Shown here in pieces: positions 1 through 64,000 of a stretch of DNA of 64,000 bases (position 1 is its first letter; each line of letters starts with the position of its first letter). This stretch comes from Candidatus Bathyarchaeia archaeon. GTDB lineage: Archaea; Thermoproteota; Bathyarchaeia; Bathyarchaeales; Bathycorpusculaceae. The notes beneath the pieces were generated by a model. The model made no database searches, was not told where the DNA came from, and was given only the letters and a program-made list of their open reading frames with translations. Made by a program: the position numbers and the translations under genes. The stretch spans positions 43,717 through 107,716 of the forward strand of contig JBEKWR010000003.1 of NCBI GenBank assembly GCA_049512935.1. Direction: 5' to 3'.

Positions 1-22
1 CGTAATTCCCGCAAGTACTCAC

Positions 23-661
23 GTGGTTCCTTCTCCGTTTTTTGTAATCAATTTTCTTGTACATTATGGGGTGGGATGGTACTTTCTGGTTGCAACAGTT
101 TTCTCCTTGATTTTGGTTCTGTCGCTTAAAAATTATTTTTCTAAAGTAATTATTGTTGATTTAGTATGCGTGGCGACAATTGCTTTTATTTTAAGCGTTA
201 ATGTTGTTATGGGCGCAGTTTTCAAGCTTAATGTGCCATATTTTAGCGCCATTAAATATGATTACCAAGCTTTGCCATTTCTTGTTTTATTAGTAGCGTC
301 GTTAACAACAAAGAGCCTCGCAGCGTTTAGAGCAGCAAAATCAACTGTGCATCTGAAAAAACTTATGTTTTATTTGGCTGCTATAGCAGCGGTGATACTG
401 CTTGCTGCATCGTTGATTTCAAGCATGTTTTACACAAATGCGGTTTCCACACTCAGTTACCTGCAGTACAGAGTGGAGCCGCAAGTTAATTACGGATATG
501 CACTCTCGACCCCTAACCCGTTAACGGCTAGCAGCCCGTTAATGGCGCTTCAATATTTGGGCTTCGCAGTTGCGTTATCTGGACTTTTGTTTGGACTATT
601 TTGCGTGACTAGGCATAAGATTCGGTGGTTATTCAAGCGAGAAAACGCTCAAAAGGCTTAA
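23..661 (+). CDS. C-terminal part of a multi-pass membrane protein, possibly ArnT/PMT-like glycosyltransferase; probably starts before the window
   Basis: Several hydrophobic helices; ORF begins at window edge; no diagnostic motif visible. Confidence 0.45.
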   Translation: MVPSPFFVINFLVHYGVGWYFLVATVFSLILVLSLKNYFSKVIIVDLVCVATIAFILSVNVVMGAVFKLNVPYFSAIKYDYQALPFLVLLVASLTTKSLAAFRAAKSTVHLKKLMFYLAAIAAVILLAASLISSMFYTNAVSTLSYLQYRVEPQVNYGYALSTPNPLTASSPLMALQYLGFAVALSGLLFGLFCVTRHKIRWLFKRENAQKA

Positions 662-794
662 TCTATATTTTAAAATAAGTTACTCAGCGGCAGACCTTAA
701 CCCTTGAAAAGTCATAGTCACCGCTCTCTCTAAAATCCAAGCGTAAGCATGACCAGAGCACGTAATGAAAAACTAAGGCACCAAAGCTGGACTA

Positions 795-826
795 TGAAGC
801 TGGGGGGAATGGGAATTGAACCCATA
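795..826 (-). repeat. Degenerate copy of tRNA-Cys 3' end (att-like scar)
   Basis: tgaagctggggggaatgggaattgaacccata vs tRNA tggagctggggatgggaattgaacccata: one substitution plus 3 inserted nt. Confidence 0.7.
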
Positions 827-844
827 ACCGTCAAGGATGCGAGT

Positions 845-1240
845 CTATTTAATGTCGTCTAACGTGGAAACGTTTGCCACTGTTGTTATTTTTTTGATTA
901 GCCGCAGGTCTTCCGTTATCAGTTTTAGTTCTTTTGCCTTAGCAAAATAAACGTATGAAGCGTCATAAAAAGTAATTTTTAGCTTGATTGCAGTATCTAA
1001 TATTTCCTCTTCGCTGTCGGTTATTTCTATTACATTCATTATGTTTAAGGTGTGCTTGATTGACTTTGCCAGCATTTTTGCTTCTTGCTCTGAAACCTTT
1101 GCTTGTAAGGCATAATCTTTCCATATGATGTTTCCCAGTTCGTATCTCGCTAGTTCTAATGTGTAGTTTCCAGTCAAAAAATCAATTTTGTTTTCTTTAA
1201 TTGCTCTAAATATGGCTGATGAATCAAAAAGACACTTCAT
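845..1240 (-). CDS. vapC: PIN-domain toxin (VapC-like)
   Basis: N-terminal LFDSSA motif, later E, and TFYDASY...LITED acidic tetrad; overlaps the upstream small gene by 4 nt. Confidence 0.85.
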   Translation of the reverse strand: MKCLFDSSAIFRAIKENKIDFLTGNYTLELARYELGNIIWKDYALQAKVSEQEAKMLAKSIKHTLNIMNVIEITDSEEEILDTAIKLKITFYDASYVYFAKAKELKLITEDLRLIKKITTVANVSTLDDIK

Positions 1241-1479
1241 CGGCTATCACGGTCTTCTCTTATGCTTTTCACTACATCTTCAACGCTGATTTTCTCAAGT
1301 ATCGGCTTTAGCCTCTCTATCTCTTCTTTTAGCTCTTCTACCTCTCTTTTTTTCACTTCATCTTCAAGGGCTTTTCGCAGAATCTTAGACGGCTTGATTT
1401 TGAACTTCTGAATTTTTTCTTTGAGTTGCTTGGGGATTTTTGTAGAAACTGTACATTGCTGCACCATTATTCTCACCAC
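1237..1479 (-). CDS. Ribbon-helix-helix antitoxin (VapB-like)
   Basis: 80 aa, TVSTKIP beta strand then helices, ends VVKSIREDRDSR as in archaeal VapB; coupled to PIN gene. Confidence 0.75.
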   Translation of the reverse strand: MVRIMVQQCTVSTKIPKQLKEKIQKFKIKPSKILRKALEDEVKKREVEELKEEIERLKPILEKISVEDVVKSIREDRDSR

Positions 1480-1542
1480 AAATTACTACTTTAAAGTAAG
1501 ATAAAACAGTTTCCGTAATATGCATAGAAAAAAAGTAACGTA

Positions 1543-1565
1543 TGGAGCTGGGGATGGGAATTGAA
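1543..1565 (-). repeat. 23-bp exact copy of tRNA-Cys 3' end (att-like)
   Basis: tggagctggggatgggaattgaa identical to 3069-3091. Confidence 0.85.
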
Positions 1566-1569
1566 ACAG

Positions 1570-1685
1570 GTTTTTTTATGCCTTCTATAGATTAGCAAAC
1601 CCGCGCTTATGCCAATAACTAATGCCGCCGTTAAAGCAATAGCCGTGATTACTGGAGTTAAAACTAGTTTGGCTAACGGGCGCAA
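1570..1685 (-). pseudogene. Fragment encoding a C-terminal membrane anchor of a surface protein
   Basis: TPVITAIALTAALVIGISAGLLIYRRHKK is a hydrophobic helix plus basic tail; reading frame runs into the att repeat; no upstream body. Confidence 0.4.
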
Positions 1686-2030
1686 GATGCACGATTATTT
1701 TTATTTAACCGCTTGCATTAGAGCATGCTGCCTGTGAAGATAAACACGTCAGTCGGAGAAAGGATTGGTAGTCCTATCGATGATGTCAGTTAACGAATTC
1801 TGAGGCACACGAAAACAATAAACAAAGAGCGCCTTGACTTGATCAGCAATTCACAGAAAATTGAAAGCCGAATGAATCAGATTCTCTGTGAGAAACTCGG
1901 TTAAGAATGTTGTATAAACTGGTAATGCCATGGATGGTCCAATCCTCGAATTCTCTTAATAAATGTCTCAGAAGTGCATTCCCCTAATATGCTGTCTAAG
2001 TTAGAGTTGAAACTCGATGTTTGCAGACGT

Positions 2031-2075
2031 TGGAGCTGGGGATGGGAATTGAACCCATATATAACAGCTCTGCAG
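2031..2075 (-). repeat. 45-bp exact copy of tRNA-Cys 3' half (attR-like)
   Basis: Identical to 3069-3113; begins at the anticodon loop. Confidence 0.95.
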
Positions 2076-2142
2076 ACGCTACAATAAAACAAGAGAGATT
2101 AGCATATACGCAGGTGTTAACAACAAATATCCCAGAGCTCGG

Positions 2143-2628
2143 ATGAACATGAAACCCGTACGGCAAGTTTATCTTGATACAAATATTTACTGTCGCCCGC
2201 TGGATGATCAAAAAGATAGACGCATCAATGCCGAAACCCAAGCCTTGCTGAAAATTGTTGATGCGAATGAAAAAGGAGAAATAGCGATAATAAGCTCGGA
2301 ATATGTGAAGTTTGAAATCGAGAAAGTAAAATACCCGCTAAAAAGGAAAAATATCCGAGGCTTCGAGAAAATCCTAAGCAAAGCCAACGTAACTAGCAGT
2401 AAAAGACTAATCACACTAGCCAAAGAAATCAACGCGAAATGCAACCTCAATTCCTTAGACGCCCTCCACTTGGCAGCAGCCTGCACAGGCAAAGCAAATT
2501 TTTTTCTAACCTGCGATGATGAAATTTTAAACGACAGAAATTGTATTGAAACATTAGTGGCAAATAAAGGGTATGAGTTAAAAGTTAGGAATCCAATAAA
2601 TTATATAAGAGAACATGAGGAAGAGTGA
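2143..2628 (+). CDS. PIN-domain protein (toxin-like)
   Basis: VYLDTNIYCRPLDD, E, LDALHLAAA, FLTCDD PIN motifs. Confidence 0.85.
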   Translation: MNMKPVRQVYLDTNIYCRPLDDQKDRRINAETQALLKIVDANEKGEIAIISSEYVKFEIEKVKYPLKRKNIRGFEKILSKANVTSSKRLITLAKEINAKCNLNSLDALHLAAACTGKANFFLTCDDEILNDRNCIETLVANKGYELKVRNPINYIREHEEE

Positions 2629-2857
2629 CATAAGAATGACTACGTCGCATATAGCCACTGTGGAAGTCCCCTTTGAAGCCCTAGCCAAAGAGCTTGGAAC
2701 AAAAAGAGCAATAGAGTTCATCAGCGAAATAAAAGAGTGCTATGGCGACTCTGTTGTTGAATTAAGAAAAGCCACCGAAACACTTACCATTGAACAAATA
2801 GAAGAAGAAATAAAAAAATCTAAAAAAGCAAAAATCGATAATTTTGAAAAAGAGTAA
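2615..2857 (+). CDS. Putative antitoxin downstream of the PIN gene
   Basis: 80 aa, overlaps PIN stop; EALAKELG..AIEFI...YGD pattern of small PIN partners. Confidence 0.6.
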   Translation: MRKSDIRMTTSHIATVEVPFEALAKELGTKRAIEFISEIKECYGDSVVELRKATETLTIEQIEEEIKKSKKAKIDNFEKE

Positions 2858-3068
2858 CTTACCACTTTAAATTTTGTTGTTAGTAGTCAAGAAATTTTTA
2901 GCGAATTTCTGACCTCTTACTTCCAATTTCCTGCCCTAAAAACGCTCTGTACAAATAAAATTTTAATTGCTTTATTATTTATGTTCAATGAAGCATTCCT
3001 CAGCAAAACGTTTGTCACGCAAAAAATGAAAGCTGCCCAAAGAGTTTGAAGCTCCAAACTTTATGCAG

Positions 3069-3144
3069 TGGAGCTGGGGATGGGAATTGAACCCATATAT
3101 AACAGCTCTGCAGGCTGTCGCCTGAACCATTCGGCCACCCCAGC
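3069..3144 (-). tRNA. tRNA-Cys(GCA), CCA encoded, no intron
   Basis: Acceptor GCTGGGG/CCCCAGC, discriminator T, anticodon arm ACAGC-CTGCAGA-GCTGT, T arm ATGGG-TTCAATT-CCCAT. Confidence 0.97.
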
Positions 3145-3236
3145 ATCCTAAGTCTAGGATTTTGTCTCACATAAAAGTATTGTTGGCTTGGTTCGGTTTT
3201 TTGTTGTTAACGCTAACTTGCTTTTAGCATGGGTTG

Positions 3237-3599
3237 CTATTTCTTGAACGCTAACCCTGAGAAGAGCGCCACCATCTTTTCTCCGCTCTTCACCGTGACC
3301 TGGTAGAGACCCGTCGTTTTTCCGTCGGAAACCCGCGTTGCCTCCGCCACTAAAACGTCGCCTTCAACCGACGGTCTCAAGTAGTTGATGCTTACCTGTA
3401 CCGCGACTGCGACGTTGTCGCCGTAGTTGCATGCGTGTGCGAAGGCGTAGTCCGCCAGCGAGAAGACTGCGCCGCCGTGCGTGAAGCCAAGCGCGTTGGT
3501 GTGGTTTTTCTCAACTTTCATGCATACCCGTGCGTAGCCGTCTCTGGATTCTTCAAGGTGAATGCCGAGTGCTTCTGCAAAATGGTCTTTTCCCTTCAT
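3237..3599 (-). CDS. paaI: PaaI-family hotdog thioesterase
   Basis: HTNALGFTHGGAVFSLAD motif; lies beside paaK/ior genes. Confidence 0.85.
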   Translation of the reverse strand: MKGKDHFAEALGIHLEESRDGYARVCMKVEKNHTNALGFTHGGAVFSLADYAFAHACNYGDNVAVAVQVSINYLRPSVEGDVLVAEATRVSDGKTTGLYQVTVKSGEKMVALFSGLAFKK

Positions 3600-3955
3600 G
3601 CCTGTGCGCCCATGAACCGTGCATATAGCGCGTTACTCTAAATAAAACTAGCTGTGCACACGGCGGCTGCCTCCCTGTTCCCAGACGTGCCTATCCAAGA
3701 AAAACGCGCTTGGACGCCTGTATTTGGGTCCTGCAGATGCGCCCAAAAGGCGTTTTGTGCAGAATTGCCCGTTTTTCCTTGAAGAGTCAGCTGCAAAAAA
3801 CCATGAATTAAGCCCTAAAGCTAAAAAGCAGTCTGAAACAAGCCCTGATTGTACGAGAAAGTGGAGGGAAACAGGTATCAATGGGTTTATACCTGAAAAA
3901 TTGGCTGAAAGTTTGTTTTTCGCGTCGGAGAACACGGATTTGATCTGCTTGGTTT

Positions 3956-3985
3956 AGGCTCTAAACCAAAAAAGCAACATGAATC
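3956..3985 (-). repeat. Dispersed intergenic element, copy 1
   Basis: 25/30 identity to the reverse complement of the 8504-8540 copy; core GCTTTTTTGGTTTAG. Confidence 0.55.
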
Positions 3986-4186
3986 AAGCCCTGACCTACC
4001 AGATAGGGAGGGGGGAGGGGGTCTAGTATTTGTGACCAAAAACCAACACAAAAAAGACGTATGTTGACTCTCAGCTTAATTAAACCCATTATTGCGACCC
4101 TATAGGGTAGGCTACTATTTGTGACAAAATTCCATCACAAAAAGCGCTTCAACCACCGGCATCCTACGACAAAACCGCAGCCCAAA

Positions 4187-4777
4187 TCAGCCTTGCAGGA
4201 CGCTGTCTCTGCCCTGCTGGAAGGCTTTGAGGTTTATGTTGATGTATTTTTCTTTAAGCCTGCCCGCGATGGCCCTCTGAAACGACTCCGCATTAACAGG
4301 AACCTCGGGAAGGGCAGAGAGCGCGCCGAGCAGAACGGTGTTCACCACAAGCGGGTTCCCAAGCTTTGCAGCTATGCCTGCCCCGTCAACCTCATGAACC
4401 CTCGCCTTATCCCTCAGAATCTGCATCAACTCCCCCATCTTCTTAGGCCTCACAGCTGAGCCGACAACGCACGGCGGAATATACTTCGTGTTCACAACAA
4501 CATCGCCGCCTCGCCTAAGCATCGGCAGCGCCCTCGCCGTCTCAAGAACCTCAAAACCCACCAGAACATCCGCCCGCCCAGCCTCAATCAGCGGCGACTC
4601 AACCTTATCACCGATCCTCGCGTAAGCCACGATCGAACCGCCCCGCTGAGCCATCCCGTGAACTTCAGCCTTGGCAACGTCGAAACCGTCCAGTATCGCC
4701 GCTTCACAGTAGATGTCGCTTAGGACCACGACTCCCTGTCCGCCGACACCGCTGAAAACCATGTCAAGCCGCCTCAC
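4187..4777 (-). CDS. iorB: Indolepyruvate:ferredoxin oxidoreductase beta subunit
   Basis: GVGGQG, EVHGMAQRGGS motifs; GTG start at 4777 overlaps iorA stop (GTGA) with GGAGG upstream. Confidence 0.9.
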   Translation of the reverse strand: MRRLDMVFSGVGGQGVVVLSDIYCEAAILDGFDVAKAEVHGMAQRGGSIVAYARIGDKVESPLIEAGRADVLVGFEVLETARALPMLRRGGDVVVNTKYIPPCVVGSAVRPKKMGELMQILRDKARVHEVDGAGIAAKLGNPLVVNTVLLGALSALPEVPVNAESFQRAIAGRLKEKYININLKAFQQGRDSVLQG

Positions 4778-6966
4778 TTCTCCCGCCTCCTTATCGCTTG
4801 GGAGGGACAGACGACGTCGCAGACGCCGCATCCACTGCACAATGTCGCATCAACCTCAACATGACCGCTAGCCTTAGAAATGGCTGGGCAACCGAACGCT
4901 TTGATGCAGACCTCGCAATCGTTACATTTCTCCGTGACCTCTCTCGGCTCGCCCCTCTCAATCAGAAGCGGGCAAGGCCTCTTCGAAATAACAACTGAAG
5001 GACCCCTGTAATCAAAAATCTTCCTAAGAGCAGCGATCGTGCCCTCAACGTCATACGGGTCAACAACCTCAACCCTGTCTATCCCAAGACCCCTAGCAAC
5101 ATCCTCAAGCTTCAAAATCTTAGAATCCAAGCCCATAGCCGTCTTCCCCGACCCAGGCGTCGGCTGATGCCCAGTCATCGCCACTGTGCTGTTATCCAGA
5201 ATGACCACGCACACGTCAGCCCTGTTGTACACGATGTTCATCAGCCCAGGCATTCCCGCATGGAAAAACGTTGAGTCCCCGATAACCGCGAACACTTTAT
5301 CCTTCACGCCAGCATGAACCATCCCCGCAGCCTGCGAAATCCCCGCCCCCATGCACAGGCAGGTTTGAACCGCGTTGACAGGCGGCAGAACACCCAGCGT
5401 GTAGCAACCGATGTCGCCCGTCACGATCTTGTCGCTTGAATTCCCCGCCAAGCTCAAAGCTCCCTCAGGGCAGAAACCGACACATTTCGGGTCACCACCG
5501 CACATGTCGCAAATCATGGCTTTATGCGTGCCAGGATTCACCGTGATTGCCCCGTACTCGCAGGCTTCAATGCACCAAGGGCAACCCTTGCACTTCTCAT
5601 CGTCAACCAGCAGCGCACCAGTTTCAGGTGATCGCCCTATTGCTTTTTCAGGACAAGCCTTGATGCACGCGGCGTCAACGCAGGCTTTGCAAGTTATCGC
5701 CGTGTTGAAAGTCTGACCGATCCTCACCGACCGTATTCGAGATTTAAGCGGGTTGAAGACTCTCTCTTTCTCAAAAGAGCAAGCGTACTCGCAGATGCTG
5801 CAGCCCACGCATTTATCGTTGTCACAGCTAACATGCTGATTAACCATGTTCAACGCATAGTAAAACGCCCTGTGGGGACAGCCTGGACAAAGCGTCGGCG
5901 GCCTCGGCTGCAAATCCAAAACCTCCGGTGCCTCCGCCTTGTCAGCCAATCTTAAACTTGCGAAGGCTTGGCGTACTTTATCGGGCGTTAACTCGCCAAT
6001 TTCCTCCAAACCCAGCTCGTTCTTTCCCAGGAACTGCAAACCTAACCCGCGGATGTTCTCCTCCAAATAAGGCCTCAGCTCCTCAACTACTATGAGCTTC
6101 TTAACTTTGAGCGCAAATCTTTCAACAATTTCCTTAGGAAAAGGATAAACAAGACCCAGCTTCAACCAAGAAAACTTTTTCGTATCAAGCACCGATCGAG
6201 CATAGTAGTAACCAACACCGCTTCCTACAATTCCAATCTCGCTCGCATTGTCTTCAATCACGTTAAACTTCGAATGATTGACAAGCGTCTTTGCCTCTGC
6301 CATCTTTACCTCCAAAACTCTACGCTGCCGAATAGCGTTTGCCGGCACCATCACCCATTTTGAACCTTGCTTATCAAAATCGGCCTTGCGACTCAAGTTG
6401 TGCATCCGCCCGAGTTTCACCCTGGCTTTCCCATGAGCCACCCGCGTCGTCAAACGCAATATGACCGGCAAGTGCAGTTTTTCACTTAATTCAAACGCCT
6501 CTCTAGCCATATCCAAGGCTTCCTGAGGGTTACCTGCATCCAGCAAAGGCAACTTCGAATGAACCGCAAAGTATCTTGTATCCTGCTCATTTTGGCTGCT
6601 ATGCAATGACGGGTCGTCGCACACGGCGATAACCATTCCACCCTCGATGCCCGTGTACGCCAACGTCATAGCAGCGTCAGCAGCAACATTTAACCCAACA
6701 TGCTTCATAGAAACAATAGAGCGAACCCCCGCCATCGAAGCACCCGCAGCCACCTCCGTCGCAACAACCTCGTTGGTGCTCCATTCGGCGTAAACGCCAA
6801 ATTCTTTTGAAACCTCGGCGAGCGTTTCCAAAATTTCAGTGGCAGGTGTTCCAGGGTAGGAAGCTGCGACCTTGACGGTTGCTTCAATCGCGCCTCGCGC
6901 CACTGCCTCATCGCCGTTAAGCAAAGCAAAGAAGCCTGGCTTATCTGCCGCAATTTTGGAAGTCAT
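4774..6966 (-). CDS. iorA: Indolepyruvate:ferredoxin oxidoreductase alpha subunit with inserted polyferredoxin domain
   Basis: GDEAVARG, YPGTP, MKHVGLNVAAD, CPGCPH, GDIGC, GDSTFFH motifs; C-terminal ferredoxin; extra 16-Cys block. Confidence 0.92.
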   Translation of the reverse strand: MTSKIAADKPGFFALLNGDEAVARGAIEATVKVAASYPGTPATEILETLAEVSKEFGVYAEWSTNEVVATEVAAGASMAGVRSIVSMKHVGLNVAADAAMTLAYTGIEGGMVIAVCDDPSLHSSQNEQDTRYFAVHSKLPLLDAGNPQEALDMAREAFELSEKLHLPVILRLTTRVAHGKARVKLGRMHNLSRKADFDKQGSKWVMVPANAIRQRRVLEVKMAEAKTLVNHSKFNVIEDNASEIGIVGSGVGYYYARSVLDTKKFSWLKLGLVYPFPKEIVERFALKVKKLIVVEELRPYLEENIRGLGLQFLGKNELGLEEIGELTPDKVRQAFASLRLADKAEAPEVLDLQPRPPTLCPGCPHRAFYYALNMVNQHVSCDNDKCVGCSICEYACSFEKERVFNPLKSRIRSVRIGQTFNTAITCKACVDAACIKACPEKAIGRSPETGALLVDDEKCKGCPWCIEACEYGAITVNPGTHKAMICDMCGGDPKCVGFCPEGALSLAGNSSDKIVTGDIGCYTLGVLPPVNAVQTCLCMGAGISQAAGMVHAGVKDKVFAVIGDSTFFHAGMPGLMNIVYNRADVCVVILDNSTVAMTGHQPTPGSGKTAMGLDSKILKLEDVARGLGIDRVEVVDPYDVEGTIAALRKIFDYRGPSVVISKRPCPLLIERGEPREVTEKCNDCEVCIKAFGCPAISKASGHVEVDATLCSGCGVCDVVCPSQAIRRREK

Positions 6967-6978
6967 AGGTTTTGTCCT

Positions 6979-8298
6979 TTACATTTTGCCCTTGCGTAAG
7001 TCCAGTACTCTTTTCGCTTTTCCTTCGGTTCTCGGAAGCTCGCCCGGTTTAACGATTTCTACGTCGGCATTTATGCCCGTTACGATTTGGATTTGTTTTC
7101 CTATTCCCTTTTTCAGCGCTTCCTTGTCCATTTTCGGGTCCTTGGCGGCTTTCTCAGACAATTCAACCTTGACCGCAAACGTGTCTAATGCTCCTGGTCT
7201 ATCGACCACAATCAGGTATTGAGTAGCAAGCTCCGAGAAGCACATGACCGCAAATTCCACCTGTGATGGGAACACGTTTACTCCGCGAATAATCAGCATG
7301 TCGTCTGATCTGCCGTGAATCCGCATCATTCTGGCATGGGTACGTCCGCAGGCGCATTTTTCCGTTTCTATTTTGGAGATGTCGCGGGTTCTGTACCTCA
7401 GCATCGGAAGCCCCATCTTCGTTAAGCCTGTGAATACTAATTCGCCTTCTTCGCCTGCAGGCAAAACCTCGCCTGTTTCAGAGTCGATTGTTTCAACGAT
7501 GAAATGGTCTTCCCAAACGTGCAGTCCCTTATGCTCTGGGCATTCGACGGCGACTCCTGGACCGCAAAGCTCGGTTAACCCGTAAACGTCAAAAGCCTTA
7601 ATCCCTAAATCCGCCTCTATTCTTTCCCGAATCTTGTCAGACCATGGTTCCGCCCCAAACATCCCTATTTTGAGTTTAAGGTCTTTTCTTGGGTCAACAC
7701 CTTCCTGAACCATGGTTTCCCCAAGATAAACCGCGAAACTTGGAGTGCAAGCCAGAATCGTCACGCCTAAATCCTTCATGAGCTTGATTTGTCGCTGGGT
7801 CATTCCGCCGCTTGCTGGTACAATTTTGGCTCCGACTTTTTGGGCGCCGTAATGGAAACCGAAGCCGCCTGTGAATAAGCCGTAGCCGTATGCGATGTGT
7901 ATTGTGTCTTGTTGTCTTCCGCCTGCGGTGTAGATTGATCGTGCCATAAGCTCTTGCCAAACGTCGATGTCATGCTGGGTGTAGGCTCCGACTATCGGGT
8001 TCCCAGTTGTGCCGCTTGAGGCGTGAATCTCCACGATTTCGTCGGGTTTGGCGGCAAGCATCCCGAAGGGGTAATTCTCTTTCAAATCATTCTTGACGGT
8101 GAACGGGATCTTTTTGAGGTCGTTGAGTGTGCGGATGGTTTCGGGTTTTACGTTTGCAGCGTCAAGTTTCTTCTTGTAAAACGCGCTGTTCTCGTAACAA
8201 TGCTTTACCATTGTTTTCAACAATTTGAGTTGAAGGTTTTTCAGTTCTTTTTGAGGCATTGTTTCGATTTTTTGGTTCCAGTATGTTCCGTCTGCCAT
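6979..8298 (-). CDS. paaK: Phenylacetate-CoA ligase
   Basis: HASSGTTG, YGLTELCGPG, RYRTRD, GRSDDM adenylate-forming motifs; ATG 8298 preferred over GTG 8337. Confidence 0.9.
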   Translation of the reverse strand: MADGTYWNQKIETMPQKELKNLQLKLLKTMVKHCYENSAFYKKKLDAANVKPETIRTLNDLKKIPFTVKNDLKENYPFGMLAAKPDEIVEIHASSGTTGNPIVGAYTQHDIDVWQELMARSIYTAGGRQQDTIHIAYGYGLFTGGFGFHYGAQKVGAKIVPASGGMTQRQIKLMKDLGVTILACTPSFAVYLGETMVQEGVDPRKDLKLKIGMFGAEPWSDKIRERIEADLGIKAFDVYGLTELCGPGVAVECPEHKGLHVWEDHFIVETIDSETGEVLPAGEEGELVFTGLTKMGLPMLRYRTRDISKIETEKCACGRTHARMMRIHGRSDDMLIIRGVNVFPSQVEFAVMCFSELATQYLIVVDRPGALDTFAVKVELSEKAAKDPKMDKEALKKGIGKQIQIVTGINADVEIVKPGELPRTEGKAKRVLDLRKGKM

Positions 8299-8457
8299 TA
8301 TGCAAACCCCTTTTTCTGGGTTCTTTGAGTACACCATTTCGTTTGACTATTAGATAAAAGTTCCCCAGTTTCCTCGGTTGAAACGAATCTGCTGCATGAA
8401 GGAAAAGCTTCCGAAAAGGCGGTTTTTTCCGTTTTTTTGGCGTGAATAATTTTTTAA

Positions 8458-8606
8458 GTTGCGACTTTTGCTACGGGAAAGTTGCGACTTTCCGCCCCAG
8501 TTCTTTGTGTTTCGGGTTGCTTTTTTGGTTTGGAGCTTGAAGGCGTTTGAGCGTTGCGACTTTGGGATGGGCGGGTTGCGACTTTCAATGTTGACCCAAT
8601 GTTGAC
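8458..8606. promoter_or_regulatory. Four GTTGCGACTTT repeats in two pairs plus tandem CAATGTTGAC
   Basis: Copies at 8458, 8481, 8553, 8575; CAATGTTGAC at 8586 and 8597; in the divergent spacer between paaK and the 8723 ORF. Confidence 0.55.
8504..8540 (+). repeat. Dispersed intergenic element, copy 2
   Basis: 33/37 identity with 12628-12664, all four differences transitions. Confidence 0.65.
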
Positions 8607-8722
8607 GGCATTGTCGGATATGGGCGCGGCGGGTTTTCCCGGCGGCAAGTTTCAGAATGTTACCTGCAATTCATAATTAATATAAATATTGTAACCGCTA
8701 ATACAGCAAAGGCAAGGTTAGG

Positions 8723-9667
8723 ATGGCTATGAGCATTCAACAGATGATGCCCCAGTGTCCAGTGTGCGGTTCATCCAGCGGGTTTGAGCTTTCAGGGATG
8801 GTTGGAAAATTCGCGAAGTGCCCTCAGTGCCAGAGCAAATGGAAAATCCACACGGAAAAAGAGAAAATAATCGGCTTAACACTTCATGAACTGCCCAAAA
8901 ACGGCTTTGCGCTCTACAAGGTTGAATCCACAAGCACGCCGCTGTTCCTTCAGATCGGCAAACCCATAGCCATAGGCTTCTGGCAAAACCTCAAGCTGGA
9001 CGGCAAAATCGACTGGGACTTCATGTCAAAGTTGGTGGATCCAGCCATCTTAAACTGCGTGATACTTGACAAGGCGGAACTCGTCCTAAACAATTGGACG
9101 GGCACCCGCTTGATGCCAAACGACAAACGCTACGGTCCCGCAAGAAGTCAACCATACATCTTACAAAACGGCGAGCTTCTGCTAACCAGTCGCAGGCTTA
9201 TCTGGCTGGAAAGGCGGCAAATAGGCGTGTGGAAGCCGCAAATCAACTACCAAGTCGCCGTCGACATGCCGCTTGAAACCGTGAAAAGCGTGTCAGCGGA
9301 AATGGGGGACAGCGGAGACTGGGAGAAGATGAGAAAGGTTTCGATTGTAAGTGATGAGGGCGAAAAAACGTTCAACCTGCAAAACGCCTTCCAAGAGCTG
9401 GTTAGGCCGATGGTTGAAAACGCCATTAAACAGCGCAGAGACGAGATGGAGGCAGAGAAGAAACGCGACAAGGTTCATGTGATGCTGGACTTCTCTTTTC
9501 TTAAGTCAGTCATGGAGAAGGGCGGCATGGTGATGCAGGTGCTCAAGTGCCCCGAATGCGGAGCCACAGTTGACTTCCCCAAGAGCGGCAACCAAACCGT
9601 TTGCACCCACTGCGGAAAAACCATCTACGCCCAAGACGTCTTCGAAAAAATAAAAGGGCTAATTTAG
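8723..9667 (+). CDS. Hypothetical protein with N- and C-terminal zinc ribbons and a central PH-like domain
   Basis: CPVC..CPQC at N-terminus, CPEC..CTHC at C-terminus; GELLLTSRRLIW is PH-like. Confidence 0.65.
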   Translation: MAMSIQQMMPQCPVCGSSSGFELSGMVGKFAKCPQCQSKWKIHTEKEKIIGLTLHELPKNGFALYKVESTSTPLFLQIGKPIAIGFWQNLKLDGKIDWDFMSKLVDPAILNCVILDKAELVLNNWTGTRLMPNDKRYGPARSQPYILQNGELLLTSRRLIWLERRQIGVWKPQINYQVAVDMPLETVKSVSAEMGDSGDWEKMRKVSIVSDEGEKTFNLQNAFQELVRPMVENAIKQRRDEMEAEKKRDKVHVMLDFSFLKSVMEKGGMVMQVLKCPECGATVDFPKSGNQTVCTHCGKTIYAQDVFEKIKGLI

Positions 9668-9709
9668 CAGCTGCCGATGAAATAATGCGGTGAGCAAGAA
9701 AATTGGTTC

Positions 9710-10372
9710 TTAAGGTCGGGCGGAACGGAAGATTCTCCGTTTTATGAGTCTGTATTGGCGTTGCAGAGTCAACGTGAAGGGTATAGGTTGACCTAGAGGC
9801 TGGCAGCGCCCGTTTACGATTGCTTTAATTATCGCGTCAACCGATGGCTCACAATCTACTGCCGTGTAGCCGTAACCGATTGTTGGACCGTAGTGCGCGT
9901 CAGTTCCGCCTACACAGGGCAGGTTGAGCTTCTGCGCTATTTCCGTTGCCTTGCGTTTGCAACGGTTAAACGGGAAAGCATTAGCATTCAGCGTTTCCAC
10001 GGCGTCAAATTTTGCTTCTTCAACGTGGCTTTTTAAGCTGCCTTTAAACCAAGCGTAAGGGTGAACTGCAACGGCGATTCCTCCTGCCGCATGGATTCGC
10101 TCAACCGTTTCCTTGGCGCTCAAGCCCCGGGGAATTAGCTCTTTAAGGTTTAATGCGACAATATGGCCGTCTCCGCTGGAAACCTCCATGCCTGGAATAA
10201 TCAGAAAATCAGCTTCCTTGGCAATTTTCAGGCTGCCTTCAATCTGGTTATGATCTGTCACGGCGACAGCAGTTAAACCGCGTTTTTTGGCGTAGTAAAC
10301 GAGGTCTTTGGGGGTTATCAGGGAATCTTTTGAGTAGTTGCTGTGAACGTGAAGGTCAGCGTTTACTTGCAT
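9710..10372 (-). CDS. PHP-domain metallo-phosphoesterase
   Basis: DLHVHS, TDH, GMEVS, HPY, GGTDAH metal-binding motifs. Confidence 0.85.
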   Translation of the reverse strand: MQVNADLHVHSNYSKDSLITPKDLVYYAKKRGLTAVAVTDHNQIEGSLKIAKEADFLIIPGMEVSSGDGHIVALNLKELIPRGLSAKETVERIHAAGGIAVAVHPYAWFKGSLKSHVEEAKFDAVETLNANAFPFNRCKRKATEIAQKLNLPCVGGTDAHYGPTIGYGYTAVDCEPSVDAIIKAIVNGRCQPLGQPIPFTLTLQRQYRLIKRRIFRSARP

Positions 10373-10386
10373 GGGTTTAGCCTCAC

Positions 10387-12087
10387 TTATTTCGGCTGAC
10401 TCGCCAGTTTCTTTCGAACCTCAGACAACTGTTCTTCCAGCTTTGACTCATCAGCGTCTATTTTGTGGAACAAGGGTTTAGGTTTGGCTATTTTGTGTCC
10501 AGCTTCAATGGGTTTTGAGGCTTCACTCCAGCTGCTTTTGCTTACGTTTCCGGGAAGGTTGAGTGTTTGCCAAAGTTGCTCTGCCGTATCCGGGATAAAT
10601 GGCGCTGAAACAACTGCGGCGGCTTTAACCACTTGGGCGGCAACGTAAAAGATGGTTCCAGCCTTTTCCCTGTCGGTTTTCATCAGGTTCCATGGTTCCT
10701 TATCGTTGAGGTACTGGTTTCCGATTCGGCTTATCGCGATAAGCGTGTTTGCTGCGGATAGGAGTTTTGAGGCTTCGATTTCTTGGGCGGCGGCATCCAC
10801 TTTTTCCCCGATTGCCTGCAGAATTGCCTGGTCGTCTTTGTCAAGCTTTGTCGGCGCTGGGACTGTGGAGTCGAATTTTGAGGCGATGAAGCTTAGGGTT
10901 CGGTGGATGAAGTTGCCGAAGGTGTCGTTTAGGTCGGCGTTGATTTTGTCGGTGAAGGCGCCCCACGTGAAGTTAGTGTCTTTGCTTTCGGGTCTTGTGG
11001 CGATGAGGAAGAAGCGCCAGTAATCAACTGGAAACATGTCTAAGGCTTCGTCTATCCAGATGCCTACGCGCTGGCTTTTTGACGCTTTTTGCCCTTTGAA
11101 CTGGAGGAACTCGGTGGCGGAGACGTTCCACGGCAGGTTGTAGTCTTCGCCTGAAGCCAGCAGCAGCGCGGGGAGGATTATCGTGTGGAAGGGGATGTTG
11201 TCTTTGCCGACGAAGTACAGGGTTTTGGCTTGCTTGTCGAACCAGAACTCCCGCCATTTCTCAGGCTGCCCCAGACGTTGGCATTGTTCGATTGTCGCTG
11301 AGATGTAGCCTAAGACCGCGTCGACCCAGACGTAGATTGTTTTGCCTTCCGCCCCCTTGAACGGCGCGGGTATGCCCCATTCGACGTCGCGGGTGACGGC
11401 TCGGGGTTTCAAGCCTTCGCGTATCCAGTTCAGGCTGAAGGTTTTGACGTTGCTTGGAAGCTGCTGGTTGCCCTGCAGGTACTCTGTGAGGGGTTTGGCA
11501 AGTTTCGAGAGGTCGATGTACCAGTGCTTGGTGGTTTTCACGGTTGGCTTGTTCTTGCAGATAACGCAGTACGGGTCCACAAGCATGGTTGGCTCCAGCA
11601 GCCTGCCGCACATGTCGCATTGGTCGCCGCGGGCTTTTTCGCAGCCGCAGTATGGGCATTTGCCTTCCACGAAGCGGTCAGGCAGGAAGCGCTGGTCATG
11701 CTCGCAGTAGAGCATCTGGGTTTCCTGCTCGAAGATGTACCCGTTTTTTTGGATTTCAAGCAGGGTCTTCTGAACGAACTCCTTGTGCACGGGGCTCTCT
11801 GTGCTTGTGTAATTGTCAAACGACGCGTTCCAGCGGCGGAACAGCTCGGCGACGCGGGCGTGGTTGCGGTCGGTCAGCTCCTTGGGCGTGATGCCCTGCC
11901 TTATGGCTTCAACCTCTATGGGTGTGCCGTGCGTGTCGGAGCCGCTGACCATCAGCACATCGTCGCCTTTTAGCCTGTAGTAGCGGGCTGTAACGTCAGC
12001 GGAAAGGATTGACCCGACGAGGTTGCCAAGGTGTGGCGTCACGTTGATGTACGGCCAAGCCGAAGTAACTAAGACGTTCTGGGGCAA
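10387..12087 (-). CDS. metG: Methionine--tRNA ligase (short form without C-terminal tRNA-binding domain)
   Basis: PHLGN (HIGH-like), zinc knuckle Cys motifs, YVWVDA, KASKS (KMSKS-like). Confidence 0.97.
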   Translation of the reverse strand: MPQNVLVTSAWPYINVTPHLGNLVGSILSADVTARYYRLKGDDVLMVSGSDTHGTPIEVEAIRQGITPKELTDRNHARVAELFRRWNASFDNYTSTESPVHKEFVQKTLLEIQKNGYIFEQETQMLYCEHDQRFLPDRFVEGKCPYCGCEKARGDQCDMCGRLLEPTMLVDPYCVICKNKPTVKTTKHWYIDLSKLAKPLTEYLQGNQQLPSNVKTFSLNWIREGLKPRAVTRDVEWGIPAPFKGAEGKTIYVWVDAVLGYISATIEQCQRLGQPEKWREFWFDKQAKTLYFVGKDNIPFHTIILPALLLASGEDYNLPWNVSATEFLQFKGQKASKSQRVGIWIDEALDMFPVDYWRFFLIATRPESKDTNFTWGAFTDKINADLNDTFGNFIHRTLSFIASKFDSTVPAPTKLDKDDQAILQAIGEKVDAAAQEIEASKLLSAANTLIAISRIGNQYLNDKEPWNLMKTDREKAGTIFYVAAQVVKAAAVVSAPFIPDTAEQLWQTLNLPGNVSKSSWSEASKPIEAGHKIAKPKPLFHKIDADESKLEEQLSEVRKKLASQPK

Positions 12088-12214
12088 ATCATATCACAAC
12101 AAACCGTTTAGACGCGTCCCTAATTAAAATTGCTAACCCTTAAGCAACGGCGGGTCAGGAGAGAGAACGCTTTAAAATCGTTAACAAAAACGGCTGCTGC
12201 GAAATTGACGATAA

Positions 12215-12490
12215 TCATTAGTAGCGGTGGACCGCTGTGGTTTGACGTCTAGACTCCGCCTGTCGCTTCAAACCCTACGCTCTTACCCGCATCCCCTTGA
12301 GCGCACGGCGTCCAAACTTAGGTTGCTCTCTCCCGAGCCTAGCCGGGTTCGCCTGGTGAACAATGAAACAGCTCCCCTACGGAAGCTGCCCACAGACCGC
12401 CAGCCCCAAAGGACGGATAGTCAATGTTTCGGAAAGGAAGATCCAAGCGGCCTTTTACGCCTCATCCACAGGTGTCAGCCCGTCGTATAG
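12215..12490 (-). ncRNA. ffs: Archaeal SRP (7S) RNA; ends approximate
   Basis: Minus strand has helix 6 GGGCAGCTTCC-GTAG-GGGAGCTGTT and helix 8 GAACCCGGCTAGGCTC-GGGA-GAGAGCAA, matching the archaeal S domain. Confidence 0.8.
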
Positions 12491-12627
12491 AGGGTTTACG
12501 GTTTCAATGGACCCCTACCCCACCGCCTAAGATCCACCGCCGAAGGGTTAATGGCGCATGATGATGTTTAAAAGTTTCGCAGTGGAGGGCTGGTTTTGGC
12601 GGGTGCTGGCGGGGTGGATTTTGGTTT

Positions 12628-12664
12628 TTTGTGTTTTGGGTTGTTTTTTTGGTTTGGGGTTTGA
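12628..12664 (+). repeat. Dispersed intergenic element, copy 3
   Basis: tttgtgttttgggttgtttttttggtttggggtttga; 33/37 identity with 8504-8540. Confidence 0.65.
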
Positions 12665-12679
12665 GGTGTTGGTGGGTTG

Positions 12680-12735
12680 CGACCCAATACGACCCATTTC
12701 GACCCATTTCGACCCTTAGCGACCCTGCGCGACCC
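12680..12735 (+). repeat. Six CGACCC hexamers at exact 10-bp period
   Basis: CGACCC starts at 12680, 12690, 12700, 12710, 12720, 12730. Confidence 0.9.
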
Positions 12736-12792
12736 AAGCCGTCTTTTTCCGACTCTAAACGCTTAAGTGCCTGGGCGGCAGCAACAGTCTAT

Positions 12793-13071
12793 ATGCCGCT
12801 GACTGAGAAAGTGACTTTTACAGCGCCTCTTCAAAGCGGCCGCAAAGTTCAGGTTCCCAAGCTGATTCGATGGCGCTTCAAAATGGACAGCAGCCAAGCG
12901 CTCAAAGTCGGCGTGAACTTTCTGGACCTGCACAAAGGCTGGCAGTTCTTCTACGCAAAAATCCGCAGCGACGGACGCCTAACCATCCCCAAACTCGTGC
13001 TCAACCTTTACGGGAACGAAGGGGCAAGCCTGACAGGCTACGTGCTGGAAATAACGCTTGAACCCGCATAA
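12793..13071 (+). CDS. Tandem AbrB/SpoVT-like DNA-binding protein
   Basis: Two swapped-hairpin repeats (LQSGRKVQVPK and IRSDGRLTIPK); ATG at 12793 preferred, upstream 54 codons are repeat DNA. Confidence 0.75.
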   Translation: MPLTEKVTFTAPLQSGRKVQVPKLIRWRFKMDSSQALKVGVNFLDLHKGWQFFYAKIRSDGRLTIPKLVLNLYGNEGASLTGYVLEITLEPA

Positions 13072-13241
13072 ACTGTGATGCGATAACATGAAAAGCGATC
13101 ATTATTGGGTGCGCTGTTCAAAATTGCCGAATTATTTAAGAGCAAAAAGGTTCACCAAAAGGTTATGAAAACCCTTACTTGCATCCATGCTGCGAGCATG
13201 TCGGCTAACATCGGCGGGCAGTTTAATGGTGAGGTGAAAGA

Positions 13242-14369
13242 ATGAAGTACGGAACAACAAGGAATTTGAAAGTTGTCTGTATCTTTCTATCCCTCTTCTT
13301 CCTGTTCTGTGCTTTCGCGTTAACTCAGCCAGTTCGAGCTATGGCGGTGACGGCGACGGTAGCCGTCGGAAGCGAGCCGTACGGTGTTGCTGTAACTCCC
13401 AACGGTGCATATGCATATGTGACAAATATTAACGGCGGTTCGGTCTCGGTGATGAGCACTTCTTCGAATACGGTGACGGCGACGATAACCGTTGGAGAGG
13501 GTCCGTGCGGTGTGGCTGTAACTCCTAATGGTGCATATGTTTACGTCACAAATAACGTCGCGGATTCGGTGTCGGTTATCAGCACTTCTTCTAACAATGT
13601 GACAGCGACGATAACCGTGGGGAGCCTGCCTTACGATGTGGCTTTTACGCCTAACGGCGAATACGCCTATGTCACAAATAGCGGCGGTAATTCGGTTTCG
13701 GTGATAAACACTTCTTCGAACACTGTGACGACGAATGTAACCGTTGGAAACTCTCCTCAGGATGTAGCTATAACGCCCAACGGAGCATACGCCTACGTTA
13801 CAAATAATGTTCCCCACGGAACGGTCTCAGTGATTAGCACGTCTTCTAACACTGTGATTGCAACAGTACCTGTTGGAAATAATCCTTACGGTGTTGCCAT
13901 AACGCCCAGCGGCGCCTACGCCTATGTAACAAATAACCTCGGCGAATCGGTTTCGGTGATAAACACCTCTTCTAACACCGTGACGGCAACAGTTCCCGTT
14001 GGAAGCTATCCTGAGAGTGTGGCTATTACACCTGACGGCACATATGCCTACGTTGCAAACTACGCCAGCAGTACGGTCTCGGTGATAAACACAGCTACAA
14101 ACACGGTGACAGCGACTGTAACCGTTGGCAAAAGTCCTTACGTTGGAAGTGCCCCCGAGGGCGTGGCTGTAACGCCTAACGGCGCCTCTGCCTACGTTAC
14201 AGTTGCAGGCAACGATTCAGTCTCGGTAATAAGCACGGCTACGAAAACGGGCTTTAGTTTAGTCGACTGGACCTTATTGATAATTGTTATCGCCATAGCG
14301 CTATTCCTCATAATCCTATCGTGGTACAGACGCCTCAAGAAAAAGACTCAACAAACCCAAACAACGTAA
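13242..14369 (+). CDS. YVTN/YncE-type beta-propeller surface protein
   Basis: Signal peptide, about seven 42-aa repeats (VGxxPxGVAVTPNGxYAYVTN), C-terminal TM helix and basic tail; GGTGA upstream. Confidence 0.9.
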   Translation: MKYGTTRNLKVVCIFLSLFFLFCAFALTQPVRAMAVTATVAVGSEPYGVAVTPNGAYAYVTNINGGSVSVMSTSSNTVTATITVGEGPCGVAVTPNGAYVYVTNNVADSVSVISTSSNNVTATITVGSLPYDVAFTPNGEYAYVTNSGGNSVSVINTSSNTVTTNVTVGNSPQDVAITPNGAYAYVTNNVPHGTVSVISTSSNTVIATVPVGNNPYGVAITPSGAYAYVTNNLGESVSVINTSSNTVTATVPVGSYPESVAITPDGTYAYVANYASSTVSVINTATNTVTATVTVGKSPYVGSAPEGVAVTPNGASAYVTVAGNDSVSVISTATKTGFSLVDWTLLIIVIAIALFLIILSWYRRLKKKTQQTQTT

Positions 14370-14550
14370 AAGTATAATCAGCCATTCCCTTTTTTAACTC
14401 ACACGATTCCCTTTAAAGCCCCACGGAGAAAACTGGAAAAGAGATATGAGCTTCGCTGAGGGTTTTAGTAGATCTAATCCATTTCCAGTTTCTGTTTTCC
14501 ACACTCTCAACTAAGGTTAGGAATGTGTAGTGCTCTTCAAAGCCAGAGCT

Positions 14551-14584
14551 GTTTGGGGTTGTGCTTTTTTGGTTTAGTGCTTGC
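14551..14584 (+). repeat. Dispersed intergenic element, copy 4
   Basis: gtttggggttgtgcttttttggtttagtgcttgc; shares GCTTTTTTGGTTTAG exactly with copy 1. Confidence 0.5.
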
Positions 14585-14653
14585 TGCTTTTGCAGTTTTG
14601 AACCAGGCTGGCCATTGAAACTGTGAGCTGCTTAGTCAACGGCAAGTTTTTAA

Positions 14654-15244
14654 TTGCTACCCAATCAAATAGGCTTGAAGGCTCCAGAGTTGCCCGTCCG
14701 CATCATAATCGTTGGTCCACCCCATTCAGGCAAAAGCACTCTCGCAGAAAACCTAGCAAAGGCAATGCTGAAGCTTGGCGTCGACGCCTACGCCGAAGAC
14801 TTGGATTTAGCAAGCCCCACACTTGACTTCATACGGGGCAAAGTGGGGTGGGAGCGGCGGCTAACCGCGAAGAAGCCGTGGACCATGGATTTAGCTAAAG
14901 AGGCGGCATCCATCTTCCTGAAAGCTTCAGAAAAACACACGGTTGTCATCGGCGACGCTCCTGGAAAAATATCCGCTGAATCAGAGGAAATCGCGAAAGC
15001 CGCAACACATGGCATAATTCTCTGTCGAGAGGACTCAACGGCTGAAATCGCAAAATGGAGGGAGCTACTCACAAAGCTTGGGGTGGAAACCGTTTGCGTT
15101 GCTGTCTCAAAAATCAGCGGCGACGGCAACGTGAAATCCAACGGGTTAATTGAGGCAACCCTTGCTGGCTTAGACAGAAAGACCCGAGATGACCCCGCCA
15201 TCACCAGCCTTGCTCTGCTGCTTAAAGGAAAACTTGGCGTCTAA
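14654..15244 (+). CDS. Small P-loop NTPase
   Basis: Walker A GPPHSGKS, VVIGDAPGK Walker B-like strand. Confidence 0.75.
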   Translation: MLPNQIGLKAPELPVRIIIVGPPHSGKSTLAENLAKAMLKLGVDAYAEDLDLASPTLDFIRGKVGWERRLTAKKPWTMDLAKEAASIFLKASEKHTVVIGDAPGKISAESEEIAKAATHGIILCREDSTAEIAKWRELLTKLGVETVCVAVSKISGDGNVKSNGLIEATLAGLDRKTRDDPAITSLALLLKGKLGV

Positions 15245-15876
15245 TGCTTGAGTTCTTCTACCGCTAACTTTACTTGGTCCAGGTCATTTTCCCGATTGTC
15301 AAGCCTAACAGTAATTGTGAAATCCAGTTTTCTTCCCGTCTCAGCAAGCACCTCAACAGCTTCCGCATTATCTTTTAACCCATGTCTCGTAGGCGCCTTA
15401 AAGACGCCCAGGGAATCCAAATCGCCTTCTGCATCAATGTAGGCGTCCAAGTGCTGGCTCTTCAGCTTTCCTGCGGCTTTAACCAGTCTCTCATAATCTA
15501 ATTTTGAGTTGATGTCGGTGAAGCGGCGGGAAACAGTTACGTACGCTGGCTCCAGACCCTGCGTTGACTGAGTGCAACCTAACGTAAGGCTGCCTAAAAC
15601 CGCGTTTAGTACCCGAATGCCCCCAACAACTTTGTCGTACTCGACTTCCAGACTTTTTTTTGCAAACTCCTGTATGCCCTCACAGGTGAAGTTGAAGAGG
15701 TTCTTGGTTAAAACGGCTACGAGGTTTCCTTTTTGGTCTACTTCTAACTCAAAATTGACTTTTTCGCCGGGCTTGAAGTATTTGCTGGGCAAATAGAGGA
15801 TCGGCGAGTTTCCTCCTTTGCTGATGCAACGTTCTTCTTTCTGGATTATTGAAGCTGTTTTCGCCATTTTGCTCAA
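15241..15876 (-). CDS. Hypothetical protein with N-terminal AbrB-like hairpin
   Basis: SKGGNSPILYLP...KPGEKVNFEL resembles AbrB/DUF2080; convergent 4-nt overlap with the NTPase. Confidence 0.55.
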   Translation of the reverse strand: MSKMAKTASIIQKEERCISKGGNSPILYLPSKYFKPGEKVNFELEVDQKGNLVAVLTKNLFNFTCEGIQEFAKKSLEVEYDKVVGGIRVLNAVLGSLTLGCTQSTQGLEPAYVTVSRRFTDINSKLDYERLVKAAGKLKSQHLDAYIDAEGDLDSLGVFKAPTRHGLKDNAEAVEVLAETGRKLDFTITVRLDNRENDLDQVKLAVEELKH

Positions 15877-16245
15877 ACTCCCACACTACCACAATTCACT
15901 ACTCATCAAGTAGTGATATTTAACTGTTTAGCACCCTCTTAAAGATTGTCGCCACAAGATAATCATCTTGGTATTCTGCAGAAATAATGTGCATGAAAAT
16001 GCAAGTTGAAAATCATCCAACTGTCCTACAATCTACTGTTCTTACTCTTGGCTTCCATAGTTGCAAGCCGTCTGCCCCAGCAAACAATGTTCGTTCTTTC
16101 TATGGTATCGGTGGGTAAGATAATGTATGTGTTAATTGAAAGATTAAAACGTACATTTCATTTGGATTACAAGCCTGCATTTTGAGACATCACTTACGCA
16201 AAGCTATAATATTGTGTATAATACACCTTATTGGGCTGATTGAAC

Positions 16246-16347
16246 TTGGAAAAAAAGGTTGATAGTACAGATTTATGTCCTTACTGCGGAAAAAAACTAT
16301 GTAACAGTAAATGGTTTTGCCCACACTGCGGGAAAAAAATATCTTAA
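16246..16347 (+). CDS. 33-aa double CPxCG zinc-ribbon microprotein (below ORF-track cutoff)
   Basis: TTG start; MEKKVDSTDLCPYCGKKLCNSKWFCPHCGKKIS; GGCTGA upstream. Confidence 0.55.
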   Translation: MEKKVDSTDLCPYCGKKLCNSKWFCPHCGKKIS

Positions 16348-16492
16348 CTCTGTAAGTTATCGACCTTTAAAATTTAGTCCAACCGAACATAAGAATTAGA
16401 AAAAATTAGACCTTTTGAAGAAGATAAAGAACAAACGTTAACGCCAGCCTTGAACACCCAGCGCACACTCATTTCTTTTCTGCTGATAGCTA

Positions 16493-16840
16493 TCACTTTT
16501 CTTGCTCTTTCAAAATGGCTTGAATAGATTTTTTTAACGGCGAAATATCTTGAGTAGCTGCTTTCCAAAGTGTTTCTACATCTAGTCCGAAGTAGGCATG
16601 GATTAGTTTGTCGCGCATTCCAGCCATCTGCTTCCATGGGAGCTCTTTATATTTTGTCTTTATTCTTTCAGGGATATTCTTGGATGCTTCACCGATTATT
16701 TCGATACTTCTTACTACAGCATTCATTGTTTTTCTATCTTTGGCAAATTCTTCGTATGTCATTTTGCCAACAAAGCATTCGATATCATCTATTGCATCCA
16801 AAATGTCTTGTAAGTAATCCCTGTAGTCACGAATTTTCAT
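16493..16840 (-). CDS. HEPN (DUF86/HepT-like) ribonuclease toxin
   Basis: EIIGEA and RDKLIHAY (Rx4HxY) motifs. Confidence 0.9.
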   Translation of the reverse strand: MKIRDYRDYLQDILDAIDDIECFVGKMTYEEFAKDRKTMNAVVRSIEIIGEASKNIPERIKTKYKELPWKQMAGMRDKLIHAYFGLDVETLWKAATQDISPLKKSIQAILKEQEK

Positions 16841-17130
16841 ACCATAATAACTTCCTTGAGGATTTGCTCGCCAATGTGAGGCTTAAGTGCTTTCTTTGAT
16901 ACCAAGTCAACTTTGACACCTAAAAGCTTAGATAGGTACATTTCAAGATCCATAAATTCAAACAAGCCGATTGGTTCTTCAAACTCTACCAGTACATCCA
17001 CATCGCTTTTCCGTTTTTGCTCCCCACGAACATAAGAACCAAAAACTCCGATAGTTTTCACTTTGAAGTTCTTTCTCAATTCTGCCTTATGCTGTGAAAG
17101 CTTGAGTTTAATGTCTTCAACATTTTGCAT
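16837..17130 (-). CDS. Minimal nucleotidyltransferase (MNT) antitoxin
   Basis: GVFGSYVRGEQKRKSDVDVLV (GSx10DxD); 4-nt overlap with HEPN gene. Confidence 0.9.
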   Translation of the reverse strand: MQNVEDIKLKLSQHKAELRKNFKVKTIGVFGSYVRGEQKRKSDVDVLVEFEEPIGLFEFMDLEMYLSKLLGVKVDLVSKKALKPHIGEQILKEVIMV

Positions 17131-17290
17131 ACTTCAAACACCGAGAACTTTACATTTAAGGCTTTTCAAAAGCACTTGCCTAGTCTCGGGAAAGAACAAT
17201 CTTATTCACGGTTTTTCTTATGTCGCTCAATGTTGTTGGCGGCATCCAGAATTTTTTGGGCTTGCTTTGGGTTCAAACTAAACTTCACTT

Positions 17291-17599
17291 TTATTCTCCG
17301 TAGTTTTCCTTCATGTACTCTTTGATGCTTCCTGCATTCCAGTTGAATGAAACGCCCTTCAGCTCAAGTAACTCCAAAAACTCGCGAAGGGAAATACCCA
17401 AAATCTCTGCCCCTCGTCCCGAACTTATCTTGCCCTTCTCGTAGAGGCGTACGACACGCTCTTGCAACCCATCTTCTATGAACTCTCTGAACAAAGTTGA
17501 GCGATCTACGTTTTCAAGTGCCCTAACAGCCTCTACCCTGCGCAGGTTACGCTTTGATAAGCGAAAGGTGACAACTGTGCTTTTTTCTTCTTTGCTCAT
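17291..17599 (-). CDS. RHH/UPF0175-family antitoxin-like protein
   Basis: VVTFRL N-terminus; LYEKGKISSGRGAEILGISLREFLELL UPF0175 pattern; no PIN partner adjacent. Confidence 0.75.
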   Translation of the reverse strand: MSKEEKSTVVTFRLSKRNLRRVEAVRALENVDRSTLFREFIEDGLQERVVRLYEKGKISSGRGAEILGISLREFLELLELKGVSFNWNAGSIKEYMKENYGE

Positions 17600-17738
17600 C
17601 CTTTGTTACTCAGCATCAGAGAATAAATGTGACACATAAAAAGTTACGGCAACACTAACCCAAGAAACAGATTTGACCCTTTTTAGCTATTTCGGGACAA
17701 TGCGGCGGGCGATGAGGTAAACATAAAAAGCAGCAGAT

Positions 17739-18050
17739 GTGTTGGAGTTACTAGCGGGGATGAGTTATTTGACGAACGTTCAAGCAAGCACATGGGAACC
17801 TGAGAAAAGAACAGAGCCAGAAGCCCGAACTGAACCAGCCCCAAGATCGGAGCCAGCCGCCAGAACTGAAACAGAACCTAGGACCGAAACTGAGCCAAGG
17901 ACAGAAGTAGCTGCTAGAACGGAACCAGCGAACAATGAGGTAAAATCAGTCAAGTGCCCTTCTTGCGGTCATCTTTTGGTATTTTCAAAGGGACCTGGGA
18001 AGCTAAGTCTCAGATGCACAAAATGTGGAAAAGACTTCCAAGTAGAGTAG
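17739..18050 (+). CDS. Small protein with seven R[TS]Exxx repeats and C-terminal zinc ribbon
   Basis: 18-bp period repeats 17808-17930; CPSC..CTKC; true start may be ATG 17760. Confidence 0.6.
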   Translation: MLELLAGMSYLTNVQASTWEPEKRTEPEARTEPAPRSEPAARTETEPRTETEPRTEVAARTEPANNEVKSVKCPSCGHLLVFSKGPGKLSLRCTKCGKDFQVE

Positions 18051-18080
18051 ATCGCGCGATTCTTTCAGCAAAACATCAAT

Positions 18081-18890
18081 TTACTGCTTTGCCGCATTCT
18101 TGAGTTCCAACGCCGTTGACCGCAACTCTTTCAAGAGAACGTCAATGTTTTCTCGGCGTTTCTTGATTATGTTGATGAAAGCGCTCCCAACGATGACACC
18201 GTCCGCTCCTGCCTCAACGATGCGTTTTACGTGCTCTGGTTTGGAGATTCCGAACCCGACCGCCAACGGAATCTTGCCAGACGTGAAAGGCAGAACCCGT
18301 TTGACAAGTTGAATGGTTGAGTCTTCTATGGCTGCTTGTGCCCCAGTGACTCCGAAATGCGAAACGAGATACAGAAACCCTGAAGAACAATCAACTATGC
18401 GTGCCAGCCGCTCGTTTGAGGTGGAAGGCGCGGCTAAGAAAATTGTGTCTACACCAAATTTTCTTGCGGTTTTCTTGTAATCTGCTGCTTCTTCCACGGG
18501 CAAATCGGGAACTATGACACCGTCAACCACGCAGTTACTGGCTGACTCGAAAAACTTTTCAAGCCCCATCCTGAAAACGGGATTATAGTAAGTCATTATT
18601 ACAATGGGCACGTTTTGGCTTTGCCGAATCTCCTTAGCGATTTGCAGCACTTTAGCGGGTGTTGTTCCAGCGCTTAGGGCGCGCACGCCTGCGGCTTGAA
18701 TTGTTGGTCCGTCAGCGATGGGGTCAGAAAAAGGCAATCCCACCTCTAAAATGTCTACGCCTCCCTTAATCAGGGCGTCAGCGATTTTAGGTGTTAGTTC
18801 GGGTTTTGGGTCTCCCGCCATAATGTAGCCGACGAGCGCCCCGCTGCCTTGAGCTTTGGTTCTTTGGAATGCTTCAGTTATCGCGGTCAT
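18081..18890 (-). CDS. trpA: Tryptophan synthase alpha chain
   Basis: [28 protein letters not shown] motifs. Confidence 0.97.
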
Positions 18891-20083
18891 ATTTTCACGC
18901 CTATGTAATCCGCTATTGTTTCCACGTCTTTGTCTCCCCTTCCCGAAAGGGTCACGACGATTGACTGGGTCTTCTTCATCTTCGGCGCAAGCTTCATGGC
19001 GTATGCCACCGCATGAGCGGATTCCAAGGCAGGCAGGATTCCTTCCTCTTTGCTTAGGGCGAGGAAAGCGTCTACTGCCTCCTTGTCTGTGGCTGAAACG
19101 TACTGTGCCCGCTTCAGAGTTTTGAGGAAGGAGTGTTCGGGTCCAACGCCCGGGTAATCTAACCCAGCGGAGATGCTGCTTGTGTTCAGGATTTGCCCGT
19201 TGCTGTCCTGCAACACGTAGGTTAACATGCCGTGGAAGACCCCTTCCGCGCCTGCGCCAAGCGACGCCGCGTGTTTGCCCGACTCTAAGCCTTCGCCCGC
19301 CGCTTCCACACCGTAAAACGCAACTTCAGCGTCGTCCTCGAACGGGAAGAACGTGCCAATCGCGTTACTTCCGCCGCCCACGCAGGCAACCAGCGCGTCA
19401 GGAAGCCACCCCTCCTTCTGCTGGAACTGCAGTTTGACCTCTACGCCGATTACGCTCTGGAAGTCCCGAACGATCATCGGGTAAGGATGCGGTCCGACGA
19501 CGCTGCCGATCAGGTAGTACGTGTTTTCAAGGTTGGTTACCCAGTCGCGGAACGCTTCGTTGATCGAGTCTTTGAGCGTTTTTGAGCCTGTTTCGACGGG
19601 GTGCACTTCGGCGCCGAGGAGTTTCATGCGGAAAACGTTCAGCCGCTGCCGCTCGCAGTCCTCCGTTCCCATGTAAACCTCAGCCTTCAAACCTAACGCT
19701 GCGCACGCAATCGCGGTTGCTACGCCGTGCTGTCCCGCCCCTGTTTCAGCGATCACTCGGGTCTTGCCCATTCGCTTGGCGAGTAGCGCCTGTCCGATGG
19801 TGTTGTTGATTTTGTGTGCTCCGCCGTGGGCGAGGTCTTCCCGTTTAAGGTAGATTTTGGCGCCGCCCAGCCTGCGCGTCAAGTTCTCGGCGAGGTAGAG
19901 CGGGGTTGGTCTGCCTACGAATTCGAAGAGGTAATCGTCCAGCTGTTTCTGGAAGGCAGGGTCTTTTCTGGCTTGCGTGTAAGCTTCTTCCAACTCGTTG
20001 ATCGCGGTCATCAGGACTTCGGGAACGAAGCGTCCGCCGTACTTGCCGTATTTGCCGTCGACAGGGTAGCTGCTCAGTTTCAT
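18887..20083 (-). CDS. trpB: Tryptophan synthase beta chain (TrpB1 type)
   Basis: [19 protein letters not shown] lysine, [20 protein letters not shown]. Confidence 0.97.
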
Positions 20084-20859
20084 TTTGCGTTCACGAACTC
20101 CCTGACCGCTTCTTCAACGTTGCCGCTCTGCATGAGGGCGGAACCGATGAGGAACGCCTTTGCGCCGCTTTCACGGAGGAACCGCACGTCCATAGCCGTT
20201 TTTATTCCGCTTTCACTCACGACCACTTTGCCCTTCGGATTGTTTCTTGACAGGATTTCTTTGGTCACGTTCAAATCCACCTTTAAGGTTCCAAGGTTAC
20301 GGTTGTTTATCCCGATCAAGTCAGCTTCAGACTTCACCGCTTCGCGGAACTCGGCTTCGGTGTGGGTTTCAAGCAGAACCTCAAGACCCAGCACGTGGGC
20401 GCCAGCCACCATTTCGTCAAGGGTTTTTTCAGTGTAACCCCTGTCAAAGAGCGTTTTAATCAGCAGAACCGCGTCGGCGCCCATTTTTTTTGCGGCGTAA
20501 ACCTGCACGGGGCTAAGCACGATGTCTTTCATGATGACGGGAACATCCACCGCTTCTCGAGCCGCCGCTAAAGCCTCCAGTGAACCGTTGAACTGTTTCG
20601 GCTCAGTCAACACGGACACGGCTACTGCCCCGCCCCTCTGCATTTCCCGCGCAACCTCCCCCGCGTTAACGTTTTCACGTATGACGCCTGCCGATGGAGA
20701 AGCCGATTTAATTTCGCCAATGATTGCCGCGGCTTTGCACTCTAAGATTGCCTTGCGCAGGCTGAGGCGCTTGCTCTCCGCTGCTTTTGCCGCTTCGTAG
20801 TATTCGCTTTCGATGGTTATTTGCGCGACGCGCGCCAAAACGTCAAAGTAGTCACTCAT
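20080..20859 (-). CDS. trpC: Indole-3-glycerol phosphate synthase
   Basis: [29 protein letters not shown]; ATG 20859 overlaps trpD end; no TrpF fusion. Confidence 0.95.
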
Positions 20860-21913
20860 ACTTGGCTTCCAACTCCTCAAGCTTCGCTAGGCTTCCGCCT
20901 GAAGCCGCAACCAACGCTTTAAGCTTCCCATACGCCGCCCCGCTTTCGATTGATTCACGGGCTAACTCCATGCCCCCCAAGAAATCCTCCGCTTTCCCGC
21001 CAACGATTATTCCCGCGGCGCTGTTGACGAGCACAAACTCGGTTTTCAGGTCATCAACCGCAAGGTTGCCGCTCAGAATTCTGAAGAAGGTTTCAACGCC
21101 TTCATCAACGGTTGCCACTTTCAAGTCGGCGACTCGTGCGCGCTTAACTCCAAAGTCGCTGGGCGCGGCTTCGAACTCCACGACTTCGCCGTCCTTTAGC
21201 CACGCAATCAGGGTCTTTCCAACGGTTGAAACCTCGTCTAACCCATCTAAGCCGTGGACAACCATGGCTTCCTCGCAGCCCAGCCGACGCAGCGCATAAG
21301 CCAGCGGGGCGGTTAGTTTGGGGTCGTAGACGCCGAGCAGCTGCGCGTTGGCTGACGCGGGGTTGGTTAACGGTCCGAGGACGTTGAATACGGTGCGTAT
21401 GCCTATTTCCCGTCTGGTTTCAGCTGCGAACTTCATTGCTGGGTGGAACGATGGCGCAAACATGAAGCCTACCCCGACCTTCTCAATCATGCACTTAACC
21501 GCCTCAGGCTCCAGATACAGGTTGAAACCGAGTTTTTCCAGCACATCCGCGCTTCCACTCTTGCTGGTCACCGACCTGTTCCCGTGCTTGGCAACCGCGA
21601 CGCCTGCTCCCGCGACGACGAAGGCGGCTGCCGTGCTCACGTTGAAGGTTTTTATTTTGTCTCCGCCTGTCCCGCACGTGTCAACGAGGCGACCTTTCAC
21701 GTGGGGGTGAATTTGGCTGCTGTGCTCGCGCATTACCGCGGCGAAGGCGATAAGCTCCTCGACTGCTTCGCCCTTCATTCTCAGCGCGGTCAGGAAAGCG
21801 GCTGTCTGCGAGTTTGTCGCTTTTCCCGACATGACTTCACGCATGATTTCGCCCGACTCGCTGCTGGTGAGGCTGCAGCCTTCAATGAGTTTCTGGATGC
21901 CTTCCCGAATCAA
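20852..21913 (-). CDS. trpD: Anthranilate phosphoribosyltransferase
   Basis: DTCGTGGD, FNVST, KHGNRSVTSKSGSAD. Confidence 0.97.
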   Translation of the reverse strand: MIREGIQKLIEGCSLTSSESGEIMREVMSGKATNSQTAAFLTALRMKGEAVEELIAFAAVMREHSSQIHPHVKGRLVDTCGTGGDKIKTFNVSTAAAFVVAGAGVAVAKHGNRSVTSKSGSADVLEKLGFNLYLEPEAVKCMIEKVGVGFMFAPSFHPAMKFAAETRREIGIRTVFNVLGPLTNPASANAQLLGVYDPKLTAPLAYALRRLGCEEAMVVHGLDGLDEVSTVGKTLIAWLKDGEVVEFEAAPSDFGVKRARVADLKVATVDEGVETFFRILSGNLAVDDLKTEFVLVNSAAGIIVGGKAEDFLGGMELARESIESGAAYGKLKALVAASGGSLAKLEELEAKYE

Positions 21914-22497
21914 AGCCGCCTAGCCTCCAAAAAGTTCCTGATTATGAGTTTGCCGTCTTCGCAGAGGATGGATTCAGGATGGAACTGCACGCCGTCAATC
22001 GGGTACTTAACGTGGCGGACGCCCATGATTTCTCCGTCGTCAAGGCACTCAGCTGAGATTTCAAGGCATTTAGGAATCGAGCATCGTTCTCCAGCAAGCG
22101 AGTGGTACCGCGTTGCAGTGAACGGGTTGCGCACGCCTGCGAAGATGCCTTTCTGGTCGTGTTTTATCGTGCAGGTTTTTCCATGCATGAGCCTTTGCGC
22201 GTGGACGATTTTTCCGCCGTAAGCGTAGATTATTCCTTGGTGACCAAGGCAAACTCCCAAAGTTGGAATCGTGTGGCTCATGGTCTGAAGGATCCTTGTG
22301 CAGACGCCAAAGTACCGCTCGTCCTCAGGCGTGCCTGGACCGGGAGAAATCACAATCCTCTCGGGTTTAAGCTCCGCCAGCTGCGCCAACGACACCTTGT
22401 CGTTTCGGAAAACCACGGGTTCCCCACCAAGTTCACCTATGTACTGGGCAAGGTTGTAGACGAACGAGTCGTAATTGTCGATGACGAGCACCTTCAC
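21910..22497 (-). CDS. trpG: Anthranilate synthase component II
   Basis: IDNYDSF, SPGPG, GVCLGHQ, GVQFHPES. Confidence 0.95.
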   Translation of the reverse strand: MKVLVIDNYDSFVYNLAQYIGELGGEPVVFRNDKVSLAQLAELKPERIVISPGPGTPEDERYFGVCTRILQTMSHTIPTLGVCLGHQGIIYAYGGKIVHAQRLMHGKTCTIKHDQKGIFAGVRNPFTATRYHSLAGERCSIPKCLEISAECLDDGEIMGVRHVKYPIDGVQFHPESILCEDGKLIIRNFLEARRL

Positions 22498-23939
22498 TGC
22501 TGTGCGCCTCCAGCCTTCTCCAGCGCCTGCATCAACGCCTTCGCCTTATGCTCGGTTTCAAACCACTCTTGCTCAGGCACCGAATCAGCCACAATGCCGC
22601 CGCCCGCCTGAATGTAAGCTTGGTTCTTGTCAGCGAACAACGTGCGAATTGTTATGGCAAAGTCCGCGTTGCCGTTGTAGGAAAAATACCCCACGGCGCC
22701 AGCGTAAGGCCCCCGCCTGACAGGTTCCAGTTCATCGATGATTTCCATGGCACGCACCTTCGGCGCTCCAGAAACGGTTCCCGCTGGAAAAACAGCCCGC
22801 AACGCGTCGTAGCTTTGAAGGTCGTCTCTCAGTTCGCCCACGACTCGGGACACGATGTGCTGAACGTGGCTGTACTGGTGAACCTTCATGAACTCAGGCA
22901 CGTGAACGCTTCCGTACTTGCTGATTCTTCCCACGTCGTTGCGTGCCAAATCAACAAGCATCACGTGCTCGGCGCGCTCCTTAGGGTCGGCAAGCAACTC
23001 GCAAACTAACCTGCCGTTTTCATTGGGGTCTTCAGCCACGGGTCTTGTGCCCGCGATCGGGAAGGTTTCCACGGTTCTGTTTTCAACCCTGACAAGCATC
23101 TCGGGGCTGGCTCCGACGATCTGCCTTTCGCCCGACTTGTAAAAAAACATGTATGGCGAAGGGTTGATGGCTCTCAAAGCCTGATAGAACGGGATCAGGT
23201 TGCCTTTAACTTGGAACTGGAACCGTTTGGACGGGACAACCTGGAAAATGTCCCCTGCCGTTATGTACTTCTTCGCCTTTTCAACCGCCGCCTCATAAGC
23301 TTCTTTCTTAATGTTCACCTTAGGCTGCGTGAAAGAAAAATGCTCCGCGTCGGCTGGCTGCCTGAGAAGGTTTTCAACTTCGGGGAGACGGTTCTCGCCG
23401 CGGTAGTAGTAGAACGCCTGCTTTTTTACGTGGTTGAAGATGAAGCCATCGTCGAAAATGCCCATTTCCAAGTCGGGGAAGCAAAGGTCGTCCCTGCTGT
23501 TCTGCGGCAGCTGCTCCCAGTAGCGGACAGAGTCGTAGGAAACGTATCCGACTGCTCCGCCGACGAATCTGAACTCGCTGTTTGGAACCGCTTGGTCTTT
23601 GAGTAGGCGCTCTAAGGTTTGGAGGGGGTCGCATGTTTCTTCAGTGTCTGTCTCGTGGGTTTGTTCGTTTCTGATTTTGGCTTTCCCGTTTTTCACGGTG
23701 AAGGTTACTTTTGGGTCGTACCCGATGAACGAGTATTGTGCGAGTTTTTTTGGTCCTTCGATTGATTCTAGAAGGTAGGCTGTTTGGTGGTTTTTTTGTA
23801 GTTTTGAGAAGATTTCGAGGGGTTGCGCATTCAGGGTGATTTTCTTGATTTTTAGGGGATTATCTGGCTTGGTTTGTGTGGCTGTTATGCCAAAGGCAAT
23901 TCCCCATTGCGATTCGTGCTCCGTACGGTTCAGAAGCAT
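22494..23939 (-). CDS. trpE: Anthranilate synthase component I
   Basis: GDIFQVV, NPSPY, PIAGTR, EHVMLVDLARND, GTVSGAPK. Confidence 0.95.
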   Translation of the reverse strand: MLLNRTEHESQWGIAFGITATQTKPDNPLKIKKITLNAQPLEIFSKLQKNHQTAYLLESIEGPKKLAQYSFIGYDPKVTFTVKNGKAKIRNEQTHETDTEETCDPLQTLERLLKDQAVPNSEFRFVGGAVGYVSYDSVRYWEQLPQNSRDDLCFPDLEMGIFDDGFIFNHVKKQAFYYYRGENRLPEVENLLRQPADAEHFSFTQPKVNIKKEAYEAAVEKAKKYITAGDIFQVVPSKRFQFQVKGNLIPFYQALRAINPSPYMFFYKSGERQIVGASPEMLVRVENRTVETFPIAGTRPVAEDPNENGRLVCELLADPKERAEHVMLVDLARNDVGRISKYGSVHVPEFMKVHQYSHVQHIVSRVVGELRDDLQSYDALRAVFPAGTVSGAPKVRAMEIIDELEPVRRGPYAGAVGYFSYNGNADFAITIRTLFADKNQAYIQAGGGIVADSVPEQEWFETEHKAKALMQALEKAGGAQQ

Positions 23940-23982
23940 ACGTTGATGTATTATTTAAGGCTTATCTGCACAAAAACGTACA

Positions 23983-24312
23983 TTAAGGCTTGGGCTTAAG
24001 CACAGCACTCATCCACTCCAAATACGCCTTCGACCCGTCAACAATCGGCAGCGCCAAAACCTCAGGAACCTCGTAGCTATGCAAACGCTTAACCCGTTCA
24101 GCAACCTCCCCAAACAGGTCCATCCGCGACTTCATAACCACCAAGCATTCCGCAGCCCTCTCCGTCTGACCACCCCAGTGAAAAAACGACGTAACTGGAC
24201 TAACGATGTTAGCGCAGGCGATAAGGCGTTCCTTCAAAAGCATCTGCGAAATTCTTTCCGCCTCTTCCTTATCCTTCGCCGTAACAAGAATGACTATGTA
24301 TTCACTCAACAC
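23983..24312 (-). CDS. cutA: Divalent-cation tolerance protein CutA
   Basis: LIACAN, YHW-like FHWGG, HSYEVPE. Confidence 0.9.
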   Translation of the reverse strand: MLSEYIVILVTAKDKEEAERISQMLLKERLIACANIVSPVTSFFHWGGQTERAAECLVVMKSRMDLFGEVAERVKRLHSYEVPEVLALPIVDGSKAYLEWMSAVLKPKP

Positions 24313-24388
24313 TTTTCACCAAGTCAAAGTTGGTTTTTACCAATAAAAACTTGCATGTTTTCCAAAAATTCAGTTTTTCCCGTAGCGG

Positions 24389-24943
24389 GTGCTTAAGACA
24401 TTTAAATTCCCGTTAAGTATTACTTGCAGTGAGGGAACGCTTTTGAAAGAGGAGCAGTTTAAAGTTTTAAAGACGTTAAGTGAAGCCACAAGCCGCATGG
24501 ATCTGAATGCGTTTGCTGAAAAAGTCGGCCTGACCCCGAACCAGGCAATACTTCAGATTCAAGAACTGGCAAAAGAGGGCTTTCTGCAGAGGGTCGGAGG
24601 CGGGTACGGCATAACTCAGAAGGGGAAAGCAGCCCTTAAAGCCTTCACGCCTGTTCCGAGGGAGAACGGGTTCCATTTTTACTACGGTATCGATCAGCCA
24701 TCGGAGTTCATCGCTGAGTCGCCTGAACAGTTTTACAACTTTATCAAACAAGTCAGAGTCGAATCTATTGAATTCCACCTTTACCGGGGCGACTTCAAAA
24801 ACTGGCTCAACGACGTCCTAAAAGATACTGAGGTTGCCAGCGAATTCGAGCGCGCTAGGGCTGCCGATTTGGAGGGTGAAACTCTTAGATCGGAACTCTT
24901 GAAGCTGCTTGACGCAAAGTACGGGATAGAAGGGTTGGCTTAG
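24389..24943 (+). CDS. wHTH plus DUF5752-like protein
   Basis: N-terminal winged helix; GFHFY...SIEFHLYRGDFKNWL. Confidence 0.65.
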   Translation: MLKTFKFPLSITCSEGTLLKEEQFKVLKTLSEATSRMDLNAFAEKVGLTPNQAILQIQELAKEGFLQRVGGGYGITQKGKAALKAFTPVPRENGFHFYYGIDQPSEFIAESPEQFYNFIKQVRVESIEFHLYRGDFKNWLNDVLKDTEVASEFERARAADLEGETLRSELLKLLDAKYGIEGLA

Positions 24944-24949
24944 CTTCGG

Positions 24950-25399
24950 TTACTGGTTAAGCTTAATCCACCATTCGGGAACGCGGGCGTCTTTGGCGCT
25001 ATCCCAAGAGTCAAAGGGCTTTATGTCTAAGACTGGCGTGCCATTGTAAGCGTCTAAACCGCGGACAGTTAGAATGTTGCCTTCAACCTTTAGCAGCTCA
25101 ACAAGCGTTAAGCCGATGGGGTTCGGTCGCAGGTTGGTTCTAAGCGCGAAAACCCCCAGCAAAGGCATGTCCATTCTGCCTCTAGGATGCAACTTTAGAG
25201 CCCGATGCTGGCTGGTTACTTCGTTGAGCCAGAAAAGCACAAACACGTGCGAAAAGCCTTCGACGCCGTCCAAGGCTTCAACCAGCTCGGAATTAAGAAT
25301 TATTTTTGAAATTCTTGACTTGTCTTTAACCTCGTTGCCGACCGCGTCGGTTTTAACGTGACCGATTGGGCTTAAAACGATCTGCTGTTGAGAAGACAT
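24950..25399 (-). CDS. trmO: tRNA m6t6A37 methyltransferase TrmO/TsaA family
   Basis: GVFALRTNLRPNPIGLT, GLDAYNGTPVLDIKP. Confidence 0.9.
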   Translation of the reverse strand: MSSQQQIVLSPIGHVKTDAVGNEVKDKSRISKIILNSELVEALDGVEGFSHVFVLFWLNEVTSQHRALKLHPRGRMDMPLLGVFALRTNLRPNPIGLTLVELLKVEGNILTVRGLDAYNGTPVLDIKPFDSWDSAKDARVPEWWIKLNQ

Positions 25400-25480
25400 C
25401 GGTTGCTCCGCTCAATAATCCAGTGAAGCCGAAACTATATAAGCGTTCGATGGGTAGGACGGAACGGTGGCGTCGGCGCT

Positions 25481-25732
25481 TTGCCCTTCGTCGAAGACCT
25501 TTCGAGGCTTCCAAGCTTCGTAATTGTGGTATGCATGGTAGCTTTCTTTCTCTCGTTTGGTTTACTCTCAAACATCATCGACAATGAGGGCGTCCTGTAT
25601 AACCTCGGGCAGGGCGCATTCATTTCGGTAGTGACTGGCGCAGCATTGTACTTTGCAAGGTATCTAAGCAGGCGAAGAGCCGCTAATAGGGTTAAATTGC
25701 AACCGATAACTCCCAAAGAAACTTCAATCTAA
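25481..25732 (+). CDS. Small two-helix membrane protein
   Basis: Two hydrophobic segments, basic tail; fills the gap between neighbours. Confidence 0.5.
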   Translation: MPFVEDLSRLPSFVIVVCMVAFFLSFGLLSNIIDNEGVLYNLGQGAFISVVTGAALYFARYLSRRRAANRVKLQPITPKETSI

Positions 25733-25757
25733 ACCTGCAAAACGTATTATTCTTTCG

Positions 25758-26462
25758 TTGAGTAACAAGTTTACTATGTTGCGTATTGGTCACAGAGGCG
25801 CTCGGGCTTACGCGCCAGAAAACACGATTGCAAGTTTTAGGAAAGCGCTGGAAATCGGCGCTGACGCGGTTGAACTGGACGTGAGGAAAACCAAAGACAA
25901 CCAGCTTGTTGTCATTCACGACGCGGATGTTAAGCGGACAACTGACGGCGAAGGCTTGGTAAGTGAGCTTACGCTCAAAGAAATCAAGGGTTTTAACGCT
26001 GAGGGCGGCGAGAAAATTCCGACGTTTGAGGAAGCGCTGGATTTTCTGGATAAGAAGGTCAAGGTTTTTGTTGAGTTGAAGGAAGACGGGCTTGAAAAGC
26101 AGATGCTCGATGTCATTTGTGATATGGGTTTGGAGAAGAACGTTGTACTCGTTTCTTTCTTGGAGGATGCGCTCAGGAAAGTCCGAGAGCTCAATGCTGA
26201 AGTAGAGACGGGGTTAATTTACGCGAAGCATAAGAACCCGCTGAAAGCCGCGCTCGAATTGAAAGCCAACTACTTGGTTGCTCTCTACAGGTTCATGCAC
26301 ACGGCTAACGTTGAGAAAGCTCACGAGAACGGGTTAAAAGTGGTAGTTTGGACCATAAACACCTTGGAGGAAGCCGAGCAGTACGCCGCAAAAGGCGTTG
26401 ACGGCATAACAAGCGACAAGCCAGACATACTCGCGCATATCAAGCCAAAGCCTAGTGCATAG
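25758..26462 (+). CDS. Glycerophosphodiester phosphodiesterase
   Basis: IGHRGA, PENT, ELDV, VIHD, VWTIN, ITSDKP. Confidence 0.92.
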   Translation: MSNKFTMLRIGHRGARAYAPENTIASFRKALEIGADAVELDVRKTKDNQLVVIHDADVKRTTDGEGLVSELTLKEIKGFNAEGGEKIPTFEEALDFLDKKVKVFVELKEDGLEKQMLDVICDMGLEKNVVLVSFLEDALRKVRELNAEVETGLIYAKHKNPLKAALELKANYLVALYRFMHTANVEKAHENGLKVVVWTINTLEEAEQYAAKGVDGITSDKPDILAHIKPKPSA

Positions 26463-27378
26463 CCAGCGACGCTTTCAAAACCCGCTCAATCTTCTCCGTT
26501 TCAACGCGGCTGTCATCGTTCAGCGGCGTCAAACGTATTTCAGCGGCTGATTTCACCCCGAAACCCAGCTCTGCCGCCCGCTTGAGTTGGTCTTGCTCAA
26601 AAATTTCTGCTTCGCCCACTTTGCCTTTGGCACCGTACATTTTGAGAATCGCGACTCCAACCGCGTCGATGGCTACCCGGTCTCGGCTTGCAAGCAGAAG
26701 GTTCGGCTCAACCAAATTTCCCTTGTCGGGACCGCCCGTCACGAAGGCTTTTATCCCGTCCATCAGAACGAAATCCAGGTTGTAGTTGTTGTTTATTTCC
26801 GCAATCATCTTGCGCTGGTTCGGCGAGCCGTGCAGTTCCCACATGTAATCGTAAATGCCGCCTGGAACCCTTTTAGCGACCAAGCCCACAGAATTCTTCA
26901 GCGACATGGTGAAGTGACCGCCGAACCTATGCGTTTTCAAGCAGCACGTCTGCACCACCTTGTCAGCGTCATGAAAGACTTTAGCCATGTAAAACCCCCT
27001 AATCCAATGGGTCCCTTCCTTCTCGACTTTTACCCAGTCGTCCTTGCCTGCGTCGTTTAAGACGACCGCCTTGAATCCCAGCTCATTTGAAAGGGCCAAA
27101 ACGCCCATTTCCTGGAGAACCCGTTCGGTGTCGCCCATGCCGCTGCGTTCAGCCAAAGTTACGCCGCTCGCCCCCGCTTTCTTTAAGCCTTGCACAATGG
27201 CTCTTAACGTGTCAAGATGCGTCGAGGCTGGGAACGGGTCGGCACTGTTGTAGTTAGCCTTCAAAGCCACCGCCCTGCCCGAGTAGTCGCCTAAATCAAA
27301 CTTCTCAAGCAGCGCGGAAACGCCCGTTGCTCTATCCGTGGTTTTTAGAACAAAAACTTCGCCCGAAGAATTAGCCAT
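26452..27378 (-). CDS. DUF362-domain protein
   Basis: VALKAN, LKTH, TMSLKNSVG, MDGI pattern. Confidence 0.8.
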   Translation of the reverse strand: MANSSGEVFVLKTTDRATGVSALLEKFDLGDYSGRAVALKANYNSADPFPASTHLDTLRAIVQGLKKAGASGVTLAERSGMGDTERVLQEMGVLALSNELGFKAVVLNDAGKDDWVKVEKEGTHWIRGFYMAKVFHDADKVVQTCCLKTHRFGGHFTMSLKNSVGLVAKRVPGGIYDYMWELHGSPNQRKMIAEINNNYNLDFVLMDGIKAFVTGGPDKGNLVEPNLLLASRDRVAIDAVGVAILKMYGAKGKVGEAEIFEQDQLKRAAELGFGVKSAAEIRLTPLNDDSRVETEKIERVLKASLAMH

Positions 27379-27503
27379 AAAACCCGCTCCATAAAAACAT
27401 AAAAGGGCTGGTCAGTTATTAGTTTTTCATTGCTTCAGGCTGCAACAACAAGACCGCAAGCTCTATATTATCCTGTGAAGCCATTTTCAAAAGCAAACCG
27501 TGC

Positions 27504-27581
27504 GGGTCCGTAGCTCAGTCAGGCTAGAGCATCGGACTCTTAATCCGAGGGTCGCGGGTTCAATTCCCGTCGGACCCGCCA
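27504..27581 (+). tRNA. tRNA-Lys(CTT), CCA encoded, no intron
   Basis: Acceptor GGGTCCG/CGGACCC, anticodon arm TCGGA-CTCTTAA-TCCGA, T loop TTCAATT. Confidence 0.97.
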
Positions 27582-27722
27582 TCATATGTACAAAGAAATA
27601 CTAGCCTTTTTTCTATTCTGTCTTTTTTCCTCAGCGGATGCTTGCGTTATAGTTTGTCGCTTAGGCAGGAAGAGAAGCCTTTCCTGAATGTGGTTCGACG
27701 TTGACATCCTTTGTATCTACGG

Positions 27723-29288
27723 CTATGCTGTAATGTTCTGCTTTAGCAAAATTAATCTACCTTTAAGTGTTCCAGCAGTGGTCATAAAAAGTAATACAAT
27801 GCTACCATCTTTACCACATGTGACCGCTGTTTTGATTGCTTCTTTCAGGTCACTTGTACCTAACCAAGTACTCTTTAAATTGGGAATTTCTCTTTGCTTA
27901 AGGCTGTCAACTTTTATTGCGATTATGTCGGGATGCCGTTTCATACCATCGTTTATTGGGTTTGAAAGACTGTATGAGCTTAAGTTCTTTACTTCCACTG
28001 TCTTGGCATTAATGATTAAATCTGGATTTTTTCCAGGTTTTCCAAACTGTACTTTAAATCCATAATTGTTTGCTATTCTTGCAAGTCTACACTCCCAAGA
28101 TACATTCGAAAGATATTCTCTTAGACTCTCAAGTTTGATGATGCCTTTCCACGGATTTTTGTCTTTTAGTTTTTCAAATTCTCTCAAATTGCCTCTAATT
28201 TCACGTCCGAATTCTTCAGTTTTAGGTATTGTATCAATTCCACTTAAATCGAGTTGATGCAGGTCAACAATTAGAGAAAAAAAGAATACATCTTTGCCTC
28301 TTTCAATTCCCGATGCTAGTAGTACAGATAATGAACAGGCTTCAAGTGCCATCTGTAAATCTACCTCACTGACGTTTATCTTTTTTAGTAGCCAATTCCA
28401 TGAATCCAAAACATCTTGGACATTTTTTGCACCAAAAAAGGAAGGGCTATACAGAATGTGACTTAAGCCGACGAAATTGCCATCTGTCTTTAAGCCGAAT
28501 GAACCAAAGTTTACACGAATGCTTCCCTCTTCAATTCTGAAAAGTTTTCCGATACTAAATTTAGCTACTTCTTTCCCCTCATCATCTAGAATGATATCTG
28601 GAAAGGTTTGATTCATCGCTTTCAAAATATTCTCCCGAAGTTGCTCTTCTGCTTTCCAACCTTCACTAGATTTTTGTAAGAAACTTAGTTTAAAATTTTG
28701 TGGGTCTGTCCCAATTAAAGCCAAGAATCTTAACAGTATCATATTTTCAATAATGCCATCATCCGCAATTTCTTTTCTAAAATGCCCAAGTCTAAACAGA
28801 TAGATGCCTATCAACTCTTTGACCAGCATAGCTAGCATTGTGAAGTCAATTGCAATGGTTGCTGTTTTGCCAGATTGATTCAATTGTTCGACTGCTTCCT
28901 TGAAAAGTTCTTCAGTCTTTCTTTCACTCATCAAAATAACGTTGTCAAACCCAATGAATCCTTCTAAAATATTCATTCTTTCTGTTTCTGGAAACCGTTC
29001 CAAAATCGCTTTCTTTCTAAAAGTCTCTCTAACATAGACATTTAAATAGTTAATTTCTGGCGATTCAGCTTTTGTCTCATTTGATTTGAGACTAACAGGG
29101 TCTAATAGAGTTATTATTTCCGAATATTTGTTCCATTCGTCATCATTTAGAAGTAGCCATCTAATTGCGGGCTCATCAAAAACCTCAGATGTGATTGAAT
29201 CATTATTCACATATTCCAAGGTTATCAATTCACTCCCAATAAAATGCCACAATCCTGCAGGGATGAATATGCTTTTTACCATGTGCAC
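27723..29288 (-). CDS. Hypothetical protein with C-terminal PD-(D/E)XK nuclease-like domain
   Basis: SWECRLA...GKNPDLIINAKTVEVKNL fits E..PD..ExK; AT-rich codons. Confidence 0.55.
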   Translation of the reverse strand: MHMVKSIFIPAGLWHFIGSELITLEYVNNDSITSEVFDEPAIRWLLLNDDEWNKYSEIITLLDPVSLKSNETKAESPEINYLNVYVRETFRKKAILERFPETERMNILEGFIGFDNVILMSERKTEELFKEAVEQLNQSGKTATIAIDFTMLAMLVKELIGIYLFRLGHFRKEIADDGIIENMILLRFLALIGTDPQNFKLSFLQKSSEGWKAEEQLRENILKAMNQTFPDIILDDEGKEVAKFSIGKLFRIEEGSIRVNFGSFGLKTDGNFVGLSHILYSPSFFGAKNVQDVLDSWNWLLKKINVSEVDLQMALEACSLSVLLASGIERGKDVFFFSLIVDLHQLDLSGIDTIPKTEEFGREIRGNLREFEKLKDKNPWKGIIKLESLREYLSNVSWECRLARIANNYGFKVQFGKPGKNPDLIINAKTVEVKNLSSYSLSNPINDGMKRHPDIIAIKVDSLKQREIPNLKSTWLGTSDLKEAIKTAVTCGKDGSIVLLFMTTAGTLKGRLILLKQNITA

Positions 29289-29476
29289 ACCTTATGGATT
29301 CTATAACTCTGTTTCAGCTATAAATTTTGAGCTAGTGCGTTATATTTAAGAAACCTGTCGCGTTCGCTAATAATTTAATTTTTATAAAGTGTTCTTGTTG
29401 ATAGGATTGTATTTCGTTTAGGCAACTCTGGGGAAAGGGGTAAGCTTACTTCACCCCACCCAGGGCTGCTGGGCTT

Positions 29477-29627
29477 GCCATCAGACCCAAAACACAAGTA
29501 AACCGCATCGAACAAATCAAAGAAATCATACGGGCATGGGGAGCAAACCCTGAAGAAATCCCTATCCAAAGACGCAGTAATCAGAGGCAAAATCACAGAA
29601 ACAACGACCCAGACGCAAAACCATTAG
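29477..29627 (+). pseudogene. Frameshifted remnant, possibly an integrase C-terminal tail
   Basis: RIEQIKEIIRAWGANPEEI then a 1-nt shift to LSKDAVIR; about 100 bp from the att copy; family link is recalled, not verified. Confidence 0.3.
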
Positions 29628-29724
29628 CTCTCGATTCTTGCAAAAACAACTCAAACAGATTATCCGTAAGGCGGCTTCGGGATGACCCAACTACCTAGTA
29701 CCTTTTCGCATATATGTAGACTAG

Positions 29725-29741
29725 TCCCGTCGAACCCGCCA
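29725..29741 (+). repeat. attR-like copy of tRNA-Lys 3' end
   Basis: tcccgtcgaacccgcca vs tcccgtcggacccgcca at 27565-27581 (16/17). Confidence 0.75.
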
Positions 29742-29791
29742 ATCCAAAAAATTGTGAAACCTTAAACCAGACAATATGTTTAACAAAGTGT

Positions 29792-30013
29792 ATGACAAAA
29801 ACGGTTTGCGTTCGAATCTCCGAAGAAGAAAAGCGTCAACTTCAGAAGTATGGCAAGCTCTCAGACGTGTTAAGGGAAGCTGTAGAGCTTTATCTAAACG
29901 CCAAGAAGTCCGACGGGTTACTCCAGAAACTAGCAGATTTGCAAGCAAAGAATCCAATAAAAACCACAATTGAGGAAGAAGTGAGCTTAATCAGAGAAGA
30001 TAGAAACCGCTAA
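29792..30013 (+). CDS. Orphan RHH antitoxin (VapB-like)
   Basis: TVCVRI strand, SDVLREAVE helix, ends SLIREDRNR like the 1237 antitoxin; no toxin follows. Confidence 0.7.
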   Translation: MTKTVCVRISEEEKRQLQKYGKLSDVLREAVELYLNAKKSDGLLQKLADLQAKNPIKTTIEEEVSLIREDRNR

Positions 30014-30059
30014 TCTGAAAAGAAAAAGAGCGGATAACCTTGGCGTGTTGAAGCTTTTT

Positions 30060-30989
30060 CTAAAGTCGACGTGGTTTTTGTGGAGGTTGGCTTCTCGGCG
30101 CGTTTGGGTTGGTTTTGGTTTCGGTGTTTAGGAGCTGCTTTAGTCGCCAGACTAATACATCTCTGTCGTTGGGTTGCTGTGTCCACAGTTCACGGTATTC
30201 TCTGAATTGTTGCCCCGTGATTTTCCCTTTTGACTGCAGTTCGCCCAGCAGCCTCACGAATCCTCTTAGCTCCGTTTGCTCGTTGGTTTCCACGTTAACC
30301 GTTTTTCCCTCGTCTGTTTGGGTTGCGGCTGGTTCTTTATCAGGCGGCGGATAGGTGTTGTAGAGGAAACGAGTGAAATACGTGATTTCCCAAGACCTCG
30401 TTATTGGCAAGTTGTCCTTGGCTTGTAACAGTTCAGCCGTGTAAAATGCGTATTCCGCTCCAAGTGAGTAGTATTTGGCTCCGCTGCTCGGGGCATCGGT
30501 CGTTCGGTTAACGAAATGCTTTAGGTGTTGGGTGCTAAAGATCGGCACGACGGTTTTGCTTTCGTAGTTGAAGCAAAATATGGTTTTTTTGGCTAGGTGC
30601 TTATCGTTGCCTAAACCGTTTATTTTTTCCCAGGGCGCATCCACTTTCTGAGCTAAAGACTTGTTTTTATCCACAGCGACATGGAGCAAACTCTTGAAGT
30701 CGCCGAGTTGCAGCCTGATATTTCGGTAAACATTAGCGTTCTGGATTGTAAGGTGCCCAATTGGGTTGAGGAAATACACTAAGTAACGGAAGAATTCGCC
30801 TATTTCGTTTGAATCAGGCTTGAAGATTTTGTCAGGGTCCAGCCAATCTATTGACTGCGGGTTTTCGGCGAAGGGGAATTTTACTCTAAACTCCTTGAGC
30901 GACTCAAGCGCGTTACCGACTTCACGCTTGATTAACCCGTTTTTGTCGTAGGCGTTTGCCCGTTCAAGCATTAAGTTACTTCGAGACAT
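30060..30989 (-). CDS. Conserved-looking hypothetical protein
   Basis: 309-aa globular ORF with low-complexity tail; INGLGNDKHLAKK is HhH-like; no confident family. Confidence 0.6.
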   Translation of the reverse strand: MSRSNLMLERANAYDKNGLIKREVGNALESLKEFRVKFPFAENPQSIDWLDPDKIFKPDSNEIGEFFRYLVYFLNPIGHLTIQNANVYRNIRLQLGDFKSLLHVAVDKNKSLAQKVDAPWEKINGLGNDKHLAKKTIFCFNYESKTVVPIFSTQHLKHFVNRTTDAPSSGAKYYSLGAEYAFYTAELLQAKDNLPITRSWEITYFTRFLYNTYPPPDKEPAATQTDEGKTVNVETNEQTELRGFVRLLGELQSKGKITGQQFREYRELWTQQPNDRDVLVWRLKQLLNTETKTNPNAPRSQPPQKPRRL

Positions 30990-31115
30990 TTTTAGCCATA
31001 CCTTATTGCTAAATGGCTAATAAGAACGTTGCAGCCTCGAAGGCAATATCACTTCTTAGAAGGAGAATAAGACCCGCTGAACCTGAATGCTTTCTTGCAG
31101 TCAAATGGCTTGCTT

Positions 31116-31739
31116 TCAAGTTATGTTGCTTTGTCTCTCCCATATCCGTCGGATAAAGTGCAGAAACAAGGGCACCATCCAGAGTATGAACCTGAGGGGG
31201 ATGCTTGTTTCGCTGTTTATCGGTACCGCCCAACTCCAAAAGAACGGTATGACTGAGATAAAAAAGAATGCTGCTCCGACTATCTGCGAATTTCTCATCG
31301 CTGCATAGTGGTGAAGCAGCTCTTCTGGTCTTTTCTTGTCTGATAAAATGGAGTTGGCAAGCAGCGAAAGGATTACAAATAGCCCTCCGAGGTCTACAGC
31401 ATAAAGCGTCGAAACGTCCATTGTCGGAATCTTGGAAAAAAGTTCGTTAAACAGGAAGGGTTCAATGGAAACCAAGAATAGGAGCACAAGGTTGAGTTGA
31501 ACTTGTATTCGTTTTTCGATGCGTACGTTTGACATGGTGCTGGTGTACGTGTACCAGACGCTTATGAGTATGAAAAAACTAAACGCAAAATATCCTATAG
31601 ACTTGAGCAAGTCCGAAAAGTTGCTTGGAGCATTCCCGATCAAGGTGAGCGCGCCTATGGAGAGGGCTAACCCGAAAATCAAGTCGGAGAGCGTTTCTAT
31701 GCGGGATTTCGGAGTTGATCGTTCTTTTTCCTCAGCCAA
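31116..31739 (-). CDS. TMEM175/DUF1211-family channel
   Basis: SRIETLSDLIFGLALSI resembles the RLEAFSD signature; six TM helices. Confidence 0.8.
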   Translation of the reverse strand: MAEEKERSTPKSRIETLSDLIFGLALSIGALTLIGNAPSNFSDLLKSIGYFAFSFFILISVWYTYTSTMSNVRIEKRIQVQLNLVLLFLVSIEPFLFNELFSKIPTMDVSTLYAVDLGGLFVILSLLANSILSDKKRPEELLHHYAAMRNSQIVGAAFFFISVIPFFWSWAVPINSETSIPLRFILWMVPLFLHFIRRIWERQSNIT

Positions 31740-31836
31740 AGCGTTAACCTCACGTTGCAGGTATAATTTGTTTTAAGCAGAATATAGCTTTAAGCATTCA
31801 AGCGCTAACACAAATGCACAAGTTTTTTAGAAAAAG

Positions 31837-32229
31837 TTAATGAAGCGCCAAACTTAGCGTCAAGACAACGAGGACAAAGAGCGTTATGAAAACGTACTTA
31901 CGGTTCTTTTCCAGCGCGAAATAGACGACGGACGTTATTGCTCGGATGTAGGGTGTCAACATCAGGATTATGAGCCCCAGCGTCATGAACAGGATGGCGT
32001 TTTGTGCCCCGAACAAGTGTTGGGTTTGGTAGATTATGAAGGCGAAAAAGTCTTTTCCGTTGATAAAAACGGTTGGGTTCTGTGAAATCTGCACGTTGCC
32101 GTGGGTTCCGTAGTAGAGGGTTATCCCTATGGCTTCCAGGATGACGCTTACGACGACGCCCACTATCAACAGGTAGCTTATGGCGGTTTCCAGCTTGTTT
32201 TCGCCGCTGCCTACGTCCTGCTGACTCAT
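31837..32229 (-). CDS. DUF1634-family membrane protein
   Basis: LETAISYLLIVGV, GLIILMLTPYIR; coupled to TauE gene. Confidence 0.8.
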   Translation of the reverse strand: MSQQDVGSGENKLETAISYLLIVGVVVSVILEAIGITLYYGTHGNVQISQNPTVFINGKDFFAFIIYQTQHLFGAQNAILFMTLGLIILMLTPYIRAITSVVYFALEKNRKYVFITLFVLVVLTLSLALH

Positions 32230-33053
32230 AGAGCGGTCACTCCTTTGTAGAGCATCTGAATAATCAGCAGGACGACAATCACAAGGAACAGGATTTTTAG
32301 GTTTCTGTCGTGAATCCGATTCAGCATTCTTCCGCCGGCCACGGCGCCGATTGTTACGCCTACTGCCATGGGCGCCATCAACGTCAGGTTTAGCAGTCCT
32401 GAAAAAAGGTAGACGCTTACGCCTGCCAGCGCGGTCATGCCTATGATGAAGTTGCTGGTGGCGGTTGACACTTTTGCGGGTACCTTGAGGACTTTTTCGT
32501 GGACGATGACTTTGAAGGCTCCCGCCCCGATCCCAAGCATCCCCGCCGCTATCCCAGCCACAAACATTCCCAAGCCGCCCAGCAGCGAATTTGTGCCCTT
32601 GTACTTTACCACTTTGTCATGTGCCTGATCATAGTAGCTTCCCTCAAGCCCAAGCCACTTGGAAAGCCCATCCTGCTTTTCAGGCGGCACATACTTGTTG
32701 AAGCTGCTTCTGATGTTGATGAAAGAAGTGAGGAGGAAAGCGGCGAACAAGAAATAGAGGAAAACAGGCGCGATAAGCACGGTTATGGTTGCTCCCACTA
32801 TGGCGCCGATGATGGTGAACATTTCAAGGTACATGGCAAGCTTGATGTTGGCGATTCGTTCCTTCACGTAAGTTGAGGCTGAACCGCTCGACGTGGCTAT
32901 GATAGCCACCATGCCGCATGCCACTGCCTCCTTAACGGGGAAACCCGCGAAAACCAAGATAGGTGTCAGGATGCTGGCGCCGCCTAGACCCGTCAGCGAG
33001 CCGACTAAGCCGACAGCGACGGATATCAACAGCAGAGTAACCATGTCAAGCAA
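32226..33053 (-). CDS. Sulfite exporter TauE/SafE family
   Basis: GSLTGLGG and GMLGIGAG repeats, ATSNF. Confidence 0.88.
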   Translation of the reverse strand: MLDMVTLLLISVAVGLVGSLTGLGGASILTPILVFAGFPVKEAVACGMVAIIATSSGSASTYVKERIANIKLAMYLEMFTIIGAIVGATITVLIAPVFLYFLFAAFLLTSFINIRSSFNKYVPPEKQDGLSKWLGLEGSYYDQAHDKVVKYKGTNSLLGGLGMFVAGIAAGMLGIGAGAFKVIVHEKVLKVPAKVSTATSNFIIGMTALAGVSVYLFSGLLNLTLMAPMAVGVTIGAVAGGRMLNRIHDRNLKILFLVIVVLLIIQMLYKGVTAL

Positions 33054-33215
33054 CGTTTCTTCCCGCCTTTAATTCTGAGGATTCGAGTAATTAAATGCAT
33101 ACAATTCGGGTTGCACAGCCCGCGGCAACAAAATCTTTTGGCGATATTGCAGGGTTATTTTGCTGCTTGAATTCTTGATTCGGCTATTCTTGACGAAGAC
33201 CCTTTGTATCGACCG

Positions 33216-33509
33216 TTATTCGATCATTTTAGGCTCTTTTCTGGCTGTTGATAGATTATTCTTATCCCAAAGCTGGTTGCTTAAATGCTGAAGGGTGACG
33301 GAGTCAATGTCGACATCTTTAAGCAATCCTTCGATACCTTTGATTGGATCCCCTTCAAAAGTTGGGGTCTCCTTCTGGCAGGTGACCCAGTTTAGTATGG
33401 CTTCTTCTGCAGCCTTGCTTAATGCTCCCTTTCCACAACCGAACTTTTTCAAGGCGGTTTCTCTGAATCTGCGCTCAAGCTTCGGGTCAATCTGGACTCT
33501 AAGCGACAT
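33216..33509 (-). CDS. Orphan RHH antitoxin-like protein
   Basis: KKFG..KGALSKAAEEAI..W, DPIKGIEGLL..DSVTLQH pattern; no intact toxin downstream. Confidence 0.6.
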   Translation of the reverse strand: MSLRVQIDPKLERRFRETALKKFGCGKGALSKAAEEAILNWVTCQKETPTFEGDPIKGIEGLLKDVDIDSVTLQHLSNQLWDKNNLSTARKEPKMIE

Positions 33510-33565
33510 CGCTATATTACCCTGCTATTAAATTGCTGAATTGCCATAAATCTCTTTTTGGCGAA

Positions 33566-35176
33566 TTAAGTTTTGATTTGTTTGAATTCTTCTCTTGTCT
33601 TCATTTGCCGCCGCTTCAGGTTGTAGCCGAGCGAGAAGTCATGCGCTGCGTCACGGATTTTTCTAAGCAGAAGCATCATTCGGCTGTTCTTGTCGAAGAT
33701 TCTCGGCGTTGAGTCGTCTGGCAAATAAATCTCTTCGTGCTCCTTCGCTAACCCGATGACGGGTAGGTTTAAGCCGAGGGTTTGCAGAGCCGTTTTTGCC
33801 GCTCCAACTTGTCCAGGTCCGCCGTCGATGAGAACCATGTCGGGCAGCGGGCTTTTTTCTTCAACTAGCCGCTTGTATCTGCGTGCCACTACCTCGTTGA
33901 CGGCTGCGAAGTCGTCCTGTCCCGTGAAGGTTTTAATTTTGAATCGGCGGTAGTTTTTCTTGTCTGGCTTCGCGTCGCGGAAGCTGACCATGCCTGAAAC
34001 CACGTGCTCCTGCCCCAGGTTTGAAACGTCGAAGCACTCGATTGTACGCGGCAGCGCTGGGAGGTTGAGTTCGTTTTGTAAATCGACCAGTGCGCTGTCA
34101 ACTTCCAACGTTGATTCAAGGTTTTTCTCTGCCAGCTGGACCAACGCGAGTTTGTCGGCTTTTCTGGGAATGATCAACGAGACTGGGGCATACCGTTTTG
34201 TCGATAGGAATTCTTCAAGAGCCTTTTTTTCCTGTGGTTCTTGCCAGACGGGCTTGTTCAGGAGGATTTCTCGGGGTATTCGGTTGCTTGTGTAGTAGGC
34301 TTTGAGGAATTCCTGTTCAACCTGTGGCTGAAGGTCGACGGTGAACTGTTTTTTCCCCAGCAAAACGCCTTTGCGAACCCCCATTTGTACAGCGAGCATT
34401 TTGTCGCCGACCTGCTTGAACGCCAAGATGTCTTGGTCGAACCGCCGCTCGTTATCCACGATCTGGTGTTCCGTTACAAGCCTGATGGAAGCCATTTGAT
34501 TGCGTAGCTCCAGAGCGGTCTCATATTTCTGTTCTTGGGCGGCTTGCTGCATCTGGGCGTCGAGCTGTTTTATCGTTTGCTGGTAGTTTCCGTTTAGGAA
34601 AGACCGTGCCTGCTTGATTTGCTCGGCGTATTGTTCGGCGGTGACTTTTCCTATGCATGGGGCGGTGCAGAGGTGGATGTGGTAGTTTAGGCAGGCGCGT
34701 TTGTGCATGGTTTTGCAGGTGCGCAGCTTGAACACGCGGACGACGAGGCGTTGAAGGTCTTGCCGTATGAAGCCCTCGGTGTAGGGTCCGAACGATTCGA
34801 GTTTGCGTGAGACTTTGCGGCTGGTCATTATCCTCGGGTAAGGCTCCCGTGTAAGCGAGATGTACGCGAAGGTTTTTGCGTCTTTGAGGTCGATGTTGTA
34901 CTTGGGCGTGTGCTGCTTAACCAGCTTGTTCTCTAAAAGCAGGGCTTCAACCTCGTTGTTGACGATTATCCAGTCGATGCCTCGGATTCTGGAAACCAGC
35001 TGCCGTGTTTTCGCGGGTTGGTCTTTATTTAAGAAGTAGCTTTTGACGCGGGAACGAAGGCTCTTCGCTTTGCCGATGTAGAGAATTTCGCCCTGATCAT
35101 CTTTGAACAGGTAGACTCCAGGGTTAGTCGGCATGTCGGAGGCTTTGAAATCTGACGGGGATTTTATTTGAATCAT
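33566..35176 (-). CDS. uvrC: Excinuclease ABC subunit C lacking the C-terminal HhH domain
   Basis: GIY-YIG (GVYLF..YIGKAKSL), Cys-rich region, UVR, RNase H-like (FDVS, LIDGG); ends at 536 aa. Confidence 0.93.
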   Translation of the reverse strand: MIQIKSPSDFKASDMPTNPGVYLFKDDQGEILYIGKAKSLRSRVKSYFLNKDQPAKTRQLVSRIRGIDWIIVNNEVEALLLENKLVKQHTPKYNIDLKDAKTFAYISLTREPYPRIMTSRKVSRKLESFGPYTEGFIRQDLQRLVVRVFKLRTCKTMHKRACLNYHIHLCTAPCIGKVTAEQYAEQIKQARSFLNGNYQQTIKQLDAQMQQAAQEQKYETALELRNQMASIRLVTEHQIVDNERRFDQDILAFKQVGDKMLAVQMGVRKGVLLGKKQFTVDLQPQVEQEFLKAYYTSNRIPREILLNKPVWQEPQEKKALEEFLSTKRYAPVSLIIPRKADKLALVQLAEKNLESTLEVDSALVDLQNELNLPALPRTIECFDVSNLGQEHVVSGMVSFRDAKPDKKNYRRFKIKTFTGQDDFAAVNEVVARRYKRLVEEKSPLPDMVLIDGGPGQVGAAKTALQTLGLNLPVIGLAKEHEEIYLPDDSTPRIFDKNSRMMLLLRKIRDAAHDFSLGYNLKRRQMKTREEFKQIKT

Positions 35177-38070
35177 GCAGGCTGCTTCACTGCCAACCCT
35201 ATTTCTTCCCGCGGGCGGTTAAGAATTTTCTGCAAAAACCTTCCAGTGTGGCACCCCTCGACCTGCGCGACTTCTTCAGGGGTTCCCTGCGCAAGAAGTT
35301 CCCCTCCCGCAGCTCCGCCTTCAGGACCCAAATCGATGAGGTAATCGCAGCTTTTTATCACATCGAGGTTGTGTTCGATGATGTAGACGGTGTTGCCGTT
35401 GCCAACCAGCCGATTCAGCACCCTGATGAGGCGCTTCGTATCGTCGAAATGCAGCCCCGTGGTCGGCTCGTCAAGCATGTAAACGACGTGTCCCGTCTTG
35501 TTTTTGCTAAGTTCACGCGTGATTTTGATGCGTTGGCTTTCTCCGCCTGACAGTGTGGTTGAGCTTTGCCCAAGTTTAATGTAGCCTAAACCTACGTCTA
35601 GAAGTGTGGTCAGTTTGCGTGAGAGTCGTGGCGTGTTCTCGAAGAACTTGGCTGCTTCCTCAACCGTCATATCCAACACTTCAGCGATGTTCTTGCCTTT
35701 GAAGAGGACGCTTAGGGTTTCCTTGTTGTACCGTTTGCCTTTGCAGTCGCTGCATTGCACGTAGACATCGGGCAGAAAGTTCATTTCTATGCGTAGGACG
35801 CCGTCGCCCTGGCAGGTTTCGCATCTGCCGCCTTTCACGTTGAAGCTGAAGCGTCCCTCTTTGTAGCCGCGGGCTTTCGCCTCTTTGGTTGACGCGAAGA
35901 TGCGTCTTATTTCGTCGAAGAGCTTGGTGTAGGTGGCTGGGTTGCTTCTCGGTGTCCTGCCAATTGGGTCTTGGTCGATGACTATGACGTTGTGGACCAT
36001 CGGCGGAATGTCGATTGACTCGTGTTTGCCGACTTTATCGATTTTCTCCCCAAAGATCTGCCGAAGCTTGGGAATCACGGTTAAATTCATCAGCGTGCTT
36101 TTGCCCGAGCCTGAAACCCCTGTGACTCCGCAGAGCACGCCCAGCGGCAGTTGCAGGTTGAGGCATTTTAGGTTGTTTTCTTCTGCGCCTTTCACGGTGA
36201 TGTAGCCGACGGGTTTGCGCCTTGACTCGGGCACATCGATTTTGAGTTCGCCTGACAGGTACTTGCCCGTGAGGCTTCGCTTGTTAGCCATGATTTCTTC
36301 AGGCGGTCCTTCAGCGACGACGTGTCCTCCGTGGACTCCTGCGCCGGGTCCCATGTCAATGATGTAGTCGGCTTTCCGTATGGTTTCCTCGTCATGCTCG
36401 ACGACGATTAGCGTGTTGCCCAGGTCGCGCAGCCGATGAAGCGTGCTGATGAGTTTAGCGTTGTCCCGCTGGTGCAAGCCGATGCTGGGTTCATCAAGAA
36501 TGTAGAGGACGCCCATGAGATTGCTGCCTATCTGCGTGGCTAAGCGGATTCTCTGCGCTTCGCCGCCGCTAAGTGTCCGCGCCGCACGGCTAAGCGACAG
36601 GTAGCCTAAACCAACGTTCTTCAAGAAACCCAGCCGCTCATTGACTTCCTTGAGCACCTGTTTGGCAATTGCTAGTTCTTTTTCGGTGAGTTGCGCTGGC
36701 AGGTTGTGGAAGAATTCAACCGCCTCTTCAATCGACAGGTCAGTTGCGTCGATTATGCTTTTATCCATAATTTTTACTGCGAGAACGACGGGCTGCAGTT
36801 TCTTTCCTTTGCAGGCGTTGCAGGGTCGGGATGTCATGAATTTTTCGATGTCTTCTTTTCGCCATTCGCTCTCAGTCTGGCGATAGAGCCTTGCCGTCTG
36901 CGGGATTATGCCTTCCCAGCCTTCGCGCATCCACATGTTAGCGCCGTTTGACCAGTGACCGTTGAGGGGTTCTCTGTCGCCGTAAAGGAGCACGTGCAGC
37001 TGCTGCTCTGTGAAATCTTTTATCGGTGTGAAAACGTCGAATCCGTGTTTTTTACCGACCGTTGCTATCTGCTGCGCGCGCCAGCTAAGGTCCATGCTGC
37101 CGTAAATCGCTAAAGCGCCATCCATGATGGATAAGTCTTTGTTTGGGATAACTTTGTCTGGGGATATTTCGGTTATTTCGCCTAAGCCGTGGCAGGTTGG
37201 GCAGGCGCCGAAAGGCGAGTTGAAGCTGAACATTCGCGGCTCAAGGCTTTCAAAAACGATTTCGGGGTGATTTGGGCATGCTCCGAAGGTGCTGTACATC
37301 GTTTCATCTTCGAACCGTTCAAGCTCTTTTTTCTCTGTTTGAGCCTTTTCGGCGTCGATGACAATCATTGTTCCCTTGCCCACCTGAAGAGCCTGCTCCA
37401 CCGCTTCAGAAATTCGAGAATGCTCCTCATCAACAATTTTTACTGTGTCGATGACGGCTTCAATCCAGTGCTTCTCGTACCGCACCAGCTTAACTTCTTC
37501 CTTTATGGCGTCGGAATCGTAGATTTTCTGGTCTACCCGTATCTTGGTGTACCCCTGCTTCTTGAGGTCGTCGAAAACCTGCTCGTGCGTGCCTTTTATA
37601 CCGCGGATGACTGGGGCAAGGAAAGTCAAGGTTTTCTTTTTTTCAACCATGATAAGGCTGGTGATGTTTTCTGGGCTCTGCGGGTGAATTGAACTGCCGC
37701 AGATGGGGCAGTGATGTGTGCCGATGCGGGCGAAAAGAAGCCTCAGGTAATCGTAGATTTCCGTGACGGTTCCAACGGTTGAACGGGGGTTTTTGCTGGT
37801 GCTTTTCTGCTCAATTGAGATGGCTGGAGACAATCCTTCGATGGAGTCAACATCGGGTTTATCCATCAAGCCGAGGAACTGCCGTGCGTAAGCGGATAGG
37901 CTCTCAACGTACCTGCGCTGTCCCTCCGCGTAGATGGTGTCGAAGGCAAGAGTGGATTTTCCTGAGCCAGAAAGCCCAGTGATAACTATGAACTTGTTTC
38001 TGGGCAATTCCACGTCGATGTTTTTGAGGTTATGCTCTCTTGCACCCTTAACTGAGATGCTGTCTCTCAT
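35173..38070 (-). CDS. uvrA: Excinuclease ABC subunit A
   Basis: GLSGSGKS and GVSGSGKS Walker A, two LSGGE signatures, zinc fingers. Confidence 0.98.
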   Translation of the reverse strand: MRDSISVKGAREHNLKNIDVELPRNKFIVITGLSGSGKSTLAFDTIYAEGQRRYVESLSAYARQFLGLMDKPDVDSIEGLSPAISIEQKSTSKNPRSTVGTVTEIYDYLRLLFARIGTHHCPICGSSIHPQSPENITSLIMVEKKKTLTFLAPVIRGIKGTHEQVFDDLKKQGYTKIRVDQKIYDSDAIKEEVKLVRYEKHWIEAVIDTVKIVDEEHSRISEAVEQALQVGKGTMIVIDAEKAQTEKKELERFEDETMYSTFGACPNHPEIVFESLEPRMFSFNSPFGACPTCHGLGEITEISPDKVIPNKDLSIMDGALAIYGSMDLSWRAQQIATVGKKHGFDVFTPIKDFTEQQLHVLLYGDREPLNGHWSNGANMWMREGWEGIIPQTARLYRQTESEWRKEDIEKFMTSRPCNACKGKKLQPVVLAVKIMDKSIIDATDLSIEEAVEFFHNLPAQLTEKELAIAKQVLKEVNERLGFLKNVGLGYLSLSRAARTLSGGEAQRIRLATQIGSNLMGVLYILDEPSIGLHQRDNAKLISTLHRLRDLGNTLIVVEHDEETIRKADYIIDMGPGAGVHGGHVVAEGPPEEIMANKRSLTGKYLSGELKIDVPESRRKPVGYITVKGAEENNLKCLNLQLPLGVLCGVTGVSGSGKSTLMNLTVIPKLRQIFGEKIDKVGKHESIDIPPMVHNVIVIDQDPIGRTPRSNPATYTKLFDEIRRIFASTKEAKARGYKEGRFSFNVKGGRCETCQGDGVLRIEMNFLPDVYVQCSDCKGKRYNKETLSVLFKGKNIAEVLDMTVEEAAKFFENTPRLSRKLTTLLDVGLGYIKLGQSSTTLSGGESQRIKITRELSKNKTGHVVYMLDEPTTGLHFDDTKRLIRVLNRLVGNGNTVYIIEHNLDVIKSCDYLIDLGPEGGAAGGELLAQGTPEEVAQVEGCHTGRFLQKILNRPREEIGLAVKQPA

Positions 38071-38145
38071 AACGAAACCAGTTTCCTTCTCCGCTTCTCG
38101 TAAACTTAACCTGTTTAGGCAGGATGGATTAGAACCTTTTTGCTC

Positions 38146-40110
38146 CTAACTCCAAGTTTTCTGGGTTTCACCCTCGTTTTCCACCTTCTTTGTCAACGCC
38201 AGATTCAGCTCCGCAATCGTGTCCCTAAGTTCAATGGCGCGTTCGAAGTCAAGTTTCTCGGCGGCTTTCCTCATCTGCGCGTCAAGCTCAATTATCTGGC
38301 GCTGAATGTCTGACTTCGGCAGGTGCTTTACACCCTTAATCTTGCCCTCCTTAAGCGACACGCTCTTCACTATCGTCTTAGGCGTGATGCCGTGGATTTG
38401 GTTGTAGCGTTTCTGGAAGGCGCGCCTGTAATTCGTAATTTCCATCGCCCGCTTGATCGACGCTGTCTCCACGTCGGCGTAAAGGAAGACTTTGCCGTTG
38501 ACGTTTCTTGCTGCTCGCCCGATGGTTTGGATGAGGCTTCGCTCGTCCCGCAGAAAACCCTCCTTGTCAGCGTCCAAAATGAAGATGGTGGCGACCTCTG
38601 GGATGTCTAAGCCTTCACGCAGCAGGTTTATGCCTACTAAAATGTCGAAGTCGCCCACGCGCAGTTGCCGCACAAGTTCTATGCGGTCTAAGCTTTCGAT
38701 GTCTGAGTGCATGTATCTTACGCGGAAGCCTTCTTTGACAAGGTAATCCGCAAGGTCTTCAGCCATCCGTTTCGTAAGCGTCGTGATTAGGATGCGGTCG
38801 CCGCGCTCGATGGTTTTCTTAGCTTCAGCCATCAGGTGCTGCATCTGCCCAGCGATCGGGTGAAGCTCCACTTCAGGGTCTAAAAGACCCGTTGGACGCG
38901 TGATGAGTTCGACGGGTGGGCCGCTCTTTTCCAGCTCGTACTCGGCTGGGGTCGCGGAGGCGAAGAGGACTTTGCCCATTTTTCCCTCAAACTCCTCAAA
39001 CCTTAAGGGTCTGTTGTCGAGGGCGCTGGGAAGTCGGAAGCCGAAGTCTACGAGGTTCTTTTTTCTTGAGTAGTCACCGTTGTACATCGCGTGTGCCTGC
39101 GGAATCGTCTGGTGGCTCTCGTCGATGATGAGCAGGTAATCTTTGGGGAAGTAATCCATCAGTGTGAACGGCGGCTCGCCTGGTCTGCGCCCGTCAAAGT
39201 GCCTGCTGTAGTTCTCCATGCCTGCGCAGAAGCCGATTTCCCGTATCATCTCCAAATCGTAGTTTGTCCGTTGCTTTAGCCTTTGAGCCTCAAGCGGCGG
39301 CAGATCGGGAAGCCTCTGCTCTAACTCCTGCTTGATATGCTCAAGCGCGAGTGCATGCTTCTCTTCGGGAACAACGTACTGGCGTGCAGGGTAAAGAGTA
39401 AGCTTGTCAACTGTGACTTTGACGTCGCCTGTTATGTGGTTGACTTCTTTAAGTTTGCCAACCGTGTTTGCGTCGAGTTCAACCCGTAAAATATCGTTCT
39501 CGTAGGAGGGCACGATGTCCACTGAGTTGCCTCGCACGCGGAACCTGCCAGGCTCAAGCACCATGTCACATCGTTCGTACTGCATGTCAACCAGCGCATG
39601 GATCAGGTCTTGCCTTGAAATTTGCTTTCCAACCGCCAAGTCCAGCGCCATTTTTCTGAAGTCGTCCGGGTTTCCAAGGCTGTAGATGCAGCTTATGCTG
39701 GCGACTATTATGGTGTCGTTTCGGCTGACCAGGCTGGAGACAGCGTGCATACGCATCTTCTCGATTTCCTCGTTCACGTCAGAGTCTTTTTCAATGTACA
39801 TGTCCTGCGCTGGCAAGTACGATTCAGGCTGATAGAAATCGTAGAAGCTGATGAAGTATTCAACGCGGTTGTTCGGGAAGTAGGATTTCAACTCGGCATA
39901 GAGCTGCGCTGCCAAAATCTTGTTGTGCGAGATTATCAGGGTTGGCTTTTGCAGGCGGTTGATCACGTTAGCCATGACAAACGTCTTTCCTGAACCAGTC
40001 AAGCCCAGAAGCGTCTGCTTATCCTTCGTTGCGAAGTTGCTTACGAGTTGGTCGACGGCTTTTTCCTGACCGGGAGAAATCTTAAAAGGCGCATTTAGCT
40101 CGAACTGCAT
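38146..40110 (-). CDS. uvrB: Excinuclease ABC subunit B
   Basis: GLTGSGKT, YDFYQPE, DESH, LIQTIGRAARN, C-terminal UVR; ATG 40110 preferred. Confidence 0.97.
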   Translation of the reverse strand: MQFELNAPFKISPGQEKAVDQLVSNFATKDKQTLLGLTGSGKTFVMANVINRLQKPTLIISHNKILAAQLYAELKSYFPNNRVEYFISFYDFYQPESYLPAQDMYIEKDSDVNEEIEKMRMHAVSSLVSRNDTIIVASISCIYSLGNPDDFRKMALDLAVGKQISRQDLIHALVDMQYERCDMVLEPGRFRVRGNSVDIVPSYENDILRVELDANTVGKLKEVNHITGDVKVTVDKLTLYPARQYVVPEEKHALALEHIKQELEQRLPDLPPLEAQRLKQRTNYDLEMIREIGFCAGMENYSRHFDGRRPGEPPFTLMDYFPKDYLLIIDESHQTIPQAHAMYNGDYSRKKNLVDFGFRLPSALDNRPLRFEEFEGKMGKVLFASATPAEYELEKSGPPVELITRPTGLLDPEVELHPIAGQMQHLMAEAKKTIERGDRILITTLTKRMAEDLADYLVKEGFRVRYMHSDIESLDRIELVRQLRVGDFDILVGINLLREGLDIPEVATIFILDADKEGFLRDERSLIQTIGRAARNVNGKVFLYADVETASIKRAMEITNYRRAFQKRYNQIHGITPKTIVKSVSLKEGKIKGVKHLPKSDIQRQIIELDAQMRKAAEKLDFERAIELRDTIAELNLALTKKVENEGETQKTWS

Positions 40111-40220
40111 TGTTTCTCTCCACAAACTGACAAGAAATGACCCTACAAGTTGAACTAATAAGGCTTTTTCTAAAACCACTCCTTATCTCCAAGATGACTC
40201 AGTCTTCTGATAACAAGAAT

Positions 40221-40871
40221 TTACGGTAGAGGGATTCCGCCAATCCACACTGGGACAATCTGGAAACTTGTTATCTCCATTTTACTTGTTGTTGCTAAAT
40301 AAATAGAAATAGTTGCCGTCTCCCCGCCGTTTAGGCCCGCAAATGACAATGAGTCTGGTGGGAGTCCCACCTGAGTTAAATCAGTTGCGTTAATTTCATT
40401 GTTGCCGCTAAATATTTTTGCGGTCAAGAAAACATAGGCGAAAGCTGGAGTTGGATTATTCAGGAACTGGGCGGGCGGTGGGTACTGTGCCGAGTAATCG
40501 TTGCGTACGGTGACGTTTATGATGACGCATGGTTCCCCTTTTTCAACAACTGGCGGACCACCTTGTTGACCCATGGCGCTGCGGGTGGGGTAAGGATAGA
40601 AACCGGAACTTAAGTTTGTGGAAACGACAAAAATTCTGGTGATGTTGCCCCTGAATGATAGGTAGTAGCCAGATGCGGGTTGAACTTTTCCAATAACTGG
40701 TTTTACGGCTTGAGGCAGCGAATTACGCGAGATTTCGGGTATGACCCAGAATGCAGACAACAATATTGTTGCAACTGCTATTAATGCCGCTAAGACTACG
40801 AGTTTTTTCTTTAGGCTAAAATGATTCAAACTGTTTTCTGGGTTCTTCATCACTGAATCCTTATTTTTCAA
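40221..40871 (-). CDS. Membrane-anchored hypothetical protein
   Basis: N-terminal TM helix then beta-rich extracellular domain with N-x-S/T sites. Confidence 0.6.
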   Translation of the reverse strand: MKNKDSVMKNPENSLNHFSLKKKLVVLAALIAVATILLSAFWVIPEISRNSLPQAVKPVIGKVQPASGYYLSFRGNITRIFVVSTNLSSGFYPYPTRSAMGQQGGPPVVEKGEPCVIINVTVRNDYSAQYPPPAQFLNNPTPAFAYVFLTAKIFSGNNEINATDLTQVGLPPDSLSFAGLNGGETATISIYLATTSKMEITSFQIVPVWIGGIPLP

Positions 40872-40981
40872 ATCTTTTAAGGCTATACATTAGAACAGCG
40901 CGTTCAAGCGAGATACTAAAGTTGAAATTTTTCTGTGAAGGCAGTTTACCAAAGATCGATGAACTTCTGCAAAAGCTGGAC

Positions 40982-41218
40982 CTAAAAAGGCCGCGTCTTT
41001 TCAGGGCGTCTTCCGGAAAGCAAGACAAAAACAAGACCCAACACCACTAGAACGATGCTGAGTACGTCGAAAATTATCAGTCTGTTAGTACTTTTTATGT
41101 AGTTAAAATGGTAAAGCAGGGACGAAAGAGTCAGAAAGAACACTCCGATAATTATGATTATTAATCCCTGCAAGAGCGACTTTGTCGGCATCTTAACATC
41201 ACCAAGCCATAACAGCAA
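40982..41218 (-). CDS. Small two-helix membrane protein
   Basis: Two hydrophobic helices; probable start at internal ATG (MPTK). Confidence 0.45.
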   Translation of the reverse strand: MLLWLGDVKMPTKSLLQGLIIIIIGVFFLTLSSLLYHFNYIKSTNRLIIFDVLSIVLVVLGLVFVLLSGRRPEKTRPF

Positions 41219-41348
41219 TTATTCCTGCTTAGAATTGAATGAATCCCTTCCGTTTTAGCTTTTCGAAACCGCTGTTTTTGCCGCCGATCCCTTTCATTTA
41301 CCCGATATTGAACGAAGAAGCCGTTGACTGGGTACTCGGCCTTTTTTC

Positions 41349-41642
41349 TTACACGACTTTTAGTGTGCCGAATTTGCCTGCGTTTAGCTGGATTTCGCCT
41401 TTGAAGCTGGTTATGTAGCCGTTGTCGATTTTTATGTTGTCGCCAACGTTAACCATGTCGATCTGCTCGTTCCACAGTGTCAGCTTGATGCTGCCCGTCT
41501 CGTCCGCAACCACGGCGTCGACGATGCGGTAAGTTTCATCTTTAAAACGTGATTTGACTTCTCTCGGGTCGCCTTTTTCAACAACTTTCGCTTCAACGCT
41601 AACCCGTTTCATCCCATTCTGCAAATCCTTAATAGCTGTCAA
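41349..41642 (-). CDS. ssb: Single OB-fold single-stranded DNA-binding protein (crenarchaeal type)
   Basis: VADETGSIKLTLWNEQ, GDNIKIDNGY, GEIQLN. Confidence 0.88.
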   Translation of the reverse strand: MTAIKDLQNGMKRVSVEAKVVEKGDPREVKSRFKDETYRIVDAVVADETGSIKLTLWNEQIDMVNVGDNIKIDNGYITSFKGEIQLNAGKFGTLKVV

Positions 41643-41781
41643 TTTGAGTCACCCTAAACAGTAAATTTCCCGCTTCAGATTTTCACTTCCAGAATTTGTG
41701 CCCTTCAATCATATAAATCTTGCCTTAACCCCGCTTAAGCGCGTGGAAAAAGGGGAAAAAAGGGTGAAGCGGCGGCTTATC

Positions 41782-43062
41782 TTAGATTGGGATGCTGAAC
41801 AGCAGCAGCAAGAATATTGTGAGGCCGACGCTGACGCCTGCGATCCCAATTCTCTTCGTCATCGAGAACGCCGGGTTAATGTGGCCTATTATGACGGTGC
41901 ATAAGTAACCCAGCCAGACGTACGAAATGACGAACAGCGCCAAGACGAGGGTGCTGAAGCCAGAGGTCGCCGAAAGGACAGCGTTAACAGCCGCTTGGGA
42001 CTGTGCTGACAGTAAACCCACCATCTGCGACGGGTAGGATATTGCGCCGAGGATGGTTGGTGCACTGCCAATCGACGCGTCATAGGGAAAGTAAAGATTG
42101 TTCAGCGTGAACGTGGCGAGGAAACCGACCAAGGCTCGGACAACCATCACAAACATTGCGAAAGCCACGGCAACGAACAGCGGCTTCCACGTGAGCGGCG
42201 CTTTGAACGCTTTAAACAGCAGGTAGATTAGTCCTGTCAAGAGCAGCCAAGTGAAAATGAACTGCAGAGAATATGCCTCCAGGAAGCTTGCTGAAGCCAC
42301 GGCGCCTTCAAATGACAGGGGCGACTCGTACTGCCCGCGGAAGAACAACCCGCCTATGCGGATTGTTATGTTCGAGTCGGCTGGGTAGGTGAAGTCCAGT
42401 TTTATAGCCGTGATGTTTCCCCAGTTTGGAGCGCCGTTGGTTGTCCAGCCTTGGCTTGCGGGTCCAAGCGGGATGGTTAGGTTTTGCCAGACGTTGATTA
42501 AAGACGTGGTCGACAGGGAAGAGGTTAACTGGTAATTGTAATAGTTTGAGTCGTTAAGCGAGTACAGGGTTAAAGTTGCGCTCTGAGGAACCGTCTGAGG
42601 CGACACCAACTTTAGGGTCATGGAAAGGTTCTCAAAACCGTTGGGGGCGCAGTTAACGTTAAAGAGGTCCTGCAGGGTGGCAGAGGCGCTGTTTGCGTTC
42701 GGCGCGTCGATTTCTAAGCTGCTGGGACCCTTAGTGTTAGTGTAGTTTGTGAACAGATTGTAGTATCCTATGCTTGACCCAGCGTAAACTGTGTAGTTGA
42801 AGTAGTCTGCGTAATTGTTGCTTAAGCTGACGCCTGTGCTGTTGGTCCACAACGTAGCGTTGGTGTACTGTGCCAACTCGCCGATGGACGGCGTTGTGTT
42901 TTCCACTTGGGTTTTGGCAAACTGAACGTATTCAAAGCCGAACTGCAAGCCGAGGAACAGTACGAAAACGAGAAGCACTCCAAGATACTTGGGGTTCTCA
43001 ATTATCTTTTTGAAGGCTTTCACGGGTGTGTAAAGTACTTGCGCCATGTCGTCTAGAATCAA
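41782..43062 (-). CDS. Yip1-like membrane protein with large inserted extracellular domain
   Basis: VLYTPVKAFKKI..NP N-terminus, TM helices either side of a 200-aa Asn/Thr-rich beta domain. Confidence 0.65.
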   Translation of the reverse strand: MILDDMAQVLYTPVKAFKKIIENPKYLGVLLVFVLFLGLQFGFEYVQFAKTQVENTTPSIGELAQYTNATLWTNSTGVSLSNNYADYFNYTVYAGSSIGYYNLFTNYTNTKGPSSLEIDAPNANSASATLQDLFNVNCAPNGFENLSMTLKLVSPQTVPQSATLTLYSLNDSNYYNYQLTSSLSTTSLINVWQNLTIPLGPASQGWTTNGAPNWGNITAIKLDFTYPADSNITIRIGGLFFRGQYESPLSFEGAVASASFLEAYSLQFIFTWLLLTGLIYLLFKAFKAPLTWKPLFVAVAFAMFVMVVRALVGFLATFTLNNLYFPYDASIGSAPTILGAISYPSQMVGLLSAQSQAAVNAVLSATSGFSTLVLALFVISYVWLGYLCTVIIGHINPAFSMTKRIGIAGVSVGLTIFLLLLFSIPI

Positions 43063-43114
43063 TCTTTTGACTTCCTCGCTATGTCAGTTCCGTGGTGATT
43101 TATTTAAGTATTTG

Positions 43115-44623
43115 TCACATTCCCATTTTGAGCCGTCGATACGTCGTGTAATCCACGTACTCTATGAACGGGTTCTCAGCTTGGAATTTAACATTGACCT
43201 TCTGGTGCTTTCGCTTGTCGATAAGCTGGCTTGTGGTTCTAAGCAGGTACGCGTCGCTTCCAGCGCCTGAACCGTAGCTGCCGACCAAGATAAGTTCTTC
43301 AGGCTTTGCAACGTCAAGCACCGACGCTAAACCCACGGGCACGCAGCCGGAGTAGGTGTTGCCGAACTTGTTAATCTGAAGCGCGGGCAAGTACTGCTCT
43401 TCCTTAAACCCAAGCTCCTTAGCCATCCTGACTGGGAACACTGGGTTAGGCTGATGAGCAACGAAGTAGGCTAAGTCGCTTGCTTTAAGGTTGAAACGCT
43501 CCATAAGCTTGCAGGTTGCCTTGCGAACATGCTTAAAATACGCGGGGTCACCAGTGAATCTTCCGCCATGACTCGGGAACTGTTCGCCGTCTCTGCGCCA
43601 GAAATCAGGCGTGTCAGACGTGCAGCTGTACCATCCCTCCACCTGAGCGATCACGTCGTTTTTCCCGAAAATGAAGGCGGCGCCGCCGTAGCCGACAAAC
43701 GTGTCCAGTTCGCCGCCTGGGCAGCCTCTGGGCGCAGCTTGCGCGTTATCCGCGCCGATAGCCATGGCGTATTCTATGCCCGAGCGTGGGTAACTAACAA
43801 GGGAACAGGCGTCCTTATACATGCTTGTAGCCGCCTTGCAGGCAAACTCGGTGTCGACCGCGTCGACGCCTTGGACGTCGCCGTCTTCTTCGCCGAGCTT
43901 AAGAACCTGAGCTACCTTCGCCGCGATAGGCTTAACTGAGTACGGGTTGGATTCTGAGCCGACGTAGACTTTTCCGATCAGTTTGCTGTCGACGCCTGAG
44001 TGGACCAGCGCCATTTTTCCAGCCTCCACCGACGCGGTCACTGAGTCTTCGTCGAGGAAGGGGACGGCTCGCTCCAGCTCGGCTTCTTTTATTCTGAACC
44101 TTGAAATGTAAACGCCATAGCCCACGACTCCTGGCACGTCGTACTCCTTGGTGGGTGCCACAACCTTGTACTCTTGATGCGGGTAATACTCGTCGGCTAA
44201 AGTGAAAGCCAAGGAGATCGTTGGGATAACATCGCTTTTGCTCACGGAGTAGCGCCTGCGGAAGCGGGGAACAACCTCTCTTCCCTCAAGGTTCGACAAG
44301 TCAACCTCTTTGCCGTCGCAGATTAACTGGTCAGTCAGCCTTGCTGGCACGCGGATTTTGCCGTCGTGAAAAGAAACAATCCCGTAAACGAAGTTCGAGA
44401 GCTTCATGAACTTGTTGGTGGGTTCGTTGACGAAGGTGCATAACTCCAGTTTTCCCTTGTCATAAAACAGGTCGATGCTGTCCATTTTTCCGTAGCTTTT
44501 TCTGCCGCAGTTGCTGCAGTAATCGCGGACTTCAAAGTATTCTTTGCCGCAGCATTGGCATCGGCTTGCCCGTAACCTGTCACCTAAATAAGAAACCCGC
44601 CGCTCTATCGGTTCACTGCTCAA
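43115..44623 (-). CDS. DUF35 (zinc ribbon-OB) fused to HMG-CoA synthase
   Basis: CQCC..CSNC ribbon and OB fold, then GSESNPY, EFACKAAT, VAHQPN, GSYGSGAGSDA. Confidence 0.9.
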   Translation of the reverse strand: MSSEPIERRVSYLGDRLRASRCQCCGKEYFEVRDYCSNCGRKSYGKMDSIDLFYDKGKLELCTFVNEPTNKFMKLSNFVYGIVSFHDGKIRVPARLTDQLICDGKEVDLSNLEGREVVPRFRRRYSVSKSDVIPTISLAFTLADEYYPHQEYKVVAPTKEYDVPGVVGYGVYISRFRIKEAELERAVPFLDEDSVTASVEAGKMALVHSGVDSKLIGKVYVGSESNPYSVKPIAAKVAQVLKLGEEDGDVQGVDAVDTEFACKAATSMYKDACSLVSYPRSGIEYAMAIGADNAQAAPRGCPGGELDTFVGYGGAAFIFGKNDVIAQVEGWYSCTSDTPDFWRRDGEQFPSHGGRFTGDPAYFKHVRKATCKLMERFNLKASDLAYFVAHQPNPVFPVRMAKELGFKEEQYLPALQINKFGNTYSGCVPVGLASVLDVAKPEELILVGSYGSGAGSDAYLLRTTSQLIDKRKHQKVNVKFQAENPFIEYVDYTTYRRLKMGM

Positions 44624-45840
44624 TCTTTCCTCTCTCCTAAAATAGTGACGTAAGCCTTAGTTCCGAAGCCTTCAAACTCCGAAACGCAGCCGCTCTTCGG
44701 TAAGCCGCCGTCAACGTTGACTTGACGCGTCCCAGCTTGCCCTTTCAGTTGGCGGTAAATCTCAAAAATCTGAGCCCCGCCAGTGGCGCCAAACGGGTTC
44801 CCATCCGCTTTTAACCCGCCGTCAGTGTTAACGTAAAGTTGCCTACCGTTCACTTCATAGAAGTGCTTGTTGCCCAGGTAGCTTTCGTAAATGCTTTTCC
44901 AAGCCTCTCCAGGCTTGCAGAAGCCCAAGTCCTCAAGGGAAACAAGCTCCATCACTGTTGACTGATCGTTTATTTCGATGACTTGAATGTCAGACAGGGC
45001 GGTCTTCGCCATCTGCGCGGCGTTCTTCATCGCGATTTCAGCCGCGACAAAACGAGACAGGTCCTCCCTTGCAGTGTAGTTCAGATAGTCAGTTGCTGAA
45101 GTGCAGGCGAGAACGTGAACTGGGCTGTCGCACAGCTTTTTGGCTGCCGCCTCACTCATGAGAACCAACGCGGAAGCGCCGTCAGAAATCGGGGCGAAAT
45201 CGAACATGCCCAAGGGCTTCTGCGCGGTTTTCCTCGCGTTTAGAACTTGCTGAACCGTGATTGCCCTCTGGTACTGCGCGTACTTGTTTTTGGTTGCGTT
45301 CGCGTGGTTCTTAACCGAAACCTGCGCCAAGGCAATGTTGAGTTTGTCAAGATTTTCGCCCGTTACATGATGCGCTTTAATGTAGGCTCTCAGCATCAAC
45401 TCATGGTTGGATTCAGGCGTGCCGCCTGCATAGTAACTCCATGGATCCTCCAGAAGCATGAGGTCGTCGCGTATTTTGTCCCAGCGATCCGTCATTTTTT
45501 CTATGCCGCCGACCAGAACGGTGTCGTAGACTCCAGCCTGAATCGCGTGGCAAGCCGTCAACAAGGCAGCGCTGAAAGATCGGGTTGTCTCCATGGGCAC
45601 ATGAAGCTCAGTGAGCTCCGAGAGAAAACCCTCTTCCAAACCCAGCTTGTTCGTGATTGGGAGAAAACAGTCTGACATGTAGCAGGCTTCAAGGTCTTTG
45701 CGTTCGATGCCGCACTCGTTTGAAGCGGCAAGCCAAGCTTCCTCAATGAGCTTCTCAGGTTCTTTGCCGTAGTGCTCCCCAAACTTGGTTCTGCCCACAG
45801 CAACTATGACCGGTCGGTTTTGCAAGACAAGACCTTCCAT
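44620..45840 (-). CDS. Thiolase-fold protein with degenerate catalytic motifs
   Basis: GRTKFG, GGIEKM, VKNH, PISDGA, EDLGF, GGLK..G.PFGATG; start ATG 45840 or TTG 45825. Confidence 0.88.
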   Translation of the reverse strand: MEGLVLQNRPVIVAVGRTKFGEHYGKEPEKLIEEAWLAASNECGIERKDLEACYMSDCFLPITNKLGLEEGFLSELTELHVPMETTRSFSAALLTACHAIQAGVYDTVLVGGIEKMTDRWDKIRDDLMLLEDPWSYYAGGTPESNHELMLRAYIKAHHVTGENLDKLNIALAQVSVKNHANATKNKYAQYQRAITVQQVLNARKTAQKPLGMFDFAPISDGASALVLMSEAAAKKLCDSPVHVLACTSATDYLNYTAREDLSRFVAAEIAMKNAAQMAKTALSDIQVIEINDQSTVMELVSLEDLGFCKPGEAWKSIYESYLGNKHFYEVNGRQLYVNTDGGLKADGNPFGATGGAQIFEIYRQLKGQAGTRQVNVDGGLPKSGCVSEFEGFGTKAYVTILGERKD

Positions 45841-46015
45841 TTTACAGTAGCACTTAACATTTTCTGGAAAGGCTATTAAGGGTTTGCCATTTCTCGCACA
45901 AAATACGCCTGAAAGGCGATTAACCAATATACCGAGCGAGGCAACTCTCATCAGCTTGCGATTGCTTGGGGAAAGTAAAGGCTTGTTCGCTGGTCTTCCG
46001 CAGCGGGTAGACGGC

Positions 46016-46186
46016 GTGTTTTACAGGTGCGAGTACATAAACCAATGCGGCAAGGTCACGCGTCAATGTTGGCAAGGCGGAAACAGCTACTGCAGCGAAT
46101 ACAAAAAGAGTGTCAGCCAAAAAAAGAAGAAAAAACTAAGCAGCCGCAAGAAATTGGGTATGTTCCGCAACTGGGAACTTTTTTAA
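46016..46186 (+). CDS. Possible small Cys-rich basic protein
   Basis: GTG start; CEYINQC..C..C followed by Lys-rich tail; could be spurious. Confidence 0.25.
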   Translation: MFYRCEYINQCGKVTRQCWQGGNSYCSEYKKSVSQKKKKKLSSRKKLGMFRNWELF

Positions 46187-46220
46187 GCAAATCACAACAT
46201 ATTCCCTTCGAGGCTGAGAA

Positions 46221-47219
46221 ATGTTCGTAGACTCAATCGACATCAAAGAATTCAGAGGCATAGAACACTGCAAAACTCCGCTTTCACTTTCCAAATTCAC
46301 AGTATTAATCGGCAGAAACAACTCGGGAAAATCTTCAGTTCTGGAAGCGCTCTCTCTTCTTCCTCATCCATCGAATACACTTGCTTATACCAGTCAAAAT
46401 AGATTGGGCTTTGTCGAAAAGCTGCACGGCGGAAGAACATCGATGGTTTACGGATATTCTGGCACTTCAACAATCACATATAATCTCAAAGGTAAAATTT
46501 GGACGCTACATGTCAGCGATAATGAAAATTCTAGTGCCAGTTTAGAAATCGATGGCGTTTCTACCAGCGATATTTATGGACAAATCGCAAACGCTCTCAA
46601 TATAACCAAACTGGGTGATTTTATTTCAAAAATAAATGATGAAGTTTTCTTTATTCCTACAGATAGTACTTTTGTTGATTCGATGTTTTCTAAGCTTAAC
46701 ACAGAACAATACCGTAATATTGTTACAAAAAGTGGTGCTAACGTTAATGTCGCAAAAGAACTTGTTAACAAATGTGTAGATGATAAGTACACGGAAATCC
46801 TATTTGCACCTGACTTAAGTGCTAGGAAAGAACGAGGTGAAGGAAGGTCACCACTGTACGTGAAGGTTAAAGACTTGGGCGCCGGGATTGAGAAAACGGT
46901 GATAATAACACTTTGGCTTGAAGCACAAAAACCTTCTCTTGTTCTTTGGGACGATTTCGAGGGTTCAGCTCACCCAGCTCTGATTAAAGTTCTGCTTGAA
47001 TGGCTTAGCAAAAAACCGTGGCAGGTGGTTATGTCAACGCATAGTATTGACGTTTTAACCAGTTTACTTGAAGTCCGCCCAAAAGAAACAAAAGTTATCC
47101 AACTAAAGAAGACTGATTCTGATGTTTTGCTTCATGAGGATTTGACTTTAGAGCAATTGGAAGATGTAGTAGAAACCAGCCAAGACCCACGAAAACTCGT
47201 CGATTTCTTAAAACTCTAG
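46221..47219 (+). CDS. ABC-type (AAA_21/OLD-like) ATPase
   Basis: IKEFRGI, GRNNSGKS, DLGAG signature, LWDDFEGSAHP, MSTHS; AT-rich. Confidence 0.85.
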   Translation: MFVDSIDIKEFRGIEHCKTPLSLSKFTVLIGRNNSGKSSVLEALSLLPHPSNTLAYTSQNRLGFVEKLHGGRTSMVYGYSGTSTITYNLKGKIWTLHVSDNENSSASLEIDGVSTSDIYGQIANALNITKLGDFISKINDEVFFIPTDSTFVDSMFSKLNTEQYRNIVTKSGANVNVAKELVNKCVDDKYTEILFAPDLSARKERGEGRSPLYVKVKDLGAGIEKTVIITLWLEAQKPSLVLWDDFEGSAHPALIKVLLEWLSKKPWQVVMSTHSIDVLTSLLEVRPKETKVIQLKKTDSDVLLHEDLTLEQLEDVVETSQDPRKLVDFLKL

Positions 47220-47233
47220 TTCAAAGTGATAAA

Positions 47234-47886
47234 ATGCGCCCAATCAACGATTTCGGAAGAACAATGCGTGCCGAATTAGTCACTGTGGCGTTGACTGGGG
47301 ACGGAAAGACTGAAGCCAACATATTGAGAGCGATGGCTGAAAGGTACAATGGTGCAGAGCATGCATTAAAACTCCCTGAAAACATAGCCCTTCTTGGGCA
47401 TGGAAATAGAAAAACCGAACACTTGACAGGCTACTCAACACTTCGAGCCGTCCAAACCTACGTAACCAAATTTGGTTTTGCCAAGTTTGTATTTCTTATG
47501 GATGTTGAACACGTTGAAACACCAAAAAATATGTGCTCTGAAATATCTGAACGGTTAAAGGCGTTGGGTTTTAGCTCGCCTAATATTGAAATTTTAACTA
47601 GCCAAGCTTTTTTGGTATCATGTAACCTCGGATCTAATGAAGTCTCAATTCATGTGGTAATTGCGGGAAAAAGAAGTGTGTCGAGGAAAATATAGCGGTG
47701 TTAATTCGTCTTGAATACGGAGTTCAGGTTTCACCTCGCGAGCATGATGTTCATGTTTTTCTAAAAGAGCACAGAATAGACCTCTATGGGCTAATCAAAA
47801 ACTCAAACATCAACAACCTAAGAACAGCCTTCAAAGATTTAATCTCAGTATTTGAAAAAATCGAAGAGCTAAATTTAAAGAACTAG
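47234..47886 (+). pseudogene. ATPase partner (TOPRIM/DUF3226-like), split by a -1 frameshift at 47665-47672
   Basis: DGKTEA and MDVE acidic motifs; -1 shift joins 47234 and 47698 ORFs into about 217 aa (AGKKKCVEENIAVLIRLE). Confidence 0.65.
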
Positions 47887-47893
47887 TAAATTC

Positions 47894-49288
47894 CTATGAC
47901 CCATGGTTTATTTCGCTTATCGTTAGCTGACGCTTGAGGGTTTTGACGAGGTTTAGCAGGTTTCTGCTTAACTCGATTGGGTAAACAGGCGCGTCCGTTA
48001 GAGCCTTGTACTCCTCTGGGAACTCGGACAGGTTCTTGGCGGCGTTAGCTCGAATTTGCTCAAGCGAAGGAAGAGCATATGTTAATTTGCCTTTTTCCAT
48101 TACTTTAACCAGCAGCGGTTCAGCCTCAAATTTTTCATCTGCCAAAGTAATCATGTCTTTCTCAAGCTTTCCCTCGGCGTCCCTGAAACGGTAAACTTGT
48201 TTTCTGCCTGGAAGCGTGATTTTGTCCTTGCTGAGCTTCATAATGGGCGTAAAATCGCCGTCAGCTCTCATGGTTTCGCAGAGCTTGTAGATCACGTCAA
48301 GGTAGGGTCTGTCGGCTGATGTGCCCATTTTGGTGCCTACTCCGAACGAATCGATCCGCGCGCCCTTGCCAAGCAGCTCTTCTATTTTGAACTCATCTAG
48401 GTCGCCGCTGGCAAAGATTTTAACGTAATCCAAGCCTTGAGCGTCAAGGAGCTTTCGGATTCTTTTGCTCGTTTTGGTCATGTCGCCGCTGTCCAAACGA
48501 ACGCCGCCCAGCTTGCAACCCTTCTTCTCAAGCTCTTTGGCTATGACGGCGGCTTTTTCCGCGCCTGAAATGTCGTCGTAAGTGTCTATCAGCAGCGTTG
48601 ACTTGTCGGGGAACGTTTCGGTGAAAGCTCGGAACGCGTCGATCTCCTTCGGGTACGACATGATGAAAGAGTGCGCCATGGTTCCGAAAACTGGGATGCC
48701 GTAAACCTTCCCTGCCAAAACGTTGCTTGTGCCCTGGCAACCTGCGATGTAGCTGCTACGCGCCACCTTCATCCCAGCGTCGATGCCTTGCTCCCTTCTC
48801 AACCCAAACTCAATCACCGGCTTACCCTTAGCCGCATGAACTACCCGCGAGGCTTTAGTGGCTATCATGGTTTGTAGATTGACGGTGTTAAGCAGGAAAG
48901 TCTCCATGAGCTGCGCCTCAATTATGGGGGCGGTAACTCGGATTAAGGGTTCATTGGGAAAAGCCAGCGAGCCTTCTGGGACAGCCCACACTTCACCCGT
49001 AAACCTAAAGCCGCGCATGTAATCCAGAAAATCCCTGTTGAAACCCTGCGTTTTAAGGTAACCCAGATGTTCCTCGGTGAACTTGATGTTTTGGAGGTAC
49101 TGGAGACTCTGCTCGAGACCCGCGAAGAGGAAGTATGAGCGGTTTTCGGGCAGTCGCCTGATGAAAAGGTCAAAGGTGGCTGGTTCAAAGTTTTTGTTGT
49201 CAAAGTAGCTTGCGCACATGGTTAACTCGTAAAAATCCGTGAACAAGCTCATGTTTTCCTCTTTTAGAAAGTTAAGAAAAGAGTTCAT
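47894..49288 (-). CDS. pncB: Nicotinate phosphoribosyltransferase
   Basis: TDFYELTM, EFGLRR, GTMAHS, LIDTYD, VRLDSGD, FGVGT. Confidence 0.95.
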   Translation of the reverse strand: MNSFLNFLKEENMSLFTDFYELTMCASYFDNKNFEPATFDLFIRRLPENRSYFLFAGLEQSLQYLQNIKFTEEHLGYLKTQGFNRDFLDYMRGFRFTGEVWAVPEGSLAFPNEPLIRVTAPIIEAQLMETFLLNTVNLQTMIATKASRVVHAAKGKPVIEFGLRREQGIDAGMKVARSSYIAGCQGTSNVLAGKVYGIPVFGTMAHSFIMSYPKEIDAFRAFTETFPDKSTLLIDTYDDISGAEKAAVIAKELEKKGCKLGGVRLDSGDMTKTSKRIRKLLDAQGLDYVKIFASGDLDEFKIEELLGKGARIDSFGVGTKMGTSADRPYLDVIYKLCETMRADGDFTPIMKLSKDKITLPGRKQVYRFRDAEGKLEKDMITLADEKFEAEPLLVKVMEKGKLTYALPSLEQIRANAAKNLSEFPEEYKALTDAPVYPIELSRNLLNLVKTLKRQLTISEINHGS

Positions 49289-49494
49289 GCGTTATTAGAG
49301 AATAGGCTTGCGATTTAATTCTTTCTAGCAACGCCATCTTCTGAACGCTTAGCAAAAGCTTTAACCGTTTTAGCGGCAGCCTCAAAGAAGAACTCTCAAG
49401 AATGGGCGTAATCCCTTAAGGCAGACTTAATTCCCTTCTGCGCCTATTGCAGGTTCCTCACAAAGAAGAACAGAGACAGCCTAATTTACGTCGA

Positions 49495-49523
49495 TTGTTG
49501 TTGATGTTGTTGTTGATGAAACA
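49495..49523 (+). repeat. 29-bp inverted repeat, left copy
   Basis: ttgttgttgatgttgttgttgatgaaaca is the exact reverse complement of 55591-55619. Confidence 0.8.
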
Positions 49524-49618
49524 ATATTTTTCTGGAAATCATCTAACAGAGATGACCGTACAACTTCTCTCTTCTTAAAACACCTTCATAAATGAAGCAC
49601 AAAACCCAAAAAAGAGGT

Positions 49619-50467
49619 CTATAAGCCAAGAACTAAGTATATCAGGCCGCTGGCTATCGCTATTATTCCCAGCGCCGCCGTCAAGTAAGTAATCTTTTGT
49701 TTTCCAGCAAATTTGATTAGGAAATCGATGAGGAACAGGCTGATAATGGTGGAAGTGACTATCGCCACGATTAAGCCTATCACACCTATTGGAGCGATGG
49801 AAGCAGCCACGTTCGCTTTGCTCGCAACTAAAGTTAATCCGAAAGCACCCGCCGCCGCGAAAATCCCAGCGGTAAACGACAGCCTGAACGCTTCATCTGG
49901 CTCAATGCCAAGCAGAAGCATTGCGCTGGTCGTGATTCCAGACCTGCTGACGCCTGGCAACGCCGATATGCCCTGAGTTACCCCGACGATCACGTAGTCT
50001 TTTATGGTAAGGTTCTGCAGTTTTCGGGCAGTGACCCCCTTCTCAAGCCTCTTCTTCGAGTACCTTATGAGCGCCGCGTCGCCTATGAGGACTAAGCCTA
50101 TTATGAGCATGGGCACACCAACGGCAATCCCCGTGATCGAATCCGCGATAAGGTACAGTGGAGCGGCGATGACGGCGGTAATCACTGTGACGACTAGAAT
50201 GTAAAAGAAAAGTTTGCGTTTCATCTCGTCCTTAGAGCCTGCCAGCACCTGCACAAGCTTGAGCATGTCTTTCCTGAAATAGATTATCGCAGCCGCCAAC
50301 GTGCCGATTTCCATGAACAGGCCGAAAGTGTAGGCCTGCTGAAACGTCAGCTTCAGAAGGTAAGTTGAAGAAACGATTATCTGGGTTTTGCTGCTTATGG
50401 GAAGCCACTCTGAGACACCCTGAATGATCCCTAATATTATCGAATAGAGCAGTTGGATAAGAGTCAT
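49619..50467 (-). CDS. uppP: Undecaprenyl-diphosphate phosphatase
   Basis: QGVSEWLPISS and LPGVSRSG motifs. Confidence 0.92.
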   Translation of the reverse strand: MTLIQLLYSIILGIIQGVSEWLPISSKTQIIVSSTYLLKLTFQQAYTFGLFMEIGTLAAAIIYFRKDMLKLVQVLAGSKDEMKRKLFFYILVVTVITAVIAAPLYLIADSITGIAVGVPMLIIGLVLIGDAALIRYSKKRLEKGVTARKLQNLTIKDYVIVGVTQGISALPGVSRSGITTSAMLLLGIEPDEAFRLSFTAGIFAAAGAFGLTLVASKANVAASIAPIGVIGLIVAIVTSTIISLFLIDFLIKFAGKQKITYLTAALGIIAIASGLIYLVLGL

Positions 50468-50552
50468 GGCAGTTCAGCTTAGAACTTCAGGAAAGGGCTC
50501 GGTGTAATAAAAGTTTTAGGGTTAAATCCCAAGCTAGCTTATTGCAGAGCTT

Positions 50553-51749
50553 TCAAAGCAAAGAAAATATTCCAAGTAGTCCGCCTGCAACTACTATGAG
50601 TGCTGCTGCCCAGAAGGCTATTTTCTCGTATTTTTTGAATTGGTTTCCGTTCATGACTTCTTTTTTCGTTACGAGCCTGCCCAGAAAGTACAGGGAAGGT
50701 ATGAGGACCAGTGGAAAGATGAACATCATGTTAAGCATAAGCTGGATGTAACCGCTAACAACAGCCACGATGACTATGGCAGGAACAGCTTCAAGGGCGT
50801 ATATCTCGAGGAAGTTTGCTCTTGAATTAGGTCCAGATGAACGTCCTGTTGCTTCCAAAACTCCCCAAGCTGAGCCAAGGGACACCACCACGAGGGCTAA
50901 GAAACCTGCGAATATGAATCCCAACCCCATTATGGGTTCAGCGTAGCTGCCGAAAACAGGCAGTGCCTTCGTTAACTCGCTGACGTTGATCAGTTTGTCT
51001 CCGCTGAAAACGTTTAGCCCGACCACGACAAGTATAATCATTAGTATTTCGGAAACCACGGCACCGATCAAGGTCTCCAACCGCTCGTTTTTGAGGTCTT
51101 TAACCTGCTTGTGCCGTCGGGAATCCGCGCCTGAGTGGAAGTAAAGCATCCAGGGCATGATGACTGCGCCGACGCTGGCTGCAAGCAGGTACGCGAAGGA
51201 TGGGTTGCCGTAAGGCTGAAGGGGCGAAAGACCGAGCGAAACAAACAACCCGAAGTTTACGTGGAAGACAAACGTTGAGCTTACGATCGCGATCATGAGC
51301 AGGAAGCTTACTGGTATGAGCATTTTTTCAGCTTGGTGATATTGCCGCCCAAAAATTATCAGCGTGTGGATTCCGAAAACGATGATAAGGCCCAGGATTA
51401 CTGGGAAGCCTATGAGGGCGAAGCCGATGGCGATTCCCGCGTACTGAGCAACATACTCCAAAAAATCGCTTAAACCCATCGGAATCGCAGCCATCACCGC
51501 GGCTTTCTTCCCAAAATTGTTCCTAATCTGCTCCCCAAGCCCCTTTCCTGACGCAATTCCCAAACGTCCCGCAGCATCCTGAATTATAAAAAGCGGGAAA
51601 ATGAGGACTGTGAGAATGAAGATCATTCGGTAACCCCAAGTTGCGCCCGCCTGGAGACCAGTGATGATGGAGGCGACGTCCACGTCAGCTATCATAACTA
51701 TCCATGCAGGTCCAAAGTTTCTTAGCCAATCGCTGACTTTCTGGTTCAT
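50553..51749 (-). CDS. NRAMP-like divalent metal transporter with non-canonical motifs
   Basis: FGPAW, QAGATWGY, GAVIMPW..YFHS; about 11 TM helices. Confidence 0.85.
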   Translation of the reverse strand: MNQKVSDWLRNFGPAWIVMIADVDVASIITGLQAGATWGYRMIFILTVLIFPLFIIQDAAGRLGIASGKGLGEQIRNNFGKKAAVMAAIPMGLSDFLEYVAQYAGIAIGFALIGFPVILGLIIVFGIHTLIIFGRQYHQAEKMLIPVSFLLMIAIVSSTFVFHVNFGLFVSLGLSPLQPYGNPSFAYLLAASVGAVIMPWMLYFHSGADSRRHKQVKDLKNERLETLIGAVVSEILMIILVVVGLNVFSGDKLINVSELTKALPVFGSYAEPIMGLGFIFAGFLALVVVSLGSAWGVLEATGRSSGPNSRANFLEIYALEAVPAIVIVAVVSGYIQLMLNMMFIFPLVLIPSLYFLGRLVTKKEVMNGNQFKKYEKIAFWAAALIVVAGGLLGIFSLL

Positions 51750-51763
51750 GACTCCTGTCTCAC

Positions 51764-51813
51764 TTAGGAGTACCTAAATTGTAACTAGAATATAATCATT
51801 TAGGTGTGCCTAA
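51764..51813. promoter_or_regulatory. Two DtxR/MntR-type operator palindromes
   Basis: TTAGG-AGTA-CCTAA at 51764-51777 and TTAGG-TGTG-CCTAA at 51800-51813, between divergent transporter and regulator. Confidence 0.8.
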
Positions 51814-51894
51814 GTCTCTTACTTCAAAAAACCAAATCAGCAAAGCCAAATCGCGAAGTCAAAACTTATATGACAATCAACAATAATCTATTAA

Positions 51895-52317
51895 GTGATG
51901 CTAATGTGCATCTCAGAAAGCGTTGAAGAATACTTAGAGACCCTCTGGAAGTCAGAGGAACACGGCGAAAAACTTGCGCACCTAACCTGGATAGCAGATC
52001 ATTTGGGAATAGCCGCGCCGAGCGCTCTGGAAATGCTGAAAAAGCTGGAAAAAGAAGGGCTCGTAGTTTACAAGGTACGGCAAGGTATTGAACTTACCGA
52101 CAATGGAAGAGCAATAGCCAGAAGGATCGTTCGGGCTCACAGATTAACTGAGGTGCTGATGAAGGAAACGCTGAAAACCGACATTCGTGAGGAAACGGTC
52201 TGCGGAATGGAGCACCACATGGACGAAGAATTCATGGATGCCCTGTGCACACTGCTGAAGCATCCGACAAAATGTCCGCATGGACGACCCATCCCAAAAG
52301 GAAAATGTTGCCCATAA
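51895..52317 (+). CDS. DtxR/MntR-family metal-dependent regulator
   Basis: EEYLE, HTH, HRLTE, CGMEH, CPHGRPIP. Confidence 0.92.
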   Translation: MMLMCISESVEEYLETLWKSEEHGEKLAHLTWIADHLGIAAPSALEMLKKLEKEGLVVYKVRQGIELTDNGRAIARRIVRAHRLTEVLMKETLKTDIREETVCGMEHHMDEEFMDALCTLLKHPTKCPHGRPIPKGKCCP

Positions 52318-52470
52318 AAAAGGAATTCTGTTTTTCAAGGTTCTACCATAAATTACATGGCTCTTTTTTCCGCTTCTTAACTTATCACTTTTCTGAACTG
52401 GTAAAGCGCGGTTTTTATTGCGAATCCTTTTTGTTTACCTCCTCAGCATAATTACCTTTAAGGGAAAATT

Positions 52471-53337
52471 GTGCCGTTAATCACGAAGTTTGACCCGTGG
52501 CAAAGCGGCTTGTGCACTTGTCCGCCGAAGCTAACGTTTAACCCTTACACGGGATGCGACCACCAATGCATCTACTGCTACGCCTCCAGCTACATCCCCA
52601 ACTTCCGCGATTGCAGACCAAAAAAGGACCTGCTAGCCACGTTGAAGCGGGAGGCGGCGAAGCTTAAGGGCGAAACCATTTCGCTGTGCAACTCTTCGGA
52701 CCCTTACCCGCGTGCGGAAGCGTCTGAAGGTTTGACTAGGCGATGCCTCGAAATCCTCGCTGAAAGCAACTGCAAAATTCAAATCATCACCAAAAGCAAC
52801 TTGGTGGCTAGGGATGATGATCTGCTCAGCAAGGTTCCGTCAACCGTCGCGTTGACCGTCACGACCGAAGACGACCATTTAGCGAGGCTTATCGAGCCCT
52901 TTGCTCCTCTGCCTTCAGAGCGTCTTAGGGCGGCTCAGGACTTGATAAAAGCAGGCATACCCGTCTCAGTGCGGTTAGACCCCATCATACCCCTCGTGAA
53001 TGACCAGCCAGAGGGACTTATCGCGGATTTGGCATGCATAGGCGTCAAGCATCTGACGTGTTCCACTTACAAGGCTAGACCAGACAATTGGATGCGGCTC
53101 ACCCGAGCCATGCCCCAAGTGGCAGAGAAGCTGAAGCCGCTCTATTTCCAGCAGGGCGAAAAAATCGGCGGCAGCACGCTTTTGCCAAAGGCGCTCAGGT
53201 TCAAGCTTCTTAAGAACATGCGAGACTTGGCTTTGGCTCAGGGGATGAAGTTTGGGGTTTGCAGGGAAGGCTTAACCGAGTTGAACACTGCGGCCTGTGA
53301 CGGGTCATGGCTCATGCCTAAGGCGAAGGGGGCTTAG
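52471..53337 (+). CDS. Radical SAM protein, spore-photoproduct-lyase-like family
   Basis: NPYTGCDHQCIYCYA (Cx3Cx2C), SSDPYP..E, ITKS. Confidence 0.85.
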   Translation: MPLITKFDPWQSGLCTCPPKLTFNPYTGCDHQCIYCYASSYIPNFRDCRPKKDLLATLKREAAKLKGETISLCNSSDPYPRAEASEGLTRRCLEILAESNCKIQIITKSNLVARDDDLLSKVPSTVALTVTTEDDHLARLIEPFAPLPSERLRAAQDLIKAGIPVSVRLDPIIPLVNDQPEGLIADLACIGVKHLTCSTYKARPDNWMRLTRAMPQVAEKLKPLYFQQGEKIGGSTLLPKALRFKLLKNMRDLALAQGMKFGVCREGLTELNTAACDGSWLMPKAKGA

Positions 53338-53342
53338 CGTAC

Positions 53343-54446
53343 ATGCAGAACCGCGTGGTCATGCTTGTTGACTTTGACTATTTCTTTGCGCAATGCGAAG
53401 AGCTCCGCAACCCAGCTATCAAAGACAAACCCGTTGTGGTCGGCGTCTACTCGGGACGCACCGAGGAAAGCGGCGCCGTCAGCACCAGCAACTACATAGC
53501 CCGAAAATACGCTGTCAAATCAGGTATGCCGCTGTTTATGGCTAAACGTAAGCTTGAGGGCACCGACGCGGTTTTCCTGCCTGTTGACCACGAGTACTAC
53601 GAGCAAATTAGCAACCGCATAATGCAGATTCTCCGTGGCTATGCTACCAGCCTTGAGCAGGTCAGCGTTGACGAGGCTTACCTGGACGTTACGGAGCAGG
53701 TGCAAGGCAGCTTTGAGAAGGCAAGGGATTACGCTCAAAAAATAAAGGCTGAAGTCAAAAGCCAAGTTGGCATTTCTTTCTCCGTCGGCGTGGGCGCGAA
53801 CAAGCTTGTAGCCAAGATTGCCTGTGACAGCCAGAAACCTGACGGCTTAACGATCGTGTTGCCTGAAGAAGCAAAGGGTTTTCTTGCGCCGTTAGCTGTT
53901 GATCGGCTCTTAGGCGTCGGGAAAAAGACTTCGGCGGTTATGGAATCTTTGGGCATCAAAACCATCGGTGACTTGGCAGGTTACGATGTGCAAAGACTTA
54001 TAGCCATTTGGGGCAAAATTCTCGGCATTTACTTCCACAACGCAGCCAACGCTATTGACAACGACCCCGTTCAGGAGCAGGGCGAGGCTGAATCCATAAG
54101 CCGAATCGGCACGCTAAAGCAGGATTCCCGTGATTTAGCGTTTGTTTTGCAGAAAACCGACGAGTTAACCGAAGACGTGGCGAAAGATGTTGCGGAGAAG
54201 AATTTGAGTTTCAAGCAGGTGTCGATTTACGTGGTTCTGACTGATTTAAGCAGCAAAAGCAGGTCAGTAACGCTTGAGCAGCCCGCCAAAGATAAAGAAA
54301 CAATAAAGAGGAATGTTAAGGAGCTTCTCGGCAAATTCTTAAGCGAATCCCCGCTTGAAGTGCGAAGGGTCGGCGTCAGAGTGTCAGGCTTCAGCAGGGA
54401 AGAGCCAAGGCAAAAACAACTGACAAGTTTCTTTCAAGCAGGTTAA
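53343..54446 (+). CDS. dinB: DNA polymerase IV (Y family)
   Basis: VDFDYFFAQ, NYIARKY, SVDEAYLD, KPDG. Confidence 0.95.
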   Translation: MQNRVVMLVDFDYFFAQCEELRNPAIKDKPVVVGVYSGRTEESGAVSTSNYIARKYAVKSGMPLFMAKRKLEGTDAVFLPVDHEYYEQISNRIMQILRGYATSLEQVSVDEAYLDVTEQVQGSFEKARDYAQKIKAEVKSQVGISFSVGVGANKLVAKIACDSQKPDGLTIVLPEEAKGFLAPLAVDRLLGVGKKTSAVMESLGIKTIGDLAGYDVQRLIAIWGKILGIYFHNAANAIDNDPVQEQGEAESISRIGTLKQDSRDLAFVLQKTDELTEDVAKDVAEKNLSFKQVSIYVVLTDLSSKSRSVTLEQPAKDKETIKRNVKELLGKFLSESPLEVRRVGVRVSGFSREEPRQKQLTSFFQAG

Positions 54447-54500
54447 ATCAGAAAAAAGCTTTTAGTCCGTGAATGAGCATTTAGATTTGGGGTCAAATTC

Positions 54501-55097
54501 TTGTCCTGTGAGAAACCAAGTAAGAAAAAGCTGCCGCCTAATCAAGAAGTTACCGCTCGGCTTCTGCGTTGGGGCATCGACCATCCGGGGATAACCTCCA
54601 GTAACCCCCAGCTTAAGCTTGAAACCTACACGTTGACGATCGACGGCGAAGTGGAAAACCCAGTCGTGCTCAGTTGGAACGACTTCATGAAGTTGCCGAA
54701 AACCGTTTCGACCAGCGATTTCCACTGTGTTGAGGGCTGGAGCGTTTTGGACTGCAAATGGGAGGGCGTAACAATCCGCGCGATTGTACAACTTGTTAAA
54801 CCGAAAGCGGAGGCTAAAGCCGTGACTTTTGAATCGGCTGACTCGTACACAACTTCGCTTTTCCGCGAGGAACTCAGCGGCGACGACGTGCTCTTAGCTT
54901 ACAAGCTTAACGACCGAGTGCTTGAAGAAGGCTACGGCTTCCCAGTGCGCCTCGTGGTTCCCAGCAAATACGCCTATAAGAGCGCTTTGTGGGTGGTGCA
55001 TCTTCAGTTTACCCGCGGCAAAGCGTTGGGTTTCTGGGAGCGTCGGGGCTACAGTGACAGCGCGGACGTGTGGAAAAACGACCGTTTTAGGCGATAA
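54501..55097 (+). CDS. Molybdopterin-dependent oxidoreductase (sulfite oxidase/MsrP-like)
   Basis: DFHCVEGWS, W.GV, GFPVRLVVP..YAYKSALW, GFWE..GY. Confidence 0.88.
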   Translation: MSCEKPSKKKLPPNQEVTARLLRWGIDHPGITSSNPQLKLETYTLTIDGEVENPVVLSWNDFMKLPKTVSTSDFHCVEGWSVLDCKWEGVTIRAIVQLVKPKAEAKAVTFESADSYTTSLFREELSGDDVLLAYKLNDRVLEEGYGFPVRLVVPSKYAYKSALWVVHLQFTRGKALGFWERRGYSDSADVWKNDRFRR

Positions 55098-55244
55098 ACA
55101 ATTAATTGTTACGTATGCAACACTTTACATATCAATTAGTTTTGTTCGATAAACTTCGAACATGTAAGAATAATTCCTCTGAAGCAGGACAACGTTTATA
55201 AGGTTGCTTTGATAACGCTTTGGACTCATCAAGAGGTAAAAAAT

Positions 55245-55406
55245 ATGTCTCAGGAAAATAAGCTCGCAAGGCACAGCCAAAACTGCAAAGTAGCTGCTAG
55301 CATGCCAGAATGCATAGTTGTAGCAGCCGACGTCAGCAGTGCAAAGGTTCCTTCACAGAAAAGAAAGGAACAAGCTGAGCCAACCCTGTACCTAAAAAGA
55401 ATTTGA
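55245..55406 (+). CDS. Possible small protein
   Basis: ATG preceded by GAGGT; 53 aa, no motif. Confidence 0.3.
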   Translation: MSQENKLARHSQNCKVAASMPECIVVAADVSSAKVPSQKRKEQAEPTLYLKRI

Positions 55407-55590
55407 AACTTCTTTTCTCAACATTGCGCATTCGCAAGCAGCTTAGCGCTTAAAAGAAATTAACGCAGCGTTGAGCTTGCTGTTGATTTTGCTGTTGGAA
55501 AATAATGTTTCTTACAGCCGAAAAAACGTTGGCTACAGTTAAGGCTAAGTTGTTCGGCTCAAGTTGAGTTTTTTTGGAATATAAGGAAAA

Positions 55591-55619
55591 TGTTTCATCA
55601 ACAACAACATCAACAACAA
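55591..55619 (-). repeat. 29-bp inverted repeat, right copy
   Basis: Exact reverse complement of 49495-49523. Confidence 0.8.
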
Positions 55620-55857
55620 CGGCAGCTGGTCTGAGGGGCTAGTTCTTTCGGTTTGCGGCAAAACCAATTGTGTCATCATCATCTTCATCATTAACAACAA
55701 TGCAACTTTTACGCTCTTTCTGGGTTGCCCGCAAATCAAAAGGTCTATGTGCGCAAAAAGTCACTTGCTAATCTTCTTTAACAGGAAACATTCTGTTGCG
55801 CTTTAAATCTTTTATACTTGATTACTCATCGGCTTAAAGCGGCAAGAAGGCAAAAAA

Positions 55858-56304
55858 ATGGATTACACCGAGGCTAAACTTGGAAGGGTCTTCATTCTTA
55901 GGCTTCGCCATGGCGAACGCATTCATGAAGTCATTGAAAAATTCGCCTCTGAAAAGAAGGTTTCCAGCGCATTATGCTTCTTTGTAGGCGGCGCGGAAGA
56001 CAAGAGCAAGGTTGTCGTGGGACCGAAAGACGGCGAGGCGCTTCCTCCCATACCCATGGTAACACTGCTTAAGGGAGTTCATGAAAGCTGCGGCGTCGGG
56101 ACAATCTTCGTTGACGAGGAAGGCAAACCGAAACTTCACATGCACGCCAGTTTCGGAAGAAACGACGCTGCGGTTACGGGATGCGTGCGGTTGGGCGTTG
56201 ATGTTTGGCAGATTGGCGAAGTCGTCATTTTGGAGCTTGGTGACGCTTCGGCTAAACGGGTTAAGGATAAGAAAACGGGTTTTGAACTTTTAGACGTAGG
56301 CTAA
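55858..56304 (+). CDS. PPC/DUF296-domain protein
   Basis: GVGTIF, LHMHASFG pattern. Confidence 0.8.
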   Translation: MDYTEAKLGRVFILRLRHGERIHEVIEKFASEKKVSSALCFFVGGAEDKSKVVVGPKDGEALPPIPMVTLLKGVHESCGVGTIFVDEEGKPKLHMHASFGRNDAAVTGCVRLGVDVWQIGEVVILELGDASAKRVKDKKTGFELLDVG

Positions 56305-56306
56305 GA

Positions 56307-57968
56307 TTACGTTTGAGTTTGGTTGAAGCGTACCAGAAAGAGCCGTTCGGGCATTTGACCGAAGAAAGGCTGGTCTGTTGGTACGCCGAACCTTCCCGTG
56401 CTGTAAATCATGGCTAGGATGTCGGCGTAGGTTAAGGTGGTGTTGTAGAACGGCATTGTTGACCCGTAATCGTACAGGATTATGTATTTGACGTTGCGTT
56501 GTTCGCATAGGCTTACGAACTGGGTTATGTTGAAGTCAGGTGTGAAAGTGTCAACGGCAAGTTCTGGGTACTGCCAAATCTGGTTTTCAGACATGTTTGC
56601 AGGCATGTAAAACCAAAACATGTCCTGGTAGAAACTGTTGGAGGCGCAGATGATGACTGCCGACTGGTTTTGATCCAAGTGACCCGCCAAATAGTTCGTT
56701 GTGGCTTGAATGGGAATGCTAACCTCATCTCTAGCAGTCATCTCATAGGCGTTGTAACTGCTGTAAGCGATCGCGGATGCGGCGAGGAAAATGAAGGAGG
56801 CTGCTGCAAGTTTCTTGGTTCGAACCCCGCTGAGACCTGTCAAGTTGGGTTTCCAAGAGCGTACTTTCCCGTACAGAAAAACAATGAAGCTGGCGGCTGA
56901 CATGGCTAAGATTGGGAAAAGTACGTCTACGTAACGCCATTGTCTGTCTGGGATCAGAGTGAAGAAGGTGTAGATTGCTATGAACCACGTAAAGAGAAAG
57001 ACATCTTGCTTTTTTCTCCTGTAAGCGAACAATCCTAAACCGCAAAGGCCAAGCGCCATTATGGGCAGCGAGACTGGGTTAACGGGGATGCCGTTAAAAG
57101 GCGCAGTCATTTCAATCAGGTAGTAAACTGGGATGAAAAACCTGTTGCTGTAGGAAGGCCTGTTTTGTCCGCCAACTTGCACGACGTAAAGGATGGTTTG
57201 AAACTTTGACGACCCGCTGAATTGGTAAATCATCAAAAACCAAGGTGCCACCACCAAAAGCGCTATTAGAACTATGACTATCAGCTTTGTTACGCTTATT
57301 TTCAGTCTTTTTCTGCAAAGAAACAGAATGCTCACGAGCATTGCGAGGGCTGCAACCAAAATCTGGTACTTCGCAAGGATGCCGATGCCTAAGGCTAACC
57401 CGCATAAGACAAGCGCTTTGTTGCTGTTGTTTGTGATCCACGTGTAAAAAAGAAACATCACTAACGAGAAAAAGAATATGAGCACCGTTTCCAGCAGCGT
57501 TACTCTTGAAACCCAGACGAACCCGGGCATCGTGGCAAGCAGAACGCTTGCGATCAAGCCGTTTCGGGGTCCGTACGCTTTCTTGGCAAACTCGAACACA
57601 ACCCACACGGCGAGCAAAGCAAAAGTTACGGAAACCAGCCTTCCAGCTGTTGTGCTTACGCCGAAAACCTCTAGGTAGCCCGCAGTTATTAAGTCAAAAA
57701 AAGGCGGGTAGTAGCCGTTTATCGACAGGTAATTGTATGTGTTTCCCCGAGTTAGAAGCAAGCCGCCGTAAAGGTGAGGCATCTCGTCCCATTGCGGCGA
57801 CATGTAGCCTAAGCTTAGGGTCAGAAGGTAAGCGTAGACCACGACGAAAGCCAAGAAAGCCAGCCGCCACTTATTGGCTTTAACTGCACGTTTCAGCCGA
57901 GATGCTGCAGAATTGCTGCCTGACTGTGGCGTCGCATCTTGCGCTGTGTCTGGTTGTTTAATGGTCAG
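56307..57968 (-). CDS. ArnT/PMT-like (GT39/GT83) membrane glycosyltransferase
   Basis: QWDEMPH, YPPFF, RVTLLET, GILAKY; frame open upstream to 57977, first standard start 57854, real start uncertain. Confidence 0.8.
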   Translation of the reverse strand: MTIKQPDTAQDATPQSGSNSAASRLKRAVKANKWRLAFLAFVVVYAYLLTLSLGYMSPQWDEMPHLYGGLLLTRGNTYNYLSINGYYPPFFDLITAGYLEVFGVSTTAGRLVSVTFALLAVWVVFEFAKKAYGPRNGLIASVLLATMPGFVWVSRVTLLETVLIFFFSLVMFLFYTWITNNSNKALVLCGLALGIGILAKYQILVAALAMLVSILFLCRKRLKISVTKLIVIVLIALLVVAPWFLMIYQFSGSSKFQTILYVVQVGGQNRPSYSNRFFIPVYYLIEMTAPFNGIPVNPVSLPIMALGLCGLGLFAYRRKKQDVFLFTWFIAIYTFFTLIPDRQWRYVDVLFPILAMSAASFIVFLYGKVRSWKPNLTGLSGVRTKKLAAASFIFLAASAIAYSSYNAYEMTARDEVSIPIQATTNYLAGHLDQNQSAVIICASNSFYQDMFWFYMPANMSENQIWQYPELAVDTFTPDFNITQFVSLCEQRNVKYIILYDYGSTMPFYNTTLTYADILAMIYSTGRFGVPTDQPFFGQMPERLFLVRFNQTQT

Positions 57969-58150
57969 CCTCTCTCCCTATGGAAAAGCATTATTTCAAA
58001 CCACGTAAAAAAGCGTTTGTTAAATCCCGCTTTTATCCTCTAAAGCTGTTAGAGTGATGCTTCGGTTTTTTGCCAAAAGAGTCTTATGGTAGGTGCAGAA
58101 GATGTAATGGAAACCAAACATGCCTTAAAGAGTTGGCAAGTGCCGAAACT

Positions 58151-58849
58151 ATGAAATTGTCAATCGTAATACCAGCGTACAACGAGGAAAAAAGGATTAG
58201 GCACACTTTGGAGTGTTTGGTTGAACGATTCAACGGTTCCTGCGAAATCATAGTCGTGTCAGAAAGTACCGATAAAACGAATGACATCGTAAACGAATTT
58301 TCCAAGACTTCAGGGGTCGTCAAGCTTTTAGCGTCACCCAAAAGGCTCGGGAAGGGCGGAGCCTTCAAAAAAGGCGTTAGAAACTCACGCGGCGAAATTG
58401 TCATGCTGCTTGATTCAGATCTTCCTGTTCCAGTTTCAGACGTTGAGAAGCTGGCTTCCTGCGTGGAAGACGTTGATGTTGCTGTCGCTTCAAGAGAGGT
58501 TTATGGGGCAAAAATTTTGGTTGAACGTCCCCCCGCGAGAGTGTTTGCGAGTAAGGCTTTCTCCCTGTTTTTCAATGCCTTGTTCAACCTTAACGTGAAG
58601 GATACTCAATGCGGTTGTAAAGCCTTCAAAAGGGAAGCGCTACAAAACGTTCTTTTCACCGTTGAAAGCGACGGTTTTGAGTTTGATGCCGAGTTGCTGT
58701 GGAAATGCAAGAAAAAAGGCTACTCTATAAAAGAGGTGCCTGTGACTTGGAGTTACACGACTGCCTCAAAACTTAACCTCGGAGAGGACACTTTGAAAAT
58801 GGCGCTGGATGTTCTAAAGCTTTGGGTAAAAACGCGCACCGTCGCGTAA
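58151..58849 (+). CDS. GT2 dolichyl-phosphate hexose synthase-like glycosyltransferase
   Basis: SIVIPAYNEE, GKGGA, LDSD, DTQCGCK, FEFDAELL. Confidence 0.88.
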   Translation: MKLSIVIPAYNEEKRIRHTLECLVERFNGSCEIIVVSESTDKTNDIVNEFSKTSGVVKLLASPKRLGKGGAFKKGVRNSRGEIVMLLDSDLPVPVSDVEKLASCVEDVDVAVASREVYGAKILVERPPARVFASKAFSLFFNALFNLNVKDTQCGCKAFKREALQNVLFTVESDGFEFDAELLWKCKKKGYSIKEVPVTWSYTTASKLNLGEDTLKMALDVLKLWVKTRTVA

Positions 58850-58919
58850 AAGACTTAGAGCGGATTAAAGAACGTGCCGATTGAAATTAAAAGAAAAAAG
58901 AAGTTTTGTGTTGCTGGGT

Positions 58920-60248
58920 CTATATGAAGTGGACTTTTAGGGCGTGTGTTGAGCAGGAGATGCATGGGTCGTAGGCTCTGACGAGCATTTCCAAGGTGAG
59001 CTCGATTTCTTTTTCTGATTTGTCAAGAATCTTGGGTAGCAGCGCTTTTAGGTCTAATTCGATGTTGCCGTGGTTTTGATTTGTCGGGATTATGCAGTTG
59101 GCTTTAGTGCAGTATCCTTTGTCATTGTAAGTATAGTCATGGAACAAGATGCCTCTTGGGACTTCGACAGCGCCGATGCCGCGTCCAGCTTTAACTTTGA
59201 TTTCTGGCTTATTGTATTCTGGTTGACTCTTCAAGCCTGCAGATTCCAGTTCATCGATGAGTTTGATTGAATCTTCCAAGCTGTGAACAACTTCTACAAG
59301 CTGCGCAATGCTGTTCATGAATGGGTTATGGCATACTGGTTTGAGGTCGAACATTTCCGCTGTCTGCTTAGCCATCGGTGAAAGCTTTTCGTAGTTCAGG
59401 TTCAATCTAGCAAGCGCCCCGACCATGTAAGATTCACGGGCGTGTTTTGCGCGTTTGGCGGTGGAGTATGGAACGATGTACTCGTTTGTGTATGATAGGT
59501 ACTCGTTTACAGGCGCTATTCCTGTGTCGGTGGAGCTAAGCTTTCCGTCGTACAATGCATACTCGTTAGGGCTGGTTAAACCGATGAATTCTGTTTCCCT
59601 TGTAAAATCAGGCAGTTTACCCGCTAAAGCCTTGATTAAACCTGCGACAGCTTGAACGTCTGGGGCAGATTCTTTCAGTTTCTGTCTAATAGCTGTTAAC
59701 TCGTTTATTGATGGGATTTTTGAGAAGCCGCCAGGTAGAAGCCTTTGAGGGTGCGTGGTTCTGCCGCAAAGCAAATTAGACATTTCATTTGCTAGCCGAT
59801 GCAAGCGCAGAACAGTTTTTACTTCTTTGGGGTTTGAAGCTGCAATTGGAATAACTGAACCCACACCCATCAGGTCGGGCAGGACCAAGAAGCCTAAATG
59901 CAGAATGTGGCTTTGCAGGTTTTCACCGTGAAGCGCCAGTTTCCTTAGTTTCAGGTCTTGCTCGCTTATTTGGATGCCCATGGCTGTCTCAGTTGCTTTG
60001 AGCGATGCGAGCGTGTGGCCTATTGAGCAGATTCCGCAGATCCTAGACGTTATATGGTGCAGTTCGCTGTACTGGCGACCTACAACCATCGCTTCAAAGA
60101 ATCTTGGCGCTTCAGGTATTGCCCACTCGCATTTTTCTACCGTTCCTTCACGGACATTTACGTATATGTCACCGTGTCCTTCAACTCGGGTAATATAGTG
60201 CACTTTCAGGTTTAAGTTCTGGTTTTTCATTTTCGTCTCTCCTGCCAA
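58920..60248 (-). CDS. hydA: [NiFe] hydrogenase large (alpha) subunit, group 3b-like
   Basis: TRVEGH, RICGIC L1 and DPCISCSTH L2 motifs, EVPRG. Confidence 0.93.
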   Translation of the reverse strand: MAGETKMKNQNLNLKVHYITRVEGHGDIYVNVREGTVEKCEWAIPEAPRFFEAMVVGRQYSELHHITSRICGICSIGHTLASLKATETAMGIQISEQDLKLRKLALHGENLQSHILHLGFLVLPDLMGVGSVIPIAASNPKEVKTVLRLHRLANEMSNLLCGRTTHPQRLLPGGFSKIPSINELTAIRQKLKESAPDVQAVAGLIKALAGKLPDFTRETEFIGLTSPNEYALYDGKLSSTDTGIAPVNEYLSYTNEYIVPYSTAKRAKHARESYMVGALARLNLNYEKLSPMAKQTAEMFDLKPVCHNPFMNSIAQLVEVVHSLEDSIKLIDELESAGLKSQPEYNKPEIKVKAGRGIGAVEVPRGILFHDYTYNDKGYCTKANCIIPTNQNHGNIELDLKALLPKILDKSEKEIELTLEMLVRAYDPCISCSTHALKVHFI

Positions 60249-60964
60249 CCAAAGTATAAACTAAACTTGCTAACTGCATCATCAACTGTTAAGCCATATT
60301 TGATTAAGACTTCTTTTTCAGAATTCTCGTTAGGGTTATCTACCAAGCCTCGGCATCCCCAACATATCGTTCCTTCGTTGACGCAGCAGGAATCGCATCC
60401 TGCTCTTGTGACTGGCCCGACGCAGAATTGTCCCCTTTCGAAGGCACAGATATTTTCGTTCTTTTTGCATTCAACGCATACGGGGTAAGTGGGTATATCG
60501 GGTTTCTTTCCAAGCAACAACGATTTAACAACGCTGAGAAACTCTTCCTTGGTCATCGGGCACCCATACACGTAGGCATCTACAGGTATCACGGAGTCTA
60601 TTGGCCTAGCGGCATAAGTATCAAATAGTCTTGCGCTGTCACCGTAAACGGTTTTTTTAACTTCGTCCAGTTCCTTGTAGTTTTTCAGCGAGTTTATTCC
60701 GCCGATAGCGGCGCATGAGCCGATGGCGACAACTACCTTAGCGTTTTTTCTTATTTGCTTTAGTCTATCTTCGTCTTGAAGTCGAGTGCATGACCCTTCT
60801 ACGAAGGCTATGTCATAATTGTCGCTGTGTTCTTTCATGACTTCTCTAAAGCTCACAACTTCCACTTGATCAAGAAGGGCCAGTATTTCTTCTTCCAAAT
60901 TGGCGATTTGCAGCTCGTCACCCTCGCAGCCAGCAAAATCAAAGAAAGCTACTTTCGGCTTCAC
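60227..60964 (-). CDS. hydD: [NiFe] hydrogenase small (delta) subunit
   Basis: CEGD, GSC, YGCP, CVEC, CWGCRG. Confidence 0.9.
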   Translation of the reverse strand: MKPKVAFFDFAGCEGDELQIANLEEEILALLDQVEVVSFREVMKEHSDNYDIAFVEGSCTRLQDEDRLKQIRKNAKVVVAIGSCAAIGGINSLKNYKELDEVKKTVYGDSARLFDTYAARPIDSVIPVDAYVYGCPMTKEEFLSVVKSLLLGKKPDIPTYPVCVECKKNENICAFERGQFCVGPVTRAGCDSCCVNEGTICWGCRGLVDNPNENSEKEVLIKYGLTVDDAVSKFSLYFGWQERRK

Positions 60965-60966
60965 CT

Positions 60967-62883
60967 TTAAAGCGCCTCCGGGATTCCCCTGATTTTTGAA
61001 TAATTAAACACGGGTCCATCCTTGCAAACATAGACTTGGTTGATCTGGCAGTGACCACATCTTCCAACTCCACACTTCATTCTTCTCTCCAAAGACATGA
61101 TTATGTGATCGTCGGGAACGTTTCGTTTTTTTAAGTCAGCAATGACGAACTTGTACATGATTGGTGGACCGCAAATTACAGCGTACGTTTTTTCGGGATC
61201 AAACTTTATTTGAGGAATAAGCGTTGTTATCACACCTATATTTGCCGACCAAGTTTCGGTTTCAGGGCAACTGTCGACTGTAGGCTTGAATTCTACGTCG
61301 TCTCTCTCGGCTAGTGCAAGAAGTTCATCAGCAAAAAGCAGATCCTTTGGCTCCTTACAGCCATAAAGCAAAATTACCTGGCCATAGTCTTTTCGGTTAT
61401 CAAGAACGTAATTGAATAATGACCGCAGCGGTGCAAGTCCCAGGCCGCCTGCCACAAAAAGCAGGTCTTTGCCTTTCAAGAATTCTGCATCAAATCCGTT
61501 TCCAAACGGTCCTCTTATTCCCACTTTGTCTCCGGCGTTAAGCGTGTGCAACTTCGTTGTTACGTTGCCTAGTTTACGAACGCATATTTCAAACGTTTCT
61601 TTCTTTGTTGGCGGCGACGAAATGGAAATTGGCGCTTCGCCTATTCCAAAAACCGAAACTTCAACGAATTGTCCTGGTTTGTGACCCAGAACCGAGCCAT
61701 CGTCCAATTTGATTTCAAACAACGTTTCATTAGCCGTCATAGGCTGTTTCCTTACGATTGTTGCAAGCATAGGAACAAAGTCTATGTTGCCTTCAGTTTG
61801 AATTTTAACTTCAGGCGTTGATACAGCAGTCACTTGCACGCCACTGTTCTGGTTTTCATGGTACATGTCATTGAAAAGATTGACTGGGTTGGCAATGTTA
61901 GGAAGACAGTTCGAGGAGCACCGCCCGCAACCTACACACGAAACGAATCCGAATCGATCAAACAGATACTTGCCTTTCTTAAAGTATCTATGTCTATATC
62001 TGGTCGGTCTTGTTGGGCGGAAATTTTCACCTGAACTGATTTTCGCAAAATCTTCGATTAAGCATCCATCCCAAGTTCTCACTCGTTCGCCCTGTTCAAG
62101 GGACAAGTCAGGATTATCTTTAATATCAAAGCAGTAGCATGTGGGGCAAACAAGGACGCAGGAGCCGCAAGCTAAACATTTCTCAGAATGTTTCTCCCAG
62201 AAAGAACTGTCTCCGTAAAATTTACTCAGCATTTCAGGAATTAATTCTGGTGGAAGATCCAGCTTTTGTTGTGTCATCGCCATTATTTCCCGCTTTTTCT
62301 GGCCGACCAGCTGGGTGTCTCTTGCAAGCGCATTATCAACGTTTTTTGCATACTTATCCAGGAGTGCCTCGCCTTTTTCCGAACCAATACTGATGGCATA
62401 CCTGTTTCCAAGATCCGTGAGCATAAGGTCATAGCCATACTCTACTGTGGCGCTGCCCATGTAATCTGCAAAGCACCATTTTGACATTTTCACAATATTA
62501 ACGCCGATAATTATCGATGCTTCCCGTTTTTCAAAATAGTACGGGTCTGATTTTGTTTCGCTAAAGACTTCATCCATGTGAAGAAGGGCTACTATATCAT
62601 ATGGGTGAACGCCGACTAGCACCATGGGCTTGATTTCAGATGGGCTTTTAGCAGAAAAACTCTTTCCCACATTATAAGTCACTAAAGTTTCTCTTTGGGG
62701 AAAGAAATACTTCTTAGGCGGAAGAAGAGTAACGTCATAATCCATTCGCAGTTCACTGGCAGACTCTAAAGGCCCGAAAGCGAATTTATTGCCTTTCGCT
62801 TTGACACCTATAACGTTCAAAGATTCATCTTTTATCATGGAGTTGACAAAAAGAGCAAAGTTTTCTTTTGATATTATACGCAT
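60967..62883 (-). CDS. Fused hydrogenase beta (4Fe-4S) and gamma (FAD/NAD, 2Fe-2S) subunits
   Basis: CLACGSC..CPTCYC and CVGCGRC..C, then PGQF, RGPFG, GGLG.AP, CGP, CGVGRCGHC...C in one frame. Confidence 0.88.
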   Translation of the reverse strand: MRIISKENFALFVNSMIKDESLNVIGVKAKGNKFAFGPLESASELRMDYDVTLLPPKKYFFPQRETLVTYNVGKSFSAKSPSEIKPMVLVGVHPYDIVALLHMDEVFSETKSDPYYFEKREASIIIGVNIVKMSKWCFADYMGSATVEYGYDLMLTDLGNRYAISIGSEKGEALLDKYAKNVDNALARDTQLVGQKKREIMAMTQQKLDLPPELIPEMLSKFYGDSSFWEKHSEKCLACGSCVLVCPTCYCFDIKDNPDLSLEQGERVRTWDGCLIEDFAKISSGENFRPTRPTRYRHRYFKKGKYLFDRFGFVSCVGCGRCSSNCLPNIANPVNLFNDMYHENQNSGVQVTAVSTPEVKIQTEGNIDFVPMLATIVRKQPMTANETLFEIKLDDGSVLGHKPGQFVEVSVFGIGEAPISISSPPTKKETFEICVRKLGNVTTKLHTLNAGDKVGIRGPFGNGFDAEFLKGKDLLFVAGGLGLAPLRSLFNYVLDNRKDYGQVILLYGCKEPKDLLFADELLALAERDDVEFKPTVDSCPETETWSANIGVITTLIPQIKFDPEKTYAVICGPPIMYKFVIADLKKRNVPDDHIIMSLERRMKCGVGRCGHCQINQVYVCKDGPVFNYSKIRGIPEAL

Positions 62884-63156
62884 TTCATCGCTTCCAGATT
62901 GCTGAGAATAAGCAATTTTTTTTTGTAATAGTACATGAAAAGGTAAAGATGCACATATAATTCTTTTCCTAAAAAAGGACTATCTACCGAAAAACGTGTT
63001 TGAGCAGTCCAAAACCAAACGAATTATTTACGGTCAAGATCAAGTTTTGTGGCTAATTGCCTTAGAAACATCGTCTATCTGCCCTTTAGACTTTTATACT
63101 AGGATTTCTGTAGTGGTGCGGTGTGGTTCCATTGAATTTAAAGGAGGATCAAACCA

Positions 63157-63645
63157 TTGTCTGAAATGGACCAGAGACGTTCAACGTTGGAAAAAGTTTT
63201 GAAAGAACACAATTACCAAGAAAGCGCTCTTTTAGAAATACTGCATCGCGCCCAAGAAATTTACGGCTATTTAGATAAGGATTTGCTTATGGACATTTCT
63301 GGGTCGCTTAACATTCCGCCGAGCCATGTTTACGGCGTAGCAACTTTCTACAGCTTCTTCAAATTTAAACAGCCCGGGCAACACATCGTCACTGGTTGCT
63401 TAGGAACCGCTTGCTACGTGAAAGAAGTTGAACAGATTTTTGAGGCTGTTGAAAAAGAATTTAACGTCAAACGCGGCGGAGAAACTTCAGATGGAAAGCT
63501 TTCCCTTCTTGTCACGCGGTGCATCGGCGCGTGCGCTATGGCACCGAACGTCGTGATTGATGATGACGTGGTGGGTAGAGCCACAAAAGAAATAGTTATT
63601 GCAAGAATAAAGGCTGTTCTTGGAGGGATTAAACCTGAAAGTTGA
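63157..63645 (+). CDS. NuoE/HydC-like [2Fe-2S] subunit
   Basis: YGVATFYS, CLGTAC, CIGACAMAP. Confidence 0.88.
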   Translation: MSEMDQRRSTLEKVLKEHNYQESALLEILHRAQEIYGYLDKDLLMDISGSLNIPPSHVYGVATFYSFFKFKQPGQHIVTGCLGTACYVKEVEQIFEAVEKEFNVKRGGETSDGKLSLLVTRCIGACAMAPNVVIDDDVVGRATKEIVIARIKAVLGGIKPES

Positions 63646-64000
63646 TGATATTCAAAAAATAGCTGAGCATGAAATTGATTTTCAAAGGGCATACAAGTAC
63701 CGGATTAATGTTTGCTGCTCAAGCGGATGCGTTCCTTTCGGAGCGCTCAAAGTCCTGAAAGCTTTCGAAGATGCGGTTAAGGAGTTAGGCGTGGACAAGG
63801 AATGCAAAGTTGCACGCACAGGCTGCATCGGCACATGCTCTGTCGGTCCCGCAGTTTTGATTGAGCCCGGTGACTACCTTTACCAGAGCGTTACCCCTGA
63901 AGCTGTGAGGGAGATTGTCCGTGACCACATAGTTCTCGATTTACCAGTAAAAGAAATGCTTTACAAGAATGAGGCGTACTTCAAAAAGCAGCATCGGCTT
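63620..64000 (+). CDS. NuoF/HydB-like subunit, N-terminal thioredoxin-like [2Fe-2S] domain; runs off window
   Basis: RINVCCSSGC, GCIGTCSVGP, IV.DH, YFKKQHR; TTG 63620 or CTG 63635 start. Confidence 0.75.
   Translation, partial: MEGLNLKVDDIQKIAEHEIDFQRAYKYRINVCCSSGCVPFGALKVLKAFEDAVKELGVDKECKVARTGCIGTCSVGPAVLIEPGDYLYQSVTPEAVREIVRDHIVLDLPVKEMLYKNEAYFKKQHRL

Follow-up and report, generated by a model that had tools for sequence, protein, structure and literature searches.

What builds a stack of short DNA units behind a tRNA gene when the stack itself carries no integrase? The question is raised by the tRNA-Cys locus of a Candidatus Bathyarchaeia archaeon from peat (G000; other G and L codes denote genomes and loci of relatives), studied in a window of 64,000 nucleotides, which is the whole stretch of DNA that was analysed. 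The gene and the chromosomal flank beside it are:

3069..3144, minus strand: tRNA-Cys(GCA), the recombination target, with its 3′ end at 3069 (ARAGORN; Rfam RF00005, 64.2 bits)
3237..3599, minus strand: paaI-type thioesterase gene, the conserved flank on the tRNA 5′ side (Pfam 4HBT)

The synteny of tRNA-Cys beside paaI-iorBA was kept in 15 of the 20 relatives' loci examined. The PaaI protein was 73-87% identical in these 15 relatives, and the content of the tRNA-Cys locus was different in each of them. The variable region of G000 extends over approximately 10 kb (C3:36.6-46.8 kb), of which the units in the window form the tRNA-proximal 2.3 kb. Independent ENA and JGI contigs spanned the array with 99.97-100% identity, which indicates that it is not an assembly artefact, while a Logan contig and a short ENA contig stop at the tRNA. 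Logan assemblies of public runs break at the repeat copies and hold no excision joints, and are uninformative on excision. No strain-level polymorphism of the array was found, as contigs coding for an identical PaaI protein had an identical array. Among the relatives compared, none had an empty tRNA-Cys site bordered by the same outer neighbour.

The intact tRNA is retained and three direct copies of its 3′ part were identified in the window, with a fourth copy beyond it:

2031..2075, minus strand: att copy 2, 45/45 identity to tRNA positions 32-76, beginning at the first base of the anticodon loop
1543..1567, minus strand: att copy 3, 23/23 identity to tRNA positions 54-76, spanning the T-loop through the CCA end
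798..842 (or about 798-828), minus strand: att copy 4, degenerate, with the 18-nt exact core ATGGGAATTGAACCCATA
C3:42047-42078, outside the window, about 1.65 kb before window position 1: att copy 5, 32 nt at 90.6%

A search with a 25-mer of the tRNA end, allowing up to 3 mismatches, produced 3 matches compared to 0 in 100 shuffles. The copies delimit units of 993 bp (2076-3068), 463 bp (1568-2030) and approximately 700 bp (829/843-1542). An initial annotation of this DNA had described three recurrences of the tRNA-Cys 3′ end (45 bp exact, 23 bp exact and degenerate) with units of about 990, 465 and 715 bp, and the measured values agreed with this description. The junction at att copy 2 is orthologous in G219, where att copy 3 is degenerate. 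In other genomes, the copy distal to TA1, the cassette of the outer unit, begins at tRNA position 33, 28 or 22, and a start at position 49 also occurs among relatives. The starts of the identity blocks cluster in the anticodon stem-loop (22-33) and the T stem-loop (48-54) and are not spread along the tRNA. The anticodon-loop and T-loop sublocations were reportedly described by Williams in 2002 as the classical crossover sites of tyrosine integrases. Split or alternative tRNA 3′ halves were ruled out, since the tRNA gene is intact and its copies begin at 32 or 54 instead of 37/38.

The annotation had also placed a two-gene PIN module in two of the units, and this holds for the outer unit (TA1) and the inner unit (TA2):

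845..1240, minus strand: TA1 toxin, VapC/PIN, 131 aa (PDB 1v8p, PAE2754, E 6e-11; 2fe1, PAE0151, E 5e-7; Pfam PIN E 1e-3)
1237..1479, minus strand: TA1 antitoxin, VapB-like, 80 aa (NCBIfam NF050799 E 2.6e-9, profile 2-69/69)
2143..2628, plus strand: TA2 toxin, PIN domain, 161 aa (Pfam PIN E 3.7e-7, 31.2 bits, cut-off 23.6)
2615..2857, plus strand: TA2 partner, putative antitoxin, 80 aa, matching no family
2858..3068, no strand: spacer from TA2 to the tRNA 3′ end, 211 bp, AT-rich, without an integrase remnant in tblastn with the relatives' integrases

TA1 combines a PIN toxin with a small, adjacent antitoxin gene that overlaps it by 4 nt, as in VapBC type II systems. The antitoxin match to NF050799, a Sulfolobus-type VapB model, falls below the cut-off of that model, and its match to CcdA is weak; the antitoxin of G219 is 95% identical in amino acids. 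The toxin stop, which had been put about 20 bp from the att copy, lies approximately 17 bp from the repeat core. The TA1 toxin has 39 related loci in genome contigs, and across at least 20 loci the homology is confined to the stretch from att copy 3 to the toxin stop. Copies of the tRNA-Cys repeat (23-55 nt) adjoin TA1 in only 8-9 of the 22 close loci, which rules out a universal link between this cassette and the repeat.

The TA2 toxin is transcribed toward the tRNA and is patchy in its distribution, being found in 7 of 201 genomes of the order with 54-60% amino acid identity. Its partner gene, whose true start, judging from homologues, is likely the ATG at 2636, accompanies the toxin directly downstream in all 7 related loci examined (6 genomes, L022-L028) and encodes 65-73 aa (73 aa in G219). 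TA2 was assigned as VapBC-type on the basis of a PIN toxin above the Pfam cut-off and a conserved partner without a family. Its 211-bp spacer is not homologous to the counterpart in G219, and TA2 homologues in metagenome contigs had neither a tRNA nor a repeat copy nearby. No TA1 or TA2 was found on viral contigs.

Searches of the approximately 10-kb region with the PF00589, PF16795 and PF00239 profiles and with tblastn using the relatives' integrases produced no integrase or integrase fragment, as the annotation had stated from the letters. An SSV-type split integrase at the unit borders was rejected because there was no PF16795 or PF00589 signal and the ORFs running through the repeat copies match no family. 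The genome search for a tyrosine recombinase that had been proposed as a check showed one intact gene elsewhere (C2:123052-124587), tied to tRNA-Gln and with a tRNA-Gln fragment inside its own reading frame. No serine recombinase was found in the G000 genome.

Among relatives, G005 and G008 have intact PF00589 integrases next to the tRNA-Cys 3′ end; in G003, G022 and G220 it is C-terminal integrase stubs that adjoin it, and another stub lies beside a repeat copy in G002. These tRNA-Cys integrases have approximately 400-420 aa (418 aa in G005, L011 6088-7344, minus strand) and an N-terminal zinc ribbon, and their genes end 25-35 bp from the tRNA end. The initial annotation had named integrase-bearing islands with the same toxin-antitoxin genes embedded as something that would speak against it; relatives do have integrase islands at tRNA-Cys, but these lack the genes inside. 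Two cases suggest toxin-antitoxin units that were inserted after a resident integrase element. At tRNA-Leu of G127, 35 bp separate the end of an intact 398-aa integrase from the distal repeat of a TA2-type unit, and in L049 an integrase C-terminal domain adjoins the repeat immediately distal to TA1. A tandem arrangement with an integrase-bearing element on the same att occurs in relatives, with an intact integrase in G127 and with remnants in L049 and G220, and is absent in G000. In related integrase-bearing elements the identity blocks are short, at 11-18 nt; they cover positions 60/61-76 in both G005 and G016 and measure 18 nt at tRNA-Leu in G127, compared to 23-58 nt for the toxin-antitoxin cassettes.

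One way to obtain such a stack is decay in place, in which each unit is the rest of its own integrase-bearing island, cut down to an addictive core, and the cassettes never move. Two features next to the cassettes bear on this explanation:

1568..2030, no strand: middle unit, non-coding, left over from a larger one
2..661, plus strand: 3′ part of a 460-aa gene for a PMT_2 glycosyltransferase (Pfam PMT_2 E 4e-20)

The middle unit matches two segments of G016 at 91% and 82.5% identity; in that genome they are 2.26 kb apart, and the second stops exactly at an att copy. By these alignments the middle unit derives by deletion from a 2.7-kb unit found in G016. Further units follow the repeat copy that ends its counterpart in that genome. 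The PMT_2 gene belongs to the next outer unit, which extends to att copy 5, and it is missing between TA1 and the remnant of TA3, the third toxin-antitoxin cassette, in L048 and L050. TA3 itself is a 63-aa PIN stub in G000 and is intact in G220, and att copy 4 is truncated: its counterpart behind TA1 measures 50-58 nt in G219, G220 and G222, and approximately 130 nt are lost compared to G219 and G220. Integrase genes are also being deleted at tRNA ends, as indicated by the stubs in G003, G022 and G220 and by those on C27 and C21 of G000. Sulfolobus genomes likewise hold many decayed tRNA-linked remnants, some with vapBC (PMC3718332).

The cassettes themselves fit this history poorly. No toxin-antitoxin unit contains an integrase stub although the spacers to the tRNA measure merely 8-211 bp, and in G127 and L049 the toxin-antitoxin units are proximal to the intact or partial integrases. 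The same minimal unit also occurs elsewhere with other neighbours and in another order, the arrangement being tRNA-...-TA3-att-TA1-att in G220 and TA1-att-TA3 in G223 and G000. The comparison of G000 with G219 weighs most. The core genes iorA and paaI are 76.4% identical in nucleotides and 53% at third codon positions, against 97.5% and 94% for the TA1 toxin, 92.9% and 86% for the TA1 antitoxin and 93.5% for the non-coding DNA beside TA1; the att3-proximal 295 nt of the middle unit are likewise 93.5% identical to G219. The TA2 partner showed 84.8% and 64%. In G219, TA1 is already integrase-less and has the same inner boundary as in G000. A cassette with 93-97% identity between genomes whose core genes, at 76%, are saturated at third positions indicates that the integrase-less form itself was transferred. 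Judged by these identities, the comparison shows that cassettes were exchanged horizontally between species, and it largely refutes decay as a complete explanation, which is improbable. The decay put forward in the annotation nevertheless stands for the middle unit, the TA3 stub and the loss in att copy 4, and fails as the sole cause of the cassettes.

The comparison of the tRNA-Cys locus across relatives, likewise suggested there, confirmed variable content and order and gave no clean att-to-att gain or loss for G000 and G219. G219 does carry one more unit, of 1.4 kb, between the tRNA and TA2, but the TA2-proximal spacers are unrelated, which ruled out a clean repeat-to-repeat indel between these two genomes. 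The segment common to both has one boundary inside the middle unit and not at a repeat copy, and of the exchanged segments the distal one is the more recent. The fidelity of the repeat copies does fall with distance from the tRNA in G000 and G220, as had been noted, but it cannot be taken as a simple order of arrival since between G000 and G219 it is the proximal TA2 that has diverged more.

The favoured reading, held at a little less than even confidence and drawn from sequence comparison, is that these are CIME-like cassettes which recombination in the tRNA 3′ part has captured, the probable agent being an integrase supplied in trans. Campbell-type recombination would have taken place repeatedly at the 3′ part of tRNA-Cys and so built the stack, restoring the tRNA at each step and moving the displaced 3′-part copy outward. 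Two of the units are self-contained VapBC-type cassettes, each with an apparent promoter region, two genes and a tRNA-derived arm and without a recombinase, and they pass as discrete units from one species to another. Because losing an addiction module comes at a cost, they would be kept as the cargo beside them decays; addiction would thereby explain their retention. The helper would most likely be a tRNA-Cys-specific Zn-ribbon tyrosine integrase of the 400-420-aa family, which could cut out whatever lies between two repeat copies and insert it again, either at the tRNA or at one of the repeat copies. It would then be an integrase and not host recombination that moves the cassettes. This reading draws on where the repeat copies begin, on the integrases at the same tRNA in relatives, on the units beside a resident integrase element, on the exchange of the integrase-less TA1, on the differing unit orders, on the confined homology of TA1 and on the genome-wide pattern described next. 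Against it count the absence of an integrase of the tRNA-Cys type from G000, the shorter identity blocks of integrase-bearing elements, the small share of TA1 loci with adjoining repeat copies, the failure to find a clean indel between G000 and G219, and the lack of excised circles, empty sites or strain-level variants in the contigs and relatives compared.

The same layout was found across the genome of G000. Of its 27 PIN genes, eight are located 3′ of a tRNA at a distance of no more than 2 kb, compared to an expected 0.88 and a maximum of 5 in 5000 random placements. At least 10 tRNAs have integrase-less toxin-antitoxin cassettes (7 family pairs), and in nearly all of these a repeat of the tRNA 3′ part forms the far end. 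Two protein genes have the layout behind them as well: a TrpRS/TyrRS-type gene with a 98-nt duplicate of 89% identity and a deoxyhypusine synthase gene with a duplicate of at least 135 nt and 77-83% identity. The differences in the TrpRS/TyrRS-type duplicate are largely synonymous as judged by eye, so that the distal copy looks like a foreign allele. An equal density of tRNA-linked PIN genes in relatives was ruled out; on an incomplete tRNA list the counts were lower, with at least 2 of 26 in G016, 1-2 of 7 in G014 and, within 1 kb, 0 of 18 in G003.

These sites bring in a serious rival to an integrase in trans, namely recombinase-free homologous recombination. Here the tRNA fragment would be a portable homology arm, and the cassette would loop out between repeats or travel as a linear repeat-cassette-repeat molecule and re-enter the tRNA of a new host, with the duplication regenerated, as the toxin-antitoxin equivalent of the insertion with long target duplication known from restriction-modification systems (PMC2853133). 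At least 12 cassette sites exist in G000, none with an integrase, and an integrase in trans would need many helper specificities to serve so many targets in one genome. Homologous cassettes are found at different tRNAs in different genomes, which a fixed attP does not explain. Homologous recombination would also account for repeats that are long and variable (13-122 nt) and for diverged duplicates behind protein genes, and the boundary inside the middle unit together with the recent distal exchange would fit segment replacement. Insertions of restriction-modification genes at tRNAs without integrases are on record (PMC2853133). Against it, the identity blocks start at the anticodon and T stem-loops, the integrases and stubs of relatives sit exactly at these sites, and arms of 77-89% identity with 23-34 nt of uninterrupted identity are poor substrates. 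Exchange between direct repeats, moreover, deletes or duplicates units and does not reorder them. Homologous recombination is therefore regarded as possible, at a probability well below even.

With capture by an integrase in trans kept as the preferred reading, several known systems can be compared. Vibrio superintegrons are arrays of 0.5-1-kb single-function cassettes in which toxin-antitoxin genes are frequent and thought to stabilise the array, with the recombinase located outside the cassettes. The present units resemble them in being small, single-function cassettes between recombination sites whose recombinase is not cassette-encoded. They differ in that IntI, attI and Pc are absent beside the array, the sites are tRNA fragments instead of folded attC, and both orientations occur, the cassettes appearing to carry their own promoter regions. 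A strict integron was ruled out, as there is no tyrosine recombinase near the array, no IntI, attI or attC, and tRNA fragments lie between the units. From the integron-like, in-trans proposal of the initial annotation there remain serial recombination at the tRNA-Cys 3′ part and the lack of a local integrase.

The closest parallel in layout is with the streptococcal CIMEs and microCIMEs, which are att-flanked, integrase-less and stand one after another at the 3′ ends of target genes, a tRNA gene among them (PMC7563491). As in these elements, the units are att-flanked, lack integrase and transfer genes and are stacked at a 3′ end, and mobilisation by an integrase-bearing neighbour has been proposed (PMC7563491). 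The archaeal host has no known conjugative partner, unlike streptococci, and mobilisation here is putative; the cargo is one toxin-antitoxin operon in 0.7-1.0 kb compared to 1.2-13 kb in streptococcal CIMEs, and gene-free micro-units measure 463 bp here and 130-220 bp in streptococci (PMC7563491). Streptococcal CIMEs are always farthest from the target gene (PMC7563491), whereas units here can be integrase-proximal (G127, L049) and the tRNA-proximal unit of G000 is integrase-less. CIMEs originate by deletion from an integrase-bearing element; deletion is seen in the middle unit, and the toxin-antitoxin units contain no integrase trace.

Furuta, Abe and Kobayashi (2010) described restriction-modification complexes inserted with long target duplication and proposed a cycle of invasion, amplification via the repeats and release (PMC2853133). 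The shared traits are an addiction-type module, a long and variable direct target duplication and no other mobility gene, with some published cases at tRNA genes. Of the traits that mark such insertions, a direct target duplication of more than 30 bp and the lack of mobility genes are seen at tRNA-Cys. In contrast to the present locus, the published cases are restriction-modification systems of bacteria, no archaeal case passed the screen and no multi-cassette arrays were described, and the authors cautioned that tRNA-linked cases may be site-specific recombination (PMC2853133).

Among archaea, Sulfolobus islandicus (PMC3718332) and Thaumarchaeota (PMC6563490) similarly show tRNA hot spots with remnants of several insertions, vapBC among the captured genes, arrays at one site and integrase decay. 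Unlike here, their remnants were recognised via pieces of integrase genes (split SSV-type int) or via genes of plasmids and viruses, and toxin-antitoxin-only units exchanged between species are not described in either study. The smallest thaumarchaeal element, of 2.6 kb, retains its integrase (PMC6563490), and the Sulfolobus vapBC loci are flanked by IS remnants and not by tRNA repeats (PMC3718332). Compared to tandem tRNA islands in general, the tRNA-Cys locus has the repeats that bound units, the sublocation starts and the variable content, and lacks an integrase for each island.

Toxin-antitoxin operons are among the most horizontally mobile prokaryotic genes although they have no transposase or integrase, and the movement of their chromosomal copies is poorly understood. 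The locus offers a concrete model of the mobile unit, an operon with a tRNA-derived arm, together with sequence evidence of recent interspecies transfer, and its spread is testable. Candidate helpers are at hand in the Zn-ribbon tyrosine integrases at the tRNA-Cys genes of relatives. The occurrence of the layout at no fewer than 10 tRNAs and 2 protein genes suggests a general route and not a single-site oddity. On a tentative and still doubtful generalisation, toxin-antitoxin operons of Bathyarchaeia, and perhaps more widely, would be minimal mobile elements, each linked to a duplicate of the 3′ end from a conserved tRNA or protein gene and using it as a portable arm for attachment or homology. 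Successive captures would lead to integron-like stacks without a locus-encoded integrase, in which cassettes may be reordered, exchanged and occasionally re-armed for a different tRNA. Integrase-less tRNA-linked islets need not be dead remnants, which affects how islands are detected and counted in archaeal metagenome-assembled genomes.

The stretch, C3:43717-107716, belongs to a metagenome-assembled archaeal genome (G000) of 2.30 Mb in 49 contigs, whose close relatives were Candidatus Bathyarchaeota/Bathyarchaeia from peat, bog and soil, and the public runs containing it were peat and wetland metagenomes. The initial annotation had claimed that the tRNA-Cys 3' end recurs three times in the window, which was confirmed, and another copy was located upstream; by chance, none would be expected. 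The features were as follows, with plain coordinates as window positions and C numbers as contigs of G000.

3069-3144, minus strand, tRNA-Cys(GCA) (ARAGORN; Rfam 64.2 bits)
2143-2628, toxin gene of the inner pair TA2, PIN, score above the Pfam cut-off
2031-2075, direct repeat copy, 45/45, tRNA positions 32-76
1543-1567, third copy, direct repeat, 23/23, tRNA positions 54-76
1237-1479, antitoxin gene of the outer pair TA1, VapB-like, matching a Sulfolobus-type VapB model below the model cut-off
845-1240, toxin gene of TA1, PIN, matching the Pyrobaculum PIN proteins PAE2754 and PAE0151
~798-842, degenerate copy, 18-nt exact core
C3:42047-42078, fifth copy, upstream of the window

The units measured 993, 463 and ~700 bp and their stacking certainly arose by recombination inside the 3' part of the tRNA. 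The array was recovered at 99.97-100% identity in the ENA and JGI assemblies that span it, therefore it is no assembly artefact. The two TA1 genes overlapped by 4 nt, the middle unit had no convincing gene, and the 80-aa partner of the TA2 toxin had no family assignment and travelled with the toxin in every related locus examined. The variable stack covered ~10 kb from tRNA-Cys to a conserved left flank at ~C3:36578, which was set by comparison with the relatives G003 and G012. Its remaining genes encoded MFS-type transporter-like, CorA-like, thioredoxin-like and secreted proteins, a flippase and a PMT_2 glycosyltransferase, and there was also a PIN stub of 63 aa. These ~10 kb contained neither an integrase, whole or fragmentary, nor a serine recombinase, and the claimed absence of integrase therefore held as far as the left flank. 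Separately, window 3808-4143 contained direct repeats (3808-3848/3954-3994 and 4023-4054/4112-4143). Contig depth over it summed to 57-88 in three of the four peat runs and to 6.5 in run X5 (neighbours 4-9), and many peat-run contigs continued from it into dissimilar sequence; it resembles a short element with multiple copies across organisms.

The unit order TA2, repeat, middle part, repeat, TA1, repeat was the same in the relative G219, where nucleotide identity to G000 differed by segment.

Nucleotide identity between G000 and G219 (third codon positions in brackets)
iorA, paaI (chromosomal, 5' side of tRNA-Cys): 76.4% (53%)
TA1 toxin: 97.5% (94%)
TA1 antitoxin: 92.9% (86%)
382 non-coding nt beside TA1: 93.5%
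TA2 partner: 84.8% (64%)

Measured against iorA/paaI, these identities indicate that integrase-less segments were exchanged between the lineages after speciation, at different times. In at least 20 loci, TA1 homology extended no further than the third repeat copy on one side and the toxin stop on the other, the neighbouring sequence being unrelated, and tRNA-Cys repeat copies of 23-55 nt flanked TA1 in 8-9 of 22 close loci. The order in G220 was tRNA, a 1.6-kb unit with integrase remnants, repeat, TA3 (a third cassette), repeat, TA1, repeat, the reverse of G223 and G000, where TA1 was nearer the tRNA than TA3. A UPF0175 and PIN-like pair at C6:44015-45052 (L143 9515-10552) was also observed, away from any tRNA, between a pair of 26-nt T-arm repeats that resemble tRNA-Cys and are 88% identical, and a close homologue of its antitoxin adjoined TA1 in G222 (L082 14800-15132).

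Decay of units in the G000 array was evident from the sequence comparisons. The halves of the middle unit matched G016 at 91% and 82.5% and were 2.26 kb apart there, the second ending exactly at a repeat copy. The 63-aa PIN stub near the fifth copy was a remnant of TA3, which was intact in G220. The repeat after TA1 in G219 and G220 was 50-58 nt with a spacer of ~85-110 nt ahead; ~130 nt of this spacer and repeat were missing from G000, which is why the toxin stop lies so near the repeat. The earlier suggestion of serial decay was upheld for these three features but not as a sole account: pure decay of islands in place is improbable, as it fails on the G219 identities (TA1 toxin 97.5% vs iorA/paaI 76.4%).

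Of 20 loci examined in relatives (19 same-genus species), 15 had tRNA-Cys adjoining paaI-iorBA, each with different DNA on the 3' side of the tRNA. Intact tyrosine integrases of 417-418 aa with an N-terminal zinc ribbon ended ~25-40 bp from the tRNA-Cys 3' end in G005 and G008. G003, G022 and G220 retained C-terminal stubs (22-74 aa) adjoining the tRNA, and G002 had a 163-aa fragment next to a repeat copy. Fragments of the same family were present in G000 on C21, C27 (adjoining tRNA-Pro) and C16. These tRNA ends are therefore sites used by the zinc-ribbon family, whose genes undergo decay. At a tRNA-Leu of G127, an intact integrase ended 35 bp short of the distal repeat bounding a TA2-type unit, with another integrase-less unit nearer the tRNA, and in locus L049 an integrase C-terminal domain adjoined the repeat directly distal to TA1. 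tRNA-Leu repeat copies beside TA2-type cassettes (L029 = G127:C41 1553-1600 and 2650-2700; L022, L023) had a conserved palindromic arm, TTTACTAGTAAA, next to the tRNA-derived part, a candidate integrase-binding motif. The genome-wide search found one intact tyrosine recombinase in G000, outside the tRNA-Cys stack (C2:123052-124587, 511 aa). Its reading frame included 24 nt copied from the 3' end of tRNA-Gln (124427-124450), 4.6 kb from tRNA-Gln(CTG), among wHTH and plasmid-like genes, and it may represent an element with the att site within int.

The layout recurred elsewhere in G000, where 8 of 27 PIN genes were located ≤2 kb 3' of a tRNA (0.88 expected). At least 10 other tRNAs, namely Met, Ala(GGC), Leu(GAG), Leu(CAG), Leu(UAA), Thr, Gly(TCC), Gly(GCC), Val(GAC) and Pro(CGG), had one to three small units (0.4-1.6 kb) directly 3'.

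tRNA-linked units in G000
C1:48624-49458
C2:47186-48760
C3:142709-145556
C4:15642-16476
C5:9453-10265
C12:7371-8235
C21:2508-3724
C23:22855-26743
C27:14060-14933
C28:9088-10345

For nearly all of these tRNAs, a repeated copy of the tRNA 3' part bounded the unit, but no such repeat was found behind tRNA-Gly(GCC) on C28. Almost all units were two-gene toxin-antitoxin-like modules of varied families (DUF433/DUF5615, DUF2283/DUF4258, DUF2683/ParE, DUF5678/aspartyl protease, MazE/PIN, VapB/PIN and MNT/HEPN), with an exception at tRNA-Gly(CCC) (C4, 99874-101410), a single 458-aa secreted repeat protein. The tRNA-Leu(UAA) stack contained a TA1 paralogue (72% identical), and homologues of the tRNA-Thr ParE cassette (70-80% identical) were located immediately 3' of different tRNAs in other Bathyarchaeia, the majority bounded by a repeat of the tRNA concerned. 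The tRNA-Leu(UAA) itself (C3:145441-145556) was interrupted upstream of the anticodon stem by an insertion or intron and was missed by ARAGORN with introns allowed or not; a duplicate of ~70 nt of the gene, with part of the insertion, was located 852 bp downstream. Two more tRNA-Cys(GCA) genes (C6:36095-36169 and 39655-39729; 92% identical, 3.56 kb apart) shared an unusual T-loop, GTGCAAATC, had glycosyltransferase-type genes between them, and may be island-borne or duplicated.

Two protein genes were similarly arranged. A MazE/PIN_3 pair followed a TrpRS/TyrRS-type gene (C6:63192-64290; L144 1192-2290) whose end was duplicated over 98 nt at 89% identity, with differences largely synonymous as judged by eye, and an MNT/HEPN-like pair followed a deoxyhypusine synthase gene (C32:5022-6627; L145 1022-2627) with a duplicate of at least 135 nt at 77-83% identity. 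These two cases, the many different targets and the lack of helpers in G000 favour homologous recombination by the host, in which the tRNA piece would serve as a portable arm. This would be the counterpart, for toxin-antitoxin pairs, of 'insertion with long target duplication' (PMC2853133) and is a rather unlikely but serious alternative. An integrase acting in trans is tentatively favoured over both homologous recombination and pure decay, because the anticodon and T stem-loops are where the identity blocks begin and because relatives have integrases of one family at precisely these sites, in some cases distal to a toxin-antitoxin unit.

The closest described likeness was to the CIMEs and microCIMEs of streptococci (PMC7563491), with tRNA-linked remnants of Sulfolobus (PMC3718332) and stacked elements of Thaumarchaeota (PMC6563490) also near; in the literature searched, archaeal cassettes that consist only of a toxin-antitoxin pair and are bounded by tRNA arms were not described. 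The tRNA-Cys locus is not an integron. Its cassettes are certainly integrase-less and move between genomes, and capture by a recombinase acting in trans, one of the two alternatives first proposed, is the reading tentatively favoured here.
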